From: Camelus dromedarius
Taxonomy: Eukaryota
Length of the DNA: 64,000 nt
NCBI RefSeq assembly: GCF_036321535.1
Contig: NC_087444.1
Span: forward strand, 65,410,001 to 65,474,000
Direction: 5' to 3'
The stretch's first letter is position 1, and the number at the start of each line of letters is the position of its first letter. The position numbers and the translations under genes were made by a program. Below, piece after piece: positions 1-64,000 of the stretch. The notes below the pieces were generated by a model. That model did no database searches and was not told the DNA's origin. It worked only from the letters and a program-made list of their open reading frames with translations.

Positions 1-539
1 ATCCCTCAGCCCCAGAGCACTGTAGCCACCCCTGTGCCCCTACCTGCCAGTGCCTGCCTGCTCTTCGCTGCTGGAGGGTTGATGTGTGCTCCGTGCCACT
101 GCTCCTGCTTCCTGTGCCAATGCTGCACTTTCTGGACAGACAACTGTATTCAGAACTGCCACTGCCCAGCCCCTGGGGCCCTGGTGAGCAGTCTACCGGC
201 TGCTGGCCTGAGAAGGGCTGTGGTCGCTGCAAGGCTGCCACAGGTGGCTGGCATCACTACCTGTTAGCCCAGCCCCCACCCAGCACCACCACCCTGGAGG
301 AGCCACTGGTCTGCACTGCCACTGGAGACTTCCACTTCCACACATTTGGAGGAACCCACTGTGAATTCCCTGGTTCCTGCGTCTACCACCTGGCAGGTCT
401 CTGTGACACAGCCCATGCCAACTTTGAGCCCTTCAGCCTCAATTTGACCCCACTTCTGTGGCCATGTGGCTGCCCAAGGACCTGACCCCCTCAGCCTATG
501 CTCTGAGGCTAGATGTGAGTCTGAAAGATCTCAACTACT

Positions 540-1610
540 TCTAGGGGAGGTTCCAAAGGCCCACACTGACCCACCATCCCTCACTGTCCCCACTATTCTC
601 AGATAACCCATAGTGACCCTTCTTTTCCTGTTGATGCCTCTTTTACTGCCTCTCCCACTGGTCCTCAAATATGTCCACTCCAATTCCCTAGTGGCCCTAT
701 TTATCCCTTACCGGTGGTTACTGACCCTCCTTCTCACTGACTTGCTTGTCGACTCCTTCCACTGACTCTGACTTGTTCATGCTTAACCACCCTTGAGACT
801 CCTACTACCCTCCCATTAACTCTCCATTGAGTCTTCCATTGACTCCCTGATTGATTCCCCTTTAACCCACCGGCTCAGCCCTGACCTCCCCATTGACCCT
901 CTCTTTCACCCCCCTTTTAATATCCCATTAACCCATTGCCCCTCCCCAACTGATCCTACTACTGTTATATTGACTCACCCATTAACCCTGTTTACTGCCC
1001 TGTTGACCCCACCCCACACTGTTACCCCACTGATCTGTGCTGAGCTATCTAATTGACACTCCCAGTGATCCATGACTGGCCCATTAATGCCCCCACTTAC
1101 ACCACTGCAGATCTTGCTATTGAGCTTCCTGTTGATACTGACTCCTCCATTGAATTCTCAGGCTTTTCTGTTACCCAGCTGAGCCTCTTTGACTCATTAT
1201 CTCATCCATTGAGCCTTTCATAGTGTCTCATTAATTCATCGACTCACCTTCTAACTCCACCCTCATTTACCCTCCAGTTGAGCAGCACCCCTTGTTCCAC
1301 CCAAAGCCTTCTCTTGATCTTCAGTGACTCATTTCACTTTCTCCATTTGCCCTCTTCTTGATCCTCCCTTTGATTCCTCACTGACTTTTCCCACTGACTC
1401 CCTAATCATTCTTTTTTTTACCACCTTCATTGATTGTCCATTGACCTCTCTTTAATTCTGACCGTTCAGTCACTCTATCATTGATCCCCCATTGGATCCT
1501 TTGGTGACCCCCCATTTAGCCTCCATTGACTTCCCACTGAATTCTCTTTTGATCCCTAATGAATGTTCTCCTTGATCTCTCTCTGATCCTTCATTGACAG
1601 TTCCAAGAAT
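540..1610 (+). repeat. Degenerate C/T-rich repeat with ~12-bp period (consensus near CCCATTGACTCC) filling an intron of the pseudogene
   Basis: CATTGA/CACTGA-type cores recur; for example TTGA ends at 830, 842 and 854. The tract is bounded by the donor at 515 and the acceptor at 1673. Confidence 0.55.
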
Positions 1611-1774
1611 GTCTGCTGACTGCCAATACTCCCTTCCCTGGCTGTTCTCCCACCCCCCATGCCCTCTCTGTAGCTGGACGGAATTCTGGAATCACTGTCC
1701 TTCTTTCGTGGCCATTACCTCCGAGCCTACAGCTGGGGCTGTCTGTTCTGCATAGACACACAAAACATCTCAAT

Positions 1775-2050
1775 AGATTTTTAATTTGTATGTCTTATTA
1801 GGAGGTTGAGCATCTTTTCATATATCTAAGAAACATTTCTATTTCCTTTTTTATTAACTTTCTGAATAGCCTTTGCCCATTTTAAAAATATTGTGTTGTT
1901 GAAAAAGGAGAAAAAAATATTGTGTTGTTGGTCTTTTTGTTTTTGATTTCTAGGAACTCTTTACATATTTAGGGAAATTAGTCCTTTGTCTGTGATATGT
2001 GCTACACAGGTGCTTCATTGTTTGTCCATTCATGTTTATGATGGCTTTTT
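1775..2050 (-). mobile_element. L1 fragment, antisense
   Basis: T-rich sequence typical of antisense L1 (ttgagcatcttttcatat, ctttgcccatttt, ggaactctttacatattt). It contains an 18-bp direct duplication, aaaaatattgtgttgttg. Confidence 0.5.
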
Positions 2051-2212
2051 GGACCCGATATTGAGTCTTTGTCTCTGCAGATTGGGGAGGCATTGGTCCG
2101 GCCTGACTGCCAAGAGTGCTGTATGTGCTTACATGGCCAAGGCCTTCAGTGCCAGCCCTTTTCTTGCCCACAAACCATAGGTTGCATCCTGGGTGAGGAT
2201 GTACAGTGTTGT

Positions 2213-2497
2213 TGTTGCCGAAAGTTCCACCCCTGTCCCTGATGAGCCAAATAACTCAGGGACTGGGTCTTGGAGCTTAGAAGAAAAGAGGTAGCTCTAT
2301 TACTTTGCTGGGCAAAAGGTACTCACAGCAGGCTAGTGCCTTCAAAACTGTGAACCCACTTTGGGGATGGGGTAGGTTATATAGCCATGGCTCAAACAAT
2401 AAAGCATCAATAACAATCAAAAGAATCATTTTCTCATCAGAAGACTTAGAATGGCATCATGATGCCTCCAGGCGGCCAATTCTATAGAGGCTAGCAA
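2213..2497 (-). mobile_element. ERV LTR-like insertion inside pseudogene exon (c)
   Basis: Begins TGTTGCCGAAAGTTCCACCCCTGTCCCTGATGAGCC, recalled as an artiodactyl ERV LTR end. Candidate 4-bp TSD TTGT at 2209-2212 and 2498-2501. Removing 2213-2501 rejoins the flanks in frame. Confidence 0.6.
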
Positions 2498-3049
2498 TTG
2501 TCACTTTTTCGATCTAGCACCTGGGGGCCTCTTCACCACCTTTGATGGCTTCAGTGGGCTCACACCCATGCCTATCACACCCTGTGCCTGTGAGCTAGCC
2601 ACATTGGTTGGTTCTAGGCCCCAAGATCCTGACTGGTTCCATGTAATTTCTGACTTCCCAGACTGTCCTGGCTGCACTGCTCCCAACCACAAATGATCAT
2701 CAGCTTCAGAGATGGCTGTGCAGCTGTGGGACCCAATTGGGAAATATGAGTAAAGGGCTACCTCAATTCCAGCCAAGACCTTTGTGTAACCTAGCACTGA
2801 TCTCAGGGGCCTCTTAACCCCTCACTGACCTTCCATACCCTTTTCATGTAGAACTGTTCTCCCATAATCCTCTGATCTCACATTGACCTCCACTGACTAA
2901 ATGTCCTTGCCCTGATCTCCCGTGACCCTCTAGACCCCACATAAACCTCACCCTGGACTTCTCAGGACCCGCTGACCCCACCTTGACATGAGAGCTGCTG
3001 AACTCCTGGAAACTACTGACTGAGTGACCAGAGCTATAATAGGGCAGCA

Positions 3050-3460
3050 CATGTTGGAGTGATCAGGGCTTGAATAGGCAGGCTGTGGGAACCCAGAGGC
3101 AGTACCTCCAGTTTAGGGGATCAGTCAAGGCCTTCTGAAGGAGATGACAAATGAGCTGAGACCTGACATTAAGCTGGGAAAGAGAGCAAGGAGGAGAACT
3201 GTAAGACAAGGCCAGAAAAAGGGAGAAGCTACACTTGGGGCTGCGGTAAAAGTCAACTAATGAGTATAAAATATCCCACTAAATGTCTGTGGAGTTAGGA
3301 CCAAGGAGGCTGTTGGTGATTTAAGGAATCACATCAAGAGGTCATCTCCTGGACTGCAGGGCTGAGGAATGAGACAAGTACAGACAGCAGGCATAGACCC
3401 CTCTCTTGACAAGATGTCTATGCAGAAAGGGGAGAAAAAAGATCAGCTAGGAAGAGGCAG
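3050..3460 (+). mobile_element. L2-like fragment
   Basis: Typical L2 3' motifs (aggccttctgaaggagatgac..gagctgagacctga). Confidence 0.45.
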
Positions 3461-3481
3461 AGTATCTTAGAGCTGATTTAT

Positions 3482-3483
<2 letters not shown>

Positions 3484-3533
<50 letters not shown>
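3484..3533. repeat. (TTG)16 microsatellite
   Basis: Perfect 50-bp run visible in the sequence. Confidence 0.95.
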
Positions 3534-4778
3534 ATTGAGATGGGAGAAACTTGGGGATGTTTAAGTGCTAATGGGAAGAAGCCAGACAAGGAGAGGTTGG
3601 AAACCCAGCAGGGAAAGATGCCAGGGTAGAGATCCCTGGGTCCCCAAGGAACACGGAAGCAGGAGAGCCACAGAAGAACTAGAATCCAGGCAGGCAAAAT
3701 GGGTAGTAATTATAAGGGGAAAACAAACTTGAAATCCCATGATGAGAAATAGAATCACCTGTGAGTTCAAGGCTACTTGTAGGAATGGGGGAATGGACCA
3801 GCAAGAGAACTGCTTGGGTATCTGCCACAACCTAGCAGGTAAGCTAAGCCAGAGCCTTTGGCTAGAGGGTCAAGAGACTCCGACTATGTTTCTTAGAATT
3901 CTAGTGTAACTTTGGGTAAGTGACTCAGTCTCTATGCCTGTTTCCTCATCCACTAAAAGTGGTGATAACACTACCCACTGCATAGGGTAGCTGTGAAGAT
4001 AAAGTAAGAGGCTTGGCATAAGTACTCAACAAGTATAAGCTGTGATAGCTCTAGCAGCCACTTTTATATTATTTTTTGGAGAGGCAGTATAGATAGCAGA
4101 GTGGCTAAAAACACAGGTCATGAAGTCAGACCCCTAGGTTTCAAAAACCTGACTCTGCCACTTAACAACTATGTAAACCTAGACAGGCTATGTTACTTTT
4201 CTGGCCCTAGTTTCCTAGGAGGCAGAAGGCATATGGTGCTGCAGATCTAGATTGTCAGAGTGTTGGTGAGGATTTAATATCACTTAAAATATTAAATGTT
4301 TAATAAACTACCTTAAATAGTCACTATTTTAAAATAAATGTATTACATAAAATATAAATTAGGTGACAATATATTAAAAAATCAATTGCATTCTATTATA
4401 TTGCATATTATGTTAACATACTGTGTTACACATTATAAGATAAATATTTATAAAGCCCTTGGAATAGTGCCTGGAACAGAGTATGTGCTCAGTAAATGGT
4501 TATTAGATTATGAAGACACAGGTGAGAGAGATATGACAGATTCTAAAAGCTTTTTTTCTCTCTCAAGCTTCCTTTTAAGAAAGTGTTCATTATAGAAAAT
4601 TTCAAGCGTCACAAAAGAAGAGAGAAGAGTGTTATGAAACCCCATTATGGTTACAAATATTTTGCCATTCTTGCTTTAAGGCATCTTTCCCTCCCACTCT
4701 TTTTGTTTTGTTTGTGTTGGAGGATTTTGAAGAAAATCTCAGAACTTATTCCTCTAGCAAAGACCTGAATATGCATTT

Positions 4779-4951
4779 ATTTTTATTTTTTAAAAATCTA
4801 TTTCTTTGGGGGCAGGAGGTAATTAGGTTTATGTTTTTTGGTTTTTTGGTGTTGTTTTTTTTTTTTTAAATGGAGGTACTGGAGATTGAACCCAGGAAGT
4901 CCTGCATGCTATGCATGCGCTCGATCTCTGAGCTATACCCTTCCCCCAGAC
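4779..4951 (-). mobile_element. Vic-1-type tRNA-derived camelid SINE
   Basis: Reverse complement reads ggggaagggtatagctcagag..gggttcaatctccagtacctcc, then an A-rich tail and aaacctaattacctcc. 12-bp TSD GAATATGCATTT at 4767-4778 and 4952-4963. Confidence 0.85.
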
Positions 4952-4969
4952 GAATATGCATTTCTGATA

Positions 4970-5951
4970 GAGACACGGGCGGGCGGGATTCACAGTGGTT
5001 TCTGAGTTCCCCTTTGACTCCCGGACTCCGGCCCTCATCCCAGCCCCTGACCCGCCTCCACTCTCCACAAAGGAACTGACGCCCCACGCAGCTCGCTGGC
5101 CAGGTGTGCGGAGGCGTGGTCGCAAGCTAAGCGAGGTCCCCTACGCTCCAGGTGCTGGTAGGGCCCAAAGGGGCCATGGCCTTGCGGGCCTCCCCAGTGC
5201 TACGAGGATGCCTCCGCGTATCCTGTGGGGACTACAACGAATTGCGACGGATGACCTGATATTCCCTGGAGGACACCGGGGTGCCAGCCTAGTCGACGTG
5301 TCCCAAGCATGCTGGACTTGGGGCTTCAACAGCTGGTGAGGCCCCTCCCTCTCCTACCCCCGGGTCCGACTCACATCGGCAGAGGGCGCTACTAGCCCAG
5401 CTCCCTGCGCTACAGGCTGCCTTTAGGGGATTGCAGCCCACACCATCTCTCTATGCTCGTCTTCCTACAGCACTGAGCTTGTAGTGCTGGCTATGACCCA
5501 ACGCTTCAGCGCCTGACATCGTCCCTCTGTGCGTCCCCAGGGTTGGGACCCTCAACGCACACCTGCCCCGGGGGTGAGAACGCACGGAGATGGCTTTAAT
5601 AAATAACGTGGCAAAAAACATGCTTGTGCCTGTCTTCTCTCTCTCCCAGGACCCGGGAGTTAAGTCAGGACACCCTGTTTCCTTCCGACCCCAAACCTTA
5701 GAGTCTGACCGCCTCAGAACTACTGTCCTCACAAGGACACCTATTCCCTGTTGGGCGGGCCAGTAATTCAGAGGCCCCGCCCCTTATTCGCGACATTGTG
5801 ATGCAACTACAGCGACAGCCAATGGGACGCGACGGTGCCTCATAGCAGGAGGCGGAAGTGCCTGTTGCCTTGCAACGCCGCTTTTCCCAACAGTGCTGCC
5901 GCACGACTTTGTGACGCGTTGACTGTGTGCGCCCGCGGCCCAGCTGTAACC
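4970..5951 (+). promoter_or_regulatory. CpG-island promoter of SDHAF1
   Basis: CpG-rich. GC box (ggccccgcccc, ~5774), TCGCGA (~5786), CCAAT (~5819) and ETS GCGGAAGTG (~5851) lie upstream of ATG 5952. Confidence 0.7.
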
Positions 5952-6308
5952 ATGAGTCGCCCCAGCCGGCTGCAGAGACAAGTTCTGAGCCTGTACCGCG
6001 AACTACTGCGCGCCGGGCGCGGGAAGCCGGGCGCCGAGGCGCGGGTGCGGGCCGAATTCCGGCAGCACGCCAGCCTGCCACGCTCCGACGTACTGCGCAT
6101 TGAGTACCTGTACCGCCGCGGGCGCCGCCAGCTCCAGCTGCTCCGCTCCGGCCACGCCAAGGCCATAGGCGCCTTCGTGCGTTTGGGGGAACCGATCGAG
6201 GAGACCCGTGGCGCGGGAACCCCAGGGACTCCGCCTGACGTTGATGACGGTCCAAGGAGACCGCTTGACAGCATGGGGGCACCGGAGACCCCGTCCGAAG
6301 GACGGTGA
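5952..6308 (+). CDS. SDHAF1: Succinate dehydrogenase assembly factor 1 (LYR-motif protein), single coding exon, 118 aa
   Basis: [59 protein letters not shown] matches recalled SDHAF1. The LYR motif is present, the ATG is in AACCATGA context, and synteny fits. Confidence 0.97.
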
Positions 6309-6400
6309 CTGGCAGAAGGGCTCGCCCGATTGCCCAGGGGAACGAGGGGCCCGCCTGACTGCGTGGGGGGACCAGGGAACCCGCCTGATGGAAGGTGAGC
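6222..6400 (+). repeat. Degenerate 30-bp tandem repeat, 6 units, spanning the SDHAF1 stop codon
   Basis: Core CCGCCTGA or variants at 6231, 6261, 6291, 6322, 6351 and 6381. Confidence 0.7.
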
Positions 6401-6952
6401 GGTCTTAAGAGACTAGATCGACAGACTGGGGATAGTGGAGAGCCTTCTTGATGATGAAGGGTCCGATGGCGAGAGATGCCCGACCTTGCCCGATGTATGG
6501 TAACGGGTCAAACTTCCCCATGAAGGCTGGGGGCGGCCTGGGTCGCCGGCTGGCTGGACTCTCAAGCTGAGAGCTACTTACCCTCAGGCCTGGGGAGCCG
6601 GGACGCCCGGCTGTTGGACAGAAAGAAACTGACATGCCCCTCTCTTGACTCCTGAGAACATACCTACTCCTGGTTCCTCAAGGAAACTCCCTTCTCCTGT
6701 ATTTAACTCTGAAAAGAACAGACTTTTTGCTGAGGAGTTTGAAAAGATGCCCTGATGGAGGATGAGAAGTCTGGAATCCCCCTTAGAAAAACCTTTGCCC
6801 CATTGTGACAAACTTGGACCAGTGAGGAAGGGGCTAGGGTTCTTTCACTTCAGCTAATCAATTAAAGACCTCCTCAAGACCTCTACATGATGGTTCTGAG
6901 GGGGAGCCGCAACTCCTGCCCACTTTCCTGCTCAGGACTGTTGGACAAAGGG

Positions 6953-6958
6953 AATAAA
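6953..6958 (+). terminator. Likely SDHAF1 polyadenylation signal
   Basis: AATAAA about 650 nt after the stop; an ATTAAA alternative lies near 6860. Confidence 0.55.
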
Positions 6959-7832
6959 ATTGGGGATTTGCTTACTTCCCTTTTGGTGGTCTTAATGTGT
7001 TTGGGGGTTTTTGAAGTGTCCCCCCCCAACATACCAAGAAGTGACCCTCTGGGAGGGGATGGGTGTGGGGAGCTGTCTCTTCCCCCTCTGGAGCCTCTAG
7101 ATTGGCAGATTGGTTGGAGCAGCATAGTTCTCCTGAGCAGACCCATGGAGGGAACCCACCCTGGCTTGACCCCAAAGATGCCCCAGTTGACTCCTTAATG
7201 GAGAGTAGTGAAGCAGGAGAGGAAATGATAGAGCAGAGGAGGCCTGGCTGGTAATCCCTGAGGCAGTGGCGGGGCCCTCAAACCTGACTGAGTCCAGCCT
7301 CAGCTATAGGCTGAGATTTTTGCTAGCAACGCCCAGGGGTAGGGGAGGAGAGAGAGACCCATGGGCCACAGGCATACCTCCTCCCATGTCCTCACATGGA
7401 CCTGCTCTAGACATTCTCTGGGGTACTGCATTTTGCAGCCCTCAGCTGTATTTGCACCCATGTCTGTTAAATAAATGGAAAGCAGTTGAATTCTTAGCAA
7501 GATGCAGTTGAGAGGAGGAGGAAGGCCTTAGGAAAGGAGCCCAGACCTTGGACCAAAGGGAGGATGGACAGATGAGAAACAATCTCTGCCCCAATCCCAG
7601 TGGGGGAGGAGGTACTCGAATAGTTATAAGGTGGAATTGAAATGTGAAGAATTATAAGGTGTTTGCCAGAAGGTAGGGATAGACTTTTAAGCAGGAGGAC
7701 CAGTGTGGGTAGAGGCCTGGAGTGGACAAAAGGGAGAAATGCAGGGGCCCAGCTGGGACTTGGAGTGCCCAGAGCACAGGCTGTGAGGTTTGTGCATGTG
7801 GCTTCTACTTCAGCTTTGTCTCTGGTTGGTAC

Positions 7833-9343
7833 TCAGACCTCCGCAGCCACGTTCATCTCTCGCAGCCTGTTTTTCAGCAGGGTGATGCAGTTACTCCTGG
7901 CCTGGCTCCATTTCAGAGTGAAAATCAGAGTCTTGAAAGTGGGTAATGGGGTTGAGTCCTACCCATCTCACCCCCATTACGTCTCCACCTTTAATCTCCC
8001 TCTTCCTCACTTCTGTTTTTTTTTCCCCGTCTTGCTCACTTCTGACTCCAAGATCTTGAGCCCTAATAAACTCCAGGATGGGAGCTTCTGGCAGGGCTGC
8101 AAGCCGTGATCGAGTTCCCACTGGGGCCGGGCATCCTGGTCAGGAAGGGAGACATTCACCTGGGTATTACCAGTGAATGGAGTTTGCCTGGTAAAGAGGA
8201 TGGGGGAGGAGAATGCCCGATTTGAGGGAGGAGATTGTAGGTGAGTGAGCAGTGATTATAGACTCTGGAAATGGAATGCCTGGATTTAAACCCCAGTTCC
8301 AACGCTTACTGATTACATGATCACAGGCAAGTGATTTAACCTCTTTGTGCCTCAACACCCTTATCTGCAAAATGGGCGTGCTAATTGTGCCTCCCTCATG
8401 TGGCTGTTATGATGATATAGTGAAATACATGTGGCAGCAGATGATAATGTCCCAACCCCATAACCCTCCTGCCTATTTGTGTTCACTTGTAGCTGCACAA
8501 GAGTGTTCTCTAGAGGCTGCCAGCTTCCTACTCTGAGCCCCTGCAACTCTGCTCTTCTGCTTGAGGGCTTTCTTGAGTTATGTGAGGTGGGTTAATGGCC
8601 TCAGGAGCAAACGGAAGCTTGTGAGGGACAGCCGTCATTGAATGAATTGAGTTACTACATTTCCTAATTCTCGTAATTGTACTCTAGTTGCGTAAGAGGA
8701 TGCCCTTGATCTTAAGAACTGTACGCTGAAGTATAGTTACTCTCAAATGGTTCCAAAAATATGTGCACATACATATCAGTGAGACCGAGTGGTGAAGCCC
8801 ATGAGGTAAAATGTTAACAATTGGTGAATGTGGGTGAAGGGTGTATGGGGGTTTGTAGTACTAGTCTTAAAACTTTTCAATAACTTGAAACAAAACTAAA
8901 AGTTACAAAAAACAAAATAGACAATGGTCATATCAATGTGTCACTGGTCATTTATCTTTGAGCACCAGAGATCTTTGTACAGAGGGCACATTTTTTCAAG
9001 AGATTTGAGAAAAGGAAAGCCTGTATTTTCTGAGACTTTATTAACTTCTGTACATAACTTCTTCATAGACTTAGCCATCAATTTCAATTAAATTTCTGAA
9101 CTTGGAAATAATAACATCTGCTCTCCCTTACAGATTCTGATCTCCACCCTATTAGGAATGACAGGTCACTAGAATATGTCCTTGTCTTGGGTCACAAACT
9201 CAGTGGTCCCAAAGGGGCCAAGACAATGACCAGGAGCCATGGGCCTTGGGGAATTCTGGGACACTCACAGTACCCCATGAGGAGTCACCAGGCACACCCA
9301 TGAGTTCCCACCTCTCCTGCTCAGCTCCCTCCGACAGCGACAT
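7833..9343 (-). pseudogene. Unassigned cryptic exon chain encoding a spectrin-repeat-like peptide (pseudogene or unannotated gene)
   Basis: Exon-like segments 9343-9269, 8571-8487, 8159-8040 and 7931-7833 have AG/GT boundaries and splice without stops until a terminal TGA at 7833-7835. The peptide includes SWQPLENTLVQLQ|VNVSLPDQDARPQWELDHGLQPCQK..LKILESE|TLIFTLKWSQARSNCITLLKNRLRE. Confidence 0.4.
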
Positions 9344-9844
9344 CTGAGGGATGATGATGTGGAGGAATGACTGGAATTGTCTTTACAGTGATAGGAGTGT
9401 TGTGACTGGGTTTTAAAACAAAATTGATCTTCTGGAGACACTCCTTGAATTGTTGGTGAAAAAAAGGATATGGTATCTAGAACTGGCTTCAAAGTAATCT
9501 AGGAAGAGGGGAGTGGGCACCTGAGAGGTGCCCTGAGTCGCTAATGATCAGAGTCAGTGATGAGTCCACAAGGACTTGTAATGCTGTTCCTTCCCCTTTT
9601 GTACAAGTTCAAAAATTCCCAGAATGAAAGTTGAAAAAACAACAACCAAAAACCCTCCCGTGCCCATCTCATGCAGACTAGAAGTCCTCACTGTGGTCCA
9701 CAGTCCACCTGATCTGTCTCCATTGTCTCTTTCACCTTACCTCTCTCCAGTCGCCCACTCCACCATTCATGCTCCAGCCACACTGGCCTTCCCATGTGCC
9801 AGGCAAAATCCTACCTCAGGGCCTTTGTACTTGCTGTTCCCTTT

Positions 9845-10300
9845 ACAGGTCTGCACTGTCCAGTACAGTAGCTGGGAGCTACCTGTGACTTGAGCATTTT
9901 AAATGTGATTATTGCAACCAAGGAATTTTTTTTAATTTTTATAAACTTTAAATAATTTAAATTTAAAATTGAAGCAGTGTAAAATAGTTTGTCATTAAAC
10001 ACAGCTGTATTGTATTAGTAGCACTACATTTCATTTTATCTGTTGCAAATTAAGGTGTCCAAATTGAGACGTGCTAAAAAGTATGAAACACACACCAGAT
10101 TTCAAAGATGCAGTAAGAAAAAAAAGGATTGTAAAAGACCTCTATTTTTATACTGATGACATGTTGAAGTGATATTTTGGATATGTTGGGTTAGAGTATA
10201 AATTAAATTATTAAAATAAATTTCATCTGTTTCTACTGTTTTACTGTGACAGGAAATTCAAAATTATATTCGTGGTTCACATTGTATTTCTATCAGACAG
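9845..10300. mobile_element. MER3/MER33-like hAT-Charlie DNA transposon remnant
   Basis: Characteristic end (ctgcactgtccagtacagtagc..cttgagcattttaaatgtg) with a matching opposite end (cacattgtatttctatcagacagc). Confidence 0.5.
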
Positions 10301-10699
10301 CCCCCCTCTAGGAGTCCCTGTGGCTTGTGTCCTCACTGCAATTTGATATAATGACATAATTGTTGCATAATAATTGTCTCCCTGATTCCTTCCTTATCCA
10401 TCCTAATTAAATTGCACCCACACACCCTGCCTTTGCACGCTTTAGTTTTCTCCTTAGCATCTTTCACTACCTGACCTGTGACAGATTTTGCCTATCTCTT
10501 TTACTTACTGTTAGCTTTCCCCGACTAGAATGTCAGCAACATGGACCAGGATCTTAGCCTGCCTTGTTCGGGGTCATAGCCCTGCTCTTTGACCAGGACC
10601 TGGTTCATAGCAAACATTTAGTCAATATTAAATGAATGAGTGAATGAATGGTACAACTTGCTCCATTGCCCAGTTGGTTGGGTCAGTATTACCAAGACT

Positions 10700-11215
10700 A
10701 TCTTATTAGCTGGTGACCCCAGGGAGACCATGTCTCCTCCTTGGTTGGGAACAGAGACCCAGTCTCCCATTTGAAACAGAACAGACCCAGGTTTGCATCT
10801 TGACTTCTCCCAGAACCTGGAGTAACTCCCAGCATCTGCTGCTTCCCACCCCACTCCCTCAGTGTCCATTCCCCATCTGGTAACAGTTCCCTGACTATTT
10901 TTGGAGAACCACTCCTCCCCGTTTTCATGGTTCAGGCAAGGCTGACTGCAGGGCCAGCGAAGCACGTGGGACTTTGGTTGGAACTGCAAGGGACAAGTAA
11001 CTCTCCTATCAGCTGCCAAATTGGTGGGATGTCTGCTTGGGGGCTTTGCGGGGCACTCTGGCCACCACTTGGATAAGAATGAAGCCAAAACAGAGGAAAG
11101 AACTGAGCCCCTGGATCCAGCTATGCTTGCAGCCCTGACCTTTTCTGTTACTCACGAAAATAAATTCCCATTTCTTTTTAAATCATGGGGATTAGGCTTC
11201 AGTCACTTGCTCCCT
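10700..11215 (+). mobile_element. MLT1-like MaLR LTR remnant
   Basis: gagcccctggatccagctatgc..ttctgttac..aataaattccc..ttcagtcacttgc is a typical MLT1 3' end. Confidence 0.5.
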
Positions 11216-11699
11216 GTGTGGCCTCAGACTAGGGGCTTCCCCTCTAGAGCCTCAGTTTCCCATTCTGTTAAGGAGGGACACATCACGGTGGTTATGAGAA
11301 TTAAAGGTGAAGGGATCTGTCTTAAGGGCATATCCAGGAGCCTAGCACAGGGCTCCTGCCTCTGTTCCTGAGTCTGAGTCTGCCCCACCTCTTGTCCTGA
11401 TGCCTTAAACTCTGGGGACAGGATGAGCTTAGATACCTGAGGCTGGGGAATGGACTCCGGGTCTAAGCCCTGGCAATTCAGCTTGGTGTCGTCAAGACCT
11501 GGGAGAGGGGAGCTTTCACAGTCCTGCACCAGTGCTGGCCAGCCTGGAAGCCCACCATGTAGAATGTTTAAACAGAGCTCCTGGTTGAATGCAGGTCAGG
11601 GGCTATAGGCAACCCACCCACATCACCTGCACCCCTCCTGTACACTTGCACCCTTCCTCTAGCTTCCTGTGGCAAGCATCTGTGCCTCTTTGCCTAAGG

Positions 11700-12015
11700 G
11701 TCTTTTACAGGCAGGAGAGGCTGGAAGTGCTGGGAGTTAACATCTCCAGGAACAGTCCTTAACCAATGAGAGATGGGAGCTGGTACACATGCCACAACCT
11801 CTTTCCCTCTTGGGTAGAACAACTTTGAATGTGTTCTAGTCTCCCAGAGTTCCCCAGGGGGATGGCACCCCCGGTGCCAGAGCAGCAACCAGCTCATTAA
11901 CTCCCTTCCCTGGCTCACTTCCCACTTCCCTGTCAATCTGCTTAGGATCACCTCCCCGAAAAAGCTATCTGTGCCTGAATCTTTGTCTCAGATTCTGGGG
12001 GAACCCAACCCAATG
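11700..12015 (+). mobile_element. ERVL LTR remnant (LTR16-like)
   Basis: gggagttaacatctcc..ccaatgagagatggg..ggatcacctcccc..tctcagattctgggggaaccca resembles recalled LTR16-family sequence. Confidence 0.45.
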
Positions 12016-12148
12016 TGGGCTGATTCCGTTCTGTGTTCTATGCTCAAGGCAAAGGGATCTGTGGAGGAGGCGTCCAGATGTATCAGGACCATTTCCTAGA
12101 TTCTCAATCCTTGGGCACCCAGTGTCCTCACACATCCTTCTATAGACT

Positions 12149-12370
12149 NNNNNNNNNNNNNNNNNNNNNNNNNNNNNNNNNNNNNNNNNNNNNNNNNNNN
12201 NNNNNNNNNNNNNNNNNNNNNNNNNNNNNNNNNNNNNNNNNNNNNNNNNNNNNNNNNNNNNNNNNNNNNNNNNNNNNNNNNNNNNNNNNNNNNNNNNNNN
12301 NNNNNNNNNNNNNNNNNNNNNNNNNNNNNNNNNNNNNNNNNNNNNNNNNNNNNNNNNNNNNNNNNNNNNN
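12149..12370. other. Assembly gap (222 N)
   Basis: Run of N. Confidence 0.99.
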
Positions 12371-12490
12371 TCAGACACTGAATCTTCCAGCACCTTGATC
12401 TTGGACTTTTCAGCTGTGAGAAATCAATTTCTATTGTTCATAAGCCACCCAGTCTACATCATTTTGTTACAGCAGCTGGAACAGACAGAC
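12371..12490 (+). mobile_element. MLT1 LTR 3' end
   Basis: gcaccttgatcttggactt..ctgtgagaaatcaatttctattgttcataagccacccagtct..tttgttacagcagc. Confidence 0.65.
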
Positions 12491-12510
12491 ACATCCTTTG
12501 ATGGCAACTA

Positions 12511-12516
12511 TTTATT
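12511..12516 (-). terminator. SYNE4 polyadenylation signal
   Basis: AATAAA on the minus strand, 19 nt after the stop codon. Confidence 0.7.
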
Positions 12517-12535
12517 ACGTATATCTGGACTGTAC

Positions 12536-15500
12536 TCAGATTGGGGGAGGACCATTGACATAGCTGAGCACCAGGTAAGGTGTCCTGGCCAGCCGGGCAG
12601 GAGAGCAGCAGGAGCCCCCTGACGTGGGCAGGAGCAACATGGCACCCACCAGGAGAAGGAAGAGGAAGAGAAGGAGGAAGGTCAGGGGCCGCCTGGATGT
12701 AGAACTGGGGGCTCTGTGAAGGGAAATGTAGTGTTAAATGTGTGGCTGGGCTGCCACCGTGAGCCCTGTCCCCCACACCCCCCAGACCCATCTTCCAGGC
12801 ATCTCACCCAGGGTCTACCTCTAGCATCACATCCTGGAGATTGGGAGATACTTGCCTCATCTTGTCCTAAGGGTAGATAGCAGCCAGCATTAGAATGGGT
12901 AGAAGTGGCACTTAATGTGGTCTTTCCCTTGCTGCTGTAGACCTACAGAGCTGAGCTTATTTCTCCTCCTTTCCTAGCACCCCCTCCATCCCCAGGACCC
13001 CACACAGGCTTGGAATACCTCCAAGTGTAGTGGATGTCTGTTTGTGCCTGCCCTCCATCCAATCCCCCTTTTCCTGGTAACAGTGGTTCAACTGGTGGGG
13101 GTGGGTGTCATACCTCCCCACTCTCCTGACCTCACGACTCCACTTCCGTGATTAGGCATGTGACCCAGACCTGGCCAATAGCAGCCCTCCATCAGCTTGG
13201 CTACTGTGATTGGTTCCAGGTCTAGGCCATGACTCAAGTTGGGGAAGCTGGAGTCAGCCCTAGGACTTTAACTGCAGGTAGGTACAGTGACACTGTCTCC
13301 TCCTGGGGTGGGGAAGCCAGTGGGAAGTGAGTACGTTGCTTCTGGGGCAGCCATTTTGCTGAGAAGGAATCCACCTTGGAGAAGCAGAGTCCAAAAGGGG
13401 AGAACTCAGCCCTGACAGCAGCTGTGGTCTGGAATTCAACAGCACCTGGACTTTTCAGTCACATGAAAAAAATAGCATCCCCTTTTTTGTGCAACTCAGC
13501 TTGGGTTGGATTGCTGTCACTTGCCATCGAGATTCCTGAGTGATACACCTGGTTGAGGACCAGCTCACCTGGGACTTCCGGAGCAGGGAGCGTCTTCGGT
13601 GACCTGCTAAGTGTTTCCGATGGTTGAGGCCTGACATGAGCATGTCCTTTTAGAGAAGAGAGTGGTGAGGTCCTTGGAGAACCAGTGACAAAGACACACA
13701 AGGTTGGGAAAGGACCTAGATGGGGGGTGGGTGTTGTAGAGATGAGACTCTGGGGAAAGAGATCACGGGGAGAGATGAAGAGAGGGACAGAGACAAAGAA
13801 ACCAAGAGAAGGGAGACATTATTTATTCATTCATTCAACAAATATTTAATGAGTGTCTGTTACATGCCAGGCACAGTTCTAGGAGCTGGGGACACAGTGG
13901 ATGTAGAAACAGACAAAGTCCTGGCATCCATGGAGTTTATATTCTAGCAGGAGAGAGGGAGAGACCATAAGTTAATAAACAAATGTATAATGTCAAGATG
14001 TGGTAAGTGCAGTTAGGAAATAAAGTCAAAGGACAAGGAGCAATAATATTTGGAGGGCAGAGCAGGCCTCCCTGAAGAGGTAACATCTGAGGAGAGACGA
14101 ATGAATGAGGAGGTAAGCTGGGCATGCACTGGGGGCTTTGAGATGGGAGTGAATTTGGAATAGTGTGGCCCCTAGGGGTGAGTGAGGGAGAGAGTGAGAG
14201 GAAATGAGGAAATGTAGATACAACAGAAGGAAACAGAGTGAGATGGAGGAAGGCATGGAGGCCAAGAGAGGCAGAGGGAGGGAGGGGAGGGGACAATGAG
14301 ATAGCAAAAGAGAAATAGACCCCGAGAGGGATAGAGGGAGAAACAGAGCCATGAAAACCTTGAAGGGGAAGGACCCTGCTAGGAGGCACACAGATGGGTC
14401 CATGGGTGCCTGGGGGGAGGTGACCCCACCTGCTCTTACCTCGAGGCTTTGTCCCCTGCCCCAGGGGCCCCTGTGGCCACATAGCTCACAGGGAGCCCCT
14501 GGTGTCCAGGCTGTCCTTCGCCCCAAAGGCCCGAGGCCCCCAACGTCCCCCGCCGGGTCCCACTCCAACTCTGCAGGAGTGGGGAGGCTACCGGATGCCC
14601 AGGGCCCCCAGATCCTACCATGTCCTGGCCCGTCTGAGTCCCCCTCAACCTCCAAGTCCTGCTCCAGTGTGTTGATCTCCTCAAACACCTGGTCAGAGGA
14701 CAGAGGTCATGAGGGTTGGGACTGGTGCCTGCACCAGGGACCACCAGGGTGGTCCATACCAGGCTGAAGCTGACCAGCTGGGCCTGCAGCCGCCACAGCT
14801 GCCGGAAGATGCTGTCTCGATGGGCTCTGAAGGCCCTCAGGACCTGCTCCAGGGGTGCCCGGGCTTGGGGCTCACTCCGCTGTGCCAGCCCCTCACCGAA
14901 TGCCAGCAGTGCATCTAAACGCTCAGCTGCCCCACGGAGGTCTGCCTGGAGGGCCTGGGTACACAGAGTTGGACGTCACTCCCCTCCCCAATCCACACAC
15001 ACATACACACACACACACACCAGGGGCACCAGAGACCTGGGACCTGGATTTACAACCCCTCCTCCCCTTCCCAACCTAGAACATGGAATAAACCCATTTC
15101 CTACCCTAGGGAGCTGGCACCCACTCCTGAGGCCCTGCCCACCCTCCCACATCCTAGCTTCCCATTGCCCACCTGCAGCTGGACCATCCTGCTCTGGGCT
15201 GATGCCCAGGGCCCCAGGCCTCGCTCCAGGTCCTGCAGCTGGAGGCCCAGCCCCAGAAGGCTAAGATGCAGGCTGTCCTGCTCAGCCTCCAATACCTCCT
15301 GGCCAGAGATGGAGTGCTGGGGAACACAAAGAGCTGAGTCAGGGCTGGTGAGTCAACTAAGATGTGCCCCCACTCCCATTGCACCCTTCTTCTGCAGGCT
15401 CCTGCCTTCTGGATGCTTCTCTGCAGCAGAGTCTATCACTGGGTCTGCACCAGGGCTGCTCCCACCTAGAGAAACCTCCCAGTGGAGCCAGGCCTGAGAA

Positions 15501-16273
15501 CCTCTAGTTCAAATTCTGCAGGTTCCAAGGTTCCTGGAAATGTGTATATGGAGGGCCTACAGGTCTGGACAGGGAAGGGGTGATGGAGCTGGATAACCCC
15601 GCCAAGGAATGGGCCAATGATAAAAATAACTCTCAGCTGGAAAATATTGAAATATTTCTATAGTGGTTGGTAAAGAATCATTGTCCAGAGCATCCCTCCC
15701 CACACAAATGCCCAACATTTTTCCAGAATCATCACCTCATCCCTGGTGTGGAAGCCAAATTCTGGGAGAGCAACAGGAGGTAGGAGCTGGCACAGGGAGG
15801 GGCCCAAGTCACCTCAGCTCACCTTACAGTGTTTGGCCCCAGTTGGGTCCTCCTGGGAAGAGGATGTTGGCAATGTGGGGAGGCCAGTAGCAGGCTTGGT
15901 GCCCCTCAGTCCACTCTGGAAGTGCTCAGGAGGGTCCAAGGAGACCTGCCCCTGCTTCTGAGCCTGTTCCAACCTGGTAGGGGACATTGACAGGTCCCTG
16001 AGTAAGCGTAGGTGCCCATTATCCACCCTATCCCAGCTACCTCTCCCGTGTCCCCAGGTGATCATACTCACAGTATCTCCTACCCTCAAAAGGGGTACTG
16101 CCCCCACCCTTTTGGGACCCAAGTTTCAAAAACACCAGCTCCTACCTGATTCTCTCGTCTCCAGATGCAGGGTAGATGGTGAATTCAGCAGTATCCAGCT
16201 CCCTAGGCGCTCCAGGGTGGTGGCTGAAGGGCTCAGAAGAGGGCCTAGGGCTCAGAGGTGGGGGCAGGGCCAT
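12536..16273 (-). CDS. SYNE4: Nesprin-4 (KASH-domain outer nuclear membrane protein), 8 exons, 393 aa
   Basis: Exons 16273-16146, 15973-15823, 15316-15173, 14954-14760, 14688-14440, 13646-13569, 12866-12808 and 12713-12536 total 1182 nt, all GT-AG and in frame. Contains the kinesin-1-binding LEWD motif, a TM segment and a KASH end [16 protein letters not shown]. Confidence 0.95.
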
Positions 16274-16723
16274 ATTCGGGAGCCTGGGAACAGAGATTCA
16301 GTGAGGATCCCCAGTAGGAGCCCTTTTCCCAGCCAGGGGTACCCACCCCCAGACCTCCTCAGTAGGACTCACCCAGGCCTGAGGTAGCCAGGAGCCCAGG
16401 GTCAGGCTCTTCCCAGGTGGAAACTGGACCCAGGTAATTTGATGCCCAGCTCAGGTGACAGCAGTATCACTTAACTCCTTCCTCCCCAGCAGACCAGTAG
16501 CTGAACCTCCCAAGCTCGCACCACCCACATAAGGGGTCTCCAGATATAACCCTCCCCCCTCAAAAGCCCTGGATTCTGCTCCACTCTGTGACCCATACAT
16601 CTGACCCCCATGGCCCACACCCTCCCTCTAAAGTGCCAGGCGCAGCGCCCCTCAGGAACCCAAGCATCTGACCCCTCCCTTCTGCCATGTCCAAAACCAA
16701 AATAAGGTATTTTTTGTTGTTGG

Positions 16724-16729
16724 TTTATT
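16724..16729 (-). terminator. Likely ALKBH6 polyadenylation signal
   Basis: AATAAA on the minus strand about 160 nt after the stop. Confidence 0.65.
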
Positions 16730-16891
16730 TGTAATGGGGCCTTTTCCTATGGTTCCCACACAGTTACTGGGAAAATAACCGCGGGAGAGGTGAGAGGAGT
16801 TGCCTCTGCCCCAGGGTTTCACGGTCACAGGGTGGCAGCTGTCCAGAGCAGGCGAAAGCCCGGGAATCCCGCCGGATCCTGGGACCTGGCG

Positions 16892-20904
<4,013 letters not shown>

Positions 20905-21749
20905 CAACAGCAACTCTGAGTACCCAGTCAGTCCTGTGGAAAGAGAACACACTGAAGCCACCAAGACTGCCACCCTCAGGATATGATCCAGCCTTCGGCT
21001 TTTATCATGGGCCAGGGCCTCACCTCAGCCATCTAGCAAAACTCACTTGGTTTCTAAAACCTAAGTCCTCAACATCTCAAAAGCCACCCAATGCACCCCC
21101 AGGCTCCCTGCCTAGACACGATGAGCACCCAGAACACTCCCCCAAACGCCATCCACCAAAGGCCTATCAGGCTACACGTATTTGCCCTCCCAAGCCTCTC
21201 ACAGAGAACAACCCCTGAGTCCATTGGGAACCTTTCTCAAGAGCTCCACCACACATATCCCCCAGGGCTGCACCCTAGAGCCCCTTTAGACACCTCGATT
21301 TGAGACCTCATCCTAAAAACTTCGGATCTGCAACTCTGAGCCCGACTCTCTAACAATATTCAAGGTCCTCGTGGACCCTCCTCCCGCCTTAAGCCCTTTC
21401 AGACGCCCCATTCTGAGCACCCTCGTGCCCCCTATCTAAGCCGCCTCAGATACATCCATTTGCAGTCTCCTCGGATCCCCCAACTCTAGGCTCCCCTCAG
21501 ACCTCTCTTTCCAAGAGCCCTTCACTGCAGCACCCTTGGACCTTTGACTCGGAGCCTGACTCCTCACACCTCCCCTTCCCTGAACCCCTTGGATCCCACG
21601 CTTTGAACTCCCTCGGACTCCCGTCTGAGCTTTCCCGAATCCTCACTCTCAGCCCTCTCAGACCCTTATCTCCGCCCTCGGCCACCCCCAAGAACTGACC
21701 GTCCACCAGTGTCCCCTCCAAAATCCAAATTCAACACCCCCATTCCCTT

Positions 21750-22110
21750 CCCAGCCACTTCCGCCCCACATGCCTGACGCAGAGTCCTCGGACCAATGGG
21801 AGTTCTCAAAGGCTCTAAGGCTCCGCCTTCCACCCAATCGGCGCTCTCACACAATATTGCCCCGCCCCTTCAGCTTCGTTCGGTGATAGGCTGTACCTCC
21901 TGGCCTCTGAGCCATTGGGGATCTTTCAGAAACGCGTCTTCTTCTGGCAGCGGCCAATCAGAGCGCCAGAACAGAACCTGTCCACACTGCGGAGAGAGCC
22001 CAGCGCCGAGGGGCAGCTGTGGCGGCCTCAGGAAAAACGCGACTGTTAGATGGACTTCCCACAGGCTAGGCGATCTTATATCCAAGCCGCAGGGAGGCGA
22101 GCTTGAGGTA
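21750..22110. promoter_or_regulatory. ALKBH6 promoter, probably bidirectional
   Basis: ETS (cacttccg, ~21758), CCAAT/ATTGG near 21793, 21834, 21915 and 21955, GC box ~21860, and CpG enrichment. Confidence 0.65.
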
Positions 22111-22204
22111 TGAACTTCCTCTGCCATCCTCCCCCAGCAAGGATACAGAGGCAAGGCCGTAACTCGCCAAACACAGACCCAACGCAGAGAGCCATAGAAA
22201 CGTC

Positions 22205-22210
22205 TTTATT
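22205..22210 (-). terminator. Likely CLIP3 polyadenylation signal
   Basis: AATAAA on the minus strand, about 1.5 kb after the stop and just before the ALKBH6 promoter. Confidence 0.65.
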
Positions 22211-23687
22211 GAAGGGAGTCGGGGGTCATGCTGAGTTTGGGGGACATGCAGTGAAGGGGCAGTTGTGAGCTGTCCTTGGTGTTCAGGGCCCCAGGTCTGC
22301 CGTGGACCGCCTGGGCCTTCAGGGTCTCCCTCGAGCATAGTCTGGCCAGGGAGCTGTGAGGTCCTTCGGGGCCAGTAACTTAAGATTTAATGTCTTGGAC
22401 CTGTGACCAGAAAGTAGACTGCAGTGGAGGATTTGGGATCCCCTCAAGGCCTTGGTGCCCTTCATTTATTAGAGATGGAGGTTTGAGGATTTGGGGTTCC
22501 CTTGGGGCTAGGGCTCTTGGAATTTGGGTGTCTTGAGATCTACTGACTCAGGGCATTGAAGTCCTCTGTGTTCCAGGGATGAGAATTCCTGTTTGGGGTC
22601 TCCTGGGGCCTATGAATGGGGCCTAAGGTGCCCTGGGAGCCCAGGATACATATCCTGACTGCAGTCTCCTCCATCCCAGGCACAAGGACCTCCATGATTG
22701 GGGTTTCCTCGGGGCTTGGGATTGGATTTTTAAATTTGGGGTTCCCTGGGGATTTGGGGATTCCATGATTTGGGGGTCCTGGGAGTTAGGGCTTTGGGGT
22801 CTCCTAGGGGATGTAGGACTTGGGGGCACAGGGAAGTTTGGGACATGTAATCTGGGGTTTAGGATGCTTAGAGTCCCAGAATGGGACCTCCAAATTTTGG
22901 GGTCCCCCAAAGGGGGAAATAATTGCTTTAAAAATAGAGAATTTTCTGGGAGCCTGGCCAGCACAGGTACTGTGGGCCACATGGGGTGGGCTTCATACAA
23001 GGCACTGGGGGTTTCTTGAGGGTACAGAGGATAGGAAGACTTGGGGGTCCTGTAATTAGCACTTCCAGGACTGTTTTGGTGTCTGTAAATTGGTGGTGAC
23101 AGTGGGCTGGTTAATGTGGGTCTCTTCTTGAGGGGTAAGAGCAGGGGTTTTTGTCAGTGGAGGGGGGTCTCTGATTGTAGTGTAAGGGTTTGGGGTGACC
23201 ACAGGGGTCACAGCATCTTGAGGGGACTGAAATTAAATATGGGTTTGTTACCCTGTTGTTCTGGAGGGGTTTCTTTCAAGGGGACTTGATGGGGTGGGTC
23301 TTTGTTAATAGGTAAGGGTTCTGATCCAGTGACAGGTGACTCAGAAATGTTCTGTTGTGGAGCATTATGTAGAGAAAGTCACCGTCATTTGGAATGATGT
23401 GGAAATCTGTTACTGGGGGGTCTGCTCTGAGAGGTTGGGGATAGGGACTAGCCTGAAGGTGCTACACTCAGGGAATCTCTTTCTGGGTAACACAAGGTCT
23501 GTATTTGGGGAGTTATCATGGGGGAATCTGTTAATAATGGGGCCTCAGTGATCGAGGGCTGGCTACTGGGGGGGTCTCTATTCTGGATGTGTTACTGGGA
23601 ATCTCTATCTCAGGGTGACTCGGGGGCTCCTTGTGTCAGGAGACACTAGAGGGGACTCTGTGTCTCTTTGTGGGATGTCCAGGGCCT

Positions 23688-26600
23688 CTAAGACTGCATC
23701 TCCGCCCTCAGCATCCAGGGAAACCAGCAGCAGAAGAGCAACCTGGGGAAGAGAACTGTGTCACACCCTGGTGCAGGGTGCAGCAGGTGAGAGCATCTGG
23801 ACCCATCACCCCCCAGCTCTTCCCCACGTGTCTGGGATTTGGCCTTTCTGGATTCTGCCTCTGCCTCTCTGGCTGTGTCTTCTCAGGCTCCCATGGGGCG
23901 GAGGATGTTCTGCCTCCTCTACCTGCCCCTAAAAAGCTGAAGTCACCAGAATTCAGTGTGGGGCCTCACTCCGTAAAGACTGTGTCTGGCTAAGCTAACT
24001 CACCATAAGTTTTCCTAACCTCTACTTCCAGCCCCACCCAGAGCTCCAGACCCCTGTGTCCAATGGCCTGGTGATTGCCTTTTCCTGAATATCCCGCAGG
24101 AGAGGGGGCCAAGGGTTGCTACGCACCTGGAGATGGAGTTCTCTGACGCAATGTCCTTTGGAGTCCGGACTGTTGTGAAGGTGCGTTTGGGCTGCGACAC
24201 TGAAGGGAAGGGCAAGGTCTCAGGTGAGGGGATGGCAGACCCACCTGTCTATCAACACCCACCCAGACTCCTTGTCATTAATACTTATCCACATCCCACT
24301 AGACACCAAAGATAAAGCCATCATGCTTACCGGTGGGCTGGCATTCCCAACAGCCATCTAGACCTGTCGTCAATAATATTTCCTGTGTCTTCCAAGACCT
24401 GCCCATGTCTCCAGTGCCTGCCCAGAGCCTTGTCATTAACATCCCCATCCCCATAGCACCCACCATTTGGGGGATCCTGTCTCATCATTTTCCCAGATCC
24501 TGTGTCCCAAATGAACACTGGAGATTCTGCTCCAGCATAGACCTGAGAACCCATGACCTTCCCTCCTATCCCCAAACCCACACTCCTCCTCATACCCAGC
24601 CCCCAACTCACTTGTCACTTGATGTACTTTTTTGGCTCCAACATTGTCGCCAGGGGGATCGGTGGATCCACCAATCCTAAGGAGACACGAGGGGTGGGAG
24701 GAGTCAGAGCCACAAGAGGTCAGGCAGGGTCTGGCCAGGAGCTGTGCGCCAGGGAGCCTACAAGGAAAGAGCTAGGGCGTGGGGGTGGGTATCCACACTG
24801 TCCTCCTGGTCCACAAGGAGGAACACCCCTCCAGGGCACCTGAGGGAGAAATCAGGGCTCTGGGTGGTGCCCTGTTTTGGGATCAGAGTTTGGACTCACC
24901 TCTGAATTCGAGATGCTGGAGCAAAGACTCCATGCTTTGGGGGGCAGGTAAAGTACCGGACGCCAAAGACAGAGCCATCGTGCTTCCCGGTGGGCTGGTC
25001 TAGCTCAATGCCGTACCAGTAACCTGCGGCAGGAGGGTGTCAGGATGCCTCAAGGTCCTGCCTGCTCCCCAGCCCAGATATCTGTCCTCACCTGGGGCAA
25101 AGTCTGTCTTCCCATAGAAGCGCACAATCCCTTGCTTCTGGCCTGCAACGAGGACCTGGTCTCCAACCTCAGCCTTGGCTCCGTCGCGCTGCTGCAGGCT
25201 GCCCAGAGATGGGGATGACGGGGGCTTCTTCTTGCCTGGGGTTGGAGGGTACAAGGGGTGAGGGAGAGGCCTCTAAATGCCAGCCCTGGGGACCCTGTGT
25301 CACCAGAAAGCCACAAGGTAGAAGCTCTTGCCTGGTTCCAATCAGAGGAAAAGCAGAGCCTTCCTCCAAATTGGGGGGTGGGTGGGCTTGAAAGGAAACA
25401 TCCCCAGTTGTCAGATAACTGGGGCTGGGGGCTTTAGGCCAGAGGGAAAACTGAGTCAAGAACCTGGAGAATTCCAAAACTCCTTCTCAAAGTTGAGGCT
25501 ACTTAAGCCAAAGGAAAAACTGAGTCTCAGAAGTCAGGAACCCAGAAACTATCCTTTCACAATGAAGTGGCTACTGGGTCTGAGAATAAATCAAGTCACT
25601 AAAGCCAGGAACCCCATAGATTCTTCCCTGAAACTGGGAGAAAACCTTTGGGTCTGACGAGAAACTGTGTCACAGTGGGCAGGGAACCCACAGGTCCTTT
25701 CAAGAACCGGGTGGGGCCAGTACTGAGTCAAAGGAGACACTAAGTCATAGAAGTCAGGGACTCAGAGATCGTCCTCTAAAATGGGACTTTGGGCCTGAGG
25801 AGAAACTGAGTCACAGAAGCTGGGCTACCCACAGAAGATGCTCAAGACTGGCTCTCCTCAGCCCCAGGGCTCCCACTCTGACCTTTGTGTTCCCTGCGGC
25901 CTTTGCCAGTGACGCGGGAGAAGTCCATCCGGGGAGTCCGAGGTGTGGAGGTAACAGATGAGGGAGGTGCGTCCACTGCCTTGGAGATCTTGGACACAGA
26001 GGCAAAGAGACCTGGGGGGACATAGCCTGGGCTGGGAGTTGTCCAAGCCTCTGCCCTCTGCCCCACCATCACCCCCCAACCCCCTCAGCTGGCAGCATCA
26101 GAACTACTGAGTGGAAACCATCACCACCCTTTTGAGCCCCTGTGGGACTCACCCTGCTTGGGAGGGCAGATGAAGTACCGGACACCCCCAACACTGCCAT
26201 CATTCTTGCCCTCAGGTTCATCCAGCTCCACGCCCACCCACTGACCACTGGCGAACTCGGTGGTCCCGCAGAACCGCAGTGTGCCCGTCTGCAGAAACAA
26301 GGGAGGATATAGTTTGGGTGGGCCTTGGGAGGCCATCACAGATCACTGATACACAGGCAGCTGGTGGGGCAGGTGAGGAAGCCCCAGGCTCAAATCTCAG
26401 CTTGGACATCACCATTCACTGGCCATATGACTTAACCATACTGTGCCTCAACATCCTCATCTGCAAAATGGGAACAGAATTCACACCCACCTTATAGGAT
26501 CATTACAAAGCTGCCCTGTCGGAAGCAGTAAATAGCCACTGGCCACATATGGCAAATTAAATTAACTAAAATTAAATTAAAATATCATTTCCCCAATCAC

Positions 26601-29600
26601 ACTGGCCACATTTCAAGTGCTTAATAGCCACAGGTGGCTTGTGGTTACTGCATTGGATAACACAGACACAGAACATTTCCATCATCACAAGGTCTATTGG
26701 ACATGAATGCTATAGTGAAATTAACACCCTCAGAATAGGATCTGCTACTGAGTAAGGGATCAGTAAGTGTTGACTCTTATTATCCTGTGACTTTGATAAC
26801 TCACAGGCCTCAGTTTCATCTGGAAAATGGGGAAAACAATCCACTTCATAGGCTGGTTGTCTGGTTGAAACATCTTTGATATACACAAAGTTGCTTAGCT
26901 GCACTGAGTGTGACTAATATCATTGTGTGAGGTTCCCTCACCTCTCTAAGCCTCAGCTCTTTGTCTGTAAAATGGGCTAAATAATAATGCCTACTTTGGA
27001 GAAGTGGTGTGGGGATCAGAGCAGTGCCTGACACACAAAGGGCACTTAGTGTGCATCAAGCCCTGTTCTAAGGGCTTTACACATTTTAACTCATTTAAAC
27101 CTCATATGACCTGCTGAAGTGGCTACTGTTAGCTCCATTTTACAGATGAAGAAACTGATGTCCAGAGAGGTGAAATCACTGGCCCCAAGCCCCACAGCTA
27201 GTATGTGGCAAAGCTAAGATTTGGCTGAGCAAATCCCTGAGCCTGAGCTTATAACCATTGTGCTCTGCTGCTCCTCTATGGGCAGAGATTGTGATGTCTT
27301 CAGACAAAGGGTTTCACCTCTCTGAGCCTCGTACAGTCTTCTGTGTTGTAAAATGGGAAAAGTCAACCCATCCTGCTTTCAAAATTGTCACACGTGGATT
27401 TGATCAGATCATGTATAGAAGCTTTCTAGATGGGGTTGATTCATGCAAAACTCTTGATTAGGAAATAAAATGTGACTTTTAGGGTTTCTCTCTGTGCAAA
27501 GAAACAAAATGCAAATTCATTTCAGTGGCCTGCAGGTCTGGTGTCATCTGCTAACCTCTGCTAACCTCTCCACCTCACCCTCCCTTGGTAACTCCCCTGT
27601 TACACTACCCCTTCCCTCCTCCAGGCCTTTGTACCTACTGTTTCCTGTGTCTCCATATTTTTGCAAGATGAGCTCCTTCCAATCAGATACCACCCTAGCT
27701 TTTCAGAGAAGCCGTCTCAGAACACCCTAGCTAAAAACAACCTCTGCCCTCAGCCAGGGACAATTTACTAAATCCAAGTATTTAATGGTTTTCAAGGCCC
27801 TTGTTGCTACCAGAAATTATCTTAACTATGGGCTTACTTTATTGACTGTCTCTTCTTCAATAGAAAGGGAACTCTGAGAGCAGGGCTGGGACCAACACAG
27901 CCCTTTATCCCAAGGATGGGCTGGGTCCAGCATGGAGCCTGAGGGACACCAGGTAAATGAATAAAACTTGGAATTCCTGGATGAGTGAAGATTCTCTCTG
28001 TCCTCTGGGCCTTTAGACCTGCTCCCTTTCCCTTAGACCCCCCCCCCTTCCTTTCTTCTCCTGGCTCACTCATCTGCATCTTCAAGTGTGTCTTCCCCAT
28101 CACACCCTTGATCACTCTGACTTGTACTTTTTTCCTAATCAAAGTATTGATCACCCTGGGAGCACAAGTGGGCCCTGCATGGGGACTAAAAGGCCCGGGG
28201 GACCCAAATGGGGCAGAGCTGCACTGATCACTCTGCTTGTGCTTCCTCATGACAGCCATGGCTGCTCTGGGCTGTCACTGTCAGGTGTTGGATCTGTCTT
28301 CCAACATGGACTGAGAGCTCAGCCTAGGGTGGGTCACAAAGGAGGCACTCACAGAGCAACTGTGAGGTGAAATCAATACTGTGTGAATGATCAGGAGGGT
28401 GGGCAGACAAAGGGGAGAGGCTGCACTCTGCCCAAGGACCCATCTCTGAGGGATGAGGGCTGAGCCCTGCCCTCCCATCCCTGCTCCAGTCCCTGACCTT
28501 CTGGCCATCCAGTAGCACGCGGTCTCCCAGGCGCAGGCCCAGTGCACTGAGCATGAGATTGCCTGGGACGTTGTCATAGTTGGGTAGTGTGACCTTGGGG
28601 AGGGCACAGGAGAGTGGCACAGCCTCCTCCAACAGTGTCCGCAGCTCCTTGGCCACCAGTGCCGCCTCTGCCTTGTCCAGGGACATGTCCATGGGGTCTG
28701 GGACCACCTCCGCTGGCACCTGTCCCTTTCGGTTCTGGGCATCAACATGAAGAGAGAGGGTGAAAACTCAGTGATGTAATCCACACCCCCACTGAGCCCC
28801 TTCCCCCCACCAAGAGACCCCAGGTCTAGGTGAAGCAGAGGTGGGCCTAGGTCATACCCTGGACCAACATGGAAATAGAAGGGGTGTGACATTAAGGTGT
28901 AGACCACGGTCCCCAGGGAAGTCCACTCAAGACCTCAGGCTGGGGATGTCAAATAATTGAGGGTCGGACTAGGGTGGAGCCAATAGGGAATGAAGGTCCC
29001 ACTTCGGAGCTGTAGGTCACGGCCTCAAGGCCAAGACCCCAAGCCTGGAATGGGACCATGTGAAGGTCAAACACTGAAAATGGTACTGTGTGGTACTGGC
29101 TCAGGGGTCCAGCTAGGCCAATGCAGAATGGGGAAAGGCAGAACCTCAGGGGCGCAGGCCATGTCCCCCTGCGATATCTGTGCCTGGGATGCTGCAGAGA
29201 AACTGATGTTGGGGATAGGACCTGGAAATGGATGGGTCAGGGGTCAAAGATCATATTGAGGGCTTATGGGGGGCCAAGGGTCTCTGTGTACACACAGCCA
29301 TGGGTCCAGCCCAGATTTAAAGAAGATACTCCTTGCAGGGTGACCCTGGACGAATCACTCTTTCTGCCTCAGTTTCTCCATTGTAAAATAGGGCTCAAAA
29401 CAGGGTTCACCTGACATATCATGAACACTAAGTAAATGTCAGCTGTTACATTTGTTGAATGTATAGAAGATTTTTGCCATATTTTGAGAGCTTCAAGAAA
29501 CTGAAGTGGTCCTGCCCCCTCCCCACCATAGGTCTGCTGGCCGGGAAAGGGATTGGGGAAGAAGGAGAAGGAAGACAACAGGGCTGGGCCAGGGTGGCAG

Positions 29601-32600
29601 TACCCGAAGAGCTGGGTTGGCGCCGTGCTCCAGCAAGCATTTGGCCGCGCCCAGGCACAGGTTGGAGGCAGCGATGTGCAGGGCTGAGCCGTGGTTGAAG
29701 TCACTGCACGTGGAGTTCACCACTGGGAAGTGGGTGAGAGGAGGGTTCCGGGTGAGCGCCCTTGGCACCCCAGCCCTCCTGGTACCTTCCAGCCTCCGGA
29801 AGTCCATCTCTTCATCCATCTCTTAAACCGCAGGCTTCAGTGCCTCTCGCAGCCTCTGCTGCAGAGCCCCGCCCCACCGCAGAGCCCTGCCCTCCTTGGC
29901 CACTCCCCTCCTGACCAGCTCCTGCCAGGCCATGGGGTTATGGACCACTGAGCCCCATCTCGCCAACCTTCTGCCTGCAGCCTCCCCTCCCACCCGTATC
30001 TCCCACCAGGCCCCATCACTCACCTGCCCTGCCTGCTTCACATCACGTCTCCTTTCCCCACATCCGGGCACCCTCCTTCTGCTTCCAGATCCCCTTCCTC
30101 GTCTAGGTCCTGTCCCCTCCCAGCCCAGCCCCTCCTCCTCACCTCTGGGCCGCGCGCCCTTCAGCAGCACGCGCACGAGGTCGGGCACATCGAAATAGGC
30201 CGCGTAGTGAAGCGCGTTCATGTTGGTCCAGCGGCTGCGCAGGGTCACGTCCGCGCCCAGCGCGAGCAGCTGCTGAGAGAGGCGCACAGCCGCCGCGGGG
30301 TCCCCTGCGCGACAGCCCGGGTCAGCTTGGGTCCCTTCCTCTAGAGTGTGGACCCAGCGCATGGGGAAGACCCTTTGGGATCTTAGGCTGCGGGTTCAAG
30401 TTGGGGGTCCACGGGCAGGGTTCTGAAGGTGTCGGGTGTGGGAGCCTAGGTTTTGGGTTTGTCGTTTGGGGGTTGGGACCCTCACCGACTCCGTGAGCCC
30501 CAGCCTTGCAAGCATAATGGAGCAGTGTCATGTCAGTCAGCCCATCACGATCATTCACGTGGCAGCCTCGGCGCAGAATCTGGGAGTACCAGGGGACCAA
30601 GCAGGGTTACCCAAACACGTGAAGGACCCCACTGTCTCCTCCCTGGCTTCCCCAGCGTTCTTACCTCATTGCCAATGACATCGATTTTGTGCTGGACTTG
30701 GGGCACCCACTGGCGCACAATGGCGAACAGCTCAGGGATGGTAGTCTGCGGGTCAAACAGAATCTCCTGGCAGGCAGGGTCGTTGGGGTCGAAGAAGGTG
30801 AAGGCTGGGGTAGTGAGAGGTCCGAGGTCACCCAGGCAAAGTGACCCCCTCCTTCCATCCTGAGGCAGGGGAGTTCTAGGTCTTTGCCTTTAAGACCTTC
30901 TAATGCAGGGTCTCAAACTGGTGGCACATGGGCCACAGGCATTTTCTGTGTGGCCAGCACGGGGTTTCAAAATTGGGAGGGTTTCACCTAAAAATGTGGG
31001 TGCCCAGCATGTCTGGAAAAACTGGAAGATCAGGCAATTCCTATGTAGCAGCAAACTCCACCCCTTGAAATGAGGGGGTGCCCAGCATGCCCAACAGTGG
31101 CTGCTGCTGCTCTGGCCCCTGTTGCCCTGTCAGAGCATGGGCACAGGTTGGCCAGATCTCCAGAGTAAAGAAAATTAAAAAGCCAGAGATCACAGTTTTT
31201 ATGAAAAATCTCCCCCAATTTTTCAAAACATATCCATGAGCAGGGTCCAAGCTGTGACTAGCCAGGGTGGTGCCCCGAGGAACTGCATCTCCCCTCTTAG
31301 ACTCTGTAGTAACGTCAGCACCCAACACAGGGCCTGGCACAGGGCAGGAGTGCAGCGCACGTTGAATGGATGAGCAAATGAATGACCAGATGATACAGAG
31401 CCCAGGGAAGAGCTGCGGAGGAGGGTTCTCCAGGAATCAGCCTATTAAAACCCCAGTCACAGCACAGCGCTCCTTGGCTGGGAACCCTGGCTCCCATCAC
31501 ACTCAGATTACAAACCAAAGTCCTCATGCCAGCCCGCAGGCCCTGCACAAACTGGCCTCCTCTGTTCTCTGCCCTCTCCCCCTTCACTCATTCCTCTCGA
31601 GCCACACTGGCCTCCTTCTGTCCTTCCAACTCGCCCGACAAATTCCTGTCTCAGGGCTTTGTGCTTGCTGTTTTTCTTGCCTGGGCCAGTCTTCCCTCAG
31701 ATCTTCTGAAGGCTTCAGAGAGGCCTCCCCAGACCATCTTGGCTAAATCAGCACCTCTGCCCTTCTTTATTTCTTTAAAAATGTCACTTGGCTGTTTCCA
31801 TGCTGCCGTGTTCACTCCCTTATTCGCAGGGCCCAGCACAGCACCTGGCAGGCACTAGGTGCTCAGTCAGTCTTGACGGTATTAATGTACAAATTTCTTA
31901 AATAAATACACAAGTTTCTTTTGGAATCCACCTTAGCCTTCTCTCTGTCCTAGATCATATTTTCAGATTCCTTTGCATTCTGTAACCAAACCCTCCTTGT
32001 TCTACAGGCAGGATTCTGGGGGCAGGGGACAGGCACCCTAGACTCTTTAAGACTTCCCTCTGGCCCACAGGCCCCAGCCACATTTCCAGAGAAGATATTC
32101 CAGTTTCCTGGGGTGAATATCCAACCCCGGACACCCAGATAAAGTTCTTATTTTTCTATCAGACTGAGGGCAACTTGTGGCCTCCCTGACCCCGACCCAC
32201 CTCTAGTGGGTGACATGTCCACAGATGTCATCCCTCCTGCACTATCTTGGTGATGCCTACTCTCAAAACTTGGAATCTAGTTTCTGAACTTACAGCTGCT
32301 GGGGATTCCCAGCCAACATCTTCTAAAAGCCCTTCCTGTATTCAATCCTGGCTGAGCTCCACCTTTCCTGCTCAGTAGCCAGAAGGAGCTGTTAAAAATA
32401 TAAATCAGACCTACCACCTGTCTGCTTTCAAATACCCATCCCCTACAACTGCTCTCCCCTCATCACACTCAGGATAAATCTAAAGTCCTCATACTAGCCT
32501 TTAAGGTCCTTCCAGATCTAGGCACTGCCAACCTCTGACCTTAACTCCCTTCACTCCCTAAGGGTAGCACCATGATTTTCTCTGTTCCAAGTTCAATCCT

Positions 32601-33735
32601 GCCTCAGGGCTTTTGCACTTGCCACTTACAGCCTGGAACTCTCTTTCCCTAGCTCTTACATGGCTGATTCCTCCTCGTGCTCTGGGTCTCAACCCAAATG
32701 CCACCTCATCAGAAAGACCCACCCTGACCACTCTGCCTCAAGATGCTGCTCCCTAGCCATTTTCTATTATATCTCCACCTTTTAATTTCTTTCATATCAT
32801 TCACTCGTCTGAACTTATCTGATTCATTTGTTACTTGTTTAGTCTCACCTTCTCTCCTGAGAGCAGGGATCATGCCTGGATTGCTCACCATTAAATCTCC
32901 ATCTCCCAACACAAGACTTGTCACAGAGTAGTCATGATGGATAAATATTGCTTGGTGAATGAGTAGACACTTTCAGTTTCTCCAAGAGGCCACCCTCTCA
33001 GCGCTACATTCTTGGAGACTTTACTCCTGTGGTAATCTCTCCTGGGTAACCCCCTTCCCCTGAGCCTTTCCCTTGTTAACCCCCAACTCATCCTTAGGTC
33101 TCCCTTAAATGTTATTTCCTCAGGGAAAGCATATCTTAAAAAGCTCTTGTAGAATCCTGTTCTTGGCAAACACAATTCTCATCACGTCTTGTAATTATAT
33201 ACTTATATCGTTATACTTATTTGTGCAGTCATTATTGAGGCCACCTGTGAGTTCTCTCAGGCAAAGACTGGGTCTGTCATGCTCCATGCTGTGCCCCCAG
33301 CTCCGAGGTCCACAGCAGGCGTTCAAAAATGTTGAATGACTAAATGACTGAATGATGTGTCATGAATCAAAGATTAGGATTATCCCAATTCTATTCTCCA
33401 ATGGGTGAATCAATGAATTAATGAAGGGGGTGGGGATCCAAGGGCCATGACTCCTCCAGACCACCATCAAATGCTCCAGAATCCTCCCACCATCTCCACC
33501 AGCAGAGTTCAGCCAAACCTCCCTGGCCACCCAAGGCTCCAGGCCATATTGCAGGGTGGGGAGGGTGGTTACCATAGTCCTTGGGGAGGGGGGCAGGTGC
33601 CGAGGGGTGCACAACAGGCTTCTGCCGGCGCTCCTGGGTGGGGCTGGGGGGCTCCGGGACAGGCTCATCCTCCTCCTCCTCTTCTTCCTCCGCCCTGAGC
33701 GGCGGGGCCATCGGGGCGGGATCTGTCTTAGTCAT
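23688..33735 (-). CDS. CLIP3: CAP-Gly domain-containing linker protein 3 (CLIPR-59), 13 coding exons, 546 aa
   Basis: Exons 33735-33573, 30804-30665, 30579-30486, 30304-30143, 29722-29604, 28734-28498, 26288-26153, 26011-25883, 25235-25092, 25023-24900, 24676-24612, 24199-24127 and 23742-23688 total 1641 nt. Acidic N-terminus, ankyrin repeats, two CAP-Gly domains (GKNDG, GKHDG) and C-terminal [17 protein letters not shown]. Confidence 0.97.
25440..25835. repeat. Degenerate ~72-bp tandem repeat (about 6 units) in a CLIP3 intron
   Basis: Unit core AAACTGAGTCACAGAAGTCAGGAACCCA recurs near 25448, 25517, 25589, 25662, 25737 and 25803. Confidence 0.65.
26510..26705. mobile_element. MER3-like DNA transposon
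   Basis: gctgccctgtc..tagccactggccacat..cacactggccacatttcaagtgcttaatagccac..ctattggaca. Confidence 0.6.
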
Positions 33736-34239
33736 GGTCCTTGGTGGCCCTCAGGGGGGCAGGAGCAGAGTTGGGGGCAGCCGTCAGGCAAATCCTAGGG
33801 GCAGAGGTTAGCTAGAGAGGGTGCCCCACGGTCTCCGGAATCTGAGACCCCAGACGCTTCCAGGGCTCCGGATGGCTCCCACGCCCCCAGCTCTGGATTT
33901 GGGGGCATCACAGAGACGCCAGTCATCCATCAGAGGACCCTGGTATATGGGTCCAACGCCTACCACTTCCATTACCCGGTCCTGTCTCCCATTCTTCTCC
34001 CGCGTCAGGCCCCTCAGTATAGGCCGCCCCCTCCCCGGGTTTGTTTATCTCAGGATGCAGGATGCTTTGCCCCTCCCCTTCTCCGCAGGCCTCCCTCTAC
34101 CCAGCTTACCTCGGGTGGATGGGGCTGAAGACCAAAGCTGAGACCCGGGGAATTGGAGTAATGGGGTGTCAGTGCCGGGAGAAGTGATGGGGGAGAAGGA
34201 GACAGAGAGAAGGGGACGAGGCCCAGACGCCGAAGAGGG

Positions 34240-34330
34240 GTGGGGGTGGAGAGGGAGGGGCGCTGAAGGCGCATGCGCTGTGTCACCCCCAACCAGGCGC
34301 GGGGGCGGAGATACCGCCAGGCTGGTCGCA
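34240..34330 (-). promoter_or_regulatory. CLIP3 promoter region
   Basis: Perfect NRF1 palindrome GCGCATGCGC at 34269-34278 and a GC box (~34303) in a CpG-rich patch about 0.5 kb upstream of the first coding exon. Confidence 0.55.
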
Positions 34331-36254
34331 TTGATGAAAGGGCTGGAGGCAGCGATGCAAAGGGGATAGACACCTAGGATGGGGAGAGGAAGAAGCAATG
34401 GCCACGAAGAAGGATGTGAGACATGGAGACAGGAGAAAGATGAAGCAGGGGCCAGAGCGCAAAGAGAGGGATGGGAAAATGGGTACAGTTCGTTTTGCCC
34501 ATCCCGCTGTGATAGCGCCTTCCCGCGGGCCCCCGAACCAGGCCAGTTAGGGTAGAGGTCTAAGTGTGTGATGGTGATGGGTATTTTATCTCCCTCACAT
34601 ATCAGACCTGATCCCCTCTCCGTGCTCGCCCTATACAAGGGATGTCTCAGATGATTCTGTAGAGATTCCTCTAATCAGCTTCATCGTCATTATCATCGCA
34701 TAGTGCCCACACAGCACTTACCAGGCCCAGAGAAGTTAAGCCACTTGCCCAAGGGCACACAGCAAGTAGGTGATGGAGTTAAGACTTGAATCCAAGGGGC
34801 CTAGCTGTAGAGTCTGGGCTTTTAATCTCCATGCTACATGGCTTTGGCGGTGTCTAGGGGATAGATCGATCTGCCAGTGGACCCCTCCCCTAGAAGGCCC
34901 TCCAGGAGCTAGCCCAGGGCCCAGGCTTTCTTGTTTCCATCATCATGGCTTAGCTATCATATCTGGCTGTCTGTAGCCTGGACTGCCCACAATCTTCCCA
35001 AACTGAACAAGAACAGCTGACTTTGCCTTCCACCCCTCATCCTTCTAATGGGCAGGCCCAGTAGCTCCACCAAAAATATTTCCAGAATTTCATCCCTCAC
35101 CCCCTAACCCCAGGCCCTCATCCTGGTCTTTCCTTCATCCTCTACCACCTGGACTATGGCAGCAGCCTCCTCTGTTCTCCCTGCTCCCTCCTCACCACGC
35201 CCACCCTATATGCAGCTATAGGTACCTAGGAACACCTTTTACATCAGCGTCCTCCTTGAGGTATCTGCTTACTGGACCTTACTCCAGGTAAAAGTCAATG
35301 TTCCCAACAACAACCCACAAGACCCTATATGAACTTTCCCATTATCTCTCCAATCTCACCTCCTCTCACTCCACTCTAACCACGCTGACCTCACTTGCTC
35401 CTCCTCACCCCAGTACCTTCACACCGGCTCTTCCTTCTGCTGGAATGTGCTGCCCCCAGATACCTGGTTCCCTTTCTCCTCTCAGGTTTTTGCTTATTGG
35501 TGCCTTTTCAATGAGACCTTCTCTGCTCCATCAAAAATTGCATCCCAACTCCCCCTCTCCCCCCGACACACTCACTTCCTTCCCTGCTTTAGTGTTCTCC
35601 ATAGCAATGCTGCCCTTCCCCAGTTTACACCGTAGATGTTGGGGCATGTGCAGGGGTTCTTCTCCCTGGAACTTCTAGGCCAGTTCCTTCTCATCATCCT
35701 GGTCTCCGCTCAAACACTGTCTCCTTAGACAGTCCTCCCCCTCCCCCAGCCCATATTTTCATTCATCTTTATAGCACTTATCGCAATCTGAAATTGTCTT
35801 GTTTATTAGTTTACTAGTTCATCTTCTACTCAAGCAGAATGTGAGCACCATGAGAACAGGATTTTTGTCAGCTGTGTTCACTGCTGTATCCCCAGCTTGG
35901 CACCAGGCTCAGCAAAGGTTATGAGGTGCTCTTCAAAACCAGGTACAACTCTCCCCAAACACTCAACCCTTGTTCTGCTGGGAGGATGTTTTACTGACTG
36001 CAAAGATTCCAGCTGGGGTTGGCAGGGACCTGGTACCCATGTAATCGCTGCTGTCAGGGGTCGGGTCTTAGGCCCAGGTTGGCCCTAAGGTAGGTGCAAG
36101 GGGTTCATAAGAGGAGGTGGTGGGAGCCAGGCCCTGGAGGGAGGCACTACTATGCCCCCGGCATGGGTGGTGGGACTGGGCCAATTCCATGTGCGACATG
36201 TCTCTCTTCCTCTCTCTTCTATCATCTGTCCCATGACATTCTCTGTCCTGGTGC

Positions 36255-39200
36255 TTATACACTGGGAGTCTGAGTGTCCAGGAGCTCAGGCTTGGTGTCC
36301 AGTGTGGGAGGTGCAGGACCTTGGGCAAGGACCACAGCTATGTCGGGCCCTCCACAGATGATGGTGAAGGCTTCGGATTCCTCAGGTCCAGGGTGCTAGG
36401 CCGTCCAGGCAAAGAAGTGGTAGAGATGGAGGACACAGGGGAACGAGGGGAGTGAGAGGAGGGAAGGAGGGAAGGAAAAGGTTTGGCAGGGGGAGAAGTG
36501 GTGAGAAACAGAGAGGTAGAGGTGGAAGGGAGGGTGTCAGGAAACAGAAGAGATGTGAGGAAAGAGATGTGAGAATCAGAGAGACACTCAGGAGGGAATT
36601 AAGGGGTGTGGGAAAACAGGGAGAGAGATGTGGGGGGACAAAGACAGGGAGAGAGAGATATGGGGCATGGGAGAAATGTAGGCACAGAGAGACAGGGACA
36701 TAGATATGAGACAAAGATACAGAAGAAGAGAGACATGGGGAAGGGGGAAGATAAATGGATGACAGAGAGATGGGGGGGCAGAAAGACAAAGGTGAATGTG
36801 GGGGAGAGAGGAAGAGATTGGGGAGACAGGGATGGAATGGGGGCAGGGGAGGCAGAGAAAGACGCTGTCAGCCCAGGGGCCCCAGCAGGCTCGGTGAAGA
36901 GCCCCAGGCCTGGGTCTGAGTTCTGTCCTCGCCCCACTGTGTGTCCCTCTTGTGCCCCAGCATGGTTCAGGCCCCGGTCTCCAGGGGCAGCCACTGCAGC
37001 TCCAGCTGACTGCTACTATCTGGGGATAGGAACCCCCTGCTGCTAGGTCTGCTGAGCCTTCAGGAAAGACCAGAAAATATTTTAAAGCATTGTAGAGGCC
37101 AAATAATTCATGTCTGTGGGCTAGGTCCAACCCACTGGTGTCAGCTACCAAGGGACCTCAGGGGCTTTCTGAAACCCCCTCCCACCTCCCTTGTCCCGGC
37201 AGGAACCTGGGACCTGGGACCTGGGACCTCAAGCTTGACCCTGGAGTTTGAAGCAGGGAACATGCCTGGTTAAACTTTGATTTTTAAACACATGATCCCC
37301 CCAACCCCCAGCCCTGGAAAATACTCAGCAGTAAAATATAGGGGCAAAGGGGCCTTAGATCTGGCCTGGAAGACTAGGATAGAGTTGCAAACTCAAGTTC
37401 TTTACCTGCCAGGCAGGGAGCGCTCCAAGAGAAAAGCACAGGCCTCCTCTGGAGCCAGACACCAGGGTTTGAATCCCTGCTCTGCCACTTACTGACTTTG
37501 GGCAAATTACTGGACCACTCTGTGCTTTGGTTTTTTCATCTGGAAAATGGGCACAAGAGCAACATCAAGGTCATGGAGAGCTTTCAATGAGTTATTAACT
37601 GTGGCCAGAGAAATAAAGGCTTCTTAAATATTATTATTAATAAACGGGGCGGCCACTACTCAGCTCCTACCGATAGTTGCTTGCCATTGCCAGATTGGTT
37701 TTTTTCAAGCCCGAAATTTGGAAAGACGAGTGAAATGTTCTAAATGTTCTAAAGACGAGTGAAATTTGGAAAGACGAGTGAAATGTTCTAAGTACTGGTT
37801 TAAAGGGGACCGCAGGCTGGTGGGCCAGGCGGGGGCACTCACCGCGCACAGCAGGCCCCGGAGCGCGCGCGCCAGCAGGCTCTCGGCGCGCAGCTGCTGC
37901 GCCAGCTGTTCCAGAGCCCGCAGCTGCGCCTGGTGCCGCTCGTGGCGCCGCTGGAGCCGCCGCACCCGCCGCTGCAGCGCTCCCAGCGCCGCGCCCAGCC
38001 CCGCCCGGGGGTGCTGGGCCGAGACTCCAGGGCGCGGCCCCTTGGGAGCCGGCAGGGGCGTCAGGAACACGGTGGCGGGGGCCTCGGGGCCTCCGGATGC
38101 TGGCCCCAGCACCACAAGGTGTACAGGGCCAGACGCTGGGACCGCTGAGCCAGGGGACTTGGACGTGGCCTCCTGCGGAGGCGCAGGCAGGACTGGTTTC
38201 TCGGCGCTCCGAGCATTCTGCTGCCTCTGGAAGACAAAGCACGGGGTGGGGGTGGGGGACATCAGAGCCGGGCTCCAGGGGAGATTTCCTCAGGAGAGGA
38301 GGGTTCGGGGTCAGACTCCAGGAAGGACTTCCCTCGGTAAGGCTAGACCTCAGGGAAGAACTTCTCTTAGGAGGGAGGGCTGAGAGTCAGACTCCAGGAG
38401 GGACTTCCGCAGGAGGGGAGGCCTGGGGATCAGACTCCAGCAGCGGGACCTCCCTGAACTCACCTTGGCGGGCGGCGCCCGGGAGAAAATGGAGGGCACA
38501 GCATCTGGCCGTAGGTAGCGCACACCCCAGCGCCACTGGAAGCAGGAGGGGGCGAAGTGCTCGCTGCACAGGTGCTGATGGCAACTGGGCACCCAGTGCT
38601 CCCGGCCCATGTGCCTCAACCAGGCCTGCAGCCGGGGGCCATCCTTCAGTGGGAACCTGCCGGGGGGCGGGGTCAGCGATATCAGGTCCTCGCTGCGGAC
38701 ACGCCCCACAAACACCAGAGGTCCATGGACTCCAAATCTCGGCCTCCCCTGGGCCAGAATCTGGCCCAGCTTCTCAACCAGGCTCTTTACCTCCTACCCA
38801 CATCCACTCCTTAGGCTCTCCATCTTTTAAACACCCGGCATCAGCCTACCTCTCCCACCCTGGCTGTCCCTCTCCTGGGTGGGTTTTTGCAACAGTCCCT
38901 TCCTAGTTTCCCTATCCACTGCCACTCTCCCTCCCACCCCTGGGCCCCCAATCTGCTCCTCCACATGAACCTAAGGGAGCAGTTTACAAAATTGGACAAA
39001 TCTAGAATGTGGAAGACTCCACATTCATGGCAGTAGGGGTAGGATTATGGATTAAAAGAGATTTCAGAAACATCAACCCAAAGGCAGGGGTTGCAAAAAA
39101 CTATTCTGCAAAAAGACATTTTAACACAGTTGGGGGAAACTGAACATGAACTGGGTATTAGATAATTGCAAGAAATTGATTTTGCTATGCATGATAATTG

Positions 39201-42200
39201 TATTGGTTTAAGCTTCTAAAATAGTCATCTGTTGGGAAAATATTCTGAAATAATTATGGATAAAATACCTAATGTCTGGAATTTACTTTAAAATATTGCA
39301 TTAAAGGTATATGTGGGAGGAAGGTATATGAAAAAGATTAGCAAAATGTTGACAACTGGTGTAATTGAGTAATGGATACATGAGGATTCATTTAAACAAC
39401 TCTATTTTTTGTGTATGCTTGAAAACACATCTTAAAAGGTTTTTAAGCAACTTAACAACAACAAAAACAATAACCCAATTAAAAAATGGGGAAAAGGACT
39501 TGAATAGATATTTCTCCAATGATACAATGGCAAACTAGCATATGAAAAGATGCTCAACATCATTTACCATTAGGAAAATGCCAATCAAAACCACAGATAT
39601 CACCTCATAACTATTAGAATGGCTACTATTTAAAAAAAACAAAATAACAAATGTTGGCAAAGATGTGCAGAAACTGGAACCCTGGGCACTGTTGGTGGGA
39701 ATCTAAAATGGAGCAGCCTCTGAAAAGTAGTATGATGGTTCCTCAAAAAATTGAAAATAGAATTACCTTAGGATCCAACTATCCCAGTTCTGGATATAGG
39801 CCCCCCAAACTGAAAGCAGGGTCTTTCTTGAAGAGATATTTGCACACTCGTGTTAATAGCATTATTTACAATAGCCAAAAGGTAGGAAGAAACCTAAGGG
39901 TCCATCAACAAATGAATAGATTAGCAAAATGTGGTATATACATTCAATGAAATATTATTCAGCGTTAAAAAGAACGTAGTTTTGACACATGCTATAATGT
40001 GGATGAACCTTCAGTACATTATGGTAAGCGAAATAAACCAGTCACAAAACCCCCAAATACTGTATGACTCCACTTGTATGAGTTATCTAGAGTAGTCAGA
40101 TTCACAGAAGGTAGGATGGTAGTTGCCAGGGGCTGTTCTCGTTCAGTGGGTACAGAGTTTCAGTTTTGCAAGATGAAAAAGTTCTGGAGATGGGTTGCAC
40201 AACAACGTGAATATGCTTAATACTAATGGACTTTAAAATGGTTAATATGGTAGATTTTATATGTCTTTCCACAATTAAAAATTTTTTTAATTAAAAATTT
40301 TTTATAAAATGAACTAAATAAAAGCTTTCCCAGTGGGAGTGGGTGGGGATTATCTGATAAGGCACCCTCTACAGGTGTCCCACTACTCCTGTGACTTGGT
40401 GCCATTGTCCCCAACATCTGTTTTTGCCCTCTTTTATAGCAATATACTTTCTGTTTAGACCTGGGCTCAAGGCTGCCCACAATAAAGAGCTCATTTCTCA
40501 GGTTCATTTGCAGCTAGGGATGGCCACATGATTAAGGCTGGGCAAGTCTGTTTTATGGCAGCTGCCAGAAACTGTGAGAAAAGGTTTATTTTAAGCTGCT
40601 AATTTTGGGGATAGTTTGTACGTAGCATTAGGTAACTAATACAGTCCGTCATCCACATTCCACCTTCATAGTGTCTTCCATATCTGTGACATTACTTAAG
40701 ATTTTTCTTAAAATGGACCAACTTTAAGTATTAAACAAGGATACCTTTTAGAAACTTTATACCCCAACTGAAAATGGAAAACCAGTATCAATTCCATAAA
40801 TAGGAGTTAACCATAAAAACACCTGGATACCTTTACTGGCTGTTCTCTCTTTGTTAAAAAGGAAGAGTAAGGAGTGTTAGAGAGTGGGGAACAGCACCAT
40901 CCATAGGAGAAAAATAAACTCTGGCATGTGAACACAAAGGAATACTATACAGCTGTGAAACAGACTATGAAGGCACTGTATGAACTGACATGCTACTGTT
41001 TTGGCAAATATTATGTGAAAAAAGCAAGGTTCCAAATATAGTAATATATCAGCATTTAGCAGTTGTGGTAGGCTGAGTCATGCCCCCCACCAAAAAAGAT
41101 ATCCACATCCTAATCCCTGGAACCTGTGAATATTACAACTCATGACAAAAGATGTAATTAAGTTAAGGATTTTGAGATGGGGAAATTATCCTAGATCATC
41201 CCGGTTGGCCCTAAATGCAATCACAAGTATTCTTATAAGAGGGAGGCAGAAGAATATATTACCACAGATGAAAGAGGGGAAGGCAATGTGACCACGGAAG
41301 CAGAGATTGGAGTGATGGCCACGAGCCAGGGAATGCCTGACACTAGAAACTGGAAGATACAAGGGACAGATTTTCCCCTTGAGCCTCCCAGCGAATGCAG
41401 CCTTGCTGACACCTTGATTTCACAAGATTTCTTTTTTTATTATTATTGTTTTATTTTGAAATAGATTCACAGTAAGCTTAAAAAGAAGTACAAAGAAGTC
41501 CTGTGTACTCTTCAGTCAGTCTCCCCCAATAGTAACGTCTTAACAACAAAAACAAAACCAGGAAATTGCCGTTGGTACAAATACACAAATCTTACTCAGA
41601 TTTTGCCAGTTTTATATGCACATACGTGTGTGTAAAGCTGACCCTTTGATTTTGGCCTAGTAAAACTGATCTGGATTGTGAGAGAATAATTCCTATTCAG
41701 TCACCATGTTTGTAACAGCAGCTACAGAAAACTAATGAAGGGGGAAATAAGAACATATATTCAGATTTGCTTGTATTTGCATGGAGAAACACTGGGAAAG
41801 ACACATAAGAAACTAAAGAGGCCATTCTTGGGGAGGAGGTGGATCGGGTGGGCAGAGGTTGGTGGCAGGGGGAGAAAAGTAAGACTTCTCTGGCAAAAGG
41901 CAGAAGAGAGGGAAGTTGGGGGGGGGGGAGGCAAGGGCTGACTCAGAGAAGAGCCGCAGCATCCAAAGAGCAGAACCCCCAGGCACAGAGCCAGGGACTC
42001 TGGCTGCTGCAGTTCCTTCAGCCTCAATCTGAGATCCAAGTGCTTTCACCGGCCTCATTCTGCCTGGACGGGCATATAAAAATCCCTTGTAGCAGCACTT
42101 CCCACCCGCTCCTGGGCAGAGACTGCCAACTGATTACTCCGTATGCATGTTCGTCTTCTTCCTTAACTAACAAACTGCAACTTCTGCAACTTTTCCCGAG

Positions 42201-45200
42201 GCCACAATGTGGTGCCCTGCTGAACAACTGTTTCCTAGGTTCCTCTGCCATCGGTGGGGCCCTGTAACTAAGTTCTGGCCAGTGAATACTTGCGTGTTGT
42301 GTGGGACATCTGGGTTGGTACCCTGAACGTGAAGGGGTTCTCAAATGGAATCAGAAGTAGCTCAAGGGGCAAAGGAGGAAAGCGAGTATCATTTTTTAAA
42401 AAACCAAACAACTCTTCCTAATTTGATCTTGTTTTCATTCTCTTTTGTTTCTCCGGATGGTAACATTTATAGTGGAAAATGTCCTGCTCTAAAAATCTAC
42501 CTTAAGTGGACAACCAGTGTCCTCCTGTTTTGTAGAATATTTCAGTCTTGCTGGTCATCCCATCTAGAGCACTGCTAGTTCTTTTCTTCCTTACTAACCT
42601 AACTCAAAATGTCTTCAGGGTGGTTAAATGCCCAGCTAAAAGACTACATTTCCCAGCCTCCTTTGCAGTTGGGTGTAACCAATGATGAAGAACTCACCCT
42701 CAGGTTGGCTTGCTGGGTTGGCTTTGTAAGGGGACTGGCTCAGCGTAGAGTTGAGCCCCTTTTGCTCTTCCTCCCTTCCCTTTTCTCTCTAACAGGAATC
42801 GTACAGCCTGATGGCTGGGACACCCGGCAGCCATCTTGGGCAGAAGCTCATGCCAAGGATGACATGAAAGATGGGACCGCGTCCCTGATGACTGTGAAGC
42901 TGCCACACCAGTGCTGGTCTGCCAACCTCTCTACTTGTTGCATATGAGAGAAAAATAAACCTTATGGTAGACTGTACTATTGTTGAAAACATTTGCTACC
43001 CTGCCCCACACTAAGATACACATTTTCCACTCCACTGACCTGAGGCCTGCCATAGACTTGCTTTGGCCAGAGCAGTAAAAGTGACATGGGCCACTTCTAA
43101 ACATACAGTTTACCAAGAGCCATGGGGTGATTCTCCCTATTTTCTCTTCCTATCCACCCCTCCACATACACACACAAAAAGACCAGCAATGTTCTATGTA
43201 GGAGCAGCTTCTTCAGCCAGAGTCCCCAATTAAGATACAGCAGAGCAGGGCCACACATGGCCTGCAAAGGATACTAGTGTGAGTGAGAAATAAATCTCTG
43301 TTGCAGTAAGCCACTGAGATTTTGTGAGTTTGTTACTGTGGCATAACGTAACCATACTGATTCCCACAGACCCCATAATTTGGTTAAGCTGCTATCATTT
43401 TCAGGACTTTGTGAACTGCCAGACAGATGCAATTCCTGCATGACAGGCTCCCCCATGAGAGATGACTGTCAGTTGTTCCTGAAAGAGCCTAAAACACAGC
43501 TAATGAACGCTTCCTCTGGCACCCAGGCAGGACTTTCCAGTTATTTCCTAGCAGTCACTTCCTTCAATATTTCACCTTGTTCTGGGCTAGCATCTACGCC
43601 TGCTCTTGAATCTCCTTTGAAAACTGCTTCTCACTCAACTCTTATCAAAATGGCTTCTGCAAGAGTGATTCAGGGAGGGGCCTTGAGGTGGGAATGGCTT
43701 AGCCTGGGTGAGGAACAGCCTGGTGGTATTTAAACAGACAGGAACTGCTTTTCATATGGTTACTGGCTGCTAAGTAGAGTTGTCACTGTTCTCATTATTA
43801 TATGTGAAGCACTGAGAACAGTACCTGGCAAACAATAAGTGTTCTCTAAGTAAGCTATTGTCGCTGTAAGGGAGGCAAGCATGGGAAACAGGGAGACTAG
43901 CAGGCAGCTATCACAGTGTCCCGCTAAGAGATGATGGTAGCCTGGACTACGCTGCGACAGCGGAGGTGATTAAGAAGTGGTCAGACCTGGATTGTGGGTT
44001 TTTCCCTCTTATTTCCTAATAGTTTAGTTAGGAGCCTGCCATTTGCATTTATAACTGTATAGCCAAGGTGTTAGGTGTTTTGCTGTGCTTGCTGCAGGTT
44101 GGGGATGCACTGGTAGGTAGAGTCAATGGATGGGTTAAGGGACTAGATTGGGAGCAGTAGTGCTGAGGAAAAGAAAGAATCAAGTTGTGTACTCAGTTCT
44201 TCAGTGTTTGACCCCTCACCTACTCGTGAGCAAGAGCAAGATCCGTCAGGGTCCCAGTGTCCAGCAGGGGCTTACTTACTCCAGGAGACGCCTAGAGTTG
44301 CTGAATTAATAAACAGTGCCAGAGTGATAGATTTTTAAAAGCAGGTCTGGGCATACTGATTCATGTTCAAAGACTCCTCTGCACTCCTCCTTCCCTGAAC
44401 CAGGGTCCCTCACGGGATAGCTGGGACACAGTGCTGGGTTTCCTGGGGAGCCCATCTGAAATGCATTCATTTATTCCATCCAAAAAGAATTTACCAAATA
44501 TCCACTATGTGCCAGGCACTGTTATAAGTGCTGAGGACACTCCAGGGAGTCAGACAGACAAAAATCCCTGCCTTCCTGGAGCTGACATTCTAGTGGAGGA
44601 GGCAATAAATGAATATATCTAGTATGTGGTATGCCGGACAGTTGTGTTAAAGGGAAAAATAAAACAGGAGGCAAGTAGGGAGAATATGTAGGACTGGGAG
44701 AGGGCTATCATTTTACAGAGTGGTGGTCATAAAGGGAAGAACTTTCCAGGCTGAGGAAATGGCACAGGCAAAGGCCCTGGAGCAATGATGTGCCTGATGA
44801 GCTAGCGGAATATCCAACAGGCAGACTGACGGAGGGGCAGGAGGGAGATGAGGGGATCAGCTCCTGTAATACTTTGTAGGCCTGTTCTGTGCCTGTGCCA
44901 GCCTCACTGTCTTGGCTTTTACAGAGTCAAGTGGGAGTCAGAGGAGGGATCTGAGATAAGGAGGGCCCTGATATGACTCTGGTGTTCACAGTTTCCCTGT
45001 GACTGTGTGTGGGGGACAGACTGTGGGAGCAGGCTGACGAATGAAGAGGCCAATAAAATTGCGCAACTGGAAGGTGCAGTCCAAGAAATCTGTTTATTTA
45101 CCAGGGCAATAAGGGAGACTGCACACCAGAGGTCCTGTGAGGAAGTCTTGCCAAACAGAGGAAAAGAGTTTTTGAGTTTGGGAGATGAGTGAAATTCAGG

Positions 45201-46265
45201 TGAGGTGTAAGTGAAATAGAGTTTAGATAGGTTCAAAGCAAAGAGAACTGTGGGATCAAAATCAGGTCTAGATGGCAAAGTGGGCTCAGGGGCCTGTCTC
45301 CTTGGAAGCGATAAAGTTTGGATAGATGTGAAATACTGTGTCCAGAAACCCCTTTACGCAAAGCTCAGCACCTGGATTGTAAATCAAGGTTGCTATTCTG
45401 TGTCAAAGTGACAACTTTTCCAGGCCCTAGGTAAGATGTTTCATTCTTACTGATGTAATTTCAAACAGCAAAGTCTGCGATAACCTATGACTTTAGAGAA
45501 CAAAGCTTTCTAGTAAGAAAGCAGTAGTCATTCAAAGATGGGGAGTTTCTTCACTTTACATGTGCAGCAACGTCCCTGAGAAAAATATAACAATATTTTT
45601 TTCCTATTAACTCTTCAGCTGGCTTTTCCCGTGTCTGTTAAATAAATGATGGGGGTGTGCCTTTTTTTTTTTTTTTAACAGTTCAGGCTAATTTTTGCTT
45701 TCTCAGGTTTGAGGAAAGGTAAGAGATAAGCATGACGCTAAGGGTTTCTAGCCTGAACAACATGAAAAATGGAAAGCTATTAACTAAGATAGGAAACGTT
45801 ATGGAAGGTTTTGGGAGAGACAAAATCAGGAGCTTGGTTTCGGGTGTTTTGAGTTTGAGATGACTCTAATTAGTAGAGATGAATGGGCAGTTGTAGGCTC
45901 TTACCGAGCCTGGACCATACTCACTTCTCTACACAACCCTCCCCTTCTTCCGCTCGCCCCGTTCACCACCTGCAGTTAATCGTCTACCCCTGCTGTTTCA
46001 CACATCTGCACCTTTACAGGTACCGTGTTTACTGCTAGTGAAACGCCGGGAATACCATATTTCCACCTTGTTTACTAGACGCCTGCAAGCTGGGCCAGGT
46101 GCCCCGCACAGCGCATTTATCCTCGGGCCCCGCCCCACAGGGCCCCGCCTCCCTGCAAGCCCCGCCCCTCGCTTGTGCTCACTTGTAGAAGCTCACCGGG
46201 CGGTTGTCCGCGCCCAGCTGGCCCGCAGTGTTGGAGCAGTTCGGAGCCCGGCAGTACTTGGGCAT
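36255..46265 (-). CDS. THAP8: THAP domain-containing protein 8, 4 exons, 266 aa
   Basis: Exons 46265-46183, 38656-38464, 38226-37843 and 36395-36255 total 801 nt. C2CH THAP zinc finger (MPKYCRAPNC..HLCSEHF..AVPSIF), coiled coil LQRRVRRLQRR, and C-terminal FTIICGGPDIA. Confidence 0.93.
37713..37791. repeat. Mosaic micro-duplication in THAP8 intron 3
   Basis: GAAATTTGGAAAGACGAGTGAAATGTTCTAA at 37713-37743 and 37761-37791; the spacer is made of pieces of the same unit. Confidence 0.85.
38265..38455. repeat. Degenerate ~40-bp repeat filling THAP8 intron 2
   Basis: TCAGACTCCAG..GGACTTCC at 38311, 38387 and 38430, with weaker copies near 38270 and 38344. Confidence 0.6.
39440..40260 (+). mobile_element. 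Old L1 3' fragment (L1M-type)
   Basis: aacccaattaaaaaatggg..gaaaagatgctcaacatc..tggttcctcaaaaaattgaaaatagaattac..tccacttgtatgagtt. Confidence 0.75.
41064..41735 (+). mobile_element. MLT1-type LTR interrupted by an L1 fragment (~41430-41640)
   Basis: tgtggtaggctg..atccacatcctaatccctggaacctgtgaatatt..gccttgctgacaccttgattt, resuming after the insert with tttgtaacagcagctacagaaaacta. Confidence 0.65.
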
Positions 46266-47011
46266 GGCTGTCCAACCCAATTGGGTTTTGCCGGGTCTGC
46301 AGCCTTACTTTGGTCCTCGCCGAGCGCCGCCAAACCCTACCCCGCCCGCGTGCTCTCTGCCTGCCTCACGTGACAGCTCTTAGTGCCTCGTCACGTGCCG
46401 GGGGGGAAGGGTAGGGAGCGCCTGCGTACTACGCACCCTGCCGCGCTACAACAGCTACGCCCTCGTCACTTGGCAGATGGTGAAACGCCAGCACGTCTGC
46501 GCAAAGCCAGCTCTTAGCCAACCGGACCTTATCACGTGTCGAGGGAGGGCAGCGTCACGGCGTTTCTGAGTCTGCGCCAACTCTTCAGTCTCTTTCAGCT
46601 CCACCCTACTCTTACATCCGGGCGATTGCCACTGTGGGGCTAGTCACTCTGGGGTGGAGTGGAGGTCAGCAAAAAGCGAGGTGAGACGGCTTTGGCCTTA
46701 GCGTCGAAAGTTAAGACCTGTATATTTAGTGAATGATGAAAACACAGACGGGATAAAAAATAACCTACAACGCTCGATCAAGCATCAAGTTGACGGACGG
46801 TGGCGCCACCTTGCCAGACACTCTGCTCCGCCCCTTAGCCCTCATTGGTCAAAACAGCTGCCCGGCAACCCTGAGATTGGTTAGACCAGCGGCCCGCTGC
46901 GTCCAATGGGCGGCGGAGCCGGCTTTCCCGCGGACATTCGCTATTCGAGTGAGCCGTGGCGGCGGCGGCGGCGGTTGAGGAGTGTAACGGTCGCCTGACT
47001 CCGGCGCGACG
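46266..47011. promoter_or_regulatory. Bidirectional CpG-island promoter of THAP8 and WDR62
   Basis: Head-to-head ATGs 746 nt apart. E-boxes at 46366-46374, 46390-46397 and 46532-46538; NF-Y boxes at 46844, 46876 and 46903; E2F site TTTCCCGC at 46924-46931. Confidence 0.85.
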
Positions 47012-61039
<14,028 letters not shown>

Positions 61040-63099
61040 GTGAGCCCCTCTCTCCCTCCGCCTGGCCTTGCTCAGCCTCCCTCTGGGGGCTCAGCTGAGG
61101 AAGCTTCTACAGAGTTTGGGGAACCCATTCAGCCATACCTTCAAAAAAAATACTCACGGATGCCCTGCTGTGTGCCAGATGCTGTTCTGGGTGCTGGGGA
61201 CACAGCTGGGCAGGAAACTGACAAAAGTCCTTCCTGGTCTCAGGGAGCTCACATCCAGGTAGTAGAGAAAACTTGCTAACATCAGTATAGAACATGCCAA
61301 GTGCAATGCCTCTCTGAAGAAAAACAAAGCAGCCTAGGGGGAAAGGGGATCAAGGGTGATACTCTAGAGAGGAGAGTGGTCAGGGAAGGCCTCTCTGCGA
61401 ACGTGACATTTGAGCAGAGACCTGCAGGAAGTGAGGGGTGAGGCCCACCATCACTGGGGGTACAGTCCTCATGTGAACCTCAGAAAGCTGTCTGTGGAGG
61501 ACATTTGTGTAGTTTATTGCTTTTTGTATGTGTGTTGAAGTTTTTATTTTCTGAGAATGAATCTGTGAGGTTTTTTCTTTCTCTGAAGTTGAAGCTGTTT
61601 TAAGAACTTGCAGATAAGACAATTGGTAGAGAAAGAATTGTATTCTACTTCTTTTTTTTTTTTGGCCAAAAATTTCTTACTGCCAGGAGTGTTTATTCTA
61701 GAGAAATTACATTTTCCATGGCCCAATTCAGGATTGTGAGAAATAACTTTATTCTGTTGAATAAACATTATTCAGCCCCTTGCTTGAATACATCTGCCTT
61801 CGTGGATCTGACATTTCTGTTGGTAGCACTTTTCTCACTTAACGAGAATATTTTAAAAATAATTTTTAAAATTTTTATTTACATATATTCTCCTCTTTAA
61901 AAAGGTGAAATATTACAGATAAATCTAAAGTCTATTTTGGTCCCCTCCCCACCCTGCAACCCGGCTATCTCTCTCACCCTCACTCTTGTTATCAGTTTAT
62001 TATGTTTTTTCAGTCCATTTTCTTGGCATCTGCCTGTTATTTATATGTGTATATGTGTTCTTAACAGAAATATCTGTGAAGGGATCTTTTTATCAGTTCT
62101 GGAGCATTCTCAGCCAATGTGGATTTAAGAATTGCCTCTCCCCCATTCTCTCTTTTTCTGTTACTCTAATGTCCTATCTTTCTCTATCTTTCATATTTAA
62201 AAAAAAAAACAGATTTATTGATTGCTGTTAGCAGCTGTTGATGCTCAGTGCCTGGATCCATTTATTCACTGGGGGTTGCAATGTGGTGATACTCTAATTC
62301 CACCATTTCTTTTATTAGTTGGACTACTTACATGAAGAGAAACTTCCCCTCACTTCCATTTGGTCACCCAATGGTACACTTCCTATAGGAAAGGCAGGGT
62401 AAATGCTAGATTCTTTCTCTTTATTTACCAGTTTTCAAGATAATGAATTGGTTCTTTGTCCTCTAAAGGTAACTAGTTGTTTTTATTTACTTAATATCAT
62501 TATAAACTCATATATTTAAATATATTGGACATATTTTAATCCATTGCAGTTACTAACATTATTGGAGCTCAGATTGTCCCATCTTCGGCCAGTGGAACCC
62601 TCTTCAAGTTGGCTCCTGAGTCCTTTGGACATGACCCCAGTAGTCTTTGAAAGCTACCTTGCTGTCTGGGATAACAAGATGCTCCAGTGTCATCTTGTAC
62701 ATTTCCTGCCCCAGACCTGGAATTAGCCATTTCTTGAAGCAGCCCTGTTTTTTGTTTTGTATTGTTTTTTTCAGTGTGAATCAGTATTTCAGAATCACAT
62801 TCTGGGTGCTGTGGATGCTCATAGCTATTGGACTGATCCTTCCAGAATCCTAATTCTCAAAGTCATAGGGGATGATGGAATTAGAATATCTGCAGTTAAT
62901 CATTTCCTTGTTCCTGAATTTTTTTTTAATACAACAGTCCAAGAATGATAATCATTCAATTCTGAAAATAGTTAAAACAATTTTTTTCCATATGTTCTCT
63001 CCATTCTCCCCCAATTTTTAAAATAATTGTACTGTATCTATATGATCTGATCATATAGCCATTATATACTATATTCTCTCCTCTTGACCCATTTATTTG

Positions 63100-64000
63100 G
63101 AAGGGAGTCTAAGTGTACAATATTTTGTGGTAAAATACACATAACATAAAACTTATCATTTAAATCATTTAAAATACACAATTCAGTGTCATTTAGTACA
63201 TTCACAATGTTGTGCAACCATCACTACTATCTAGTTCTGGAACTTTTTCATCCCTGCAAAAGGAATCTGTACCCATTAAGCAATCACTTTCCATTCTCAC
63301 TCTCCCCAGCCCATGGCAGCAGCGAATCTGCTTTCTGTTGCTATGGGTTTTCCTGTTCTGAATATTTCAAGTAAATGGAATCACAGAATATGTGAACTTT
63401 GTGTCTGATTTCTTTCATTTAACATAATGTTTTCAAGGTTCATCCATGTTGTAGCATACTTCAGTACTTTATTCCTTTTTAAGTTTGAATAATAATATTC
63501 TGTTTTATGGATAATATATTTTGTTAGGCACTCATCGGTTGACAGACATTGAGTTGTTTCCTTTTGGTTTATTTCCTATTCACAATAGCCAAAATAACCC
63601 TTTGACTATTGTGAATAGTGCTATTGTGAACATTCATGTACAAGCTTTGTTTGAACATCTGTTTTCATTTCTTTTGGGTGTATACCAGAAGTGGAATTAC
63701 TGGGTNNNNNNNNNNNNNNNNNNNNNNNNNNNNNNNNNNNNNNNNNNNNNNNNNNNNNNNNNNNNNNNNNNNNNNNNNNNNNNNNNNNNNNNNNNNNNNN
63801 NNNNNNNNNNNNNNNNNNNNNNNNNNNNNNNNNNNNNNNNNNNNNNTTGATTTTTAAAAAATTATAGCTATCTTAGTGTTTGCAAGGTGGTATAGTATTT
63901 GCAAGGTGTTACCATATTGTGGTTATGACTTATATTTTCCCTAATGATTAATGATTTTGAGCCTCTTTTCGTGTGCTTGTTGGTCATTTGTATATTCTCT
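63100..64000 (-). mobile_element. Antisense L1 3' fragment containing a 141-N gap (63706-63846)
   Basis: gtaaaatacacataacataaaa..cattcacaatgttgtgcaaccatcac..tcaaggttcatccatgttgtagca..gtggaattactgggt. Confidence 0.75.

What the first reader, a model, noticed from the sequence alone, without database searches (positions are those of the whole stretch)
1..2749. Decayed FCGBP-like TIL/VWD gene upstream of SDHAF1
Seen: three exon remnants with splice sites in the expected places rebuild TIL-TILa-VWD, the V[DN]G continuation exon, and TILa plus a GDPH-less terminal VWD (LFTTFDG..CEL..WFHV..FRDG..PN). Established: this ending resembles the last two VWD modules of FCGBP, and human FCGBP lies several Mb away at 19q13.2. 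I recall no such gene between LRFN3 and SDHAF1 in human. Several frameshifts, stops at 2694 and 2747, and GDPH>GDFH indicate a dead gene here. Inference: an FCGBP/tectorin-family paralog once sat at this locus and may still be intact in other mammals or non-mammalian amniotes.
Basis: partly seen in the sequence, partly recalled or inferred. Interest (0 to 1): 0.8.

Follow-up and report, generated by a model that had tools for sequence, protein, structure and literature searches.

The report
Dead FCGBP-like gene beside camel SDHAF1
The stretch is the broken 3' half of a second, little-known FCGBP-type mucus-protein gene that is still intact next to SDHAF1 in dogs, seals, ferrets, shrews and a marsupial but has decayed in camels, which makes it a real but ordinary case of lineage-specific gene loss.

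Summary
Window 1-5516 carries the 3' half of a unitary pseudogene. It runs colinear, introns included, with a gene that RefSeq names "IgGFc-binding protein-like". That gene lies between LRFN3 and SDHAF1 in black-footed ferret, walrus, smoky shrew and fat-tailed dunnart.

The window is 98.8% identical to a Camelus ferus scaffold, so it comes from a camel. Lesions in the window:
- four 1-bp deletions in the first exon remnant;
- stops at 80, 542, 2747, 5077 and 5128;
- a lost splice donor at 545;
- a deletion of about 5.1 kb that removes about 595 codons;
- an insertion of about 300 bp inside one ancestral exon.

The intact orthologues are under purifying selection: omega is 0.25-0.34 and 190 of 198 cysteines are conserved. 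Their products have a hydrophobic N-terminus and carry the FCGBP N-terminal domain plus 6-7 VWD units.

- GDFH is ancestral to this paralogue. None of the six orthologues examined has a GDPH motif.
- The "intron" at 2240-2513 is an insertion.
- Two more exon remnants lie at 5060-5336 and 5469-5516.

Dolphin and black rhinoceros carry independently decayed copies at the same place. I found no paper on this paralogue. The scan had not noted it elsewhere.

The parts
1..544 (+). Exon remnant A (ferret P0059 aa 1847-2030): TIL, TILa and the start of a VWD with GDFHFHTFGG. It has 1-bp deletions near 60, 99, 196 and 473, TGA at 80-82 (CGA>TGA) and TAG at 542-544.
545..1673 (+). Intron remnant. The ancestral donor GT is now GG at 545-546. 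The sequence is colinear with the walrus intron at about 72% identity and is rich in CCATTGA/CACTGAC motifs.
1674..1759 (+). The first 86 bp of exon B (aa 2029-2057, LDGILESLSFFRGHYLRAY), with its acceptor AG kept. The rest of the exon is deleted.
1760..1761 (.). Junction of a deletion of about 5.1 kb (ferret L001 29553-34651, walrus L002 30890-35721). It removed aa ~2058-2652, i.e. most of exon B and three further exons.
1762..2074 (+). Remnant of the intron upstream of exon F. It includes an old AT-rich repeat fragment shared with ferret, walrus and rhinoceros.
2075..2212 (+). Exon F, first part (aa 2653-2698): TILa.
2213..2519 (.). Insertion of about 300 bp inside exon F. It is present in both camels, absent from ferret, walrus, shrew and rhinoceros, and unique within the window. 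Its origin is unknown.
2520..2749 (+). Exon F, second part (aa ~2699-2788): start of the last VWD (PGGLFTTFDG). It has a 1-bp deletion near 2683 that brings TGA 2694-2696 into frame, and TGG>TGA at 2747-2749. The donor GT at 2750 is kept.
2750..5059 (+). Intron remnant, colinear with ferret, walrus and rhinoceros. It holds a (TTG)18 microsatellite at 3484-3537.
5060..5336 (+). Exon G remnant (aa 2788-2882): the rest of the last VWD. It has several small indels, a 24-bp deletion, a 1-bp deletion near 5239, TGA at 5077 and TAA at 5128.
5469..5516 (+). Remnant of the terminal mini-exon, with the ancestral stop codon position at 5514-5516, about 435 bp upstream of the SDHAF1 ATG.
5952..6308 (+). 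SDHAF1 coding sequence (118 aa). It is the downstream neighbour and the synteny anchor, not part of the pseudogene.

Best explanation
Window 1-5516 is the 3' half of a non-processed (unitary) pseudogene of a second mammalian FCGBP paralogue. That paralogue ancestrally lay head-to-tail between LRFN3 and SDHAF1. In caniform carnivores, Sorex shrews and a dasyurid marsupial (and probably the elephant, where only a partial 1749-aa protein was seen) it still encodes a protein of about 2150-3065 aa. The protein has a hydrophobic N-terminus and no strong transmembrane-like stretch, so it is probably secreted. It carries the FCGBP N-terminal domain followed by 6-7 VWD-C8-TIL(-TILa) units, none of them with the GDPH autocleavage motif. 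In the camel lineage the gene was inactivated and has since decayed neutrally through 1-bp frameshifts, nonsense substitutions, loss of a splice donor, a 5.1 kb deletion and a 300 bp insertion. It now makes no protein. Shown: homology, synteny, the lesions, constraint in the intact orthologues, and absence of GDPH. Inferred: secretion and a mucus-type role for the intact protein, the timing of the loss, and the lack of any residual function in camels.
For: Exon-1 translation: Pfam VWD E 2.3e-6. Nearest proteins among 1.8 billion are carnivore 'IgGFc-binding protein-like', E 3.5e-41, 54-59% identity. These genes lie directly upstream of SDHAF1 (Complex1_LYR) in ferret, walrus, dunnart and shrew; an LRR/Ig/fn3 (LRFN3-type) gene lies upstream in ferret and walrus. 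The window aligns colinearly with the ferret and walrus loci through exons and introns at 72-80% identity, and tblastn gives an ordered series of remnants for aa 1847-2882. Lesions were mapped codon by codon. The same frame breaks appear in an independent Camelus ferus assembly that is 98.8% identical, and 14 DNA-type runs hold 92-95% of the words, so assembly error is unlikely. Four orthologues map exactly onto genomic DNA in 16-19 exons with no frame corrections. Their omega is 0.25-0.34 and 190 of 198 Cys are conserved. Their domains are IgGFc_binding + VWD x6-7 + C8 + TIL + TILa, and none has GDPH. The camel branch omega is about 0.5 (bootstrap 0.37-0.81), above the point estimates of 0.31-0.43 for the ferret, shrew and walrus branches, though the intervals overlap.
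Against: RNA-run contigs hold about half the words of the stretch, so some transcription or DNA carry-over exists. A camel branch omega of 0.5 rather than 1 means constraint lasted for part of that branch, or the estimate is biased because broken codons were dropped. I could not search the rest of the camel genome for a second intact copy of this paralogue.
Confidence: 0.95

Rival explanations
1. The remnants are transcribed as a non-coding RNA (a transcribed pseudogene, or read-through into the SDHAF1 promoter region) that has some regulatory role.
For: RNA-type runs labelled reproductive-system metagenome hold 44-56% of the sampled words of 1-2749. The last remnant ends about 435 bp upstream of the SDHAF1 ATG.
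Against: The intron-only stretch 560-1660 is held by the same runs at the same share, 0.48-0.51. The signal is therefore not confined to exons and fits unspliced background or genomic DNA carry-over. Identity to carnivores is no higher in the exon remnants than in the introns beyond what past coding constraint explains.
Confidence: 0.1
2. The gene is alive in camels, and the lesions are assembly or sequencing errors or belong to one defective allele.
For: Large repetitive VWD genes are often mis-assembled, and annotated lengths of this gene vary between carnivore assemblies.
Against: Every frameshift and stop checked in exon A is identical in the window and in the separate Camelus ferus assembly. 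Both show the same HSP frame pattern, the 5.1 kb deletion and the 300 bp insertion. Many independent DNA runs hold 92-95% of the words. There are more than ten disabling lesions.
Confidence: 0.02
3. The stretch is a duplicated or translocated fragment of the canonical FCGBP (or of ZAN or TECTA) rather than a separate locus-specific paralogue.
Against: Canonical FCGBPs, the Camelus ferus one (P0128) included, are only 35-38% identical to the orthologue of this locus, whereas the locus-specific clade is 52-94% identical. Introns are colinear with the carnivore gene at this same syntenic place. The clade is distinct with 100/100 support. Pfam reports no MAM, NIDO or ZP domain in the orthologues.
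Confidence: 0.02

Closest known systems
Canonical FCGBP (IgGFc-binding protein; goblet-cell mucus protein; human 19q13.2)
   Same: The intact orthologues of this locus share the N-terminal IgGFc_binding/FCGBP_N domain (PF17517) followed by repeated VWD-C8-TIL(-TILa) units, and a hydrophobic N-terminus. In the tree they sit inside the amniote FCGBP clade and, in the best tree, next to mammalian FCGBP.
   Different: Identity is only 35-38%. The locus is different: it lies between LRFN3 and SDHAF1. There are zero GDPH motifs, against five in the ~3000-aa human, Camelus ferus and cat FCGBP proteins retrieved here. According to PMC4948705, cleavage in VWD domains probably forms the reactive anhydride behind FCGBP's covalent binding to mucins; the link to GDPH is from my own knowledge, so the paralogue cannot be assumed to do this. 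The clade has a long stem branch (1.2-1.7 changes per site).
RefSeq/Gnomon models 'IgGFc-binding protein-like' of Caniformia, Sorex and Sminthopsis (e.g. XP_059237595.1, XP_004396563.1, XP_074162790.1, XP_055992064.1)
   Same: They are the orthologues of the window's remnants. Position, strand and exon order are the same, and identity is 54-74% across the remnants.
   Different: They are intact and constrained, whereas the window's copy is broken. They are automatic annotations, and I found no paper that describes them.
Unitary pseudogenes of mammals (lineage-specific loss of an otherwise conserved single-copy gene)
   Same: The copy is not processed (introns are kept), it is syntenic with intact orthologues, it has many disabling lesions, and separate lineages (camel, dolphin, rhinoceros) lost it independently.
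   Different: Nothing unusual in kind.
Zonadhesin (ZAN) and alpha-tectorin (TECTA)
   Same: They share VWD-C8-TIL units.
   Different: Pfam reports no MAM, NIDO or zona pellucida domain in the intact orthologues, and a hydropathy scan of the ferret protein finds no strong internal transmembrane-like stretch. Zonadhesin-like proteins score lower, at 29-31% identity.

Membership tests
FCGBP family (IgGFc-binding protein and paralogues) | N-terminal FCGBP_N / IgGFc_binding domain (PF17517) | tested here: met
   The window starts at aa ~1847, so the domain cannot be seen in the window itself. The syntenic orthologues have it (E 1e-44 to 8e-47). The Camelus ferus locus upstream of the window keeps decayed remnants of that exon (aa 20-63 and 233-450).
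FCGBP family (IgGFc-binding protein and paralogues) | Several VWD-C8-TIL(-TILa) units in tandem | tested here: met
   Window: VWD E 2.3e-6, TILa E 0.008. Orthologues: 6-7 VWD, 5 C8, 6 TIL and 4 TILa.
FCGBP family (IgGFc-binding protein and paralogues) | GDPH autocatalytic cleavage motif in most VWD domains | tested here: not met
   None of the six orthologues examined has GDPH, whereas the ~3000-aa canonical FCGBP proteins have five. The window has GDFH, as do ferret, walrus, shrew and elephant. This is a property of canonical FCGBP rather than of the Pfam-defined family.
Canonical FCGBP (orthologue of human FCGBP) | Groups with mammalian FCGBP in a tree and shares its locus | tested here: not met
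   It forms a separate clade with 100/100 support, and identity is 35-38%. The locus is LRFN3-SDHAF1.
Unitary (non-processed) pseudogene | Disabling lesions in the ancestral reading frame | tested here: met
   At least 6 frameshifting indels, 5 in-frame stops, a lost donor, a 5.1 kb deletion and a 300 bp insertion.
Unitary (non-processed) pseudogene | An intact, constrained orthologue at the syntenic position in other species | tested here: met
   (omega 0.25-0.34).
Unitary (non-processed) pseudogene | Introns retained (not a retrocopy) | tested here: met
   The DNA alignment is colinear through the introns.
Unitary (non-processed) pseudogene | No intact copy of the same gene elsewhere in the genome | not testable with these tools
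   Only this window and one Camelus ferus locus could be read. The protein search returned only the canonical FCGBP and the 341-aa fragment for camels.
Zonadhesin / alpha-tectorin | MAM plus mucin repeats plus a transmembrane segment (ZAN), or NIDO plus a ZP domain (TECTA) | tested here: not met
   Pfam reports none of these domains in the orthologues, and the ferret protein has no strong internal transmembrane-like stretch.

The most novel reading that the evidence does not exclude
Therian mammals ancestrally had a second FCGBP gene, next to SDHAF1. It has lost every GDPH autocleavage site yet stays under purifying selection in Caniformia, shrews, elephant and marsupials, and it has been lost independently many times (camels, cetaceans, rhinoceroses; possibly primates and rodents, not tested). 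If no paper has described it, this is an unstudied mucus or secretory protein. Its patchy retention could be tied to a lineage-specific mucosal or reproductive function.
Probability: 0.5. Interest if true: 0.45.

Novelty: new member of a known kind. Interest (0 to 1): 0.33.

Why it matters
For the camel genome this is simply a correct annotation: a dead gene, not a hidden one. The wider point is modest but real. Canonical FCGBP is a major and poorly understood mucus protein, and its chemistry is thought to depend on cleavage within its VWD domains (PMC4948705). The locus reveals a sister paralogue that lacks GDPH entirely, is conserved over about 160 million years (my own estimate of the marsupial-placental split) in some mammals, and is lost in others. 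That offers a natural comparison for asking what the VWD units do without autocleavage. It is also a candidate for studies that correlate gene loss with traits. Gene-loss screens and FCGBP phylogenies should treat it as a separate orthogroup, so that 'FCGBP-like' models are not mixed with FCGBP.

Tried and rejected
- A phmmer search of the exon-1 translation against PDB sequences found only a chance ribosomal-protein hit at E 1.1, so the single decayed fragment is too weak for that route.
- Pfam found nothing for the fragment 2514-2693 alone. Its identity came only from the orthologue alignment.
As a substitute I compared the share of words held by RNA runs for the whole stretch and for the intron only.
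- I first took 1760-2040 for a young L1 insertion that broke exon B. The alignments show it is old intron sequence shared with carnivores and rhinoceros, and that the break is a deletion.
- I first placed the exon A donor at the GTGAGT at 512. The multi-species alignment puts it at 545.
- The synteny test in sauropsids failed. The turtle protein was too long for the look-up, one lizard protein was not on record, and the Rhineura gene has no called neighbours within 10 kb.
- Literature searches for a described paralogue found nothing relevant (FCGBP with SDHAF1 and pseudogene; Fcgbpl1, FCGBP2, FCGBP-like).
- Whether rodent Fcgbpl1 belongs to this clade could not be tested. No rodent protein appeared among the high-identity hits.
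Full report
**What is in the sequence**

The window is mammalian. The SDHAF1 coding sequence lies at 5952-6308 on the + strand. ORFs typical of CLIP3, THAP8 and WDR62 lie further downstream. The syntenic loci of other species carry a KASH-domain (SYNE4-type) gene and a 2OG-Fe(II) oxygenase (ALKBH6-type) gene after SDHAF1.

These include EHCSHPCAPTCQC, FWTDNCIQNCHCP, VCTATGDFHFHTFGG, LDGILESLSFFRG, IGEALVRPDCQECCMCLHGQGLQCQPFSC and LFTTFDGFSG.

Pfam recognises a VWD start at nt 312-440 (E 2.3e-6, 28.5 bits against a cut-off of 22.9). It recognises a TILa weakly at 2081-2239 (E 0.008).

**What it is homologous to**

I searched the exon-1 translation against 1.84 billion representative proteins with HMMER. 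The best hits were a walrus protein at E 3.5e-41 (59% identity over residues 1-157) and a ferret-cluster protein at E 7.6e-35. Camel and rhinoceros 'hypothetical proteins' followed. Fish and turtle FCGBP-like proteins scored much lower.

The sources name the best hits 'IgGFc-binding protein-like'. They come from walrus, seals, mustelids and, in a later look-up, canids and Sorex shrews.

**Synteny**

I looked up the genomic places of four of these proteins. Each gene lies directly upstream of, and on the same strand as, a 104-119 aa Complex1_LYR gene, which is SDHAF1.
- Mustela nigripes: 2897 aa.
- Odobenus: 2641 aa.
- Sminthopsis crassicaudata: 3065 aa.
- Sorex fumeus: 2151 aa.

In the ferret and walrus loci a 626-628 aa LRR/Ig/fn3 gene (LRFN3-type) lies upstream. 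In the dunnart locus the upstream gene (664 aa) has no Pfam record, and none is called upstream in the shrew locus. A KASH-domain gene follows SDHAF1 in the ferret, walrus and shrew loci.

**Colinearity and the true extent of the remnants**

tblastn of the ferret protein against window 1-8000 gives an ordered series:

| Ferret protein (aa) | Window (nt) |
|---|---|
| 1847-2027 | 3-541, with hops between frames 3, 1 and 2 |
| 2030-2057 | 1677-1760 |
| 2653-2698 | 2075-2212 |
| 2695-2789 | 2466-2758 |
| 2788-2882 | 5074-5333 |

A remnant of the 14-codon terminal exon lies at 5469-5516. At the DNA level the window aligns colinearly with the ferret and walrus loci through exons and introns at 72-80% identity. 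This excludes a retrocopy or a transposed fragment. The finding therefore extends to about 5516, not 2749.

**Which genome**

The window is 98.8% identical over 8 kb to Camelus ferus scaffold KB017008.1, so it comes from a camel. That scaffold also supplies the 12 kb upstream of the window. It carries decayed remnants of the 5' half of the gene, from aa 20 onward. These show frame changes inside single ancestral exons and gaps such as aa 64-232 and 930-1208. The whole gene is dead, not only the part in the window.

**Lesions**

I projected the ferret codon frame onto the window and aligned exon A across seven sequences. The lesions are:
- 1-bp deletions near 60, 99, 196 and 473.
- CGA>TGA at 80-82.
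- CGG>TAG at 542-544, next to a donor changed from GT to GG at 545-546.
- A deletion joining 1759 to 1762. It removes ferret 29553-34651 (5.1 kb), i.e. most of exon B and three whole exons, about 595 codons.
- An insertion of about 300 bp (2213-2519) inside what is one 408-bp exon in ferret. Both camels have it. Ferret, walrus, shrew and rhinoceros lack it.
- A 1-bp deletion near 2683, which brings TGA 2694-2696 into frame.
- TGG>TGA at 2747-2749.
- In exon G, several small indels, a 24-bp deletion, TGA at 5077, TAA at 5128 and a 1-bp deletion near 5239.

The Camelus ferus assembly shows the same states at every exon A lesion and the same frame pattern elsewhere. Fourteen DNA-type runs hold 92-95% of the sampled words. 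Assembly error is therefore not a credible explanation.

**Is the gene really alive elsewhere?**

The ferret, walrus, dunnart and shrew proteins map exactly onto their genomic DNA in 16-19 exons. No frame corrections are needed, and the exon structure is conserved.

Pairwise Nei-Gojobori omega is 0.25-0.34 over 2039-2755 codons. In the alignment, 190 of 198 ferret cysteines are conserved.

The domain content is IgGFc_binding at the N-terminus, then 6-7 VWD, 5 C8, 6 TIL and 4 TILa. There is a hydrophobic N-terminus and no strong internal transmembrane-like stretch. I infer a secreted, FCGBP-type protein.

**GDFH is not decay**

None of the six orthologues examined (ferret, grey seal, walrus, shrew, dunnart, elephant) contains a single GDPH. 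The ~3000-aa canonical FCGBP proteins of human, Camelus ferus and cat have five each. The exact string GDFHFHTFGG is conserved in ferret, walrus, shrew and elephant. It is a family trait of this paralogue.

**Origin of the paralogue**

Against the ferret protein, members of this orthogroup are 52-94% identical. Canonical FCGBPs of all vertebrates are 30-38% identical, and zonadhesin-like proteins are 29-31% identical.

I built trees from the first 900 residues.
- The locus-specific clade is monophyletic with 100/100 support and has a long stem.
- It sits inside the amniote FCGBP clade (99/95).
- The quick tree puts it as sister to mammalian FCGBP, platypus included (99 SH-aLRT).
- The careful tree keeps that grouping with weaker support (78/95).
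- A grouping with birds and squamates is not rejected (p-AU 0.13).

A duplication on the mammalian stem is favoured but not settled. Amino-acid composition differs from the rest of the alignment, and the long branch calls for caution. An orthologue in non-mammalian amniotes is therefore not expected, and the synteny checks I tried there gave nothing.

**Other losses**

The dolphin Sousa chinensis and the black rhinoceros carry decayed remnants directly upstream of SDHAF1. These have frame changes and deletions of their own.
- The dolphin keeps aa 2171-2204 and 2595-2658, which the camel has deleted. It lacks exon F, which the camel keeps.
- None of the camel 1-bp deletions in exon A is shared with dolphin or rhinoceros.
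- The T of the CGA>TGA codon at window 80 is shared with the dolphin. That site is a CpG, so parallel change is plausible.

A three-taxon decomposition over 390 clean codons gives a camel-branch omega of 0.53 (bootstrap 0.37-0.81). The point estimates for the ferret, shrew and walrus branches are 0.31-0.43, and their intervals overlap the camel one. Taken at face value, about a tenth to three quarters of the camel branch was neutral. This leans towards a loss after the camel-cetacean split but does not exclude an earlier one. This dating is a rough inference.

**Expression**

As a substitute I compared the shares of sampled words held by RNA runs. Two RNA-seq runs hold 0.56 and 0.44 of the words of 1-2749. 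They hold 0.51 and 0.48 of the intron-only stretch 560-1660. The signal is not exon-specific, so there is no evidence of a spliced transcript. Unspliced background transcription or DNA carry-over both fit.

**Comparison with what is known**

PMC4948705 (Lang et al. 2016) defines FCGBP by its N-terminal domain and many VWD units. It reports likely FCGBP orthologues in most vertebrates. The passages I read do not mention a second mammalian paralogue. Full-text searches for FCGBP with SDHAF1, and for FCGBP-like, Fcgbpl1 and FCGBP2, found no description of this gene. Automatic RefSeq models of it exist in many species. The scan's own notes hold nothing on it.

**Verdict**

In kind it is ordinary: lineage-specific gene loss. 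The modest novelty lies in the parent gene. It is a GDPH-less FCGBP paralogue that appears undescribed in the literature, is constrained in some mammals, and has been lost repeatedly in others.

Noticed in passing
window 547-1673 and 2800-2960: The intron remnants are strongly C/T-rich on the + strand (GC skew -0.33 over 1-2000). They are studded with degenerate CCATTGA / CACTGAC / TTGATCC motifs; 7 of the window's 8 CCATTGA lie in 520-1660. Only two short tandem arrays are called. The stretch still aligns with the walrus intron at about 72% identity.
   Followed up: partly
window 2213-2519: An insertion of about 300 bp inside an ancestral exon. It is present in both camels, absent from ferret, walrus, shrew and rhinoceros, has no other copy in the 64 kb window, and has no obvious poly-A or terminal repeats. 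Its origin is unknown.
   Followed up: partly
window 80-82; L006 about 7560: Camel and dolphin both have T at the first base of the codon that is CGA in ferret and walrus, giving TGA. This is either a shared ancestral nonsense mutation or a parallel CpG transition. The rhinoceros has AGA.
   Followed up: partly
window 3484-3537: A (TTG)18 microsatellite in the intron remnant.
   Followed up: no
window 5469-5516 and 5952: The 3' end of the dead gene lies only about 435 bp from the SDHAF1 start codon. In the intact species the gap is 0.5-1.2 kb. The 3' end of the FCGBP-like gene and the SDHAF1 promoter must therefore overlap or abut.
   Followed up: no
window 1-2749 and 560-1660 (runs X15, X16, X25, X26): RNA-seq runs labelled reproductive-system or mammal metagenome hold about half of the sampled words of both the exon remnants and the intron. 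This suggests host DNA or pre-mRNA background in those libraries.
   Followed up: partly
L001, L002 and protein clusters: Annotated lengths of the intact gene vary widely between closely related carnivores, from about 2900 aa in grey seal, sea lion, raccoon dog, arctic fox and black-footed ferret down to split models of 456-572 aa in domestic ferret, mink and badger. Either the assemblies are uneven or the gene is beginning to decay in some mustelids.
   Followed up: no
window about 12.1-12.3 kb, 59.2-59.4 kb and 63.7-64.0 kb: Runs of N (503 in all) lie inside the window.
   Followed up: no
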